Below the pieces are notes generated by a model that worked only from the letters and a program-made list of their open reading frames with translations, searched no databases and was not told where the DNA came from. The translations under genes and the position numbers were made by a program. DNA of 64,000 nt from Cystobasidiomycetes sp. EMM_F5 (taxonomy: Eukaryota): assembly GCA_051047955.1 (NCBI GenBank), contig JBPGPT010000017.1:1-64000 (forward strand). The letters are read 5' to 3'. Positions 1-64,000 of this stretch are shown here, one piece after another. Numbering within the stretch: position 1 is the first letter of the stretch; every line of letters starts with the position of its first letter.

Positions 1-2579
1 TCTTTGGCAAATTTCAAGATACTTCCAAAGTACAAGATACGACAAAGCTGGCTGGGTCTACAAGTTGATAGGTTGCATGCTGAAGCATGGATTTAGAAAG
101 AACGGCACGTTGCAATGATACAGTCGACACCCGAATGGGTTCAGAGGGAGCTCATGATCTGCATTGAAAAAGTGAGTGCATCCGAACGTTTCATGATTCC
201 GTATACTTAGCAGGCCATCCCTCCTCAGATCAAATATCAGCTGTCATCGCCAGATCCCGCAAACGATGCTCTATCATCACAGTTCACCTTCGCATCTGAA
301 GCTTCTGTGCATGCCGGTCCTTCGTACTCTGAGCTGCAAGCTGCATATGCTGAGCTTCGCCGGGAGATGCAGTCCCTCAGGGCGGAACATGAGCAGAGCG
401 TCACTTCCCTACAGGAGCACGAACGACAGACCCATAAGAAGACCTCTACGAAAACCGAGAAGCAAGATTCAATATATCGTACGGAGATTGACAGCCTCCG
501 GACACAGCTGTGAGATAACTTCCGTTGCTCGCTATCAAAATCTGAAATGACATTGTTTTCGGTCTTTATAGGGCTCGCAGCGAAAATACAGCGGCGGAAT
601 CTGAAGCTCTAGCCGCAAAGCAGGAATCGCAAATCGAGGAACTTAGCAAGCGTCTAGAAGATTTGGTCGCCAGAGCAGCCGAAGCAGAAAGGCTTAAAGA
701 CGAGATTGACGAGTACAGGCATGCAGCCGAGAAGGCTCGCAAGCTCGAAGCGAGCGTCGATAAATACAAGAAGAAGCTCGAAGATGCTGCAGAAGGCAAA
801 AGGCTTGTTAAAGCTTTACAGGCGGAGAATGTGGACCTGTTGGAGAAGCACGCCCGATTGGAGGAAAGCCAAGGCAAGATGGCAGCAACGGTCTCGCTGG
901 CTGAAGCCTACAAGCAGACGATTGCATCACTCGAGACGCGCAATGCTGAACTTTCGAGAAAGATGGACGAAGCGCAGTACAGGCTGTCAGAGCAGACCAA
1001 GCTTTACGAGACAACTAATGAGACGAATCGTGTTGACAAGGAGACAATCTCTCTCCTTGAAGAGCGGATAGCCGAGCTAGAATCTGCAACCTCTAGCCAA
1101 AGTTCGAGAAAGCAAAAGACGAAAACAACGACAACAAGTGACCACACAGACGATAGTGAAGATGATACGGCCGATATCTCAGGAATTGGCGACGAGTTAG
1201 AAGATGCGGTCTCAGGTCGAACAATGACATCCCTCAAGCTCGAGAATCGCAAGCTGCAACGAGAGCTGAGGGCTGCAAAAGCTAACGAAGCGGACATCAA
1301 CCGTCTTTTTGTTGTGGAGGAGCTACTCAAAAACGCAGAAAGCATGAAGGCTCGATATGAAGAAGATTACCTCGCAGCACAGCGCGATAAGCTGAAAGCT
1401 GTTAGCCAACTTGAAGAAATACGCAATGCCTCAGACACCGTTCAGGACAGGTCAGTTGCGCTTCTAGTCCTGACAACGTAATTCGAAAGCTAATTCAATG
1501 CTGTAGTTCTGCTACAAATATAGCATTGCGAATGCGGCTCAACGAGACCGTCAAGGAACTGGACAACCTCAAACTGTCAAACATCGCACTACAGCAACGA
1601 TTTGACGATGTTCAGCGGGATCTATGCGTAGCGCATTCTGATCGTTAGTTCATTGCTCCCCTCGTATGTGCGTGCAAGTACTGAAAATGCCTTGAGCAGT
1701 TACATTGGTGGACAAGGATCAGGTCCAAGTTCTTGCCAAACTGCGCGAATCTGTTGCAGAAGACAAGATGTCCCTCGAAGCGCAGGCACATGATCTGAAA
1801 GCAGAAGTAGCCAAGCTGAGCGAGACTTCGGCAATGCAGCTTAGCCAAATCAATACCCTTTTGATGGACAAGATCACTCTGCAAGACGATGGTATCGCTC
1901 AACGCGACCGCTTGCTTTGGGCGAATGGTCAATCAGACAGGTAAGCACTGGCCTTCCACGACAGATTTAGCATCACACGAAGCTCTCTACGCAGCACGCA
2001 AGCGGGCAGTCAGGCTGTGGCGCAAGCTGCGGAGCTCTCGAGCCAACTAGCTGTAGCTCGGCAAGAACTAGAGACCACCAATCACAAATTGCAAAAGGCG
2101 CGGACCGTATGTAGGTTTCTCTGCGTGACCATACCGACACTGAGCAAAAGACTGCATAGTTCATACGTCAGCAAGACAAGCTATTCCGCGAGCAGCACGG
2201 CACGTCCGTACCGAATGTACGTGATTTGATCAATACTTTCAGTCTTTGCCCAATCCAGACGTATCACTCGTTCTAGGCGCAGACAGAGCAAGTAGAGCTG
2301 GCTCACAAAAATCAAGTTTCAGCCTTGGAGGATGAAATTGAGCGCCAACGGTCTTTGATCAATGATAATGAAGAACGGCATCAGCGGGAACAGCAATTGT
2401 TGCTTGCAGCTTGGCAAGAAGCTGGTTTGGGCAATCTACAAGCTCAGATTGCCGCAAATGGAGCGCATCCTATTCGCAGGCCGCCCGTCAGGTGAGGAGA
2501 CGAAGCCTTCGCGTGAAGCGGGGAGTACTGATTTCTTTGTTGAGGCAGCTGGTTGGCCCAGCAGCGAAAGAGGCGTTGA
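1..2579 (+). CDS. Hook-family dynein/early-endosome adaptor (Hok1-like), 5' end outside window, multi-exon
   Basis: End of a Hook-like N-terminal domain (HVAMIQSTPEWVQRELMICIEK), long coiled coil (LKDEIDEYRHAAEKARKLEASVDKYKKKLED), and spliced C-terminal SWLAQQRKRR* typical of fungal Hook proteins. Confidence 0.8.
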
Positions 2580-2988
2580 AAAGATTGATGACATGCGCCG
2601 GGTTGTGTATAATCAGCCGTTAGCAACATCTCCAGTGCTTGGACTCGATATTTAGCGAGTAAATCCGGAAAGATCAGCTACATAAAATGCGCACGACTGG
2701 AAGTCGCTGAGAAGACGCTAGTACTAATAAGGCTTCGTTTGCTTCTAAGTCCGCGCTTGCAAGTTATCCATACGTTTCGCTGCCGTTGTCTGTGTGGTCC
2801 GTCATCTGAGTAAAGCATTCCCCGCTCTCCTTCAATACACATGAGCGGGAACAAGTGACATATGTTTAAGATGAATGTGGTTGGATAACAGTACAGCTCC
2901 TACGTTCGTCTGTCCTTGAAGACGCGTCGTGAGTATCTAGTAGATCAGGCTTTGATTGACGTTGTGCACAGGTTGACGGCGCCAACAG

Positions 2989-3675
2989 ATGTCGCGCCTG
3001 TCGCTAGAATCCGAACCCGATCTGGTAGCATTCACGTCGTCGAGCATACTCCCTCCATCTAATTACAGCTTTGCACCTCCGCCTGCTGGACACTCGCCCG
3101 CTCTCAGCATACGCGGTGACAGCCCAGTAAACCCGACAGTGCTGAATGACCAACGCGTTCAGGCTGGACGGGGAGATGCATCATTGACAGATAAGGCGGT
3201 ACCTCAGAGTCCTGGAAATCGCAGTCGGGCTCGCGCCAGTAGTCTTGGATTCAGGTTGCCGCCTCAAAACAACGATGCACACGAGGCGAGAAATGGTGCA
3301 ATCCTACCGACTTACAGCAATCAAACTACCTTGGCAGAGGAAGACGAGCACGAAGACCATCATGAAGATTCCGACGATGATGAAGACCTGAATGACCTCG
3401 AGATGGACACCTTGAACAAAAACAGCCAAGGTCGAGGCGGTTGGAAAATGCTGCCTGGCAATCAGCCGTCAACCCCAACTACGCCCAGACTGTCTTCATC
3501 TGGTAGTGTACTAGACATGGGCCATTTCAACAAGCAGGCTGGACACCGGTCTCGTTTTGAACCGCTACATTGGACGGAATGGCTGGCGATCATTACAAGC
3601 ACCTGCTTGGTCTCTTTATTGACCGTGGTTGCGCTGCATATGATATTCGAGAAAGAGGAAAAGCTATCGACGTGA
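2989..3675 (+). CDS. Hypothetical protein, disordered with a single C-terminal transmembrane helix
   Basis: 228-aa uninterrupted ORF with an acidic tract and hydrophobic WLAIITSTCLVSLLTVVALHMIF near the C-terminus; probable 5'UTR intron (gtgagt...cacag) just upstream. Confidence 0.65.
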   Translation: MSRLSLESEPDLVAFTSSSILPPSNYSFAPPPAGHSPALSIRGDSPVNPTVLNDQRVQAGRGDASLTDKAVPQSPGNRSRARASSLGFRLPPQNNDAHEARNGAILPTYSNQTTLAEEDEHEDHHEDSDDDEDLNDLEMDTLNKNSQGRGGWKMLPGNQPSTPTTPRLSSSGSVLDMGHFNKQAGHRSRFEPLHWTEWLAIITSTCLVSLLTVVALHMIFEKEEKLST

Positions 3676-3799
3676 TGCACTTGTACAAGTAGGCCGATTA
3701 TCGATGCATTTGGCTCAGCGGCGTCCTGCCCTTCAAGACTCTGCTGCTGCTGCTGCGAAGCCGAGGCCGGCCAGTCTACACGCGCATTGTGCGCATCAT

Positions 3800-5783
3800 C
3801 TACATGCTAGTCATCGGTGACATCAGAGTTTCCGTCTGGCGCATCGTAACGTCCGCATGTCTCCATCCCTTTCCTTCTTCGAAGTGATAGACGGTATAGA
3901 AGGCATACAATGCTACGAACCAGACAGCAAACCAGACGAGGTAGCCGTTCATGATTTGCGTCTCCGCAGAGTACGCAAACAGCCAAGAAGCGAGCCAAGC
4001 CGCAACGACTTGGAAAACCTGACATGTTGCGAAAAAGTTAGTTTTGGGAAGATAGTACCGCATGCAGTGCCTGACTTTTGCATCCAATTCCATCATAGCG
4101 TTAAATGACGACTGTGCTTCTTTGATAGGCGCGGCATTCGTGCACATTAGGTCTCCGCTTACTACCGGGTACGTTAGCGATGCCTTCACTTCCCAAGAAG
4201 GAGAACAACCCACTAAACATAGTCTGTCCTGTAACATCCAATAGAAGAACGAGCGCGAGACCGGATATACTTGTCCAATCTAGATGTTCCTTGCTGCTGC
4301 TTTGCCGCCGCACCAGACTTACGCAAGGGACCAGCACAAAATTCACGACGTAGATGGCGATTTGTCCACGAAGCAACGTTATAGTGCCGAAGCGCTTGTG
4401 AAAGCGGGGATATACTACGGATATTTGTCAGTATTACAAACTCCGAAGCTGTGTCAACATAACCTACGGGGCATCTCGATGAGAACGATCGTGACTGCCC
4501 GTACCATGAAGTAATTGCCTATGGCGCCGGTTCCCAAGCCCATGCCCCCCGCGTCTACTGGCGCAAAGAGAAATAGAGGTATAGCTGACTGCAGGTAGAT
4601 ATTGATGAAGACTGAACCTATGCGAGTCAATCATAAGTCTACTGGCGGAACAATATTTCCTTCATACCCATCAACGTCCACAAAAAGCAGACACTTCGCA
4701 TGTTTGGACTCCATTGTCTGACGGATTCAATCAAAGATGGTGCTGGACTTGCATTTGACTTGATCTTGGGCCCGTACTTCGATGCCGTACTCGGTAACGT
4801 CTCAGCTAGAGTGTAGTACCCCAAGATCGCTGCTAGCATCGACGGGACTGCCACGACGATTGGAGGCAGGACGTAGGGATACTGCTGCAAGAGACCAATC
4901 GACGCTGTGGCAGGAAAAAGCCGCTCGGGATGGGAGAGAAATCCTCCTGAAGTCGCCGAGAAACACCAAGACACTTGCCATGATAGACTCATAAGCGAGA
5001 ACGCAAACGCTTGGTTGTCCGCATCGGCAATCTCAGCGAGATAAGTTTTGGCTATTGCGGACTGTCTGTTATGAAATGAAAGAACCATCAAAGAATGTCA
5101 CAATACCAACGTGGGGATGATGTCGTACCCATTGAGAACGCCAGTCATTATGCGGATAACGATCATCGCCAGGTACGCCTTAGTGAAGCCGAAGGTTGCG
5201 CCAACAAGGGCGCAAGCGACCGTAGATGGTATCATAGCTGGTCGACGGCCGTAGGTATTCGCTACATAGATCCATATCTATACATGCCGTGTCAGCATAT
5301 TCACTCGGAAGCTGTGCGGGTGTCCTGCATTCACCGGAATCCCGACTGCGTTGGGGAACGCCAGGGATGCTTCCAGAATGCCGGCAGTATATCCAGTTGA
5401 TCGCGCATCTGTTGCAATGCCATATTCCAGTAGCATTTCGTTCACATACCTAGCAGAAATGTTCATGTTAGATTGATTGCGGGGCAGGGGGGCAGACGAC
5501 CAAGACTTACGGAAAGATAACAAACAGGGCCAGCGGCTATGACAATGGACAGATCAGCGCTATCTAGGCAAGCGGTCGGTGATGGCAGTACGTCAGTGCA
5601 CCGAATACCGCAGAACGCGGTTAGCAAGCCAGTAGACATCCTTGAGTGCCGGATTGGTAGCTCCTCATCGGCGATGTCATCGTCGGCATCAGATACCCTA
5701 CTACCAAACGAAGTAGATGTCTGGCCGACAGCCAGACTAGGAGTATCTGGAAGGGTAGCATATTTATGATGGTCTGGGTTCAT
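3800..5783 (-). CDS. Major facilitator superfamily transporter, copy 1 (multi-exon)
   Basis: Hydrophobic exons: TGYTAGILEASLAF, AKTYLAEIADADNQAFAFSLMSLSWQVSW, YPYVLPPIVVA, MNGYLVWF. Confidence 0.85.
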
Positions 5784-6189
5784 GGTCAGCCGTCGCAATA
5801 TTGGCAAGGAGGATGCGACGCAGACCGGACGCAAGACTCGAGCGCCATTCCAGTCAGTTCAACATGTATACTGGACCGCCAGATCATCGTTTATGTTCCG
5901 CTTCGCTAACGATTTCAGAAGTCCTCCACGGAATTGAGACTTTTGAAATGGTCGATGCGGAGCGCATTTGCGGAGAGTACGCCGCAGATGACAAGCTGGT
6001 CACAGCTCAAAGTGTGTATAGAGTCATACCAGCATCGGGTTTGAGTTTGTGCTGGCAGAGTCGAGGCGGGACTTTGTGGGGCAAGCTAAAAAGCTGACGC
6101 CGCGACTCTGGCATGCATCACCAAGCTAGCGGTACGGGCGACATTGGCCAAGTATCAACATCAAGGCCGACCAAGCTAACAAGAATCTT

Positions 6190-8115
6190 TTACTGATAGT
6201 CTGCCTGGGGAGCCAAAAGGTGTTTATTCTCAGGAGAAGTTTGCGTTGCAGCATGTCTCCACCCGCGGGCCTCTTGGAACCGGAAAGCATACACGCTCGT
6301 AAAGACTGCAGCTAGCCAGATGACGAACCATACCAAATAACCATTCATGATCTGACTTTCTGCCGAGTACGCGAGCAGGGACGACCCTAGCCACGCTGAC
6401 AGTAGCTGCATGATCTGTATACAAGCAGAGCTTTAGTGATTGCAATACTGCCGTAGCAAGGATTATAGCTTGTACCTTTCCGTCAAGCTCCACCACAGCG
6501 TTGAACATTGCTTGATCTTCTTTGAATGGAGCGGCATTGGTGCATAACAAATCTCCGCTTACTGGAATTGTATTTAGCAAAAGCCCCGATTCATCGGACA
6601 CCGACTCGACCGAACCTCTCACGTACTGAACATTGTCTGCCCGGTGACATCGCTCACCAGCAAAAGACAGAGGCTGAGAGTGCTTGCCCAATCCATATAT
6701 TCACTATGCATATAGCGGCGTACTGAGCTCGTTATGGGGATGAGGAGGAATGCAAGCGGATATATGGCCACCTGACAGCGTAGCATAGTGATTGTACCAA
6801 GCCTCTTATGAAGTCGTGGGTAGACTAACAGATGACTGTCAGTCTCTAACTTCGTGCACCGAAACATCGCGCCTACTGGGCACTTCCACGAGCATGATCA
6901 GTATTGTGCGGGCCACATAATATCTTCCGATAACATTAGTTGGCATGGCTAGTCCGCCTGCTGAGACTGGCGCGAAAAAGAAGACTGGCAGGGTAGACTG
7001 CATGAAGAACCCGAGAAGCGCAATTAGAGTCCACAAATAGAAAGTCCTCTTCATCCCAGGAGTCCACTGATGAACGGATGCTAACATAGAAGTTGGATTA
7101 TCGTCCTTATTTGCGCTCCTTCTCCTTTGAAGCGTCTCTCGAAGCGTATAGACGCCAAGCAAAGCTGCAAAGAATGGCGGTATAGCTACCAGCAGTGGAG
7201 GAAGGGCATACGGAAAGTCTTGAACAAAGCGGGAGGTAGCCAATGTCGGAAATGTTCTCTCAGGATGTGCAAGATACCCGCCAATGAAGGCAGAAAAGCA
7301 CCAAGCAACCTGCCAGGCGAGACCCATCAGAGAAAACGCGAAAGCCTGGTTCTTCTCGGTTGTAACCTCCGCCAGATACGTTTTGGCCACAGCAGACTGT
7401 CTGGAGGGGGCCGACAAGGAGATATTCGGCGTCAGTCCTCACCTGCAGAGATGATCATAGCTTGCTGCGCACCCATTCAGCAGACCACCCATGACACGCA
7501 AGAATATAAGCCCAGCGTATGATTTAACGAACCCGAATACTGAGCCAATCAGGGCGCATGCCATCGTTGTCGGGATCAAGCTGTAGCGTCGACCGAGCGT
7601 GTCGGCTACGTGTGCCCATATCTTCGTGATGGACTTGTTAGTACACGCGAAGCATTTGCCCGGCATTGGTCTTACCGGGATCGCAACAGCATTAGCGGCA
7701 GCCATCGAAGCTTCAATGAGGCCGGCAGTGTACCCCGTGGACCGTGCATCTTTTGCAATGCCGTATTCAAGTAGCATCTCGTTAATGAATCTGTGCGATG
7801 TTCATTCAACAGCGTGAGTAGTTTTTCGGTGTATCATCTCTTACGGAAACAGAAAGAAGTAGGATAAGGGCTGACAATACACTCTCATCAGTCTTTGTTG
7901 CGACAACAACTTCGTGACCATCAGTCGCATCCTACATCTGTACAGCGAACACCGCAAAATGCAGTAAGCAGCCATGGCGACAGCGGTTTCTCTGGAGAAG
8001 AAGCAGAATCTCTTGTCATCCGTCCATCTCCGACATCTCTTGTTGTGCTAGGCGCAAGCGGTGAATGCGAGATACTTTCAAGTCCGGCATCGGCAGGATG
8101 GACGCGAATGTCCAT
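6190..8115 (-). CDS. Major facilitator superfamily transporter, copy 2 (tandem paralog)
   Basis: WAHVADTLGRRYSL (MFS motif A-like), AKTYLAEVTTEKNQAFAFSLMGLAWQVAW; collinear with copy 1. Confidence 0.85.
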
Positions 8116-8497
8116 ATTTGAGCTGTAAGCAGGCTTTGGTGGTTCAAGCAGTGAGTACAGAGCACAAACGGCGAGATACGTTCTCAAGAAACATTAGCTC
8201 TCGCGCGATTAGCCGAGGGCGTACATCAGTGTTTGGCCTGCTTGGGATGTAAACGAAGGAAAGACCCGAAGCTCTGCATATTGCCTTGAGCACAGCTTGT
8301 CAGCGAGGCGAATAAGTGAGTATGCCATTGAATTGCGCTGCAGCACGTCTAAAATAAAGCCAGAGTCAACCAGGAAGCTCGACTCTGGAACTTTCCTGGT
8401 TGCCTTTGGTGGCGAACATCACTGCAAACCGTCCCTGGCTTGCTTGACTCTGCCCGTCTTGCTGCAAAGAAAAGACTTTGCTCTAGACTTTGCAACC

Positions 8498-9777
8498 ATG
8501 TCGTCTGACGCAGAAAGCCAGGCTCAATCGTTGAGCGAAAAGGAGCTGGGCAATGCAGCCTACAAGCAGCGAGACTTTGAGACTGCAATATCGCACTACC
8601 GGCGAGCGTGGGACCTGCACAAGGACATTACATACCTCAATAACCTAGCTGGTGTGTTCTAATGCTGTCGACGTGCATTATTAAACAGTCTGATCCGTTT
8701 CCACACAATAGCTGCACAATTCGAAGCCGGAAACTATGACGCTGCAATCAAGACTGAAGAAGACGCTGTCGAGCAAGGGAGAGACATGCGAGCAGACTAC
8801 AAGCTGATAGCAAAGTGAGTATCGGTGCAGGGTGAAATGACTGCCGTTCGGCGGCTCATTATCAAATCGTGTGACACGCAGAGCTCTCGCACGGACAGGT
8901 TCGGCCTTCGAACGCAAAGGCGACTGGACGCAAGCCATCCGGTTTTACGAGAAATCACTGGCAGAGCACCGCACGCCTGATGCGCTAAATAAGCTCAAGG
9001 CGGCTGAAAAGTCGAAAAAGGAGGCCGAAGCCAAGGCATACGAGGATCCAGCTCTGTCGGATCAAGCTAGAGACGAGGGAAACAAGCTCTTCAAAGCGGG
9101 TGACTATGCCGGTTCAGTCAAGAGCTATACCGAGGCCATCAAGCGCAATCCGCGCGATGCTAGAGGTTACACCAATAGAGCGTCTGCCTATACCAAGCTG
9201 ATGGCCCTAGCGGAGGCCTTGAAAGATTCAGAGATGGCCATTACGGTGTATGTCCCCGGTCACTACGCACTGTTCAAGAATCCTATTGTCTGACCTATTC
9301 TCCCTCCTCTTTAAAGTGAACCACAAAACCCAAAGGGCTACATCAGGAAAGCCACTACCCTGTTTGGCATGAAGGAGTACGACAAAGCCATCAGTGCAGC
9401 GGAAGAGGCCTCTCAAAAGGACGTGGATAAGAAGAACACGACGGAAATCCAACGCGAAATGAAGAAGATTATGAATGCCAAATTCTCAGAGCGATCGAGC
9501 GAGACGGACGAACAGACGCTGGCGAGGGCCATGAAGGATCCCGAAGTGCAAAAGATCCTGCAGGACCCTGTGATGATGCGTAAGTCACGGATAGGCGAAA
9601 TGCTGCGAAATGCTGTCCATGCGAATAGCTGGCTGATTCTTTTCATGTCATCTTTTCCCAGAAATTCTGCAACAAGCACAGCAAGATCCCTCATCGCTGC
9701 AAGAACACCTCAAGAATCCAACAATACGAGACAACATCATCAAGCTCAGTCAGGCCGGCATACTCAAAATGCGTTAA
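8498..9777 (+). CDS. STI1: Hsp70/Hsp90 co-chaperone Sti1/Hop, short form (TPR2A-TPR2B-DP2)
   Basis: EKELGNAAYKQRDFETAISHYRRAWDLHKDITYLNN, EQGRDMRADYKLI, KSLAEHRTPD, AMKDPEVQKILQDPVM...QAGILKMR* match Sti1 TPR2A/TPR2B/DP2. Confidence 0.93.
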
Positions 9778-10127
9778 TGTGATCGTGCGATAGTCTGCGC
9801 ATTGAATCAGTAAGGAATGTTGTACTTCAGCTTGCAAACGCATTGCACCCGCCAAAAGTGGTGTCACGTTTGATCTGCTCACATTGGCAAGGAAATTGTC
9901 CGCCATGGCTCAGATTACTAATTTAACCATCAACTATTTCTCCGTTGCCCTGTCTGTTGACACGCAACCGCGGGGAGCACTTCTTTCCCGTTGCATTCTT
10001 TGCATTTGTATGGCCTTTGAAGCGCATATTCGAGGCGGACGCATTTCATATCTCAGCCCTTCAATCTCTGTCCGATACTCGCTTGAGCTTGCAAATCGTA
10101 TCCTGCATCTTCCCATCGCCGGCCTCA

Positions 10128-13100
10128 TCAATTCTTGCGACAGCACCTCGTAGTTTGGCGCAAGAACCAAAAGTAAAACGCTCCAAGGAAGCGAACTGCC
10201 GACAGGCCTGCTGTGGCAATGAGAATACCTTTGAAGTAAACATTCTGCTTGTCCTTCTGTTCGCTGGCCGTGGTGTCTACACCGTTGACATTACTGCATG
10301 AAATCGTAAGTCAGTATCACTTTGCAAGGCTACAGCATAATCAATGCGTGCCTGATGGCAATGACCAAGGCTCCATTGCAAAACAGCCAGAAGGCGACGA
10401 GACGCGTCCGGAAAGTTCGATTCTCGTCATCGGGCGTAGGCTTCTCAACGACCTCTACAGTTTTCATGGGGATCACTGGAAGGCATCCATATTAGTCACG
10501 TCACAAGGGAGCGCTATTGCGTTACACTTTACGTACTGGCTCTCTGTACCGTCTCCTTGAAAGCCGCATCAAGGTCTTCCTGTGTTTTTTGAACCTCCTC
10601 GATTACTGTATTACCAGCTTCATCCTTCTCAGCCTTAGAAGTGACGCTTGGTAATGCATCCGCTTTGTCGGAACCCTTCGTGCCCCACGACACGTCTGAT
10701 CAGGGCATCAGACACGCATATATTTAAGAGTTGCTGTTAGTAACGCACCGTGTAGGTTGCAGAATGCATACACCATCAGGATGTTTGTAAAGGACGGAGC
10801 GAGTGCCATGTATTGTGGAAACGAATGGATCATGTGCCAGGGGTCGGCATACAGCAAGGACGCAATGAGATAGCAGCCAAATGTAGACATGAGGGCTGCG
10901 AGAAGAATACCATTCGTTCCTGAAAGCAGATCCTTAATCTTATCGCCAACTGTGGGAGCATCTTTGAAGGAAATTTGCCCGAAAGCTTTGACCGTAAGCC
11001 AGATGGCGCAGACTAGGAGATAGTAGCCGAGAATCTGGACGATAAGTCAGGGGTGATCAAGATCAGCACCCGTCAGAAAAGGTCTGTGCGCTACTCACCG
11101 CAAACACGACAAAGGAAAACATGTACGACCAGCGCTCTCCTTTCGGTCTATTCCCCAGCGCCAGGATGAATTGCAAGGCAACAACAGCGCCATACAGCCA
11201 GACAAACGCCTCGTTGACCCAGTGCGTAATTTCCTCGTTGACAAAGAAGAATGTTGGGCTTGTACCAGCGCCAGGGGCAGCGACGAGCTTTATGATGATG
11301 GAGAAGGTGAGCCATAAGTTTGCAAGCGCAAACCACGAGAAGAAGAGCTGGAAAGCGTTAAAGATTGCCTGAACATGAAACATGAAGAGTCGGAATGGGT
11401 TGTGACCAGACTTGTAAAAGCGGAAAAAGTGCACGAGAGCGTAAACGGATGCAGCAAAAGATCCGTTGAGCCATCTTCTTCTCTGTCCAATCAGCTCGGC
11501 AACGCCCTCTGGTACATCGGTCTCTCCCTTTGCCGGCTTGACATACGATAAATGCCATTTAGCACCGGCTTTTGCGACAAGCTCGAAGCACAAGATGCGA
11601 TCCTCTGCCAGAAACATGTTCTTGGTGAAGATGTTCATGCCATCCACGCCTTTTCTTCCGAGACGGTGAGCGAGCGAGTGGTCTCCCTTGAAATACTGAT
11701 CCAAGGGACGACCTTGAAGAGCTGCATATCTGTACGCGCTGAATGCACCGGGAAGAACTGAAACGTAGCCGAAGGCCGACTCTAAAGGCTTGTCGAGAAT
11801 GTTTGACATCTTGTACTCGAAGTTCTGTGCAGCAACGAGGGGGTTGAGCAGTTTCTTTCCACTTTTGAGCATTGCGTGAATCTCTCCGCAAGCACCTCCC
11901 AGATTCTTGTCATTGTAGAATGCCTCCCATAGATAGTACAAACTTTTGACGCCAGGTTTTGTGCCTGCATCAATGAGAATGCAAATCTCTGGCTGTAGCT
12001 GGCGTCCGATAGCATTGAAGAGCCATCGATGTGAATTGATCTTCTTTGCATTCTGCTGCTTGAGACAGAAAATCATCTGGACCGGGACGAGATTTCCAGC
12101 ATCATTGCCCTCCTTGGGTGTCATAAGTGATGGCTTTGCATCGACAGAGAGTTGTGTAGTATATTCGAAAAGATGGGCGACCGTTTCTTTGCCATTGATG
12201 TCACGTTTCATGATGTTGTCTTGATACAAGCCACTGTTTACAGAAGCGATGAGTCCAAGCAGATGTTGGTCACTTAACAGACTCACATGGTGCTCAACAC
12301 GTCGAGAACACTCTTGTCGCAGGGGTTGATGCCATCGAAGATGAGGGCAACTACAATCTTCTGCCACCCGGGTCTACCTTCTTCTGCCGACCTCTGCCAA
12401 TACTTTGATTTTGATTTTACGATATCGCGAATGTTGAGCATAACGCCGTGCAAAGTACGCGCAACCAGAGTCTTATCTTCGTTGTAGTAGGTTATTGCGA
12501 TCTGCGATATTGCTTCAGTAGACAGACTCGGTTGCTGGAGTAGATGCCACTCACAAGCAGTTCTGTATCTCTCCCGTACAGCTTTGGTCTCAGCGTCCAT
12601 CCATTCTGTAGTTATGAAGAAATCGACAGAATATCAGCCGCCAAACGATTTGAGTCACTCGGCAAAACACCGGACCTCTGGCGTGAACTCATCTGGGTCG
12701 ACTGTCGCTTGCGTGTACCTGCGTTGAACTAATATGAGCTTGATATTTACTTCGCGAAAAGCCAACGGAACTTACCGCAGATGCGTAAACTCCGTTCCTT
12801 TTGCTGTGCCATCACATTATTAGCGAATCTGGCCAAAACCTCTGCAAGTCTGCTCTGTGACCTACATGACGCTCTCCATTTCGCTTCTACGGCGTTGACG
12901 ACCGGGAGTGGAACCGGGTACTCTTGCACCAGGTTACCCTGCTTTGTCAATTTGACCTTCGTCGTCTTGCCTCTTGTCGGCAAGCGAGCTCGCTTCTGCC
13001 ATTCTGCATCGCTGTTTGCTGTATGGGTAGTATATCCAGAAGGATACGTATTACCGTCTGGATTTGTAAATCCTCCTACTCCGGCGGAATTGCCATTGTA

Positions 13101-13451
13101 CGGGTAGTCGAGGTTGTGACTGCCATACGAGGCATCGTAATCGTTGACTGGGTTGCCGCGGTGGTCATATGCGTACGGATCTTCTTTCAGGAATGAAGCC
13201 TGGGATGGATTGTTGTGCGCAGGATTGACTGGAGGGTAACCAGGATGTAGGTGTCCAGCACCTTCGCCACTACCAAGGTTGAAACCTGCTACTGGCTGCG
13301 CATGAGCTGCCAATGGCGAGTGTTCCCCTTCCTCGTAATGCTCATAATGCTCATATGATACATCCTGTCTGCTTGAGTTGTTGACGCTATACGTAGACGC
13401 ATTGTGGGGAGCTGGGTGGTAGTCTGGGTATCCGCTGTTGTAGTTCGCCAT
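10128..13451 (-). CDS. Chitin synthase (division 1, class I/II/III type), multi-exon
   Basis: [53 protein letters not shown] motifs; last exon ends TRCCRKN*. Confidence 0.97.
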
Positions 13452-13915
13452 GTCGACGGATTTGCGCCTGGCTGGAATGAACAGCATGTCCGGACAAGGT
13501 ATTCGACACCATCGCGTGGGTTGCACAGGCGTGTAGGTTGCAGTCAGCCTTGCTGCGCTTTAGACCGCTTGCGTTGCTCACCCAGTTCCTGCCAACGGAG
13601 ATTACTCGCCAATATCAGTCGCGTAAAGCTGGATTCTGCTGGATGTGGAGGATGCGGTCAAGGCAAAGAACAAGCAGCAGTCCATTAAACGACAACACTT
13701 CGAGGCTCTGCACTCCACGCCAAGGATGAGGGCTGTCCAGCTTTTCATGCGCACGAGTTTTACAGGGGTGTCTCAGGACGCGCGCTTTGGCCCATGGCAA
13801 CGGCGCGATGCAGAGGTCAAAGTTTGCAATTGAAGAGGCAAAGAGCGCAACGAACAACGCTTCACGCTGTGCAAGCATCGCATTGTTAAAGATACAGACT
13901 ATCGCCCGACTTTTA

Positions 13916-15510
13916 CTACACTGCCATCGTTACATCTCCATTATTCCTAGATTCGTCCGGCACTGGCGTAATCCACAGACCCATCACTGCGCTGCGAAGA
14001 CATCTCTCCCATACACTGGACTTCGCGTCGAAACCGCCAGCCAACTTGCGAGGATCTGATTGCAGTGCCCCATTTGTAGACTCGTCAACGTACGAATTTT
14101 CAATAGAAAACAAATCTCGATAGTCGTAGTAGAACGTGTCGTAGTCTACTAGAGGATTCTCTGGCTCGAAAGGATCCTTCTCGATCACTGCCGACTTGTT
14201 GAGGCGAAGGTACTTGCTGAGCAGCGAAGATGGAGAGTTATCTGGAAGATCTGACCGGGGGGCAACGGCACTCGCGGCGACTCTCGCAGAAGAACGCTTG
14301 AGCGCAACAGCACGGTGTTGCTTGACAATGTCTTTTGCCTTCTTGGCTTGTTCTGCCTCGTCCAAAGGCCCATCCGCTGCATCCGTATTTGCAGAATCTT
14401 CAAGCGCTTGTATGAGCTCCCTCTCATCTTTCGCCTTTTCGCGCTTATCCTCGGCATCTTGGGCTAAGAATTCGGCTGCTCGAGCTTGTCGAGCCTTCTT
14501 CTCATCCTCGTCACGTAACCGAACAAGTTCGGCTTCTCGCTCGGCATACGATGCAGACACATCAATCTGTTCGGCGTTTTCTTGTTGGTAGGCCTTTATT
14601 TGCCGGTCTGTCTCTTCGACATCGACTTCGTTGATGAGATTGAATGCTTTTGTACTCATAGTTTCAGCTTGGATCCTAGCCAGAATACCGTTCCTAACTC
14701 ACTGAATATCTCCACTCTTTCCAGATAATCGTTGTACGTATTGAGATCTGGAAAGTCTTCCTCATTCTTGTTGAAGCTGTCAATCTCGACTTGTCAGCGA
14801 CGAAGTAATACTGCAATAAGGCCAAGCTTACATCTTGGCTATTCTGGTACGTATAGCTACCTCCTTTTCAACACTCAGATCCTCGTATGTCTGAGGCTTG
14901 AATTGGTTCTTTCGAATGATTTGGCCGCACACAGGACATGGTCCAGGACCGATGGTGAATATCCTATCAATGCATGATTCGCACCTGAAAACCGTTTGAA
15001 AGCAGTCAGCGTTGCCCGTTGACGAGAGGATAGATAGTATCAGGACAGATAGTATCAGGACATACATCTTGTGGTAGCATTTCGACACCATCAAACGCAG
15101 TGACGGATTGAGGTAGCGATCCGAGAAGCAGACCGGGCATTTGTCAGCGGGCGACTGTCAAAGGATCAAGGCGATCAGTGAGAGGGGACGCCAATATCAA
15201 GGATTAGCCTGAGGCTTGTGGACTGCATAAGGCCATGACGCACGGAATACTCGACCATCTTTCTATCCTTGTCCAACATCCGGAGTACCCCTACAGCTGG
15301 AGCGGCCGGCGCTGCTGTCGAAGAACCCGCAGCAGCATTGCTGCTCGATGCTCCATTCCTTGCATTCGACAAGGACGAAATGGTGGTGCCGCCTTTACTG
15401 CTCGTACTACCTCGAAGCGGATTCGGCGGGGGTATTCGACTCGTCGAGCCAGTGGGAGTGCTGTTCGACGACGTCGACTTGTATATCATAGGCTTGCGAG
15501 TAAAAGACAT
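13916..15510 (-). CDS. TFB3: CDK-activating kinase assembly factor MAT1 / TFIIH subunit Tfb3
   Basis: RING domain CPVCFSDRYLNPSLRLMVSKCYHKMCESCIDRIFTIGPGPCPVC followed by FKPQTYEDLSVEKEVAIR and a coiled coil. Confidence 0.93.
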
Positions 15511-15958
15511 GTTGAGTTATGCTGCACGGGTGGATGTAACGAATGCCGTCTAAGCGGCGTACTTCGAATGCGACTGTCAGCTTCGACAGAAAGCAATGGA
15601 TGAGAGTGGTTCAGACAGTCATGTTTGGTTGATTCGTTGTAGCATGTTGGCACGAGCAGAAGGCTGCCCTAAGTTACCCATTTCCGACAAATGTCTACGC
15701 CTTGATCAGTCAGCAAACGGCGCGCATACTTCTGGCATTCTGCTTTACTCTTTCCGACTAACCACGATTAAAACGCATGCCATGTAGTATACCCATATCC
15801 TACTAATGAACTCCTCTCCATCCTTTGTACTGCCCACAACACGCCGCGTCCTATCCGAAATGTCTGCCGTCAAGTTAGGCCAATTAATGCCTGACGGAAA
15901 ACACTGACACTCTGACAGCTGGACTGACGAGCATACAACGCAGCGGTCTTCACGAATC

Positions 15959-17657
15959 ATGCTCCGCTCCAGCTTGCGACGCCAGGATCTGCCCCTGCCC
16001 TCAAGCAGGCCCACGACTGTGATGCCTACGGTTGCAAAGGTCAAATTAATGGCACTACAGCTAGCATCAGCAACATCCATCTCAGACTTCCTATCCCTCT
16101 CCAACTTTGTCAGCAAGCTCTTGACTGTCAGTGCCAGCTACTACGCCTGGCAGTTTGGGTATTTCCTCGGTGCAAACTCTCGGACACCTGAAGTAGCATC
16201 CGTGTTTGCGGATGCCAAAGTCTTGCAGGGTACATTCTATCCTCATGAAGTGCGCTTATATGCGTGGCTGTTGCTTTGGGCTAGCCTTGCGTCAAGTATG
16301 TACTGCGCATACACAATTTGCAGGACATTACTAGCAGATCAAGCGATTATGGGTGGGATATCGCCCAAGCTCCCCATGTCAAGTATTAAGATAACCCCGT
16401 TATCGTCAATGGGCTTCCCAAGCAGTCCGGGTGCAATCAATAGACATCGACGCAATGATTCTATCGGGCGGTTAAGAATGGTCATTGTATTGTTCGTTTT
16501 TGCTCTATCGTTTATAAAGAAACAACACGTCGGCACGACTATAATCTTTCATCCCGTCAACTCGCCTCTCTTCTCAAGTTCCAGTGGAAACGACAGTTCC
16601 GCTACACCCACAAAGGGCATAAACAATCAAGATAATGCCGATAGTGACGACCGTATGCCTGCGTTGAAAGCGAATGAAGTAGCAGGATACGGCAATCCTC
16701 GAAAGTCTGTGCCAGTAGTTCCGCGAATCGTTCATTTCGTATTCGGAATGGAACCCGATTTTGGTGGAAAACCATTTGAGTATCCGCACTACCTGTCAAT
16801 GTACGCTGCCATGCAAGAACTCAAGCCCGTCTCCGTTATGTTTTGGCACAATTACCTTCCCACGTCCAAAGCTGGCACTGCTGAAAATTGGTGGTTTGAG
16901 CGAATCCAAAAAGATGCAGTTAGGTTTGGTGTTGACCGTAAGTATTCATCAACAGCGTGCGAGTCACTCAGCGCTAATGTTGTTTGCGTAATTCACAGTC
17001 ATAATGAAGGAAGCACGGGTGTTTGACAAAATTTACGATAATCCCATTGTCAAGTTTGCCCACAAGGCTGATGTCATCCGGCTGGAAGCTCTACTACAAT
17101 ACGGCGGGATATACCTAGATCTTGACGTCTACGCCATCCGTTCGTTTGACTCACTACTGCATTTTGACAGTGTACTGGGCCTAGAAGGTGGAGTGTCTGG
17201 CGTACCTCGACAAGGCTTATGTAACGGCGTCATCGTATCTGCGCCCAACAGCACCTTCTTGCAACGCTGGCATTCCTCGTATCGCAGCTTCCGAGACGAG
17301 AAGTGGGCTGAGCATTCCGTCAAGCTTCCCTTACGACTTGCGCGATCGTACCCGACCGAGCTGGTCGTACTCGATCCTTTTGCCATGTTTTATCCCCTTT
17401 GGAATGCAGACGGGCTGCGAATGGCGCACTCGCGACTCGCCCAACTAGGGGGAGACGCATGGGATTTTGACGACTCGCAGCAGCTCGCGTATCATGCTTG
17501 GTCATCCTTCGCTGGAAAGAAATGGCTCGCAAAGATCAATCCGGATCTAGTGTTTGAAGTCGAGACGAGCTTTAACCTGCTTGTGCGAAGATGGACGAGC
17601 GATGATCTCCGACAGCAGTGGAGAATTGCAAGAGACCTTGGACTCCTGGATACATGA
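15959..17657 (+). CDS. Glycosyltransferase family 32 (DxD sugar-binding) protein
   Basis: VPRIVHFVFG, AHKADVIRLEALLQYGGIYLDLD, LCNGVIVSAPNSTFLQRW; one intron ~16938-16998; start codon uncertain. Confidence 0.9.
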
Positions 17658-17755
17658 GCGGCGTGATTAAGAAGTGTACGCTCCGTCCGATAGAGTGTGG
17701 ATATAATCCTTGTAATCGATCAGGCCGTAATTCGTCAATGTCCAGTTATCTTCAG

Positions 17756-18309
17756 TCAGCCGCCTCTGTGAACTCTTCCGGTGCGTACCCAGCTGGGCTC
17801 CGGGCCCTCGAACAGCTTGCCTGTAACCGCCACACTTGTCATATCCGACAGCTGTGATGAACGATGCAGACGGCGTCCCGGCAAAGAATCCAGCACGATC
17901 TTGTTTACGTTTGCCGAAGTCGTCGTGTGCAAGTCGACTGGTATGATGAGGTTCTCAGGCTTTGCGGCAAGAGACCGAAGGTGTAACGCTTGAGCCTGTA
18001 GAATACCTCAATGTTAACAGACTAATCCCATGGAAGGGCACAAGTTGCGCACCTCTAGCTGATCTAGATATGTGTCCACGTCGAGCAGATGTGACTGCAA
18101 CTTCTCTGTGTCGCCACGGTCTTGCAGCGCTCTCGTCAACATTTCTCTGCGTCATCGGTTGTTACGAATGTCAGCTTGATTGTGCCCTTTCGCTAGTTTC
18201 TATAGGCGCACCTCGTACGGAACGCACACAGTCTGCGCCGTCGTTGCCCTTCGAGCAACCTCGTCATGCGAATAGCTCGCCGGTACATGGCGGCGACTTT
18301 GTCCATCAT
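17756..18309 (-). CDS. LYR-motif (Complex1_LYR-like) small mitochondrial protein, 3 exons, not in ORF track
   Basis: Spliced reading MMDKVAAMYRRAIRMTRLLEGQRRRRLCAFRTREMLTRALQDRGDTEKLQSHLLDVDTYLDQLEAQALHLRSLA...; two GTGCGC...CAG introns keep frame. Confidence 0.65.
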
Positions 18310-18674
18310 AAGTTATCGGGCTGCACGGCACGCTGTAGGAACTCAAGTCATGAAAGCAGCTTCATTATTCAATTGGGGATAGAAGGGAATCTGTCAGGAG
18401 CTTCGTTCCCCTTTGGCTTTTGCGTGTGCGACAAAAAGTTGCCAACTTGGTTTACGTCCAAGCGCCTCGACAAATGCTGACGCCTCGCGGCCGGCTTCAG
18501 CGCGGCGTGTAATCTGACGACAAGCTTCGAAAGTTTGACCACACAGACAGACGTTGCACAGGATTCGTACGGCTTTGGCGGTTCATTCCTGCGCGAAAAG
18601 TACGAGACGAGCAGATCAAGGCTGGGTCAGCGAGCTTCGGCGAGGGCACAGCCAACAGCCAGCTCTTGCATACC

Positions 18675-21600
18675 ATGGAAGTACAGTCCACTCCCTCGTT
18701 GGCTGGTCCAGCACGCCGTTCCAGGCGCCAAGGTACATTTGGACGAGATGGACCTGCAGCCGTCAACGGCGATGGACTGCAGTCTACACCGCCTAAATAC
18801 AAGCCTGAAACACCAGGTTATGGTCATCGCGGTAGCGCTACAACAGCCGCCGGCTCGCCATACAGTGGCCGACCGAAATCGTCAATGCAGTCGCAATCTG
18901 AAGCTCGTGTGGAAAGGCGAAAATCAATGGGCGAAGGTCTCTTGCGTAGAGCAAGGAAGAGTATAGGCTGGCTGATAGGGAGAGGGGTGGAGGACAGCTC
19001 CGTCGACGAAAGTGCAGATGCCGACAATGCTGCAGAAAACGGTCCGTCAAATAATGAGTCGAATGATGTCGAACTTGGAGGACAAAGGTCAAGTACTCCC
19101 CTCCCTGGGTCATACATTCCACACCGAAGAACATCAAGCATGGCGGCGTCCACTTCAAAAAGACCGCACAGCATAGCCGCCTACCCAGGATCATCTGCCG
19201 GCGCTGACTTCAAACAATTTGGAGGCTACGGTGATCCGCCAATGTCAGTCTTATCGACCACAGACACAGCCGATGAGAGATCTCCAGGAAAGAGAATGCG
19301 AACGTCGCATTCCACCCTGAACCTTCCTACCATAGCATCTATCCCAAAAGATTCCGGTAAATGGCCTAATGCTCCTAACGTGGTCGACTCCCACCCTCCA
19401 GCGCCTTATGGACGTCACCGGAGTCCTGTCAGGGCGTCGCCTCTTTCGCGCCCGGCGGGACTGGCGCTTCCGCCATCTAAAAGTAGCATATTTTCGAACG
19501 GACCCTCTCCTTTACACAGCTCACACACCACAAATGGCATATCTTCAGCTTTATCTTCTCCAGCAAGCCCGAGGCGCTCACCTTCTCCATCGGCCTTGTC
19601 TCCAAATACAGTACCCTTCCCATCACAGCAAGCAGGGCAGACTGAAACGTACGACTTTGGCCTGCGCTCGCAATCGCCCTTCCGTATTAACAGGTCGCCA
19701 GAAGTCTCCTTGGCACCATTGAACCTGTCTTCTGGCCTAGCCAGGTCACCGTCAGTTTCTCATGATCGCTTACCACAATCGCAAACTGCAAGTAGGCTGT
19801 ATCCGTACGGTAGACAAGCTTCTTCGCTACTTTCTCCAGGAGCACGCTCCTCATTTGCTTTTCCAACTTCGCACTCGTACGCCGGCAGCCTTGGTGCGTA
19901 CGCAGGCCAAAAGCGAGGTCTTAGTGCCATCTCCAATTCACCTCCAAAGGTATCACCAGTTCATTCTACGTATTCAAATCGATACCGACATGGCACACCC
20001 ATGGGAGTCTCGCCAACATTGACAGATTTCGATCATCTACATCGCGCCAAACGCCAGAGGACAAGCTTTGTGTGGCACCCTGAGCGTGGCTTCGTGGCTG
20101 GAGATGAGGATGGAAAGCCGATAGAAGAGCCAGAAGAGCCGATTGAAGCACCTAAAAACGACGCAGAACGGATACTGCAGCGTTTAGAAAGTACGAGAAC
20201 CTTGCAGGTCAATGGTCTTCGAAGTCATGTGAGTTCAATGAATAATGGATCAGCATCAGTATAATATCTCTTCTGACTTACTACCGTTTACAGAGTCCAC
20301 AAAGGATCAGCGTACCTGTGCCTAGCGCATCTCAAGGTTTGCCGGCATCCGCTTCTGCTATCTTTGCGACCAAGATCTCTTCGTCTCTACCGACAACTGC
20401 ATCCGAGTCTGCCATTTCGCCGATAGCACGGCGTCAAAGAGCTGCCCAGGAGGAGGCTGCTGTTCAACGTGGCCGCATAAATGATCGCGGCGGTCTCGGT
20501 GAGAGATTAAGGGATGCCGATATGGCACGACAGCGGAAAGTATCGAGTCGCACCAAATCGCCAGAGTCGGTTGTTGAGAGCAATTCTGGGCGTGATAGGC
20601 GACGAATGCACTCGACACGAGAACGAGATGAAGACATTGACGATGTTGACCTTGATCATACGGAGGACGATGACATCGTCGAGGATCTACCTGTGCCCGT
20701 TCGTACCAAGAAAGCGGTCCGCTCGCGGTCTCAGAGCGTCTTGAGCAACACAAGTGCGATGGACGAGGATGGAGCAGTATCACCCCGCAGATCAGCTAGA
20801 CAACGCATGAAGAGTCATGAGCCGATGTCTGATGCCGAAGCACCCGCACCAAAATCGCGGTCAAAAGTGGTCAAAACACCCAAAAAAGAGAAGGCTGCTT
20901 CTGCCAAGCGTGCCAAAGCCCAGTCACCACAATCGCAGGGTTCTGCGTCGGATGTCGAGGTCGAAGAAGGAGTCCGCACGCGTTCTGGGCGTCGCTTGCG
21001 GTCACCATCTGCTGCTCCCGCGTCGCCTCCGCCTGTGCTGAGGTCTAGTACAGTAAAGCGCAAAGCTGCTTCGCCTGCGGCTGCGGCTGCCACTGCTCAG
21101 CGAGGCATCGAGCAAGTGCTAGATTCGCAGTCGGCAACGCCAAGAGCTGCAAGAAGTGCATTTTCGGCTAGACACATAGACGACGATGATGATAGAGTTG
21201 TCGTACAGCCGGACTCTTCAGGCGCCAATGGATCGACAGAACACCTGCAGAAGCTGAGATTACCTTCATCGGTATTTGCAAGCCGAAATCGATTCCGTTT
21301 CACTAGCTCGCCCAGCTCTCCTAAACTAGGTCCTTCACCATCACAGCAAAGCGCGGCGATTATCGAATCCAACAGTGGCTTGGTGCCTTTAGCAACGATC
21401 GGGTCATCCGGGAATGTGAAGGCTTCTTCCGTGCCAAGCTTTGGTCTTTTGCCAGCTGCCGCTGAGACAGGGACAGCGGATCCAGCGCCTATTCAACTCC
21501 CGAAAGCAAGCGCATCTACATCAATATCCGGTACCTCGTCCTCTTCCGTTCCTGCCAGATCCTCTACGCCGCTGTTCTCCTTCACCGCTCCACAACCACC

Positions 21601-23010
21601 TCAAGAGTCGCCAGCCCTTCTTCCGTTCAAGGTCAGCGGGCCGCTGGCCTCGAGTGCGAACGGTACTCCTGCATCTGCCAGCGCAACAGCACCACCAGCC
21701 TTCTCGTTCAGCGCACCTACGAAGAACACTCCGAAGCCGGGTGCGGAAGCACCTAGCCCTGCTTCAAACTTTGCATTTGGCAAAAGTTCATCCGATCAAC
21801 AAGTAGGTAATGCTTTACACCGGAATACGTGACGAGACTGACGATTGACTCTACACAATAGGATCCGAAAGAGGTCAAAGCTCCCGTTTTCTCCTTCAAC
21901 AATCCTACCACAGCTGCAACATCTGCTACACCGTCTGTGGCATCATCAGGCAACCCATTCGCCGCATTTTCTAAACCTGCACCTCCCGCTGCTGCTGAGA
22001 ACACAAAACCTGAGACTGCAGCGAAAGCAACTCCGTTCTCCTTTACGAGTACAAGCAAGGCCGCAAGTGATCCGTCGATAGCTAGTGAGACGGCTTCTGC
22101 GGTACGGCCAGCATTCAGCTTCGGTACAAAGCCGTTAGCTGCCCAGGCAGACGCTGCAAAGCCAGATCAAGCGACGGCTGCATTAGCAGCCCCTTCCTCA
22201 CAGCCTGAGAAGCCCGCCAATGTACCTGCATTCTCGTTTGGATCCACAACTACGTCCGCTCCCGCAGCTGCATCGAAATCTCCAGCCTTCAGCTTCGCTC
22301 CGGCATCTCCTAGCAAACCCCAAGCGAGCACAACTTCGCCGACTCCACCTGCGTCATCTGCTGGCACAACCTCAGCGTTCAACCTAGGTCAAACAACCCC
22401 GGCGGCAACAGCTGGGACTGCACCGGCATTCAAGTTTGCTTTCAACGGTGCGGCCCCTGCATCGAGCACCCCTGCTGCTAATACAACGCCAGCGTTTTCT
22501 TTCGGTGGTTCCGCATCCCAGGCCAACCCCTTCGCATCGCCCGCTGCAGGTGGGTCAGCGGTCCCGCCTGCAAGTACAGGCAGCGGCAATGGATCACTTC
22601 CAAAGCCGTTTGCGTTTGGCTTCGGCGCTCCGGCCGCTGGCGCTGCTGTTGCGCCCGCGCCTTCGGGTACCCCAGGTGTAAAACCTGGTCCAGCAGGCGG
22701 TAGCCTGTTTAACACCAACGGTAGTGCTGCTCCGGCGTTTTCCTTTGGATCAACCACGACAGCAGCAACACCATTCAGTTTTGGCAGCGCCGCTGGAACC
22801 ACAAGCCCTCTGCCGACCCCGACGTTTGGTACGGCGTCGTCAACGCAGCCGGCTTTTGCCTTTGGTGCAGCCGCATCTGCGCCCTTGACTCCTGGAGGTT
22901 CGCCTATATCGCCTGCAACGAGTTTGTTCAATGTCGGGAGCGGGGGCGACGACAGCACGAGCCCGCAGAAACGGACGATTCGGCCATTGCGAACTACCAA
23001 GCGGCGCTAG
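18675..23010 (+). CDS. FG-repeat nucleoporin (Nup1/Nup124/Nup153-like nuclear basket protein)
   Basis: Three long ORFs joined by introns; many PAFSFG/PFSFG repeats; basic C-terminal RTIRPLRTTKRR tail as in Nup1/Nup153. Confidence 0.8.
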
Positions 23011-23736
23011 CATCACTGTGTTTTGGCTATACGGATCCTATTGACATTCGATAAAGGGTTCTTCGTCGTTTCACTTATGAAATTCTGTATATACTGCATC
23101 GGTGTGTACAGACGAAACATCATTGAATGGGCACAAGGAACGCCAACGCATGACGGTGAACGGCATTCTTCGTGAGTTAGATGCTTCGTAAAGGACTTTT
23201 CATGGCAGCCTAGGGTACACACATACAGTATATGTAATGTGGGGCTGGCCGTCGTCATACATATCTTGACAGCCTTCTCCGCTAACCGCCAAGCTGAATG
23301 GCGTTGTTATAGGCTTATAGCACTGAAGGCAGAATCGAGCATTGCGCTGCATAAGGCAAAGCTTGACAGGACAAGCGTACCAGATTTATGCAATGTTACC
23401 ATAAAAATTTCCGAATTCAGTATCCCAGTTTCAGGCACGGTACTTTGTTAGGCATGGCATTCCGGCCAGACCCACACCGCTTCGATGTTTATCTGGACAT
23501 TCCAAACATGTAGACCGCCTCCTCTTCTTCTCGCTTGTTGCACGACACACTACTGCAAGCATATTTGGTCGTCAGCACTTTCTTCTCCACGCAGGGCAAG
23601 CCGTTCGTAGAGGGTGAGTCGGTGGCGTCAAGGTGGCCAAGGAGGAAAGGCTCAGGCCGATCAGCCGTTTCTTTGTTGGATACAGATACTAGACGACTGG
23701 AACAGCTGCAGCAAGCATAGCGTGGGCATCTTCGGC

Positions 23737-26700
23737 ATGTCGGCCGATGAAGGCCAGGGCAGCAAGCCCGCTATGGCCCAGAAACCGTCGACCGGAATAA
23801 CGCTGGCTTCTGTCGCCAGCTCTGGTTTCAAGCTCCAGGCTTCGCCGGACATGCCCAGCGAAGAGGTATTGGACGGTAATGCACCAGTTGAAGACACTTC
23901 TGCAGCAGGAGGACGCGATGCCGCACCACACCCGTCCGGCACTGCTGGAGCACTCAGTCAAGCCAGCAGCTTGATGGAAGATGGGGACTCCGGCATGTTT
24001 ACGTTTGAACGTCCGAATACCGGTCGACCTGGGAGCAGGTCTTCTGGGAACCCTACCCTCGGCTCGCGCTTGAATACTGGGATCGGTATTTCCAACATCA
24101 GCATGATGGGCGCAGCCGGTAGGCCTCTGACAGGTATTGCTATTCCCGAAGAAGTCGAGGGCATGGCGGAGGAGGATGCAGAGCCCTTCTCGCCAGCAGC
24201 AGCACTTGCGGCTGCGTATCGTGGTGGACAGTATGTTCCGCCAAAGACGGCTACCCGAACGTCCATGAGCACACCGATTATCGAACTGGACGAACGCATG
24301 AAGACGGCCAGTCACGCTAGCGCTCTCGATAACGGGCATTCGTCCCCAGCACAGTCTGGTATGACTGAGTATAGGTGTGTGCGAAGACAGTATAGAGCTG
24401 TATTTTCATCACTAATGATCTGCGCTGCACAGCATGACAACGGATAAAGTGGACATGGAAAAGATTGGCGCACCTAATCCGTATGAGAATCTGTCACCAG
24501 AAGAGCTGTTCAAAATGGCAGCGGAGCTGGATTTGATGCAAGCAGGGCATTCCAGGCCGGAGTTGCTTGATATTGGCGATGAGGAGGACTCGCCGTTTGC
24601 TGAAGTGCGAGCAAGTGTCAGCAATTTTGATGACCCAAACATGCCATGCCTCACATTCCGAGCCGCTTTCATCGGTCTTTCCTTCACAATTATCGGCGCC
24701 GCGCTCAACACATATTTTCAGCTTCGATATCCTGCTCCTTTATTAACAACGGTACTGGTAGAAATTCTTGCATACCCTTACGGAGTATTTTTGGCTCGCA
24801 TACTGCCGGTACGCGATTTCAAAACGCCTCGGTTGCTGCAAAAAATTGGCCTTTTCGAGGAATGGTCTTTCAACCCTGGGCCCTTCAATATTAAGGAACA
24901 CACTGTCATAATGATCATGGCGAATGTCGGCTTGAATCCAGCCTACGCTGTCAATATCCCCCTTACTCTCAACAAATTCTATGGCAAAACGCTCGGAGCT
25001 GGGTTTGATGTTTTGTTCCTCCTCAGTACGCAAGTCATTGGCTTCTCATTCGCTGGTCTAGTGCGACGATTCTTGGTGTGGCCAGCTGCCATGATCTGGC
25101 CTTCCAATCTCGTTATCTGTACGCTACTCAACAGCTTCCACGCGGAAGAATTCGATGGATCAGATGGGTCTTTATCCAAACTTCGCTATTTCTGGTATGT
25201 TTTTGCTGGGGCCTTCGTCTGGTACTTTGTACCAGGTAAGTCAGCAATATGCGCCGCATTAGCATTCTGTTGACGCTGCTCGCTCGGCAGGCTATCTATT
25301 TGTGGGATTATCGGCTTTCTCGTGGATATGTTGGGTTGCCCCCCGTATGTCCGTCGCTATCAGTGGTCCACCGTTGAGCTGAGAAGTACTGTCAGAAAAA
25401 CCCGTGGTCAACCAGCTCTTTGGCGTTATTAACGGACTGGGCATGAGCTGTCTCACTTTTGACTGGAGTCAAATCGCGTACATCAATTCGCCTCTCATAG
25501 TTCCTTGGTGGGCTCTGGTCAACGTATTTGTTGGTTTCGTCGGCATATACTGGATCATTGCGCCTGCACTCTACTACACAAATGTCCGTAATCTAGATTC
25601 TGATTACAGGGCTCAATGCTAACCGAGCATAATCCAGGTGTGGGACAGTGCTTATCTCCCAATTTCCACTAACACAATCTTTGATCGATTCGGAGCACCG
25701 TATAACACGTCTCGAGTCTTGACGCCAGACCTCAGACTTGACATAGCTGCTTACGAGCAGTACTCGCCGGCTTACTTACCGATTACTTTTGCCATGCTCT
25801 ACCTCATATACCTAGCTCTTGCATCATCGTCGCTAGTCCACCTCGTGCTCTACCATGGCAAAGACATGTGGAAGACGGTGAAAGACATCAAGAACGCTCA
25901 GACTGATATCCACGCCAAACTCATGCTCGCATACAAGGAGGTACCATGGTGGTGGTACGGCATAACTTTTTCTGTGTTCATAGCTATGGCTATTGCCGTG
26001 AATGAGGTAAGCAACGGCAAACTATATCAGCGGACGAGAATTAACGTGGTTATAGGCATACGATTCGTCATTGCCAGTGTGGGGCGTGCTTCTGGCCTTG
26101 CTTCTTCCGGCAATCTATATACTCCCGGCTGGGATCGTGTATGCCTTGTCCAACCAGGGTGTAAGTCAGCCAACGCTCCGTTGCCGGGTACCCACATAAG
26201 TGACAAGTGATACAGTTGAGCATCAGTCTTCTGGCACAACTCATACCTGGTTACCTACTACCTAACCGTCCGATGGCAAATGTGGTCGGTCTGAGAATGC
26301 GTTTTACTGAAAGAGTCCAGGCATCTGACTCTAAGTTATGTACAGATCTTTAAGGCTTACAGCAACCAGTCTCTGATTAACGCCCTCTACTGGGTCCAAG
26401 ATCTGAAACTCGGCCATTACATGAAGATTCCGCCGCGCACTACGTTCGCTGTTCAACTTAGTGCAACATGCGTCGCTGCTTGCATTCAGGTAGCCATGCT
26501 TCGCTTGCTCGAGACTGTTGTTCCGGATTTGTGCTCTCGCGATCAAGCGGCACTTCTGAGCTGTCCGGTTGCTCGTATAACATACAACGCATCACTGATA
26601 TGGTATGTTTCAAGGCACACACTATCAAGCCTGGGTTCAGCTGAGAGCGTTCGCACAGGGGCTTGATTGGGCCCGAACGCATCCTCGGTCCGGGAGCACC

Positions 26701-27246
26701 GTATAATCCAATTTTATGGGCGCTCCTTGGCGGCGCTTTCCTCCCGGTAATCACCTGGGTCATGTGCAAATACTTCAAATGGAAATGGGCGCAGCATATC
26801 AATATACCCGTCATGTTATCTGGAGCGTCACTGATACCCCCAGCGTCTGGAATCAACTACTCGTCCTGGTTCATCACGGGCTTCGCATTCCGTGCGTGCT
26901 TATCGTCAAGAAGTTTCCGTGACTAACGCTATTAGTACAGAATTTTTGCTTAGGCGGTATAAATTCCGATGGTGGGCCAAATTTGGGTTTATCACGTCTG
27001 CAGCAATGGACAGTGGCACCATTGCGAGTGCCATCCTCATGTTCGTCACGCTCATGGTGCCGAAAGGCGGGATCAACTTGAATTGGTGGGGCAACAACGT
27101 TTACATCAACACATACGATGCAATGGGAGTACCATACTTGACACCGTAAGTCGACTAGCATACAGAATAAGCAGCGAGGTGACAACCAAACTAACGTTGA
27201 TATTATGCGTAGTCCGGACTCTGGTTTCGGACGGACGATATGGTGA
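23737..27246 (+). CDS. OPT-family oligopeptide transporter A, long N-terminal tail
   Basis: EEDSPFAEVRASVSNFDDP, NPGPFNIKEH, WPAAMIWPSNL, DLKLGHYMKIPPR motifs; probable 5'UTR intron ~23614-23684. Confidence 0.96.
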
Positions 27247-27538
27247 ATAAGGCCAAATTGTAACAATGCATACCTCATTAGTATTACAGGATTGTTGTTG
27301 TTTGTTCGTGTCTGTGTTTCGATATGATGACAGCCTGTGCCGCAGAGTCAGCTTGCGTGACCCGACTCAGTATAATTTATGAATACAACAGGCGGGTATT
27401 AAGTCGTTACTACATGGGTCATGGAGTAAACGCGTAAAAGGATCTATATAAGGTATTCGTGCGCGATCTGCGAGTATCCGACGTGGTCATAGGAGTGGAC
27501 GTAACGATAAGAGTAACACGCTATGCAGTAGCATTACT

Positions 27539-27931
27539 CTACTTTCCGCAGCAGTGGCTGTGCGAGTCGCAAGTCAGATGCCTCGAGTTATTTGATGCAG
27601 CGGGAACAAGGAGCGCTCGACTCACATCCATCCTTGACGCTTCTCCTCGTCACGCTGGACCATCTCGACCTCGGAGCGCTTTCCTCCGCCCTTGCTGTAA
27701 AAGCATGAGTGCGTCAATGCGTTGCCCAGCGCGAGACTCGAGAGGAATCAACTTACATCCAGGCACCCTTAACGTTCAGAGCCTCACGCTCCTATAGACA
27801 GCCGGATAAGGATGTCAGTATGCACTGCTTCGCCTGTCTTGACCGCCGGATATGGCAAGACCCACCTCGACAACCGGAGCCGCGGCGACGGAAGCGATCA
27901 TAGCGAGAGCTGCGAGAATTGCGAACTTCAT
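27539..27931 (-). CDS. Small secreted prepropeptide (62 aa) with Kex2-type KR sites; putative peptide-signal precursor
   Basis: Exons 27931-27866, 27791-27757, 27694-27626, 27557-27539 with GTGGGT/GTAAGT/GTGAGT donors, YTGAC branch sites and YAG acceptors; protein MKFAILAALAMIASVAAAPVVEEREALNVKGAWIKGGGKRSEVEMVQRDEEKRQGWIHCCGK*. Confidence 0.88.
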
Positions 27932-29058
27932 GTTGGTAGGGTTTGTGGGTTGTGTTCGTGAGTATTCGTGTGTGGTTCGCAGCGACTGTGTGTGTGCAAG
28001 AGGAAGAAAGAGCGTCGTCCGCTCCGACTCGAGATGACGGGAATTCCTGGACCGACCTTACGCTCGGCGCTCCCACCTGCATTTCAGTGAGATGCCCTAT
28101 TCTTATCAATTCTGAGCGTGGAATTACCGCTCTTCCTGCCCAAAACCTGCCCGAAACCTCCCCTTGGCCCCTCTGCGCCACTACTGCCGATGCCCGAAAG
28201 TGTGTGCCGGAAATCGATGAACAATAAATTTACGATCACTACATCACTAGCGTGTCAACCTTGATGGAGAAGAATGGCGGACGCGACGGCGCACGTGAGC
28301 TGAGTGCTGACCAACGCGCGCTCGAGCCTGCCTCACAAATGTGCAGGCGCGTAAGAGGTGCATAACCGTGCATAACCACGAAGTGAATTCAATTCAACGC
28401 TTTTAAGCAATGCCGCTGGCTTTGCAAGCTTTGCCAACGAAGCCTAATCGTTGCTGCAGCTGGCGTCAGCCTTTCGCACAAGATTTATGGGGGCCATCAC
28501 TCGTGCAGCTTGTGTGAGGCGAGGGCTTGCAGATGCTGCACCTCGCCGAAACGGGAGCGGAACCTCACTCACGCACGGCATCGGACCTCTCGTCCTATGT
28601 GTTCGTAGCGAGTAGGGTTGCGAACCGAATCTGGCTGCATCCAGCTCGCGAAGATGCCATGGGCGCGTTTGCAGCATTGCCGGCAAGACCGCCCAGTATA
28701 AGGCGCTTGATAATCAGTACACCAGCAGCTCAAGTTGTTGAGATCCGACATCAGCACTATAACCGGTACTGCTCGTATCAATGTTTGTCAGCCAGCAGCT
28801 CGAGCGTAGCTCAACCGTCCTTCGGCCGTCAAGCTGGCAACACTTCTTCCATTATATCGCTCCAGAGCAAGACCATCAGTGACCAGGTCGTATGAAAGTC
28901 GCGTCAAAGTAATTCCGCAGCCTCCGGTTAGGAAATATCGACATTGCGCTTGTATTGCTACACACACACAGCCTATGGGCATGCAGCATCAGTCGTACAG
29001 CGGGGGAACGACCCATCGCCCAATTTCTTAACATAACAGGAAATACTGAATTCGCTTC

Positions 29059-32000
29059 TTAGGACCAAGATGTCGGGCCGAACCCTTCCGATGGAGCGTC
29101 TACAGGATCTTGTCAGCCTTGACTGCATGTTGCTAATCATAGCAGTGGCGATTCACCTAAATATGGCATTCCTAGCCAGTCGAACGTTTCTGTGAAAACT
29201 GCGTTGCCCCACCATTTTCTGCGTTTGTCGGGAAGCATCAGCTCGTGGACCATACGAGCTCTTGGTAGTGACATCGGCATACATGGAGATGCGACCGCTT
29301 TTCGGCAGCTGTAACGCAAAGAATATGAAGACCGTCGACAGGACTGTACCTGCATCTAGACCTGCTGAAGTGACGAAGTTGAATCTAGACCACCATCGGA
29401 AACGATGTCGTCTGAGATAGTACTCTGACGGATGGAAGAAGGAAAGCTTTAGTTGTCAAATTGCTGATCCGTATACGGACTTACGAAAAATTGCACCAGC
29501 AATGAACCAGCTCGAATAGTTGAGCCCCGTTGCCGGCGGAATGAACGTCACCCCGTTGATCAATACTGGAATATTGATATACCTCATCCAAGAGTTCGGC
29601 CACTTCTTGGATGCCAAGTAGAAAGGTATAGGGAGGAGCAGGCCAAGAAGAAGGAAGTACAGCAGAGCCCTGTAGGGGGTGTCGCCGCCAAAGAAACGCG
29701 CAGGTCCAATTACGCCCCATATGAGGGATGCCTGAAACTGCACGTTGGCAGGCGCGCAATTCATACGTGCCGGCTGATCAGGCGTGCATAGGTCTGCAAC
29801 GAAAACCTCCAAAGAGCGCTTGACCGCCACCTGAGCGAATGCCGATAAGAAGGTCGCCAGGATTTGGACTGATGCAGATTAGCCTGGGCGAATCGGGGAA
29901 GAGGTGGATTGGCAGCTCACCATGAAACGTAATCCGCGGCGGAATTTTCATGTAATGCCCCAATTTGAGGTCTTGAATGAAATACAGAGCGGATTGCAAG
30001 CACTGAATACTAAAGGTCTTGAAGATCATGTTGGGTATAGCTTGGTTGGGCAGCAGGTAGCCTGGAACGAGTTCTGCTAAAAGATTGACCGTTATCTATG
30101 AGATAGTGTCAGACGGAGCGTGATACATTGTATTGTCATCCAGTCCCCCTTACAAGCTGAGCTGTAATACTGTATACGTATCCGCCTGGCAACACGTAGA
30201 TGGCTGGGAGCAGAATGGCTAAGAGTAGTCCCCAAACCGGTAGACCCGTGTGGAAGACCTAGAGCAAAATAAGAACTTGCTTTCTATTGGTTAAATCGAA
30301 GTAGCTCACCTCAACGGCAACAACCGCTAAGCCGGTGAAAGTCAGAAAGACCAAAGCATACCACCAGTCCGGTACCTCAGGATAATTACGCATGAGCTTG
30401 GCATGCACGTCTTCCTCTTCAGATTTTGAACTTCTGAACTTCCCCCAGATCTCCTTCCCATGGTAGAGTATGGTGTGCACTACTGCCGAAGAGGACAAGC
30501 AGAACGAGAGCGCATAAACGACGGCGTAGGTAGTGGTGACAAATAGGGGCGAGTATGCTCTGAAGGCATCTTCGTCAATCTTGATGTCGGGAGTGATTAC
30601 TTGCGTTACGTTATATGGCATGCCATACCGGTCGAAATTGCCTTGCGAAGAGATGGGTAGGTATGCAAAGTTCCACGTCTAGTTGCGCACAGTCTCGCGA
30701 CGTGAGCATATACAGTCCGCCGCAGAAGAAGCGACTCACGTTGGTGTAGTAGAATATGGGGACAAGGACCCAGTATATGATTACAAAGCCAGCGGTAATA
30801 TTGACGATTGCAAACCATGGCACAAACAGTGGAGAAACCACGTACGCAATCTGCGTCCAATCAAAGCTTATGCCAGACATTCCAAGGCCGGTTGCTACGC
30901 CAAAGAGTTGGTTCACAACGCGGTTTCGAGGCCAGATCCAACACACAAAGGAAAAGAATGATAGTCCTTGGAAGATGAAGCCTGGCATAAAGTACCAAAG
31001 GAAGGCGCCCGAAGCAACGAAGAAAAACATCTTGAACCGCGTCACTCCGTTTAATGGGTCATCTTCCTCGGCGTGGAAGGTGTTGAACAGCGTACAAGTT
31101 ACCAAGTTTTGAGGCCAGATGAGCGATGCTGGCCAAACGAGGAACCGTCGGCAGATCCCCGCGAATGAGAATCCAATGAAAGAGGTGCTGATTGTCAACA
31201 GTGCGTCGAAGCCCATCCCTTTCGGGATGTTGTAGAATCGATCCAGCACGATTGTTGTGTTCAAAGCGAATGAGGGAGATATTGCTACATTTGCCATGAT
31301 GGTAATCACGGCATGCTCCTTGACATTGAATGGCCCAGGGTTGAGTGAGAACGTGCTGGGAAAGCCGATGCGTTGCAAAAACTTGGGATACTTGTAGTCC
31401 GTTGCAGGTAGAATTCTGTCCATAAGCTTGCCCGCAGGATAGGAGAGCACCTGAACGGTAATTGGGGTGAACATGGGACTTGGCTGTCTGACGAGGAAGA
31501 AGAAGTTGAAAGCAGACCCAGCGGCCGTGAAGAAGCACCCCAAAAATACTGCACGAAATGTTAGACAAGGCATCATTGGATCATCGTAGTTTGAAACCGA
31601 TGCAGCTACTTCTGGATATGGCGAGTCCTCCTCATCAAGCTGGAATGCGGAGAGAGTAAGCTTGTCATCGCCCATGCCGCCCATTTTGGCACCACCAAGG
31701 TCACCGAGCGAGTCGTGCGTGTGGCGATTGAGTGTGCTGTCAGCGCTGTATCCACTGGCAACGAAGCCGCTTTCCATAGTCGCAGGAGTAGATTCGATGA
31801 CGAAGTTTGACATCTCGTACGTATTCGATCGGACACCCTTTGTGTATCGCATATCCGTGAAGTACTTTTCGTCCTTTGGACTGCCGCTTCGTCCGTGCAT
31901 TGACTTCTCGGAAAAGTAGGCATGGTCCGAATGACCACCATCCCTGGCTATCGGAGGCGAGCGACGCTGCTTTCTTCTGGTTGACATCGTACGCAAGCTT

Positions 32001-32845
32001 GCATCCCCGTGCTGATCATCAGTGCAATACGATGGAGGCATGCCCTCGCTATCGTTGCGATTACGAGAGCGCGACATGGATCGCATGGAAATTGCGCGCA
32101 CACTGTCTTCCCCAGCCAGCTCTATAACGGGTGTGGACGTGCGGCGTGCTGAATAAGCGGAAATGGCAGACTGTGGATCACCAGAATGCATTGGCGATGA
32201 TGGATAGGCATATGCTAGCCTGCGCATATTGCGTCCGTCACTATCGGCAGCACCGCTGCTTCCGTCGGCATCTTGTTGTTGCTGGTACTGCCTGGCAATT
32301 CTTTGAGCCTCCGTTGTGGACGGAGGCGTCGTTGTGGAGTGAGTAGGACTATGCCGCTTATTTAGGACCTCGGAAGCTTGCTCTGATGGGGTATGAAGCG
32401 CCTGGCGGGCCGTTGGTAAGTGGTACTTGTACTTGATGGCATGATGATCTCCGCCGGTCGCATCGGGGAGGCCATTTACAGAAGGCTCCTTTGCTGTGGG
32501 ACTGCCTGTCTGTCCAGTTTGCGTCAAGGTCTGTGCAAGATTGGCGGTTTGCGGGCGTGTGAATTCGAAGAGATCGCTGTCGTCTTCGTCATCGTCGAAT
32601 TGGTCTTCACCGTCATCCTCGTTGATATCGCCAATGGTAAAATTGGCGTTGGCTGATTGTGAGGTTTGCCCTTGCTGCTGTCGTGGTTGCTCGTATACAT
32701 CAGGCACCGCACCTGGAGTACCTCGCTGCCATTGTGATGTGGACGAGGGTAAGGAGGCTGATACCTGACCGTCGCCTCCAGTGATACCAACGATGCTACT
32801 GCTCACGCTCTCGCCTTTCTTCTTCCGCCGAAACAAGTTGTGCAT
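29059..32845 (-). CDS. OPT-family oligopeptide transporter B, ~400-aa N-terminal tail
   Basis: EEDSPYPEVAASVSNYDDP, NPGPFNVKEH, WPASLIWPQNL, DLKLGHYMKIPPR; ends GFGPTSWS*. Confidence 0.96.
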
Positions 32846-33713
32846 GTTGCCAAAGGCGGACCTGACTGGATGAGACGGACTGTCAGAAACGGTACAGGCT
32901 GACAGACTGTGTAAGCGGAACGGCAGCTGCTTACGTCGGTATCAACAGGGCTTGCAGAGCTTGTTGACAGGAATGCACGCGGTGCTTGCTGGCAAACAGC
33001 GACACAAGGATGGCCGGTTCAGGCTTGCCGAGGGGTCACGAAGGAGTTGTGCGGAAGAGTTGTGAAAAAGGGTGTTGAGTCGTGTCCGGAAGTAGACGAG
33101 CCCGCCAGTCATACAGAGCCCTGTGCTGTCAATGCCTCGACTTGAACCCGCTTTGCTCGTTCAAACATCACGCAACAAGTCACACCACTCGGAACCCGCA
33201 ACGACAGTCCGTTGAATTTCAGTTAGCCGCTGCGAAGACTGGAGAAGGTTTAACAGTCGAACAGTGTCAAATGTCAGCTCTTCCGACATCGCTCCGGCTT
33301 TTCGCAGGTCTCTGTCTCCGAAAGCGCTCAGAAGGCGGTACGGAGCAGATCTTTCGGGCCCTTTTGCTGTGCGACGTTTTTGCGCGCTCCATTTCTCCAT
33401 GTCTGTCGCATGGGTTGAAAGCGTCACATCACGGTACATAGTCATGGCTGCACCAATCAGGGGCGCGGTCGCAGCCCCAAGCAAAGTCGCTGCAAACGTG
33501 TTAGCACTGGAGGCGAGGTGTCGTCAGCAAATAATGCAGACGTCTCTGATAATCGAGCGCGTTCCATTACAAACTCGAAAAGATAAAATACGGTGTGCCT
33601 TCTTTGCTCCGGATTACATAAGCAGGTAACCTGCCTGAAGGGGATATTAAGGCGACCCGCGACGAGCGGCGCGCCGACTGGACCTGTTGGTTCTACTGTC
33701 CAAGTTGGCCAAC

Positions 33714-34985
33714 ATGTCGGCAGCAAGCTCTGATGCTCCGCTGGAGCTCACGTATGCCTCCTATGGTTCGCTTGATATGTGCATCGATGTCTTTATACCC
33801 GAAGTCGCGACAGCGGAAAAGCCAGCACCTATCCTATTGTGGTTTGTGAGTAATCTCGTAAATGGATGCACGCGTCACCATCGCTAATGAGTATCTCTTG
33901 AAAGCATGGCGGAGGTCTTTTACAAGCAAGTCCTTGATGACGTCCTGAATTCGTGTGGACTACTTTGTTTACGTTGCTGTACGGCGAATAAAAGGGAACC
34001 CGCAAAGGTGTGCTCCTATCATTCATACCGGTCGCCCGTTCCTCTAACGATTATCGCATTTCAGGCGCTCCGCATCATTGCCATACTGCCGTAAAAAACG
34101 GACTGTGTTTGATATCGGCAGATTATAGGCTGGCTCCACAAGTCAAGCTGCCAGACATCATGCAGGATTGCGCCAATCTCATGACATACATTCGCTCTCA
34201 AGACTTCAGGCAACATACCAAAAGTCTGGTAGACAGCGACCGGATCTGCGTTTCTGGAGGATCTGCCGGAGGATGGTTAGCTCTTCTCGTAGGATTGGGC
34301 ATCGGGTTCAAGGAATGCGGCATCGAGCCGCCTTCACCATGCAAAAATCTCATCATTGCCAGTTTATACCCAATATCAGACCTGCAGGATCCGTGAGCCA
34401 GGACAGATACTTCATGCAATTTGCCGGCTACTGTGCTAATCTTATACATCATCGCTATCTTCAGCTTCTGGCACACGAAGCAGAGACCTGTCTCGTACAT
34501 GTCCCGCGTCGTGACAGACGAGGAGGTGGCAGAGCATTTGGATACACGCAAGCCGGCGTTGGCTTACAACACCCCATCGGACGGCCGCAACGTGTGCTAT
34601 CACTACATGGTACAAGAGTGAGCTTCCCGTGGTCTCGTTGCCTGTCTTGTTGGCTATGGCTGACGAATGTCTGTCTGTCTTGTTCAGAGCAATACTTACA
34701 AAGCTTCTCCTCGAGGGTATTGACATCCCGCCGACCGCATTTAGTGTAGCGCCAGCAATACGTGAGGGTCGGTACACCTCCTTACCGCCGACCTATATCA
34801 CGCACGGGACAGTCGACGACAAAGTTCCGATTCAGCAGGCAGACGATGTGGTGGAGGCACTTGAAGCAAGAAGCGACAAGGAGGTGCTGTATGAACGGAT
34901 TGATGGCGCAGATCATCTCTATGACCGGGATGAGAAGGTGGATATGCATATCATGTACGACTTTATTCGGCGTCATTTTGCATGA
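33714..34985 (+). CDS. Alpha/beta hydrolase (HSL-like esterase fold), multi-exon
   Basis: Spliced WFHGGGLLQG oxyanion motif, ADYRLAPQ, GGSAGG nucleophile elbow, HGTVDDKVP and GADHLYD catalytic Asp/His. Confidence 0.9.
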
Positions 34986-35142
34986 GCGTAATCGCGACAA
35001 GTTCAACAATCTGCGCTGAGCCCAATGAGTGCGCTAAGATCCGATTCTTGCAATTGGGTCAACAAACATACACGAGGAACAAGGTCACACTAACAAGTAC
35101 TGCCGAGCCAAATCAAGTCATAAGCGCCTTAAGCATTGCAGG

Positions 35143-35213
35143 ATGCTGCTGCTGCTGCTGCTGCTGCTACTGATGATGCTGATGGTGATGACGACGATGA
35201 CGAGGAGGAGGAG
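35143..35213. repeat. Compound trinucleotide microsatellite (GCT)n followed by GAT/GAC/GAG runs
   Basis: Directly visible: gctgctgctgct...gatgatgctgatggtgatgacgacgatgacgaggaggaggag. Confidence 0.85.
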
Positions 35214-35234
35214 CCGAAATTACGGGATAACCCG

Positions 35235-35828
35235 TCAATTATGTGAGCCCCTGCGACTCGGCAGTGAGCTAGCGGACGCAGTGCGGTATGCGTCACTGTT
35301 TGTGGAGCCTTCGAGCTGGCTGTCGACTGTATTCAGCATCTGTCTGACGTTATCACCCCAGTCGGAAGAACGCCGACTGGCAGCGGGCGAGGCTTCATTG
35401 CTTTGTAGTGGAGAGTAGAATGGTGTGTGGGCACTTCCAAATCTAGAAGCAGTGCCACTTCCCTGCGGGGAAGCCCTTGATTGAGCCTGCGGGCCAGCAG
35501 ATGCTCGTGATCCGACTGATGGTGTCCGAACTGTACTGGGCACGCGATCACCTTGCAGCGATCCGACAAATGATGTCCGAACTGTGCTGGGCACGCGATC
35601 ACCTTGCAGTGATCCCTCCGCCGCAGAACTGAGGCTGTGAGTGCGGCTTCTCGATCTGGATGTGCCTCTAGATAGTTGAGGTGTATCGGGAGCAGCCATC
35701 CTTTGCGGTCGTACAAACTGGTACGGCGCTGCGATGGGTTGCGGCTGGATGGCTCGCACAAGGCCTGGAGTCTGCACAGGGGGAAAGGGCCGAACTAGCT
35801 GGCCACGAACTGCTCTATTCTGCTGCAT
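35235..35828 (-). CDS. Hypothetical Ser/Arg/Pro-rich protein with internal 17-aa tandem repeat
   Basis: 197-aa ORF preceded by a TATAAA and pyrimidine-rich leader; in-frame 51-bp duplication. Confidence 0.5.
   Translation of the reverse strand: MQQNRAVRGQLVRPFPPVQTPGLVRAIQPQPIAAPYQFVRPQRMAAPDTPQLSRGTSRSRSRTHSLSSAAEGSLQGDRVPSTVRTSFVGSLQGDRVPSTVRTPSVGSRASAGPQAQSRASPQGSGTASRFGSAHTPFYSPLQSNEASPAASRRSSDWGDNVRQMLNTVDSQLEGSTNSDAYRTASASSLPSRRGSHN
35509..35615. repeat. 51-bp tandem direct repeat (2 copies plus a partial)
   Basis: gatccgac...tgtccgaactgt(a/g)ctgggcacgcgatcaccttgcag repeated; encodes GSLQGDRVPSTVRT(SF/PS)V on the minus strand. Confidence 0.9.
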
Positions 35829-35967
35829 CGCTGCGAAAGGGGCTCGGATGTGTCTGACGTTGACTGAAAGATAGTCCGTGATTTGCGGGAATTCGATGGG
35901 TGTTGGAGTAGAGGATGGAGTTGAAGAGGTTTAGTAAAGCAAGGAGGGCTATGATACAATGGCTTAC

Positions 35968-35973
35968 TTTATA
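35968..35973 (-). promoter_or_regulatory. Candidate TATA box for the 35235-35828 gene
   Basis: TATAAA on the minus strand ~140 nt upstream of the ATG, followed by a CT-rich tract. Confidence 0.4.
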
Positions 35974-36769
35974 GCAGGCGCAAAGCATCGCCTGGCCACG
36001 CATGTACCGCCCGTGAGCGGAGTCAAGCCGTCGGACGATGCGCATCGCCGCATCAGTCGGCTGATCCAATTCGCTCGCAAGGACTCCGAGTGCTGAGGTC
36101 CCATCGTTGTGGACACGGATATTTATGTCGCGGATTGGCGGAATGGACGGCAAATTCAAGCAGTGATATGCGCTGTTTGCCTCTCGTGGCGCACGGTGGA
36201 CGCGAAAGGAGGCTTATCAGCTGCATCAGCGATAGGCCCAGCTGTGCATCTCAGCACCATGAGCCCAGTCGACAGCTTTATCGCCAGTCCCATTGGACGC
36301 ATGGAATAGCGTAGCGCATGGAGCGCAAAGCTGGCAGGCTGACGATGTCGGTCTGCCCAATATCCTCAGGTGACACAGCAATATATATAGTCATGGTTAG
36401 AGAGAGACCATAGCGTGTCAGGCCATCGATGAGACAAACCGAATCGATGATACTTGTCGTGCATCAAGTCTGCAGAGTTCACAATGCCATTTTAGTTAGT
36501 CGTTGCTGTCTACAGTACATGGGTCATCAGCTTGTCAGCCTTTCCGTACGAAAGTCGTAGAGTGTCTCGTCATAAGCATCAGTGAGATATGTATGCGTAT
36601 CAGATGGAGTACTTGTTTCATTCGAGCATGCTGTCAGTCATGCCCAGTGTCTGCTAACGAGAGACATCATGCTTGGCTTTCACTGATCATATGCAACTCG
36701 CTTAAATCACAATGTAGAGAGCCTGCCCTACTTAAACGATAGATGCAACACCATCAGGCGCCAACAAGC

Positions 36770-37102
36770 TTAATAGCCCATCCAGCCGAACCAGGATTGT
36801 TTGTTAGGTTTCGGATAGAATAGCATACTGCTTGCATTTGGGACGAAGCGATCGTTCTGCGTCACGGCACGCGTTGAAGAGTGACTGTTCTGTGGTGGTG
36901 AGACAGGCGCGCCCGGACCTTCATTCTGCTGTTGACCATAATCTAGACGACGGCGCTGAGTTTTTGCTGTCCCATTGGCAGGCGTGCCAGGCAGTCTCGC
37001 CTGTGAGGGCATAATACTGCCATCATGCGTAGGAAGTATAGGACGCAAGAGACTATGGAATTGGGGAGAGGCATGTCGCCGAGCTGTATTCTTCAGGGAC
37101 AT
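36770..37102 (-). CDS. Hypothetical small basic disordered protein (110 aa)
   Basis: ORF MSLKNTARR...SWFGWMGY preceded by a CT/CA-rich leader like other genes here. Confidence 0.45.
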   Translation of the reverse strand: MSLKNTARRHASPQFHSLLRPILPTHDGSIMPSQARLPGTPANGTAKTQRRRLDYGQQQNEGPGAPVSPPQNSHSSTRAVTQNDRFVPNASSMLFYPKPNKQSWFGWMGY

Positions 37103-37916
37103 GGTCTTATAACGAGTGAATAGCTTCGGTAAGGATTTGTGGTTGTGTAGGAGGCGATGAGCGGAAACGAGGAGCGGTTGGTAAGAGAGCAGAGAGCCAT
37201 AGAGGTATGTGACACTTGGGTTGGCGCCCGCCTGGCCGGCCCGACGCCGTGCTCGCACAGCTGTAGGCGGGGCCGCAAGGATACCGAAAGGCAGCTGCCC
37301 GGACGTCCTTTGTCACTTCATTGCGTAAGCAGCCAGTGGTTCACTCAACAATGTCGCATTAGGTCGGTGGAAACCTGCACGCACGCCGCACCTAGACGCT
37401 TGTGTATCGTAGGGTGGGTTTCCTCGGATTTAGCTTTAGGATGCTCGCCAGGACCTCTCGTCAACGAGGCTGTCAAGTCGCGCCTGTATTGACAAGATGT
37501 CTCCTCTGAACATGGTATGCGCAGCGTGGGCTGATGAAGCTCTCTGACTACTTAGCGCTCAGTAGCCTGAAGCTGTCGCCATACAATGCTATTTGCGCAT
37601 CAACGTCGTCCGCACGACACAATGATCCTAAATTTGAAGACACTTGACGTTGATACGAATCATCTTAGGTCTCAGCATGTAACGGAGGAGTCAGTTGTCA
37701 CAGGATAGCTTGAGTGTTGAAGAAGATGTACAATGTCTGATCCTCAGGCACCAACGTTGCCACTCCGGCTGTTCCGGCTATCACAAATTCAGCTGGCTGA
37801 CTGGCAAGCCTTCGCTGCGACGCCAACCACTTCGCAAGTCCGCTTTCCACCCCTCATAACCCTTCGAAGCTACATTGAACGCCCAAGTGACAGCCTACCC
37901 TACCATACCAAGTACA

Positions 37917-39772
37917 ATGGACAAGATCCGCGAGTTTGGCTCGGCAGTTGCTGGCAAGGTGAGGCTCGAACATCAAAGTAGAGCGGGTTCTGTAGGCATA
38001 GCGAAGACAAACTTACTCTGTTGTTGATGTTCTCAGGCTGGAAAAGCCTACATTGTCACCCCACTGCCCAATGATGTGGTTATTTGTGAGTCGCGGCCGT
38101 AACCCAAATACCGTCAGCTATTAAATCTGCGCGTTATTACAGGCGCCGCTGTTCGTACACCAATCACAAAAGCTAGAAAGGGCGGTCTCAAAGACGCCTG
38201 CCCAGAGGATCTGCTTGCTGCAGTCTTCAAGGCTGTTCTTCAGCGATCTGGCGTCGACCCAGCTCTGGTCGAAGATGTAGCAGTGGGTAATGTCCTCCCG
38301 CCTGGAGGTGGCGCAACAGTCGCTCGTATGGCTGCTCTGTATGGTGAGGTTTTACGTATTGCCTGCCTTGGTGCCCCTCTGACTTGAGCATTATTTCGAC
38401 ATAGCCGGTCTGCCATCGTCAACCGCAGTAAACACGCTCAACAGGCAGTGCTCATCCGGTCTAGCTACTGTGGCACAAATTGCCAACGAGATCTCCACTG
38501 GCCAGATTGATATCGGAATCGGTGCTGGCGTTGAGTCTATGACGATGGGCTACGGCGCCGGTGCGATGCCAGAGCGGATGAGTGACGAGGTATCGACCAA
38601 CTCTGAGGCTGCCGACTGTCTTTTGCCTATGGGTGAGTCACTTCCTTTCAGGTACTGTTGGAAGTGCGAGTTACTGACCATTCGCATTACGTAGGCATTA
38701 CAAGCGAGAATGTAGCTAAGCAATTCGGCGTATCCCGAGCCAAGCAAGATCAGTTCGCAGCCCGCTCGTTCCAATTGGCTGATGCGGCGCAAAAATCCGG
38801 CAAGTTCAAGGAAGAAATCGTTCCAGTCAAGACAAAGTGGACGGATCCTAAATCTGGAGAAGACACAGTCCTGACTGTGACGGAAGATGATGGAATTCGA
38901 CCGGGTATGTCAAGAATCTTGCCAACTACATCATAGACTGACAAAGTCTTACTAGGCATTACTGCCGAGTCACTGTCTAAGTTGAAGCCGGCCTTTACGA
39001 AAGACGGCACGACTCATGCTGGTAACGCTTCTCAAGTTTCTGACGGCGCCGCAGCAGTCCTGCTTGCTCGCCGAAGCGTAGCGAAGAAGCTCGGTCTACC
39101 TATCCTTGGCAAGTTTGTCACTGCGGCGGTCGTGGGTGTTCCTCGTGAGTGTTCAGTCAAAATGGCGGCTGGGGACTGTACTGATTTTAAACTGGCTTGC
39201 TGCAGCGAAAGTGATGGGCATCGGTCCTGCTTTTGCAATCCCTAAGGCCCTTGAGAAGGCTGGAATCACTCAGGATGAAGTCGACTTTTTCGAAATGTAG
39301 GTGTACATGAGCTGATTCGCGCCACGCCTAACAAATTATTTCATCAGAAACGAAGCATTCGCATCTCAGGCGGTCTACTCGGTGGAGACACTCAAGATTC
39401 CCATCGAGAAGGTCAATCCAGTTGGAGGGTATGTAGCAAATTACAATGGCCTCTCCGAATACAAGCTGATAACAAACGGTCCCAATAGTGCTATTGCGCT
39501 TGGACATCCGCTCGGATGCACGTGAGTTTTTTCCTGTTAGGCGGTTCCATTGAGTTATTACGCTGACGTGATCAACGACCTGCGTTCTGTACAGTGGATC
39601 CCGTCAAATCGCGACTGGCCTGTCACAAGCCAAACGTACTGGCGAGAAGATCTTTGTTACATCCATGTGTATTGGTTCGGGCATGGGAATGGGTTGGTTC
39701 ATACTTCTACGCAATTCGACCCGCTGCTGATCCCGCACTGCCATAGCCGCTGTCTTTGTCAACGAGCAATAA
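37917..39772 (+). CDS. 3-ketoacyl-CoA thiolase (Pot1/Fox3-like), multi-exon
   Basis: [57 protein letters not shown] motifs. Confidence 0.96.
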
Positions 39773-40063
39773 GGCATGGTGACGCAGTACTTGGCCTTCT
39801 GGCATGCAAAGATGGAAGTAGATTACCAGTGTAGCTTCATATCTAGTAGCGTTCTGCGAAAGACTCCGTCATGTTCAATGCAAAGCATCTGCTACTTAGC
39901 CGTCTGGTTGGCCTTGATCATGAATGCGGACCTGAAAATGAAGTAATTAGGCGCTGACGACGCTGGCTTGTAACGACAATTCAAGCATACCGAGCTCTGT
40001 CTGTCTGTCGCTGTATCGACATCTGAGCGAGACGTTACTGCTCTCGCTTCGGGACTGATCATC

Positions 40064-41574
40064 ATGGCTCGAAGGTACGCGTCAGAAGACTGTAAACCAG
40101 GCGACACGACCCACAGCGCACTGAGCCTGAACCCCTATCGTACATCTTATTGGCAACCCCGTCAATTCCTTGACTCACACTGTGCACTCTGCATACTTCG
40201 TATTGCATTGTTCGGGTCTGTAGATATGGTGGGCATAGTTGAAGCTGCACACGACAGCGGCATGCGGCTAACACACGTCGCTGCACAGACTCACGAACAA
40301 CGACCTTCAGTCCGGAGGGTCGGCTGTACCAAGTCGAATATGCGATGGAGTCGGTGTCGCATGCAGGTTGCGTAATTGGCATACTTGCACCGGGAGAAGC
40401 TGGAACAACACTAGGCAAGGAGCTAGCCTCGGTAGGTTGCATTCCTACGTGTTTAGTTGATACCTGCTCATTCCTTCGCATGCTCTACTGACTGGTTGCT
40501 TGATAAATATGACTGACTCCAGGCCGAAAAGAAGGAGGACAGCTCAGCCGTCATTGGCGGAGCCGCATCTACATCTGGCACGACAGTTGAAGTCGGTGTT
40601 GCACCTGAAGCTGTTCCAGAGGCGACGACTAGCACACAAGCGTCAGGTCCGGCTGAAGATGTTGCCATGTCGGATGCAGCTTCTGCTCCATCCGATGAAG
40701 CAAGTTCATCAAAGCCGAAGACAAAGAAACGACAGGGAGTCGTCCTTGCAGCTGAAAAGAAGGTCACGAGCAAGCTGCTAGACAAAGCTGGTGGCGGGCC
40801 AGACGAAAAGATCTTTGTCGTGAATGAGTGCGTATACATTGCCCAACCTTTCGCATGACTGACTCATGTTTTACCCACCTTTCTCCTCGCAGCAATATCA
40901 TCTCGGCTGTAGCAGGTTATACTGCCGATGCGTCGTCGCTTGTTAACTACTGCAGAAATGCTGCGCAGTCGCACCTTTCCGAATACAACGAAGCCATGCC
41001 AGTCGAGCAGCTTGTGAGACGGGTATGTGATCTTAAGCAAGGATATACACAGTATGGTGGTCTTCGGCCATTTGGCGTATCCTTCCTCTTCGCTGGACAC
41101 GACCCCATCCATCAGTTCCAGCTGTACTCTAGCGACCCGAGCGGAAATTACTCTGGATGGAGGTGAGAACATCTTCGTTCTGCCAACAGAACACCTTGCC
41201 CTCCGCGTGTGCTGACCTTCATGAACGACAGAGCGCACTGCATCGGAGCCAACAATTCTACGGCCACTTCGTTATTACGGCAAGATTACAAAGAAGACAT
41301 TGGCTTAGAGGAAGCTCTGGAGCTAGCTGTCAAAGTCCTCAGCAAGACCATGGACAGCACGACCCTAGATCACGAGAAGGGTGAGTAGCGTTGAAAGTCG
41401 CCAACTTTGCTAAGCTGATGCCAGACTCTCTCGGCAGTCGAAATTGCAACAATCACTTATGTTGAAGAGACCGACGAAGTTATTGGCCATATACTGACGC
41501 ACAAAGAGCTAGACGATCTGCTGGAGAAGTGTGGTTTAGCCAAAAAGCCAGAAACTGAGGCAGTTGGGCAGTAA
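40064..41574 (+). CDS. PRE9: 20S proteasome subunit alpha3 (Pre9/PSMA4)
   Basis: [73 protein letters not shown]. Confidence 0.96.
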
Positions 41575-41751
41575 CAGCAGCTATCGTTGGATAGTGAATA
41601 ATGCATGGACTTCAGATTTGTGTCACTTCTCATCGTGCTTGTAACGTTTCCCAATGTGATTTGTCTATCATTCGTGCGAAAGTTGATCCAAGGCACATCG
41701 ACCGCAATAGGATCTTGCAGCCTCTGTCATTACCAACACTGAAACCTGTCA

Positions 41752-43529
41752 ATGGCTTCGACATCAGCCTTACGCTCTGCTGTGCGCAAAGCAGCAGCCG
41801 GCTCTGTCCGACAGGCGGTCTTGCGCACTACACAGGTTGCTGGGCTGAGGACGCTCGCTGGTCCATCGACCTCGGTGAGCTCGTTCAAAACGCTAGCCCA
41901 AACCTACAGTACTGACTGAACCGTACAACTATATGCAATTCGTATAGCACTTTGTATCTGCTTCCCGATTTATTAGTCCTATTCTGTGAGTTTCTCGCAC
42001 GCTCGTTCTCCGCTGGTTGAGAGATCGATAGAAGACCATCTATGCGACAGCGAGTTGAACGAGTGGCGTGTTTTATCTATGATTACAGCACACGTAGCGT
42101 CCAGAGCTCTGCTACTGGGTCGCACGTAGACGGTGTCAAGATCCCGGAGGATGCGGATGAGGAATTCACTGTGAGCGATGGATCCGGTGGTACGGCAGCT
42201 CACCGCAACGGTACTGATGCCTAATATTCAATGTTACTGTAGGTTTACTTGAAAGATGACTCATTCCACGGATACAAGTTGGATATTCCATCCAACGAGG
42301 TCAAAATGACCAAAAACACCTTGATCTGGCTGTACAAGACAATGTCCGAGATGCGTCGAATGGAAATGGCTGCCGATCAATTGTACAAGCAAAAGATGAT
42401 TCGCGGTTTCTGCCATCTCGCTATTGGCCAAGAAGCCGTTTCAGTCGGCATGGAGAGCGCAATCGAACCCGACGATAAGGTCATCACCGCCTACCGATGC
42501 CATCCCTTTGCCGTGCTGCGTGGAGGAACAGTAAAGGGGGTGATTGCTGAGCTTCTCGGACGAAAGGACGGCATGTCTCACGGCAAAGGTGGCTCAATGC
42601 ATATATTCACAAAGTCCTTCTTTGGCGGAAACGGCATTGTCGGAGCTCAGGTTCCAGTCGGTGCAGGTATCGCTCTAGCTCAACAGTACATGGGACAAGC
42701 CGACAAGCACGCTACTTTTGCCATGTATGGTGACGGTGCATCCAATCAAGGGCAGGTCTTCGAGTCTTTCAACATGGCGAAGTTGTGGAACTTGGTCAGT
42801 GGTGATGTTAGTCTTTGTGCGAAGACACCATCTGATTTCCGCATTGTTAAACAGCCCTGTATCTTTGTGTGCGAGAACAACTTGTACGGAATGGGCACCT
42901 CTTCGGCTAGATCTTCCAGCAACACCAAGTACTTTATGCGAGGTGATCAAATCCCGGGCCTACAAGTCAATGCTATGGACGTCTTGGCTGTTCACGCTGC
43001 AGTCAAATTTTCGAAGGCATGGACCCAGTCTGGCAAAGGCCCGCTTCTTCTGGAGATGGTGACTTACAGATACGGTGGACACTCAATGTCTGATCCTGGA
43101 ACGACATACAGAACCAGGGTACGTTCATACATTGCCGGAGCAAACACTTATACTGATTAGATATCGCTGCAGGAGGAGATTCAGCACATGCGCTCATCAA
43201 ACGATCCTATCAATGGCCTCAAGCAGCGCCTGATTGACTGGAATATTCTGTCCGAGGATGAGCTCAAGAAGATCGACAAGGATATTCGCAAGTCAGTAGA
43301 CCAGGCCGTTGAGGAGGCCAAGGCATCGCCAGAGCCGGAAGCTGGGGATGAAATGTGGAAGGATATCTACTTTTCGGGTACCGCTCCGCCATACATGCGG
43401 GGACGGGAGGCCGAGGAGATCCACTACTACAAGCAAGAGGAGACCCAAGGCAAGCCGGCTCGTGAGGTCGTGTCGGTCGCCCAGTTGGGTTCCAATTCCC
43501 AAACCGATGAGGCTGGGCGACTGGTGTAA
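41752..43529 (+). CDS. PDA1: Pyruvate dehydrogenase E1 alpha subunit, mitochondrial
   Basis: Arg/Ala/Ser-rich presequence MASTSALRSAVRK; IRGFCHLAIGQEA, GDGASNQGQ, TYRYGGHSMSDPGTTYR. Confidence 0.97.
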
Positions 43530-43669
43530 TGAATGTACGCGGTAGAAGATGTAGCAAGGTATTCTGCATGCAAACCGTAGATTCTTTTGAGATAAGCTTG
43601 CACAACATAATCATTTTGTCTAACTCAATCGTGCGGGTTGCCTGCTGTTTATCCAAATTGCCAAATTTT

Positions 43670-46076
43670 ATGTCGAGCCAGCGGACAATCTGGAAAGGAT
43701 TCTGTCGAGCCTGCCTGGCTGAACGTCGACAGCAGCAGCAACGCCGCTTCGTACATCAAGATGTCGCTAGCACAAGTGCAACGCCATTGCCTCGGAATTC
43801 CCCAAAGCCGGAAGACGCAGATTCAGACTTGCGCAATGCAACAGCCCTAGCAGCCATCAGGTTTGAGCTGGGCCAGACTAAACCGGCCTTGCCAAAAGTC
43901 TGGATGCACCTCAAGGAGCTCGCTTTCTCTGATGTTCCGCCTACGGACTTGACGGGCGAAATTATTCGAAAAGCAGAGCCGACTTTGCAGAGAATTTCAC
44001 GTCCTAAAGACAGATTGACGGCACCGCTCACAATTGTCGCTTACATGGAGGAGGCCGAAGCTCTCTACTCGCGCTACAGATTCGTTGCCGACCGCCAGCA
44101 TCCATCAACGCCTGGCACATCGGCCCCTATGAGAATCTTGGAATGGCTCAAAGGGTTTGGGGAATTGGCGTATGCTCCTGCTGCTTGGCGGGTGTGGGAA
44201 GATTGCCGTAACAAAGCGGACGAAGACGGAATTGTTTTGGCGCGCGATATATCCCATTCGGTAATACTGACCACGACGAAGTGGGTCGCATTCTGTAAAC
44301 AATACTACAGACCGAGAGAAGAGCGCAGACTGCTCCGACAGAAGATAAAAGAGGTGAACATTGTTCGCATGCTGCAGCAGCAGTCGCAAAAGCTTAAATC
44401 TACTGCAGGCTCTGGAGAACGCAACAGCAATAATGGACTATTTGAAGACACATGGTCAAACAGGATGGCTCAGCCGATCATTATATCTTCGTCTGATCAA
44501 GGAGACGGGCACGCTTCATGATACGGAAAAGTTCTTCACTTCCTCATACGGCCTCAACCTCGAATTTCCGTCCACCTGGCAGGCAGCGTTCAACGACACG
44601 TCAGATCCAAGCGAGCTAGCCAATGCTATAGACAGGCACGCTGTCAATACTATGCTCAGCTCATACTCGGACGTGGACAACCTCTCTAAAATGATTAGTA
44701 TCTTTGAAAACGTTACCCACTTCTCGCTAGGAACCCGTCCAGATTCGTTTTTCTCGACAAACAGCAGTCTGTATTCCTCCACCTCAAAATCTAGCATAAC
44801 GAATGCAAGAGAGCAGAAAAACTTTGCAGATGAGACAGAAGAAAGAACCGATGTCGCGACTGTGCCGGATGGGATTTCAGACGCGGCTGAGAAGAAACGT
44901 TCATCTCACTATATGATACGAGTCAGCGTCGTAAATACCTCATCATATGAGCTTCTCATTTCTACTGCATGCCGAATGGAACAATTTGGTGTAGCAAGAC
45001 ACTATCTCAAGGAGATGGCCAGCGCGTGGCGGCAGGAAAGCCAGAGACTGCGGCGGGCTTTTCAGCACATTGCGGACAAGACGCCCGCCCAAATATCAGA
45101 ACTAGATGACGTGGGCAAGGCGGCGATGTTACCTGCAGTTCGCAAGACCATGCTCATACCCTCGGTACATGGGATGTACACAATATTCTCCACCTTGAAG
45201 CTCAAATGCGCCTCCGGTAACGGTGCCTTCACGTCGGGAATACTCGCGATGATGCGACTTTTGGACGAGATCATGGAAGAAATGCAGCTAGAAGTTTACT
45301 ACTGGCAGGCAATTGGGCGAAAGATTGCACTTCTGCCATATGATGTCTCCACGCAGCCTAAAATTGTCGACACTGATCAGCAGCCAGATCCTCTGAAGCA
45401 GCTGCGACCGTTCATCCCGCGAAGGCATGCGACGCTGCTAGCACGTGCGGTGCTGGAACATCGCGAACTACTGGAGGTCCTTCAGCCTTTGAGCTTAGAA
45501 GCCAAGACTGACCGGTTCGTAGCAACCTTGGTAGGACGACTCAAAGCACGATCTCGGCAGACGACAGCTGTAAAGGGCGCGCGGATCACGACGGACGCGC
45601 ATGCATACATCCGTGTGGCTATCAGACGTGCAGAGCGGTGGCTGCTGGAGGATGTTGAGCAAGACTCATCGAGGATTGGTTCGGTCTCGGAAGCCATATC
45701 CACGCGCCGTAAACACGGCTACGACCGGACTCCGGCGCCACAAGTCGTGAATCATGCAAAACAGCGTCTTGAGACTCGTCGACAGAAAGTTCGCGATGCT
45801 CTGATATCTGCAAAGGAGTATATGGCAAAGATCGATGCAACAAACGCGACCGAGAACCCTCCGCCGGACGCTATCCCTCTGAAAGGTGATATGGCTGATA
45901 CGGTCGTAGCTGGTCAACCCGAGCCTCAGTCCCCGCAGTCTCCAATCTCTTCCGTCTTCTCTACTATTCGCATTCCAGCCTGGCCACAGCAGGAGGTAAA
46001 AGCTGCGGCTGCAGCCTCAGGAAGCGGAGAATGCCGGTCGAATGAGGCCAGCGAGGGCAACTTATTATTGTTGTAA
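43670..46076 (+). CDS. Hypothetical large helical protein with mitochondrial presequence (possibly PPR-like)
   Basis: Two long ORFs joined by an intron ~44354-44408; N-terminal RTIWKGFCRACL...RRFVH presequence-like; segments such as HAVNTMLSSY and SSYELLISTACRMEQFGVARHYLKEM resemble PPR motifs. Confidence 0.6.
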
Positions 46077-46282
46077 TCCCACAATCTGGCTGTGCGGGAT
46101 ATAGAATCCGGCAGTTACCGCGGATGACTAAGCGAGTTTGCGCCTGCTCGGACCGGGTAGTGCGATTTGCACCTTGCCATTGCCGTGTCTTCTCAACGCT
46201 TTGCAGCAGCTCTCGGCGGTGGCCGCGTATCTTGTGCTATGGCTGCACAAGGGTAACACCGGCTTCGTGCAGGCGGTAGCGC

Positions 46283-48335
46283 ATGATGGACTCTGCCAGC
46301 AAGTTCAGCATGGAAATGTCTGCGGACGACCACGATACGCACGAAGACGAGGTGGGTCCTCGGATTGCGAGACTCGTTCAGACAAGACTTTGCTAAATTG
46401 ACAATCGATTCGACATCCAGCTCAGCGACTTTGACGATCTCGGAGCAGATGCTCCACTGGCCAAGAAGGGCAAACGAGCATCCGCAAACGGTAAATCGAA
46501 AGCCAAAGCGGCTTCTCACAATGCGTCGTCCGCGTTAGAACACGAGGCAGATGGGTGAGATGATCAATAAAGATTGGTATCGATGAGAAATCCAATTGAC
46601 AACGGTCATATCTCAACAGCTCAGTCGCAGGACAGCGCAAGTTGCAGAATCGTGTTGCGCAGAGGGAGTTTCGTCAAAGGAAGCTGCAATACGTCAAGGA
46701 TCTCGAAGCTCGCGTCGAATTTCTTAGCACGTCTAAGGACGACCAGCTAGAAGCCCTCAAAGCAATGCTCCGAGGCAAGCCACAAGGCCTCCTGTGCCAT
46801 TCCGCTTCTGACCACGGTCTGCTTCTCTAGGTCTGATGGAAGAGAATAAACAGCTGCGGACTTTGGTGCAACAGATATCCGGCTTCATCGGCGAAGGTCT
46901 GGGTGGTCACACACAACGATTGGGATTCTCGAACGTTACCGACTTTGAGGAATACGTAAGCCAATCAGACAGAGACACCATCCACCGTATACACGAAGGC
47001 TGGAAGACGAGATACTCAAAGAATACAAAAGTCGACGGATTGAATTCAGCCGAATCTGCGTCCCCGCATTCAGCCACGCATAACAACGCTGTCGAAAGCC
47101 ACGGTCGTAATTCTCGAAGTGGTCCATCCTCACCTGCAGGCGGAGCGACGTCCGGTAGCAAGTCCGATTCGACAAAGTCGGGGTCACAGGGAGCAACGAC
47201 TGTGAATGGCGATGCGCACAGTCGCAAGCATCCTCGAGCCTCAATGTCGGACGGTGCTGGAACATTAATCACTGGCAAGCCTACAACACACAACATAACT
47301 ACAGCGCCCCCGGCACAACCTACACAACAATCGGAGTCATCGCTACGTACACAGAGACAGGCCTTACAGTCTACCGCTGCAACTCAGACGCAGCTCCAGA
47401 GCACTTTGCCTTACCTAACCATCGGAGGAACCTCAACTGTCCCGTCAGCGCAATATTGCTATAATACCGGAGCACCGGTCGGCAGCACTTTGGCCGCAGC
47501 AGGACCTTCGTTATTTTTTGATGTGGCCGATCCGCTGAACATATCGAATACGCCCTCGTCTGCCGTATTCACGAACGAGTTCATGTCGGATTTCGGACAC
47601 ACAGGCCTGACGCCCTCTTACGATTCCACCGCATTTGGGGCGACGGAATTCGCTTGGCCAGACTACAACATTCTTCCGTCGTCAACGCCTGGAGCATACA
47701 TGCAATTGGATCCAGTAGACTCGAATCAGGCCCTACAGGGTCAATCGCAGTATACTCAATTTGATGTCTCGCGGACATCGCAGCAGCCGTCGAGCATTGC
47801 AAGCAACCAGGTTTCTCAAGCCAGTACACCCATTGCCAGCGCTGCTCAAGTGCAGAATGCAGCATCTGCACCATCTGCCAACGAGATATTCAGCTCCAGT
47901 CCACTTTTGCAAGCCATACACCTCCTGTCGTATCATATGCGCAGCAAGGCTGCTAATGAGGGCTACATTCTACCACCTTCGCTGACGCCTACCCAAGTGC
48001 AAATTCTGACGGCGCATGGTAAGTTTCACCGTACGCACCGATGACCCATTGCCAAACTAAGATCATCACGCGGTATAGATTCTCGTATAGACGGCATCAT
48101 TTGGCCTTCTCTACGAGATAGACTTATCATGGACACACGTCACGATTTGAATGCTGTACTCGGCGATTTACTCGAGGCGGTGACTGTGCACCCCGGAGAT
48201 GATTTGTTGGATTGGTGGAACTGGGAAGTATCCGACACCTTCATTACGCGATGGAAGGCGTTGATCACAGATGAAATAGTCAAGTCTAGTAATAAGTGGA
48301 GAGCCGTCAGGGGAGAGTCTTTGATCCAATTGTAA
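46283..48335 (+). CDS. bZIP transcription factor with C-terminal DUF3425-like domain
   Basis: RKLQNRVAQREFRQRKLQYVKDLEARVEFL basic region/zipper; C-terminal LPPSLTPTQVQ...H..IDGIIWPSLRDRLI...WEVSDTF...SNKWRAVRGE. Confidence 0.9.
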
Positions 48336-48457
48336 AGCCACACAATGCATCCTTGATCGATTTCACGTCATCCTGGTCGTATCCACATTGTGTCTGGAGA
48401 GTAGATTACAGGTACTCTCACGTACGCTCAGTCCCGTTACCAACCATGCCGTACCCG

Positions 48458-49445
48458 TCAATACCCCTTAACTCGCCGCCAGACACTCATTAATTCTTTG
48501 CCTGCCCTTTCGGGTACTGGGTGTAAAGGCTTCTCGAGGTATTCGCATCTGTACGGATGCTCTCAGTACATCGTCATGCATGTGCAGTGCGACAATGACA
48601 CACTTGAAGGCGGGTTCAAGGACCGCACGATAGGCATCAGCTGAAACGCTATAGGGTGGACCACCAGCACGGTCGCCATCGATAGGGAAAATGAGACATA
48701 GAAGAACACCGCCTGTCGAGACTAGTTCCGCGTAGCGCTTTCCCCAAGCTTCGCGCATTGCAGGCGGAATGGCGCAGAAGAATGTATAGTCGTACGCTAG
48801 AATAAACTTCTTTCCATCCGATGGTAAGTCGAAATTGAAAAAGTCCAATGCCTTGAATTCCACGTTGTTCGGAGGATTAGGCATTGCTGCTACAAACTGC
48901 GCATGGGGAGTAGTCCAGAATTTAACGCTGACATTATCCAGATCGCCATAATGACAGCATCTCAAGCTCACAGCCTTGGCTGCCTCAATAGCAGCAGATG
49001 AGATATCAACTCCCCAAGCTTCGAGTCCGAGTCTGCTTGCAAAGTAAGCGGCATCGTACCTGATGGGGGCTTGCTCAGGCAAGCTCGCGTAATCTTAAAA
49101 CAATTTGACCTTACCCTCTTCCGCAGCCGGGAACAATAGCACGACCTTCACGGGGCAGGTCGAACTTGACCTCTTCAATGAGTTCTTTCAGAGGTTTTCT
49201 GACAGCTCCATCGGCAGAATCCCATGGCGCTAAAGACCATCGTAAGCATGCGCATCAGCGAAAGATGATGCTAAGAAATAGCATACTTGTGCCAGACTTC
49301 CAGGCTGCATCCCTGCGTAATCAGCAACGATCAGTTTCTTAGTACGTTCAGTACGTCAGATAATCCGTGCAGCGGACCAGCCAGATTGCCCGTGGCTAGC
49401 GATGTACTCTCGCAGCTGCATTACACCTTGAGGAAAGCTAGACAT
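48458..49445 (-). CDS. SAM-dependent thiol/halide methyltransferase (TPMT/HOL family)
   Basis: Spliced GWDAAWKSGTTPWD, RAIVPGCGRGYD, YDYTFFCAIPP, GGPPYSV, ELMSVWRR. Confidence 0.9.
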
Positions 49446-49620
49446 CTGATCAGATATTGGTATACGGTCGGCAGTCAACCTGTCCAAGACGTAACGATCG
49501 AGACCCCGGTTACACAGCGCTCAACATGCGCGCGATAACGCCTCGAATTGCGCCTGTACGGCCTTCATCGTACGTTTCTTGGACAAGGCATTCCGAGCTG
49601 AGTTCGTTCTGAGCGTTTCG

Positions 49621-50009
49621 ATGACCCGCGTTAACAGATTCCGACAAATCTCGCCGAGAAGATATGCCACCAGCGCAGAAGGCAGGAGTAACGCAACCCG
49701 TCCCAACATTTATCGCGACCTATGGCCATCAATCGTGTCCGGATTGGGTGTAGCATTCATCGTATACTATGGGTTAAGTGTGCGTATGACCCCGTAGACG
49801 AAGGTTCCATAGCAACGTACTCCGGCTGATGACCCGTCACTCCGCAGCTATGGCAGATTAAGCTGGATATGAAATGGCAAGCTATCGATATGGAGCAAGA
49901 AATCAATTCCCTCAAAGCCGAAGTCGCACATCTTCGTAGCGTGTCCTCAGCCATAGACAGCGGAGATGGACACAACCAAAAGCAACGACGATGGTTCGGA
50001 CTGTGGTAG
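49621..50009 (+). CDS. Small mitochondrial inner-membrane protein (Ina17-like architecture), 2 exons
   Basis: Presequence ...PRRYAT, one TM (WPSIVSGLGVAFIVYYGL), short coiled coil, C-terminal RRWFGLW*. Confidence 0.55.
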
Positions 50010-50134
50010 CGTGCGTATATCGGCAGGACCTATCGGTGATGCTTGCTAAGACTTTACGGGCTTGCATAGCGTACTAGCGTACATAGATTATAAATTGGAA
50101 CATCTCCGCGATGGCCATTCAGATATGCCACTTC

Positions 50135-51547
50135 CTACTGGTGCACCGCCAGACGTACGCTCTCCGACCACACCTGTGTGAAACCTACGGTAGCGCTGAT
50201 CAGGCCTGCTGTTGCGCGTATGCCCTCGCTGCCCGGCGATACATCAAACACATCATACGTAGCAAAGACAGCGTCCGAAACTAGACGCAATCGCTCCCAC
50301 CACAGCCAGGACAGGCGACCTCTAAGATCGCGAAGTGTACGTCGCTGGCTGCGTATTCGTACAAGTCTCTCCTCCTCTTCCAGGAATTGCTGCTGCAGCT
50401 CTTGGTCCTGCAGATGTGCATTCTCGCTGGCAGCATCCGACTTATCTGCGTCGTAGCGTCTTTGCTCGACCTCTTCGTCCCGCATGAGGCGTCGCACACG
50501 TTTGCCAAACGTCCACACTTCTCGCCGTTCCCATTCCGAATTGCTCAGAGCAGTCAGAACCGCCAGAAGCCAAAAGGTATCTGCCAAACTTTCCAGACGT
50601 CGTCCCCACCGCCATAGTTTGGTCCTGACGTAAAGCGATGGATTGCTATGCCACCGAATCAAGCGAGCAGCGATGCTTCCCAAAATTCTGAATGGACTTG
50701 CAACAGTGACGCCCAGCCGAGCGAACAAAGCCAATCCGTCCGTAACTGTATCAAGTAGCGAGAGCGTTGTCTCAATCCCTTCCAGACGGAAGCGTAAGAG
50801 TGTATCGGGCTGGTCTTCCGTTGCGTCCGTGTCATTTGTACCAGCTATATCAACCCATCGGTACTTCTGCGTCCAGAGCCATCTTTGACTGCTGATATTT
50901 CCGTCAAGAGCATGTAGAGAGTGTTGGAATTTATCTGCTGTCGCCGTTGTGCATGAAGTGGCAGTATCAAATTGCGGGACTCCGGATAAGCTTGTCAGGC
51001 GTTGTCGGAATAGTCCATAAGTGAATGGCACAAGAATTTCGCTAAGGTCACGAATCTTTCGGGCTATAGATAATGTGAAGACTACCAGCAACAGCTTGGT
51101 TGCCTTGCCTGGCGCTCTGGGCTTGCCGCGTACTTTGATGAAGACGTAGAAGCGGAGGACGTTTTGTATCAAGCGCTGAATACGAGAAGCATGAGAGTGA
51201 GTTGGTTGCAGCAGCCTTCGTCAGCTACACTGACGAGCGTTCTCTCCCTGCCCTCGGCCGTCTTCAGGAGTATGCTCATGGCTGCTTGACGTTGAAGCGC
51301 CGGACGCGCAGAGGATGCATCTAGAGCGATGGACGTAAAGCACAATCCAGCTTAGGACTATCTTCCATTCCTTGGAGCACATTAGCCTACAGAAGGTGGT
51401 ATGAGGACTGGCCGGAAAGTCTTGCTTCTGGCTGTGGCTTGTGACGGCATGCGATGAACTCTCGCCATTTGTGACAGCATTAGCAGCGGTCAGACCGAGT
51501 GCACCGTCCACTTTCGGCATATGGTCTAGGCCAGCATCGCCCGACAT
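50135..51547 (-). CDS. Peroxin-11 (PEX11/25)-like membrane protein
   Basis: Long ORF with LDTVTDGLALFARLG, ADTFWLLAVLTAL, RLVSDAVFATYDV, TAGLISA pattern resembling the PEX11 family. Confidence 0.55.
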
Positions 51548-51691
51548 GGCTGTCAGACAGAACGTCTGCCACGCATGGAACAAAGCGGAGCCCCAGCTTG
51601 ATTGAACCCATATCCCCAACTTTTAATGAAAATTACTAACAACAGCAGAGAAGCTCGAAAAGGATTGTAATATGCGTGGCTATCTCCACCT

Positions 51692-54600
51692 CTACGCCAA
51701 AAAGCCATCGTCAAAGGGTATGGCATGTTGCAATCGAATGGTCAGTGACCGCAGAGCGACAGTGTCATTCAGCGAATGGTATGTGACAGTATCGTAGTGT
51801 GTCTACAGGAAGCCGTCAGTATCGCAGTTGCTACATCACAAGTCAGTAAGCTTACTTTCTGATGGCGATAACTGAGAAAGCAGGAACCGGCTTAGTGGTA
51901 GCTACAGATCACGATATTATCGTACTCACAAGTTGAGCTCAAATTTTTGCAGAAAGTTATCCGATTCCTTGAGAGTGTCGCCGACACGGTCGTCAATGCC
52001 GCTTGCCGCTTGTTGTACAGCCGAGTTCAGCTTCCCAGCCGCGAGAGCCAATTTCGGAGCGTGGGAGGCGAACAGCATACAGGTTGTCGCTAATTTGGAA
52101 TGAAGCTGCTCCGAATCAACAATACACGTCAGGTGTGATTTTTGGTTTTGCATCAGTTTAAATCAACACACCCTCAAGAGCTTGGAATTGGTAAGCATAC
52201 ACTCTTTGAGCGATGTGTCGAGGAAGTCCATATGATGTCGCAACAACTGATCGACCGTGGCTATGTTGTCCAACCTTGTCATTAACAGTCGCCATTTGAC
52301 TTCCAGGACTTCAGACACGCAAAATGCAAACATCTGCTGGACCCATCCCAGCATGCGGGCCCGCAAGGTGATGACCCTGTTCTTCCATCTCTCCACAGCA
52401 GTATGCCGTGAGTTGATCCTCCACACTGGTGTTTTCGAGTGTTCCAACCAGGATCCAGTGAGAAGTTGCTCCAGATGCTTCAAACCTAAAAGATGTCGAA
52501 ACAGCAACTGATATCGAAGTATAGCTTTTCGAGAGATCACAAGCGACAGAGGGAACTTGACGTTGTAGTCGAGAGACAACGCCTCGATGCCTCTAATAGA
52601 CGGTTTGTCTTCTGTTTTGCCTGGTTTCTTGCCTTCGTCCACCACACCACCTTCAGCCAAGCTATGCTGTTCGGCGTTCCCCGCGTCGCCGCTGACACCG
52701 GTACCGTCATTAACGTTGATGATCTTGGTCAGCCAGTCTATCAGAGCCGAAGTTGCCATCACAACCTTCACATCTTCGTTGAAAGGGTCGGCTCCGCTAG
52801 CCGAGGATGGGTTGCGAATTGCAAGATCAAGTAGACTTTGCAGCTTGGACAAGGAAACATGCTTGACCTTCTTATTGAGCTCGTGCGAGGCGAGGTCTAG
52901 AAAATGGGTGAAGGAGTCACCTTGATCGAAGAAAAAGTGGTGTTTGAGTGATCTCAAACGCTGATACAGCTCCTGTTCAGTAATGAGCATATTGAGAAGC
53001 GCTCTGTTGGCAGAGTCATATGCGATATCGACGCGCTCGTGAAAATCGCTGGACTGCATGTCGATGTCTTGCTGAGATACAGAGATAGCTGATGGCACTA
53101 TTGACCCATCGCTACTGCTTGGCGATTGCGTACCGTCTGAAGTGCACTCACGAATAACGTTGAGATATTTTCCTGCCATGAATATTTTTGTCTTCCAGGG
53201 TTGTAAATAGGATGGAACTATAGCTCCTCCGCCTAAGCCCCGTATCCGCTTATCTGATCTCTTTTCGGCATTTTGCAGATCGTCGCGATAATTCACCTTC
53301 TCAGGAACACCAATGCTGTCTATGTCCGCTGGGTTTCCGCCGGCCACGCCAGGGGCAGTAGTACCGCCTGGAGCTGTGTTTGTGGTGTCTCTCAAGGCAT
53401 ACTTGGTCTCCCAGTATTCATCAACGTAGTCTTGATCTAGGACTGCAGAATTAAGCTGCTTGGCCTCGCGAATCACAACTTCTCCATGAGGATCGACAAG
53501 ATGGCCTGTCTCCATCCAACGCTGCATGATTCGCGCATAAGGTTGTGACGCTTTCAGCAAGAGATGCGAGTATATGGCTTGCGCTTGAGGATCCCTGTGT
53601 CCAATTTAAAAGTAAAATACCGCTGCTGATCGATGGCATACAGTATGCACATACCCTTCGGTGCGTTCTAAGCGCTCCGTAATTAAGGCTAGTATCTCCC
53701 CACCTTTGACGAGTCCACCAGCAGCCCACCCGCTACGTTTCTTAGTCTTGTCCATCGTCCCGATGACCGCCTTGAGGGCAGCTCCGCCACCAAATTCTTC
53801 GTCTTCATCGTGATTATCCTCGTCCTCATCAGAATCGGAAGACTCGGCCATATTATCTTGTTCGACAGGCGTGTAGGTCAGATCGCGTATAAGTCGACAT
53901 AGAACGTCAAATTTATGCATCATTGGCTGAGATAGATAATAGAATCGCTGCAAAGAGAATGTGGAGGACGACTCAAAATGGTCTTCAAGTTGTGCGACTA
54001 GTGTCAGATAGTCCTGTCGCCACCGAGTGTCAGCACAAACGGACGCCTCAACAACTAATACTTACCTTCTTATATTCTCGCATGGCACTACATAGAGCGT
54101 GGCTTGTGAGTCCGTACTCGTGGCGCCCATGAAGCCCCACAAACGCTTCTGTGGCAGCAAAGGACGTCGCAAGCGGTAGCATCTTCTCGACTACCTCTGC
54201 CAGTGCATCGTCTGCACAATCAATGTAAAGTCGGCACGGGCAGTAAACATGAAGTCGAAGCTTTACGTACCGACTTCACCAACGAGTACATATGTCACAC
54301 CTTTCAATCTGTCCAGGGCGTCATCAGGAGAATAATCTTGGGCGTATCGTATTAGCTGTCCCTCGTAGCCCTGTTGTGCAAACGCTTCAGTTTAACATGG
54401 AAGCAGTGACAGCCGCATGGATGTACCATGAGAGCACATAGCAGCTCCTCTATTAGCAGTGCCTCTAGTACTGCCGGATCCCCGCAAGCTGCCTTCGCAT
54501 CCGATTCGCCGAGTTGCTGGTGCGGAGAATCCGCTCTGTACTCTGTATACCGGTTCAAATCATTCTCGTTATCGTATTCAGCGTCACTGCCGGTGATTAT

Positions 54601-55097
54601 CTGACGATATCGCATAGCTGATATGCGTTCATTCTGGGTCGCGCCATGCCTATTACGCTGGTTGTCTGGCTTGGCTTGACCATTAAGATCTTGCGTTACA
54701 CTCCGGCGAGAGAATAGACCGTCAGACGAGGTGGCTGGCGATGCTAGAGAACATAAATTGTAATTTCGCGTCAGACACAAATGCGCAAGGAGCAGCTATC
54801 AGAAACCACATTTGCACCTTCAATTTCAGTCACAGCCTCCACAGCCTTGCGCCGGACGTTGGCAATTGTCTCGCTTAGCTTGTCGACCTGTTTGGCTGAC
54901 AAGCCTAGGTTCTCTCTACCCTGTCTGCTCGTCCTGCCGGCTGGAACACCCGGGGTGAACGGCGCTGGTCTGGCTCGCGCGGTCGATGCCTGCGACTGTA
55001 CGCTTGCTGGGCGGGCTACAGCTCCGTTATGCGTAGCATGTGATGGATACCCTGTGGCCTGCTGGCTCTGCGTTGAGTGCCGAGAGGACGGGGCCAT
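51692..55097 (-). CDS. Gamma-tubulin complex component GCP2 (Spc97/Alp4)
   Basis: EALLIEELLCALM, GGEILALI, ASQPYARIMQRW, AGKYLNVIREC, LDYNVKFPLSLVISRKAILRYQLLFRHLL, FLDTSLKECMLTN. Confidence 0.93.
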
Positions 55098-55395
55098 GCT
55101 TGTTGGGCGCGTCTACCTGTTTACAGGCGCGAATTTACAAACAGAAGCGCGTAGATGTAGAAGAGGTCGCAATGCAGCAGTGCAGGCATGGCATATATGT
55201 GGCAGTGTCTCGAAAGCAGAGTCGTAACCGGTAGAGCTCGTGTCGGTCGTGCAGTGAGCGGTCTAGTAGTCAGGCATCAGGCATACAACTGGCGTCAGAC
55301 GCAGAAAAGCCTGTGTGTTCCCTCATCGAAATTTGCCAGACACTGCGACTGCTACTGCTAATGTATGCAAAGGATACTAACGTCGCTCGTCTTTC

Positions 55396-56127
55396 TCAAT
55401 TACCCTTGCTCTGCGGAGCTGTGCGCTGCTTTTCCCGCGCAGATAGCTGCATTTGCAAATACTCCACTACGGTCTGCCTGTTCTCGTTCTTGAGCTCTAT
55501 GGTCGGTTGCAGCTTGTCTAGACTTTTCCGCAGATCTAGTATTTTCGTATTGTAGAAAGTTTTCGCATCCTTGACAGACTGCAAAAGCAACGAAACAAAA
55601 GTCAGGGCGGCTGCAGGCTGCCTGCAGAGGAGTATCACGAACCTTTTCGACATAGTATCGCGCACCAACATCCACCAGGACATTCTCAGCATCAGCTAGC
55701 TTGCCAGGGACATAAAGAGAGCTTGTAAGCGGGATCAAGAGAGGTTTGGCTGTTTGCATTGGAAGTAGTGGTATACCAGTAGAGCGAGATGAGGAACCGT
55801 TAGTAATGATCCACGCAGATGATTGTATGCGCGCCTTACGAGCTTTAGCCGGCGTTATTTCGTCCAAGCTGGATTTCGCTTCTTGGAACCTCGCTTGTGC
55901 TTGCTTTAACGCCGCGAATGATTGCGTCAGATGCTGAATCTCCTGCAATGCCATAACATGACGGTCAAGGCCGCACGGCAGTCAATGAACGTTAGATCCG
56001 GGTGTTCTGAGCTGAATACTAACGGATTTCAGAAGTAGCACACCTCATCCAGTTGCTGTTTGATCTGGCTCAGCTGTTCCACATTCAGGTCTTCCAAAGC
56101 CACCTGCTGACCAGGGCCGGATTGCAT
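55396..56127 (-). CDS. GIM5: Prefoldin subunit 5 (alpha type)
   Basis: [56 protein letters not shown]. Confidence 0.92.
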
Positions 56128-56648
56128 TGCATGCGGCTGGTGCTAATACAGGACTGATTGATCGGCTGGACGCCGTCTGGATCAAAGAGACGTACAAATG
56201 CAGCAGCTTGAAATTCCACGAGCACTGCTAACATTAATGATGCGTCGCCGCCTGAACGTCTATAGCCTATCGGTATCGCGGCTACTGAGTCGTGCGTTTT
56301 ATTCCACGACCGAGCCCTATCACACATCGGATAGAGTCCGCAAGCCGTTTGCAGCAAGGTGTGCCCTTTGTGTCGTTACTCCTCATGCTCTCATTGCGTG
56401 TCATCGTCTCGAGATAGTACACACTGATACAAGCGTCAAATCGACGATACAATTCGCACGGCCTGGTCATTTAAGCTATGGCTGACGGTAAGCCGAACGA
56501 CTCCCACCCGTTACTGGTCGAGCTCGGTTGACGTGTACATCTGCTACGCACGCGTTCACAAGACGGCGAACGTGGTCGTCGCAGAAGCCGGAGTCGCGAT
56601 AGATCAGATGACAGCACTAGCTATCTTTCCGGATCCGAAACCTCCTAT

Positions 56649-57632
56649 ATGTCAGGTATGACGTTGCCTCTTGCAATAGCACGGCCCGGTTTTGATCCCT
56701 CTCTGTACGACTTCGCCATATCAAGATGGGAGAAGCCGCAGTCGCAGCAGAGGCGGTGGCGGCAGCAGTGACGGCGGAGGTGGTCGCGGTCGCAATGGAC
56801 GGCCCCGCACGGACGGGGTGGATTTCCGACACGAAGTCGATGGCAAGGGAAATTACTATATCCAGTGGCTTGGTAGACCGCCAGCCGACTCACAACTCCC
56901 TGCCGTATCTCTGGGAGCATACTGGAGTGACCATACTGGTTCCAAACCGGGCAGAAAATTACGGGGTGACCAATGGATGTTTGCATTTACGCCGTCTTTT
57001 CGCAGTGTCAGAGGTAGTCGCTGCTCCCATTGACCAGCTATCCGTTGTCGCTGAATCCCTTGACGTGACAGCCGAAAAGTTCATGTGGTACACCATACTC
57101 TTTGGCATACTGCTTGGTTTGTGTCTCAGGTGAGTGGACCCGGAGATCGTCGGTCACCCGTTAACGACCGCATGCTTTACGCGCGCAGTGCAGCAGGCTT
57201 TCAACTTGGTAAGTGAATATCTTTCGTGTCGTCTTTGCAAATCTGAAAAAGATCTGGAGTATTTAGCCAACGCCTATCTCGACAAATATGCATCAGCAGA
57301 TCCCGTAAATAAGCCTCAAGCTAATGTGTTTGCAGCCATCCGATACTTTCGTTACAGCCTGATAACTGTTGGAGTTATGGTGACTGTGGTGAGATCAGTC
57401 CCTCCCTGTCTTGCCGTTGCGTTCATAACCTCGATTATAGGTGATTTGGGCCGTAGAGCTCTACTTGCTCAACAAAAGACTTGGAATATGGTCTAAACTC
57501 GAGAATGGAGGGTCAGATCTTCAGCGCAAGAATTTCTTTGCCGTTCTTTTCTACGAAGTGCTGATAATCTATCAATTTGGAGCTGTTATCGTAAAAAATT
57601 ACTATCACAACGCCTTACTTTCGAATAACTGA
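56649..57632 (+). CDS. Hypothetical membrane protein with Arg/Gly-rich N-terminus, exon structure uncertain
   Basis: Several short ORFs separated by GT-AG introns; hydrophobic segments FMWYTILFGILLGLCL, LITVGVMVTV, FFAVLFYEVLIIYQFGAVIV. Confidence 0.5.
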
Positions 57633-58520
57633 GACAGCTTTACAGGCCTGGTTGTGCTGGATGTACAATAATGCGATAGACTCGCCATTTGTCAATGTGA
57701 GCGCGATTGGCGGAATCCAATACGACCAACACTAACCTATCAACCACACTCAATAGCCTAACAGGAACGAAAAGTTGCGCCAGAAATGCAATATTGGAAC
57801 AGAGTTAGTCTTATGTGTTGCTCTGTCTCTGCAACAACGCTAAAGTGCACCGCAGTTCAATGTGTTCACAACTTCAAGCATTGGCAAAATTGTTAATAGG
57901 TACCCCAAGATTGCCAATGGTCTCATATAGAAACATTGACCGTATATCGCAGTGCTTGGCTTCGTTCTACTTATACCGTTAGGTGTACGTTGAAACCCAA
58001 ATAATGAGATTGCTGCACGGAAGATACTGACGCTGTGTGATCATAGGGATTAGGCGCCGCTCTAACTCTACATCCCCGCACTGTTCGACAGCGCCTCAAG
58101 AACAAAATGGAGAAACGATCAGAAGGCTTGCGCAGTATCGCCGACTGCCGTGAGGGTGATCCTTGCGATGGTGCACGCGGCATGTCGGCCAGTTCGGGAA
58201 GTCAAATGTGTCCCAGGCAGGCGAGGCATGTACTGGAAGTACCCTTCTCCGACATGGATGGCGAGCCGAAGGGTGTAGCTGTCTGCGATGAGCACTATAG
58301 ACGGTGGAAAGCGTTTTTGCGTGTCAAAGAAAACTATCAGTAATAGTTGTAGTAGTACAGCTGCAGACGCTGGTTTCATTGACTTGCAGCTTAGAATATC
58401 ATTGCGATGCGCAGAGGAAACAAGCGGGGCCTGAGCATAATACGAATGCAGACGCAGATCGCAATGCATCCGGTGCGTCTCTATCTTACAACGCTCTGGT
58501 AAAGAGTGCTTAGGAGGTTA

Positions 58521-60783
58521 TCATCTCCGCCTGCCGGGCCGTTCGCGCTGTTGCACGTTCCAGCGCGTATCATTTCGCTTGAGCCGGCGCGGGTTCCGCT
58601 CCTTCTCACTCTCTAGAACGTCTATAGCCTCCGCGGTCAAGATTTCAACGTGCGGTCCATATAACTTCGCTTCGTTATAATCCCGCCAAACGCCGTCCAG
58701 ACGTTTCGGCCCTTTATCTCGTCCTCCGTCTGACGGTAGCCTGCTAGCCAAGCCCATGTCCAAACATTCTCGCTTTAGTCGAATGATTTCTTCATGTACT
58801 GCATGAGATATTATCATGATGGCCTCTCCTCCGAGGCCGAGATCGTTGCACAATTGTCCTGCAAAGTCTTCCGGGGTCAATGAGGATGTGAGATCCCATT
58901 CGATGCGGTCGACGAGATGAAGAGTCCCTATCTGTACATCAAGCTAAGAGACGAGGGAAATGTCAGTAAAGTGGGTGATGTCGTTACTCATCACAGCTGC
59001 TCTGCATACATTGATGATGGTACGCAGGTCAGCTTCCTGCTCGCCCGCCTCCTGCTCCGGCGTCAGGAGTGACAATTCCGCTATTGCTGCATATTCGTCT
59101 AGCTGCGATCGTATCGAAGCTGATATTTGCGCGCCCCACGGGTCATACGGAATATCGGCATCGAGGCAAAACACCTTGGCAAAAACTTCCGGCGTGACGA
59201 CGCGTTCTGAACGAGTCGGGTACTATTTAGCGCACAGTGGAGTTATGTAAACGTATCAAGCTCACCCATCATGTTCCACATGAAGACATCGCGTATCCGA
59301 AAAGTATCTGCATCCAGATCTATGCGGACTGGCACAAGCACAGTTCGGTTCTGAGCTACCTTTGCGAGATCATGTTCAGGCCTGCGCAGTGCTGCAGTCA
59401 GCGACGAGAAACACGGTTCGCGAGAGTCAATCGACTCACAGCCATGGCAGTACATGTCGACGAGCTGCTTGCACCATGATCAATTCACCTGGCGGATCAT
59501 GACCGAGCCAGCTTCGGCCGCCTCCGCCAACGTCTGCGGTCTTTGTGTGTCGTTTTCTTCCGGTCGCTGCCGTCTGCTCAGGCGCTGGACTGCCTTTATT
59601 TGCTGCCCTCGCTTTACGTCCAACGCGCCCGGCACGCCCGGGTTTGGGATCATCGTCGTCCTCATCGTCATCGTCCGACGAACTCTCGACCTCTGGAATA
59701 TCTACCTTTTCCGTATAGTCTACACGAGCTCTTTGTCTCTTGCCCAACGTGGATCCCGGAGGCTCTGGCAGGCTCGGACGACTTGCATGTGTATTGTTGT
59801 TGGGTGCATAATTTGCGTTTGCATTGCTCGAGATTGGTGCCGTTGTGGATGATATTGGCGCAGTGGCTGTATTGGCCGAGATGACCTGACCTGACGCTGC
59901 TATCGGCTGCATAAGAAGGGTGGTGCCTAACCGTAGGCGAGACGGATACGTAGTCATGAAAGCTTGAGCCGTACCGATCGGAAAGAAAGGAGGGACGGGA
60001 TCCGTTGACGAAGTAAGCGGCGTCGGTGCTGGCGGTTTTGGGCCCCGTATCGCGGCAGGATTAAGTGATGAACTCGTTCTTGGCGCATTGTTGGAAGCAT
60101 TCGCTGCCGCAATGGCAGCAGCTGTCGACGACGAGCGACCAAGAGATGGCGGAGCGACAGGAGAGGCGTGCGAGGAAGTAGGCGTGCCGTTACCAATGTT
60201 CAGTGGGGCAACGCCGGTGCGACGTTGTTGGGGAATGAGCGGTCTGCTATCGCGTGCATACGGTATATATCCAACAGAACCGGGCGTCAACGCCGACTGA
60301 TCCGACTGAGAAGGCTTTGATTTATGAGGAGACGCGACAGGCGTGGAAGCTGCACTGTAGGCTTGTTGTTGTCCGGGATAGCTCCTCCCGCCGGGATATG
60401 CCTGCTGACGCTGAGCATCTTGCTGCTGCTGCTGCTGCTGGGGCTGTTGCTGCCTCTGCTGCTGCTGTTGGTTTGCGCTGTGCGCTGCGTACACTTGCTT
60501 CTCGAGTGCCGCTTTGAAGGCGTTCTCGTTGCCTGGGAAGGTCTGCCGCAAGTTTTCTACGCTGTGCACGGTCAGGTGGCCGTTGTCAGCTCATCCGACA
60601 TGTTTAAACAGCCATCGAAGCAGTGTCGAGCCTACCGCTGCGCCCAGTCTCGTCCCGTAGCCGACACGCTGCAAAATAAATTGCCATCCAAAGATCAGAT
60701 TTCGAAATGAGCTGGGAACAGCACCTTGCAGCTTTGCGCTGCACCCACCTGGCAGCGTAAGCTTCAGTCTCTGCAGAGTACAT
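58521..60783 (-). CDS. SFH1: SNF5-family chromatin remodelling subunit (RSC Sfh1-like)
   Basis: LVPVRIDLDADTFRIRDVFMWN and LDVQIGTLHLVDRIEWDL...TPEDFAGQLCNDLGL SNF5 repeats; AFMTTYPSRLRLG motif; poly-Q N-terminal region; 5' exons inferred. Confidence 0.85.
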
Positions 60784-61617
60784 GGCGATGCCTGCTGCTG
60801 CGACGTGACCAGCTGCCTCTAATACTTCTGGCAGTCTCGAGGGCCGTCCTGCACCTCTCCAAGAATTGCTGTCCTGCTAGTCCTCGCTTTCCAGCCTCAC
60901 TGCATTCGCGCGAGCATACGTCCTGCCATCAACAGGAGCAGTGCAGAATGGAGCGATGCGCGTGCTGAACAATTATGAATGAACAGATGAAGCCATGCAC
61001 CGCGCGCGCCAAAATAGCAATACTTGACCCGATGTAAAATGCAAAGCTGACCTTGACCATTGCGGTCTTAGCTTATCATTATTCTCTCTATACTCTATGC
61101 CGAAAAGCTTAACGCTGCGCCATGTTGGGGCCGTGTGGCACTTCCACCTGTGTTTCGTTCTTCGGACTGGCCAAACCGAGCTCAAGTCTCGCGATTTGCA
61201 CCCGCTGGCTAGCAGTGGAGCTTCAGTAGAGGTCACGACCACTCTCAGAATCAAAATATGTTCCCAAGATCAGAGTGCCTCATTGAGACGTGGATTCTAT
61301 GGCACCGCCGAGACAATGTTACGGTCTGACATGGTCGAGGAGACGGCATCGCTATGAAAACATGTCTCGAACACATTTACTGTCCACATGTCTCCGACGC
61401 TGAAGTGTCAGGCTAGACTGACCGACTCACTCCGGCCTCTTCCCGCTACACCCCGAATAGTCGAAAGCGAAATGTGACGGCGCCTCATTCTGTCCTTAGC
61501 TCTACTCCTTACTTGCTCGGCTCCCGGACTGTCATCTCCCGTCTCAGTGTTCATAAATCCCTCTTCCGCATTGCACATCCGCACGCGCCTCCTCCGACAG
61601 GTTTGCCGCACACTACA

Positions 61618-62689
61618 ATGGCTACAGCTGCAAGGCGTGCCCTCGCTGTAGCAGCTGTCGTGTCGTCTATCGCACATATCTGCAGCGGTCTTGAGGTGGT
61701 CGACGAGGCAGCTGCAGTGAACCACATCACCTTTGACGATGGCATGTACAAGTGGCCTTCTTCCGAGCCATGCACTACTCCATCTTCAACCACCTCCGAA
61801 CCCTGCACTACCGCCACCACGACCACTTCCGAAGCGTGCAGTACATCGATCACCGTAGAGATGGCGCATCATCCGTCATCCGTTGATTGGGACGGAGATG
61901 GCGGAGATGACGAGATGCCTTGTATCACCGGTGCTGCTGTTGCTCGCAAGACAGTACGTGAAGTTCTTTTGAGACATATCTAAATATTCCAAAAGGGCTG
62001 ATACACTCGATTCTCCACAGGCCTTCGCACTAGCTACTGAAACCCTGACGTCGGTCGTGACGGAAATGACCAGTACGACAGTCACATACACGACTACTAC
62101 GGCAGTAAGTCTAGGCCAGATACAAGCATCTGAGGTCCAACTCGGAGCACGCTCTGCCGAGCATTATCTTGCTGCACGCAAAGCCAAGCCGACTTCAACT
62201 ACCGCAACGGACGAAGAAGGCGACGCAGGGGAAAGTACAAGTGGGAGCGCGAGTACTACATCGAGCAAAAAGGGTACTGCTACAGCTGTAAAGAAGGGCA
62301 AGAATGTTGCAGTTGAAGATGCAGAACCCGCTACCACGACGGCCGTCCCCAAGAATATCAAGAACAAGGTGCACAAGCCAAAAGTGAAGGTACAAGCCAC
62401 AGGAACTGAAACAGCAACGGGCGGAGCTGCTTCCTCGGTGTCATCCGCGTCGACTACTGCTTGGTGGACACCGGCTTCAGGCGAAAACAACGGTCAATGG
62501 ACCGGCTCATCTGCCGCGACCACTACTTGGAAACGATCTTTTATCGCCGAGAGCGCAACACTAGAAGCACGGAAGTACAAGCGTAAGCAAAAGAAGAATG
62601 CAGCTGCCGCGTCTTTCAAAGTCTCAAGCGCCCTGACCGGAATGGCTGCTCTGATTTTCGGATTCCGAGTTGCCTTTCAGTGCGTGTAG
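61618..62689 (+). CDS. Secreted Ser/Thr-rich, probably GPI-anchored cell-surface protein, 2 exons
   Basis: Signal peptide MATAARRALAVAAVVSSIAHICSG, SEPCTT repeats, Thr-rich body, hydrophobic C-terminus after NAAAAS. Confidence 0.7.
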
Positions 62690-63365
62690 ACGCTGCGTAA
62701 CAGTAGAATAGAAAATTCGTCTCGAGTCCATCATATGTTGTATATATTGCAGGAAAAGCCTGAGATAGTAAATCGCATATACCGACACATCTCAACTGAC
62801 GTTGCGAAATCCCCGCTTTTCGCCTTAGACGGAGTATCAGGAGACCAGGTTCACAATGCTACTGGAAGTGACAATTGTCCCGTGCGATACAGCTGCAGCA
62901 CCGAGCCGTGCCTCTGCCTTGCATCGCGCCCGGGCCTCTGGGACATTAATGCCATTCCAAAGGCTGCGAGTCGATCCAGACGAGATCTTGGCCTTCAAAC
63001 CTTCAAACAACTTCAACGCCCAAAGATCTGATGTGAACTGATGGTTGCTCTCGGTCAGCACCCATTGAACATCGCGCTGTCCAACCTGGCGACTTTGGGA
63101 AAACGAGCTCTGACGTCGAACCGCTGACCGGTTTGCAGGCCCCGCGTACGCAATGAGAGCACGACAGACGCGACCACGTCACACAGAGTTTGCGAGGGTC
63201 TGTGAATCGACGCCAGGAATTTTCGCGGTCTGCGGACGAGACGGCTTTGCCCTTTTTGTTTCCCTTCGTCTGCAATCCGCCCTCCCCTGCGCGACACCTA
63301 ATTCTGTGCATCCCCATAGCTACACACACTCACACACCTAATACATCACTTATACACCTGACATT

Positions 63366-64000
63366 ATGATCTCTACACGATTCTCACTCGCCTTGGCCTT
63401 TGTCGCCTCTGCTTCGGCAGCCATCGTACCTCGTCAACTCGAGGCCGTACCAGACTGCGGCATCCGATGCTTTAATAGAAAGCTTGTCGAGCGCCCATGT
63501 GAGTGCTCCTTTTGAAGCTCGTGCTTTGCAACAATCGCTCTCGATAGATAATTGACCGCTCGTACCGTTCAACGGTTTAGGGGGGCCGTGCATCATCGAC
63601 TTCAGAGAGTAGCACATGCTGATCTCATGTTTGCGTCTTTCTCAGCGCTGGCTCCTAGCTGCCAGGCTGGTGACTGGAGCGTACGTTCTCCTGTTACTCT
63701 TACAATTGAACGCCATATACTAATGTTGCATGACTCTGCAGTGCCTCTGCGGTACCCAGAGCTTCCTCCAAGCGTACACCAACTGCTGCAACGATCATTG
63801 CGTGAGTTATCCTGATATGTGGAGCACGCAATGTCTAATCGCTGATTATGCTCTGTTCTACAAGTCCCAAAACGATCTCCCCGCAGCCACTTCCGCAGCG
63901 TCCTCATTCTGCGCCGCTCTTGGTGCCGGTCTGACCATCACGCTCCCTTCGACCACAATCACCGGTACAGGTTCTGCTTCTGCTGCACTCTCATCGGCAC
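63366..64000 (+). CDS. CFEM-domain secreted protein, 3' end outside window
   Basis: Signal peptide MISTRFSLALAFVASASA; spliced PDCGIRCF...SCQAGDWSCLC...YTNCCNDHC...SFC matches the CFEM cysteine spacing; Ser/Thr-rich tail follows. Confidence 0.85.

Follow-up and report, generated by a model that had tools for sequence, protein, structure and literature searches.

A possible peptide-signalling locus between two Opt1-type oligopeptide transporter genes in a cystobasidiomycete fungus

The question raised by this locus is whether a tiny spliced gene for a secreted peptide, lying between two oligopeptide transporter (OPT) genes, forms with them a module in which a peptide is exported, processed and re-imported. 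To our knowledge, no fungal importer other than Cryptococcus Opt1 has been found to carry a quorum-sensing peptide. In the published descriptions of that system, Opt1 is CNAG_03013 and is needed for the uptake of Qsp1 (PMC8092252; PMC7537855), the peptide gene QSP1/CQS1 is CNAG_03012 (PMC10914677; PMC8561399), and pro-Qsp1 is matured extracellularly by the protease Pqp1 (PMC7537855). Qsp1/Opt1 is called by its discoverers the first peptide quorum-sensing system in a eukaryote (PMC7537855). As the tags CNAG_03012 and CNAG_03013 are consecutive, adjacency of QSP1 and OPT1 can be read from the numbering. The premise of a preliminary description of this DNA, that Qsp1 is re-imported via Opt1 and that the two genes are neighbours, agrees with the relevant passages of these four papers, the adjacency by tag numbering.

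The window analysed is a stretch of 64,000 nucleotides (contig JBPGPT010000017.1, positions 1 to 64,000) from Cystobasidiomycetes sp. EMM_F5; the fungus belongs to the Pucciniomycotina and is nearest to Cystobasidium. The features concerned are as follows, in window positions.

23737-27246, + strand: OPT-A, Opt1-clade oligopeptide transporter gene (11 exons, 989 aa; PF03169 and homology-guided model)
23737-24389, 24433-25235, 25291-25344, 25396-25583, 25638-26006, 26056-26160, + strand: OPT-A exons 1-6
26216-26284, 26346-26602, 26659-26891, 26941-27145, 27213-27246, + strand: OPT-A exons 7-11
27931-27539, - strand: predicted small secreted pre-pro-peptide gene (62 codons, 4 exons; ATG at 27931, TAG ends at 27539)
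27931-27866, 27791-27757, 27694-27626, 27557-27539 (including TAG), - strand: exons of the small gene
27932-29058, - strand: upstream region of the small gene, including the 3' flank of OPT-B (read directly from the sequence)
32845-29059, - strand: OPT-B, Opt1-clade oligopeptide transporter gene (8 exons, 1127 aa; PF03169 and homology-guided model)
32845-30740, 30678-30310, 30258-30154, 30095-29921, 29868-29485, 29424-29283, 29218-29157, 29099-29059, - strand: OPT-B exons
33714-34985, + strand: alpha/beta-hydrolase gene divergent from OPT-B (~310 aa; Pfam on ORF pieces)

OPT-A and OPT-B are members of the OPT oligopeptide transporter family PF03169. Five exon ORF pieces of the two genes match the profile at E-values of 1e-15 to 6e-75 (57.7-253.5 bits, against a cut-off of 25.8) and jointly span its positions 1-585 of 623. 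The preliminary description had placed two convergent OPT genes ~1.8 kb apart, and this holds: both are intact in the homology-guided models, with no frameshifts or internal stops, and their stops are separated by 1812 bp (27247-29058). The OPT-A exons were modelled from tblastn against the relatives P0003 and P0065 together with splice signals, the least certain junction being the first intron (43 nt, donor GTATAG). The full models of both genes align with relatives up to the C-terminal "...GFGP..W" end, and OPT-B aligns end to end with P0003, an intron-free relative of 1234 aa (53% identity overall, rising to 78% in the first half of the OPT domain). P0065 can be equated with Cryptococcus Opt1, since it carries P358, M484 and W932, residues that appear in Table 1 of PMC8092252. 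OPT-A and OPT-B are 53% identical to each other, and each is 50% identical to Opt1, over ~725 and 749 aligned residues, respectively. Both possess a long cytosolic N-terminal extension (~270 aa in OPT-A, ~400 aa in OPT-B) with an acidic patch followed by the motif F-x-F-x-(R/P)-P, whose columns F93 and P98 are nearly invariant in a 12-row alignment that includes Opt1.

A phylogeny including Cryptococcus Opt1, which the preliminary description had proposed as a check, was built as two trees of 116 and 33 rows, from which more distant OPT paralogues were left out as an outgroup. Both broadly track the species tree and unite OPT-A and OPT-B in one Cystobasidiomycete clade (support 87 to 98), the counterpart of a single Tremellomycete clade that contains Opt1. 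Within it, OPT-A is sister to Cystobasidium minutum KAK9895732 and OPT-B shares a clade with C. minutum KAK9895729 in both trees. By this placement, OPT-A and OPT-B are paralogues whose duplication predates the split from C. minutum, and both appear as co-orthologues of Opt1 (CNAG_03013). Cryptococcus and Kwoniella contribute one protein cluster per species among the best 120 of 1276 matches.

The small gene lies on the strand of OPT-B, 1127 bp downstream of its stop, and tail-to-tail with OPT-A at 292 bp from stop to stop, which bears out the orientation first proposed. Its three introns (74, 62 and 68 nt) have the donors GTGGGT, GTAAGT and GTGAGT, the branch-like sequences CTGAC, TTGAC and CTGAC, and the acceptors TAG, CAG and CAG. 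The model, which requires three introns in 393 nt, was initially built by eye, and one alternative is that the object is not protein-coding, either because splice-like signals arising by chance were over-fitted to an ATG ORF that is hydrophobic by accident, or because the locus gives rise only to a non-coding or 3'-UTR transcript. The failure to find a homologue of the precursor (among 34-109 aa proteins, E <= 10) and the lack of a significant internal repeat in the DNA (below) speak for this alternative, which we nevertheless consider improbable on the statistics of the model. Dinucleotide shuffles of the 393-nt span yield a mean of 0.20 complete intron-like elements, against the three present, and reach at least three in only 6 of 2000 cases. 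In the spacing of the branch site and in length (62-74 nt), the introns are similar to the 17 OPT introns with homology support (43-67 nt). In the spliced frame, the coding log-odds per codon amount to 0.106. The window's real genes give 0.104 +/- 0.048 (203 chunks), and none of 790 overlapping windows of local non-coding DNA attains the value of the spliced frame. The two other frames (-0.19 and -0.22) and the introns (-0.16, 0.03 and -0.28) all score as non-coding.

The start codon is in good context, with A at -3, and is the sole signal-peptide-like start in the intergenic region, compared with 16 such starts in the whole window on both strands. A pyrimidine-rich block stands ~60-90 nt 5' of this ATG and is followed by a CA-rich leader. 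No further signal-peptide-like start was found in 27932-29058 by the signal-peptide scan, no Rfam match at E <= 1 in 27000-29300, and no second gene between the OPT-A and OPT-B stops; the spliced gene at 27539-27931 is the only gene-like object between the transporters, as had been claimed. The excess of intron elements, the coding-type codon usage confined to the spliced frame and the strong signal peptide together suggest an apparently genuine coding gene.

A signal peptide of the classical type is predicted for the precursor, which also carries two KR sites. Trp-Ile occurs twice, each time within a G-(A)-W-I motif that is interrupted by a phase-2 intron. The C-terminal nonapeptide begins directly after the second KR and terminates in H-C-C-G-K. 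No Pfam family matches the product, and a search among 34-109 aa proteins returned two word-sharing candidates, none at E <= 10. Compared with the Qsp1 11-mer printed in PMC5959062, the precursor shares only Gly/Ala/Trp content, in keeping with the preliminary view that the peptides are unrelated. Local alignment of the DNA does not show the unit of G-(A)-W-I and intron to be significantly duplicated (score 18, shuffles 14.8 +/- 2.2, P ~0.09); the internal repeat is suggestive at the peptide level only.

Several other classes of small product were weighed against this architecture. The OPT superfamily also contains the metal-chelate carriers of the Yellow-Stripe branch. The H-C-C motif and the short KR-flanked cores could mark a secreted metal-binding peptide that the OPTs recover as a chelate, or a precursor whose core is modified after ribosomal synthesis. 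Both possibilities appear very unlikely: the two transporters group with Opt1 among the peptide carriers rather than in the Yellow-Stripe branch; DUF3328/UstYa, methyltransferase-fused precursors, P450 and tyrosinase are absent among the 39 window ORFs scanned with Pfam; and the sole adjoining enzyme is a generic alpha/beta hydrolase. The small size and a Cys at -4 from the C-terminus recall the a-factor-type lipopeptide mating pheromone precursors of basidiomycetes. An N-terminal signal peptide is incompatible with the cytosolic prenylation of such precursors, and the residues following the Cys are not aliphatic; with STE3 receptor and homeodomain genes also absent among the same 39 ORFs, the chance of a pheromone is negligible, and this reading was rejected on the predicted signal peptide.

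The succession of a signal peptide and short, KR-bounded, Trp-containing cores is shared with Kex2-processed repeat proteins (KEPs) and with precursors of the ascomycete alpha-factor type. The precursor differs from these in having only two KR sites, giving three fragments, in motifs that are only loosely alike, and in KR sites that are not followed by Ste13-type dipeptides. According to the pipeline described in PMC6339444, a KEP must yield at least four fragments after in-silico KR/RR cleavage, with repeated cores; with three fragments and a repeat that is not significant, the precursor was not classified as a KEP.

The closest comparison is with Qsp1/Opt1. In both cases a tiny signal-peptide precursor gene lies beside an Opt1-clade OPT gene (here at 292 bp and 1127 bp between stops), a short Trp-containing peptide stands at the C-terminal end of the precursor, and the transporters, ~50% identical over ~725-750 aa, share the N-terminal extension and its F-x-F-x-(R/P)-P motif. 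The peptide sequences are unrelated, and there are two importer genes here against one in Cryptococcus. The two Kex2-type KR sites suggest intracellular processing, in contrast to the extracellular action of Pqp1 reported in PMC7537855. The present candidate system possibly yields two peptides and belongs to the Pucciniomycotina rather than the Agaricomycotina. A wider parallel exists with Gram-positive bacteria, whose signalling systems of the import type (Phr/Rap, PapR/PlcR and SHP/Rgg, with Opp permeases) likewise secrete a pro-peptide, process it and re-import it via a genome-encoded oligopeptide permease, a parallel drawn for Qsp1 in the discussion of PMC7537855. The transporters are unrelated (an ABC-type Opp system there, the OPT family here), and a cognate intracellular receptor gene is not identifiable in this window.

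If the locus works in this way, the precursor would enter the secretory pathway and lose its signal peptide, a Kex2-type protease would cleave after each KR, and a Kex1-type carboxypeptidase would trim the basic residues. This would free the C-terminal nonapeptide, which contains Trp-Ile and the H-C-C motif and whose initial Gln may cyclise. Its size would lie within the cargo range of Opt1, given that Qsp1 has 11 residues (PMC7537855). A second Trp-Ile peptide would also be freed, with an N-terminus that would need an additional, possibly extracellular, cut, as in pro-Qsp1. The peptides would build up with cell density, enter through OPT-A and/or OPT-B and act inside the cell, and each importer may carry a different peptide, the two having diverged to 53% identity.

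The main competitor to this scheme is that the neighbours are unrelated: a genuine gene for a secreted peptide or mini-protein (e.g., antimicrobial, adhesive or of other extracellular function) would lie by chance between general proton-coupled oligopeptide or glutathione importers that serve nutrition and arose by an old tandem duplication, the peptide not being their dedicated cargo. Among the database names given to members of the clade are "Glutathione transporter 1" and "isp4", which suits this alternative. Opt1-clade genes are also often found in tandem, as pairs in Sporidiobolales and as metagenome arrays of two to five genes, with up to five in one 25-kb locus. In Sporobolomyces ruberrimus, the locus JCM16303_000243 lies between the two OPT genes. 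Tandem amplification is typical of nutrient transporters and speaks for a routine nutritional expansion, which implies no relation between adjacent genes. The regions upstream of the small gene, OPT-A and OPT-B have two 8-mers in common (0.57 expected, P = 0.13) and no 9-mer, so that no shared promoter word exceeds chance. As the peptide has no homologue in the protein search described above, there is likewise no sign of a conserved peptide-OPT pairing. On the other side, the parallel with CNAG_03012/CNAG_03013 would have to be a coincidence, and by a rough estimate the chance of a tiny signal-peptide gene falling in one of the pair's three intergenic slots is a few per cent. We regard unrelated neighbours as a serious contender, albeit one that falls short of an even chance.

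The orthologues of OPT-A and OPT-B in C. minutum (strain MCA 4210) are three accession numbers apart in each of three numbering schemes, with two numbers intervening, which indicates that the pair is still linked and that annotated genes lie between. A scan of metagenomes gave 77 loci, with 187 of 331 matched stretches encoding a relative. None of the loci comes from a close relative, their identity to either transporter being at most ~51%. The intergenic DNA and a six-frame translation of the small-gene region, taken in pieces, have no match beyond noise in the 77 loci, and a crude scan found no convincing small secreted-peptide gene beside their OPT genes, in a sample that holds no close relatives. 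The same scan gave 0.30 signal-peptide hits per kb within 2.5 kb of the metagenome OPT genes, as against 0.20 per kb farther away, an excess that is mostly due to antisense reading of the acidic N-terminal extensions.

Taken over all of this evidence, the reading of the locus as an export-process-reimport module of the Qsp1/Opt1 kind is tentatively given a probability of about 40%. It is favoured by a real-looking precursor gene with a signal peptide and two KR sites between two Opt1 co-orthologues, and by the combination of consecutive QSP1 and OPT1 tags with an OPT pair kept linked in C. minutum. It is disfavoured by a peptide that lacks a detectable homologue and resembles Qsp1 only in its small size and Trp content, by the absence of a common upstream word beyond chance, by the 77 metagenome loci, and by the consideration that an occasional striking coincidence is to be expected in a large scan. 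The analogy drawn in the preliminary description is partly supported: it gained on the transporter side, through the co-orthology with Opt1, the shared N-terminal extension motif and the linked paralogue pair in C. minutum; as a claim about the whole module, it stays at the probability given.

If the Opt1 co-orthologues on either side do carry the product of this orphan precursor, peptide signalling of the import type would extend beyond Cryptococcus, and looking beside Opt1 orthologues would be a practical route to fungal signalling peptides that ordinary annotation misses. A bolder extension, which we consider doubtful, is that gene pairs of a peptide precursor and an Opt1-type importer are old, widespread and overlooked in Basidiomycota, the precursor genes having been missed as multi-exon, fast-evolving and unannotated. 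In that case, eukaryotes would have a second, independent quorum-sensing system of the import type at the present locus, in a different subphylum from Cryptococcus, in which one precursor supplies two peptides and each of the two diverged importers is specialised for one of them. The literature searched yielded no description of a comparable pairing of peptide and importer genes in a fungus other than Cryptococcus. Should the neighbours be unrelated, what remains is one new unannotated gene for a small secreted peptide and a conserved pair of Opt1 paralogues.

The gene on the far side of OPT-B was considered as a source of a processing enzyme. Its product matches the BD-FAE, Abhydrolase_3 and Peptidase_S9 C-terminal catalytic domains equally well and contains GxSxG; it has neither a signal peptide nor a beta-propeller. 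An assignment as prolyl oligopeptidase (S9A) was rejected, as only the C-terminal alpha/beta-hydrolase part matches and the homologues are of ~300 aa. These homologues, with none from C. minutum among the matches listed, number 70 and are spread across Basidiomycota.

Five ORF pieces between 23.7 and 32.9 kb of the window, whose DNA is fungal, matched the OPT family in Pfam (PF03169, E 1e-15 to 6e-75). Gene models drew on splice signals and on tblastn alignments of relatives, in particular P0003, an intron-free protein of 1234 aa. They define two convergent oligopeptide transporter genes, OPT-A and OPT-B; a small candidate peptide gene lies between them and a hydrolase gene alongside:

23737-27246, plus strand: OPT-A, 11 exons, 989 aa
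27931-27539, minus strand: small gene for a candidate secreted pre-pro-peptide, ATG at 27931, TAG stop ending at 27539, exons of 66, 35, 69 and 16+3 nt
32845-29059, minus strand: OPT-B, 8 exons, 1127 aa
33714-34985, plus strand: alpha/beta hydrolase, ~310 aa, BD-FAE / Abhydrolase_3 / S9 C-terminal domain, GGSAGG nucleophile elbow

Both transporter models run without interruption of frame to the family's conserved C-terminus, and their stop codons lie 1812 bp apart. The two proteins share 53% identity over 724 aa, and 17 of their introns, 43-67 nt long, are supported by homology.

The small gene model proposed between the transporters in the preliminary description was reproduced exactly. Its introns (74, 62 and 68 nt) have GT(G/A)(G/A)GT donors, YAG acceptors and a branch-like CTGAC or TTGAC 16-22 nt 5' of the acceptor, and are akin in length and signals to the 17 OPT introns. 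In the 62-codon product, a Lys at position 2 precedes an Ala/Leu/Ile core and a small-residue run, the classic form of a predicted signal peptide; an acidic pro-region and two KR sites are also present. In each of its two G-(A)-W-I motifs a phase-2 intron interrupts the Ile codon, at the same position in both, and the last nine residues of the product start immediately past the second KR and end in H-C-C-G-K. Retention of intron 2 or 3 (27756-27754 and 27625-27623, minus strand) would bring an immediate stop (ATG-TAA and ATG-TGA) and yield shorter precursors with a ...W-M end. Alternative splicing could thus produce a different C-terminal peptide, but any phase-2 GT(A/G)AGT donor necessarily creates such a stop, which is in itself no evidence.

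Three independent checks argue that the small gene is more than chance, and it is very probably a real protein-coding gene. Complete intron-like elements were counted by one fixed rule (donor, branch site and acceptor; length 45-90 nt). The 393-nt span of the gene holds three, against a shuffle mean of 0.20, and at least three occurred in 6 of 2000 dinucleotide shuffles; the whole window, true introns included, has ~1 per kb per strand. A codon log-odds score was derived from 13 stretches of coding sequence in the window, 11 of them long ORFs and the other two the OPT models. The spliced frame scored 0.106 per codon, the mean of coding chunks (0.104 +/- 0.048 for 203 same-length chunks of the training genes, an in-sample and hence somewhat generous comparison). 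That value was reached by none of 790 overlapping windows from four local non-coding stretches, and the two other frames and the introns scored as non-coding. Finally, signal-peptide-like ATG starts number 16 on both strands of the whole window; that of the small gene ranks fifth by hydrophobic score and is the only one between the transporters. These checks make it unlikely that the locus is not a gene, a reading to which three null results lend some weight: the product matched no Pfam family, it had no homologue among the 34-109 aa proteins of the searched collection, and its apparent internal duplication lacked significance at the DNA level (P ~0.09). The product itself is evidently absent from that collection, unlike the OPT-B ORF, which is present as P0001.

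Phylogenetic analysis placed both transporters with the Cryptococcus neoformans importer Opt1. Among the best 120 of 1276 matches, the closest named relatives are from Pucciniomycotina, led by Cystobasidium minutum (60-63% over the N-terminal OPT half). Two trees, one from FastTree with 116 rows and one from IQ-TREE with 33 rows under a mixture model, place C. minutum KAK9895732 as sister to OPT-A (support 100 and 99) and join OPT-B to two close relatives and then to C. minutum KAK9895729 (96 and 97). A single clade unites both groups (92 in FastTree, 98 in IQ-TREE). Elsewhere the branching of both trees approximates the species tree, and each Tremellomycete species contributes one protein. 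That of C. neoformans, P0065, carries P358, M484 and W932, the residues at which the mutations tabulated for CNAG_03013 fall in the available text of PMC8092252, which identifies it as Opt1. This identity and the tree placement make OPT-A and OPT-B apparent co-orthologues of Opt1, on trees that hold the best-scoring matches and no distant OPT paralogues. Each shares ~50% identity with Opt1 over ~725-750 aa, and all three have a long N-terminal extension and an acidic-patch F-x-F-x-(R/P)-P motif. In both trees the OPT-A/OPT-B duplication predates the split from C. minutum.

The accession numbers of the C. minutum orthologues differ by three in GenBank, RefSeq and EukProt alike. This spacing implies that the two genes have remained linked and that two annotated proteins separate them. 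A separate duplication in Sporidiobolales likewise left linked pairs (Sporobolomyces ruberrimus tags 000242 and 000244, separated by one locus; S. carnicolor 004946 and 004947), and on metagenome contigs 2-5 Opt1-clade genes stand in tandem. Linkage of such paralogues is thus a common state that can be read in two ways: it agrees with nutritional amplification, yet the gaps may hold small unannotated genes. Two loci on one 80-kb metagenome contig, L011 and L015, barely overlap and hold same-strand arrays of 4 and 5 OPT stretches spaced ~2-3.5 kb, an amplification far beyond the window's pair.

In Cryptococcus, the 11-residue peptide Qsp1 is secreted as a pro-peptide, matured extracellularly by Pqp1 and dependent on Opt1 for its action, which is intracellular (PMC7537855, available text). 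Its gene, QSP1/CQS1, is CNAG_03012 (PMC10914677, PMC8561399, available text) and OPT1 is CNAG_03013 (PMC8092252); the consecutive tags imply that QSP1 abuts OPT1. The preliminary description had proposed an analogous export-process-reimport module here, a plausible interpretation that is strengthened by the apparent co-orthology, with the function itself a prediction. We give this module a probability of about 0.4, these odds being a rough argument and not a computation. The observed elements of the module are the gene's anatomy, signal peptide, KR sites, transporter identity and linkage. The precursor would enter the ER and lose its signal peptide; cleavage by a Kex2-type protease behind each KR site, with Kex1-type trimming, would then release the C-terminal nonapeptide and a second Trp-Ile peptide, the latter requiring one further N-terminal cut. 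The peptides would build up extracellularly, be imported by OPT-A and/or OPT-B, and act inside the cell.

It is almost as probable that the small gene encodes a genuine secreted peptide and is a mere neighbour of two general peptide importers, as nutritional amplification of linked paralogues would allow. Against this, chance would place a tiny signal-peptide gene in one of the three slots around the pair in roughly a few per cent of cases, whereas a conserved peptide-OPT pairing would make that position likely; the prior for such pairing outside Cryptococcus is low, and the odds reflect all three considerations. No fungal report of such a peptide-importer gene pair outside Cryptococcus was found in the open-access literature searched. 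The remaining odds are shared by a metal-binding or modified peptide and a lipopeptide pheromone; the presence of a signal peptide all but excludes the pheromone.

If the locus works at all, its mode of working would by analogy be that of Qsp1/Opt1. Its two importers, two candidate peptides and Kex2-type sites set it apart from that system. No similarity to the Qsp1 peptide family was found, so the product is apparently not a member. Nor was it classed as a KEP: its two KR sites give three fragments, whereas the available text of PMC6339444 asks for at least four KR/RR fragments.

The hydrolase gene is divergent from OPT-B (~870 bp between start codons). At first look a prolyl-oligopeptidase-family peptidase, it is of the generic BD-FAE/Abhydrolase_3 type, without propeller or signal peptide, and is not counted in the module. 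Homologues occur across Basidiomycota, and that of S. ruberrimus (tag 004832) is far from the species' OPT pair. Three consecutive long ORFs at 18513-23010 (plus strand), ending ~730 bp upstream of OPT-A, have abundant FG/FSFG repeats with Ser/Thr/Ala/Pro spacers and no Pfam match, and look like an FG-nucleoporin gene. Two apparent tandem paralogues at 2977-7522 (minus strand) have near-identical hydrophobic N-termini at 3952 and 6348 ('MNGYLVWF...'); one piece weakly matches MFS_1, and the pair is probably a duplicated MFS transporter. Directly downstream of the hydrolase gene, a CTG/CAG-type trinucleotide run (35100-35180, both strands) would encode poly-Ala/Ser on one strand; read from the opposite strand it would give poly-Leu or poly-Cys.

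Follow-up and report, generated by a model that had tools for sequence, protein, structure and literature searches.

Apart from the mating pheromones, most of what is known of peptide signalling between fungal cells comes from a single well-studied example, Qsp1 of Cryptococcus. A locus of the yeast-like basidiomycete Cystobasidiomycetes sp. EMM_F5 raises two questions in this connection, namely whether a very small, intron-rich reading frame with the layout of a secreted peptide precursor belongs to a genuine gene, and, if so, whether its place between two oligopeptide transporter genes makes it a candidate for peptide signalling in another subphylum. The locus lies in the first 64,000 nt of contig JBPGPT010000017.1 (assembly GCA_051047955.1), and this whole 64-kb stretch is referred to below as the window. 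A preliminary description, prepared from the sequence, had read a hidden, spliced frame of 62 amino acids at 27539..27931, and its coordinates and frame were reproduced here by joining the exons by coordinates: the minus strand from 27931 to 27539 holds four exons and three introns and yields a 189-nt frame encoding 62 residues. The features of the gene, in the direction of transcription, are as follows.

27932..28012, minus strand: putative 5′ leader, with a CT-rich block (~28012-27997) followed by a C/A-rich stretch without ATG; A at -3 of the start codon
27866..27931, minus strand: predicted exon 1, with ATG at 27931, 22 signal-peptide-like codons and the donor GTGGGT at its end
27792..27865, minus strand: predicted intron 1 (74 nt), GTGGGT..TACTGAC..TATAG, phase 0
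27757..27791, minus strand: exon 2 (35 nt), with its 3′ end within the Ile codon of the first W-I; covered by the X1 and X3 contigs over 27757-27785 and 27757-27787, respectively
27695..27756, minus strand: intron 2 (62 nt), GTAAGT..TTGAC..TACAG, phase 2; 27694 joined to 27757 in the X1 and X3 contigs
27626..27694, minus strand: exon 3 (69 nt), encoding G-G-G-K-R, an acidic spacer, K-R, and Q-G-W plus two bases of Ile; covered in full by the X1 and X3 contigs with 0 differences
27558..27625, minus strand: intron 3 (68 nt), GTGAGT..CTGAC..CACAG, phase 2, at the same codon position as intron 2; 27557 joined to 27626 in the X1 and X3 contigs
27539..27557, minus strand: coding part of exon 4, with the last base of Ile, H-C-C-G-K and the stop TAG at 27541-27539
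27394..27538, minus strand: 3′ UTR spanning 145 nt or more; the contigs end at 27394 (X1) and 27398 (X3), ~50 nt past a TATATA element

The CT-rich block and the C/A-rich stretch upstream of 27931 would, as fungal genes go, be promoter or leader.

Evidence for transcription came from four public runs mapped to 27100-28300 (X1, X3, X16 and X17). Run X1 (organism label A, study P1) contributed one contig of 263 nt at depth 3, and X3 (organism label B, study P3) one contig of 260 nt at depth 4.4, the run kind ‘RNA’ being a guess for both. Both contigs skip 27558-27625 and 27695-27756 exactly, and the CT..AC ends of the skipped stretches on the plus strand read GT..AG on the strand of the gene; the sole difference of the X3 contig from the window is one base, at 27477 in the 3′ UTR. 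The predicted splicing out of introns 2 and 3 is borne out by two independent data sets from two studies, and an intronless DNA retrocopy is an unlikely source of the contigs. The 3′ ends of the two contigs, within 4 nt of each other, look like a poly(A) site near 27394-27398. The raw RNA runs X16 and X17, which carry the same species label as X1, gave 0 reads on 27100-28300, a result without bearing on expression. A strict intron pattern (GTRRGT, a CTRAY-type branch and YAG) has 18 matches on the whole minus strand of the window, three of which fall within this 393-nt stretch. The four-exon micro-gene is genuine and transcribed, with two of its three junctions seen. The preliminary description had proposed that all three be checked in transcripts; introns 2 and 3 came through this check in the X1 and X3 contigs, and intron 1 lies outside the contig coverage. 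A four-exon micro-gene of this structure could never be called from open reading frames. The sole product on record for the locus is P0001, an unspliced single-ORF call of the neighboring transporter OPTb (30614-32845, minus strand) that runs into its first intron, and the proteins listed for this assembly seem to come from ORF calling rather than from spliced gene models.

The first exon is a separate matter. The contigs stop at 27785 (X1) and 27787 (X3), 4-6 nt short of the exon-2 acceptor, and no record lies over 27797-28300. Use of exon 1 is nevertheless highly probable, judging from several features of the sequence. Counting from the ATG at 27931, 22 codons lead exactly to a consensus donor, and the frame carries on through the phase-0 intron; intron 1 has a branch motif of consensus type placed 22 nt ahead of its acceptor; and exon 2 can be read without a stop from that acceptor on, in phase with exon 1. 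In a crude signal-peptide (hydropathy) filter applied to both strands of the window (128 kb), four ATG starts pass, and that at 27931 scores best. The ATG comes after the CT-rich block and the C/A-rich leader devoid of ATG, and no ORF 3′ of that leader in the modelled mRNA is longer than the 62-residue frame. Further upstream, a 74-codon ORF in another frame begins at 28082 (minus strand), 150 nt 5′ of the peptide ATG, and would be an upstream ORF only if transcription started beyond the CT-rich block. The 5′ ends of the X1 and X3 contigs, which come from different studies, lie within 2 nt of each other, and low depth, library geometry or a nearby (second) transcript start are possible reasons.

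This end point invites a different model, in which exon 1 is not transcribed, transcription starts close to the 3′ end of ‘intron 1’, and exons 2-4 make up a short RNA that, from its first ATG, has just an 18-codon cytosolic frame ending in C-C-G-K, or that is non-coding. Such a model would accommodate both the near-coincidence of the contig ends in two studies and the lack of a record covering exon 1, and the internal ATG that it would use has G at -3 and G at +4. Weighing against it, contig depths of just 3 and 4.4 mean that the ends may reflect coverage, and the exon-2 frame, open from its acceptor, continues a textbook signal peptide in frame across an intron whose donor, branch and acceptor all match the consensus. 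If the 18-codon frame were a CaaX product, its C-C-G-K would be a poor CaaX box in view of prenyltransferase specificity, and none of the 73 ORFs scanned is a pheromone receptor or homeodomain gene. An untranscribed exon 1 is thus judged quite unlikely, and the discussion below proceeds from the four-exon frame with its predicted signal peptide.

Three other starts in the window also pass the crude filter. At 63366-63512 (plus strand), a signal-peptide-like start leads into a stretch rich in Cys (P-D-C-G-I-R-C-F ... C-E-C) that runs to a stop, possibly the opening exon of a small secreted cysteine-rich, CFEM-like protein. The two remaining ATG starts lie at 57861-57926 and 60995-61060, both on the minus strand.

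The 62-residue precursor opens with a signal-like N-terminus, after which come a short pro-segment, the first core, which contains G-A-W-I and ends in G-G-G-K-R, an acidic spacer ending in K-R, and a second core whose first residue is Q and whose end is H-C-C-G-K followed by the stop. All of the elements itemized in the preliminary description (signal-like N-terminus, KR sites, acidic spacer and both W-I cores) are present in the joined frame. Three fragments are delimited by the two KR sites, W-I and G-K are all that the cores have in common, and the only two cysteines of the precursor are adjacent. The residues after the KR sites are S-E and Q-G, and an E-A dipeptide follows E-E-R. When the 45-residue pro-region was shuffled 20,000 times, two W-I dipeptides arose in 0.1% of cases and at least two KR sites in 5.7% (P = 0.057); the composition is rich in K and R, so that the KR count by itself is marginal. 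In each W-I core a phase-2 intron interrupts the Ile codon, at the same position in both, a hint of an ancient duplication within the gene; at the DNA level, however, the two halves are not significantly similar, 72 of 500 shuffles scoring as high.

Relatives of the gene were sought with unspliced pieces as queries, and these searches hence have low power. Neither the exon-3 ORF nor the exon-1 ORF (41 residues each) returned a candidate in a word-indexed search of proteins of 22-72 residues. An exhaustive HMMER search with a 30-residue piece returned one match, P0135 (E = 1.6e-5), which was discarded as spurious, since intron-encoded residues take part in the alignment and the score adds up over six repeat copies within a 737-residue protein. 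No paralogue of the peptide gene was found within the 64-kb window, and the exact exon-3 50-mer had 0 matches in the metagenome collection. An Rfam scan of 27000-29600 gave 0 matches at E <= 1, and the introns, at 62-74 nt, were judged too short to hold a snoRNA. For the peptide gene, ‘hidden’ is a fair label, while ‘orphan’ is unproven.

The most informative context of the gene, absent from the preliminary description, is the pair of oligopeptide transporter (OPT) genes that flank it.

~24578..27149, plus strand: OPTa, a multi-exon gene for an Isp4/OPT1-type oligopeptide transporter, in convergent orientation to the peptide gene; four ORF pieces carry PF03169; matched by tblastn with C. neoformans OPT1 (P0065) and C. 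minutum P0007
~29065..32845, minus strand: OPTb, a paralogous OPT1-type transporter gene, upstream of the peptide gene on the same strand; PF03169; long disordered N-terminal extension

OPTa and OPTb flank one 1.9-kb gap, are ~56% identical over the first large exon, and both have long disordered N-terminal extensions rich in Ser, Thr and Gln, that of OPTa probably starting further upstream, near 23737. Among the best 120 of 769 OPTb relatives, the closest named ones are from Cystobasidium minutum (61% identity), followed by Sporobolomyces, Rhodosporidiobolus and Leucosporidium (Pucciniomycotina), and two further proteins are closer, at 77-79%. A tree was built from 30 of these 120 rows, picked for species with paired paralogues, nearest matches, Tremellomycetes and a few outgroups, together with two pieces from the window. 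In this tree, OPTa groups with one C. minutum paralogue (SH-aLRT 91), while OPTb groups with the two 77-79% proteins (100), in a weakly supported group that holds the other C. minutum paralogue (89). On these placements, the duplication that gave rise to OPTa and OPTb seems to predate the split from C. minutum. Among the matches listed, paired OPT locus tags occur in Sporobolomyces ruberrimus (JCM16303_000242 and JCM16303_000244, on one contig) and in S. carnicolor (JCM3766R1_004946 and JCM3766R1_004947), which suggests that paired OPT paralogues are common in Pucciniomycotina. The S. ruberrimus tags leave one annotated gene between the OPT pair. A comparison of the OPTb domain with metagenomes gave one distant locus (L001, 34% identity), which was uninformative.

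The rest of the neighborhood was surveyed by a Pfam scan of 73 ORFs (18 + 55) of at least 110-120 residues, a scan that could miss genes made solely of short exons. The other genes of the window are housekeeping genes in many short exons, encoding HOOK, chitin synthase, MAT1, STI1, an E1 dehydrogenase, a gamma-tubulin complex component, prefoldin and SNF5. No RiPP tailoring enzyme was seen among the 73 ORFs. A weak Peptidase_S9 match at 34515-34982, considered as a prolyl-oligopeptidase, was set aside as an esterase-like alpha/beta hydrolase, the neighboring piece being Abhydrolase_3/BD-FAE.

With this layout and neighborhood, the precursor can be placed against the known classes. Lipopeptide (a-factor-like) pheromone precursors have no signal peptide and end in a canonical CaaX box. 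The present precursor resembles those of basidiomycetes in being small, in having a Cys at -4 from the C-terminus and in its Trp-containing core, and differs from them in its signal-like exon 1 and C-C-G-K end; in addition, no STE3-type 7TM receptor or homeodomain match was found in the scan of the window.

The preliminary description had proposed a KEP-like precursor. With KEPs, including the ascomycete alpha-factor precursors, the frame shares a predicted signal peptide (the crude hydropathy filter is strongly passed by predicted exon 1), a pro-region, KR sites, an acidic spacer, a Gln after KR and small predicted products. By the working definition in PMC6339444 (the Le Marquer 2019 pipeline), a KEP has an N-terminal signal peptide, no transmembrane segment and at least three repeated motifs (at least four fragments) between KR, RR or KK sites, and measured against that number of repeats the KEP assignment does not hold, since the KR sites number two and the two cores are unlike each other. 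A length of 62 residues is also far below the typical KEP size. The X-Ala or X-Pro dipeptides that form the Ste13 signature of alpha-factor-type precursors are absent after the KR sites; the Ste13 trimming that had been suggested at E-A is hard to sustain, the dipeptide following a single Arg (E-E-R) and not a dibasic site, which would require a non-canonical first cut. By contrast, the Gln that had been pointed out as a possible source of pyroglutamate does stand directly after the second KR, and formation of pyroglutamate after a KEX2 cut is documented for basidiomycete KEPs (PMC9769878).

The same preliminary description had raised, as speculative, C-terminal amidation of the kind known from animals. 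Metazoan neuropeptide and prohormone precursors share with the frame a signal peptide, dibasic sites, acidic spacers and Gly before basic residues, and its G-K-R and G-K-stop are formally the metazoan amidation signature, so that an animal-style neuropeptide precursor with both Gly-Lys-Arg and Gly-Lys ends converted to amides can be envisaged. There is no homology to such precursors, and PAM, described as the only enzyme for the reaction, is reported to be missing throughout fungi (PMC6529398); amidation is accordingly unlikely here, and a neuropeptide precursor of the animal type is hardly credible.

A RiPP precursor with, for example, a Trp-Cys cross-link or a cyclised core, and with enzymes encoded elsewhere, would suit the closeness of Trp and Cys in the C-terminal core, and fungal precursors of the dikaritin type (ustiloxin, phomopsin) likewise use a signal peptide and KR sites (PMC7329392). 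What speaks against it is that the cores are not repeated, that the remainder of the window consists of housekeeping genes, and that no gene for DUF3328/UstYa, a tyrosinase, a methyltransferase-fused precursor or a prolyl-oligopeptidase was found among the 73 ORFs; this reading is very improbable. On its predicted features, the precursor would best be classed as a two-core, non-repeat, Kex2-type secreted propeptide that is positioned like QSP1, and may be called prohormone/KEP-like in its working.

The likeness in position concerns the Qsp1/Opt1 quorum-sensing system of Cryptococcus neoformans, the only peptide-based one established among fungi, in which the secreted Qsp1 precursor is processed extracellularly by Pqp1 and the peptide enters the cell through Opt1 (PMC7537855). 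The sole C. neoformans cluster among the 120 OPTb relatives listed is P0065 (54% identity, 1055 residues), which has Met at 484 and Pro at 358. Met484 and Pro358 are the residues reported as mutated in CNAG_03013 (OPT1) in bioRxiv 10.1101/2020.08.07.241190, and P0065 was taken to be OPT1 because it carries both. QSP1/CQS1 is CNAG_03012 in PMC8561399, a tag that PMC10914677 has as well, and we infer the adjacency of QSP1 and OPT1 from the consecutive tags CNAG_03012 and CNAG_03013, not from a map. The arrangement of a small secreted-precursor gene beside a gene for an OPT1-type importer recurs here, with OPT genes on both sides of the peptide gene and OPT1 itself as the best C. neoformans relative listed.

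Both systems are from basidiomycetes and comprise a very small secreted-precursor gene that adjoins the gene for an OPT1/Isp4-type transporter with a long N-terminal extension, and OPTb aligns to residues 202-1053 of C. neoformans OPT1. The products are short and contain Trp, in the present case by prediction; Qsp1 has 11 residues, a size bracketed by the 7-22 residues of the peptides predicted here. The differences are that Cryptococcus belongs to the Tremellomycetes and the present fungus to the Pucciniomycotina, that there are two flanking transporters here, and that Qsp1 is described in citing papers as one C-terminal 11-mer freed extracellularly by Pqp1, as against two unlike cores bounded by KR. 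Against the Qsp1 primer fragments given in PMC10914677, no sequence likeness was evident. A limited literature search for Qsp1 homologues in other Tremellales returned no paper that mentions Qsp1.

The gene lies between two OPT1-type genes, as QSP1 probably lies beside OPT1. It would encode a Kex2-type processed, secreted propeptide, and its position is the ground for the proposal that one or both peptides would serve as secreted autocrine or density signals that are taken up again by the flanking transporters. This is our leading reading, and it could about equally well prove right or wrong; the link between the peptide gene and the transporters is drawn from adjacency alone, noticed after the fact. 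In the proposed sequence of events, the N-terminal ~17-18 residues would direct entry into the ER and then be removed, after which a Kex2-type convertase of the late Golgi would cut after both Lys-Arg sites and a Kex1-type carboxypeptidase would trim the trailing basic residues. The expected products are an N-terminal peptide of 14-22 residues with G-A-W-I and a Gly end, the acidic 11-residue spacer, and a C-terminal peptide of 7-8 residues with W-I-H-C-C, in which the exposed Gln would likely be cyclised to pyroglutamate. Both W-I peptides and the acidic spacer would be secreted, and the peptides might then be re-imported by the flanking OPTs. Precedents for the individual steps exist, as KEX2 is near-universal in fungi and reported missing from few groups (PMC6339444), and KEX2/KEX1 processing, cleavage after a single Arg and N-terminal pyroglutamate are all documented for basidiomycete KEP-derived peptides (PMC9769878). 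A fuller version, in which the locus would be a second Qsp1-like peptide-importer module for quorum sensing or autocrine signalling, in Pucciniomycotina and with Golgi Kex2 processing, and in which the W-I peptides would be re-imported and act inside the cell, is considered unlikely.

The same observations could also describe a small secreted peptide or protein that is not coupled to the transporters, such as a defence or antimicrobial peptide, a metal-binding His-Cys-Cys peptide or a cell-wall factor, for which KR cutting would be optional and whose position would be a by-product of the OPT duplication. The structural evidence for it is identical to that for the signalling peptide, the tie to the transporters is adjacency only, the number of KR sites is marginal, and many secreted proteins that are not signals are also processed by KEX2/KEX1, as reported in PMC9769878. 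Set against this, a random gene would be unlikely to lie between two OPT1-type genes, the position mirrors QSP1-OPT1, and two cysteines only, side by side, speak against a disulfide-stabilised defence fold. A secreted peptide without such coupling to the transporters is possible but doubtful, and the processed propeptide with re-imported signals is retained as the preferred reading.

What is new here is the OPT-flanked position, which repeats the known QSP1-OPT1 arrangement in another subphylum and marks the product as a candidate signalling peptide. Here, in a basidiomycete lineage far removed from Cryptococcus, a transcribed gene for a precursor of the secreted type has a relative of the Qsp1 importer on either side, which offers a concrete test of how widespread peptide-plus-importer modules are. 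As this locus shows, multi-intron micro-genes of this kind are invisible to ORF-based calling. If small secreted-peptide genes adjoin OPT1-type transporter genes across basidiomycetes, a peptide gene next to that of its importer would be an old and general architecture of fungal signalling that ORF-based annotation has hidden.
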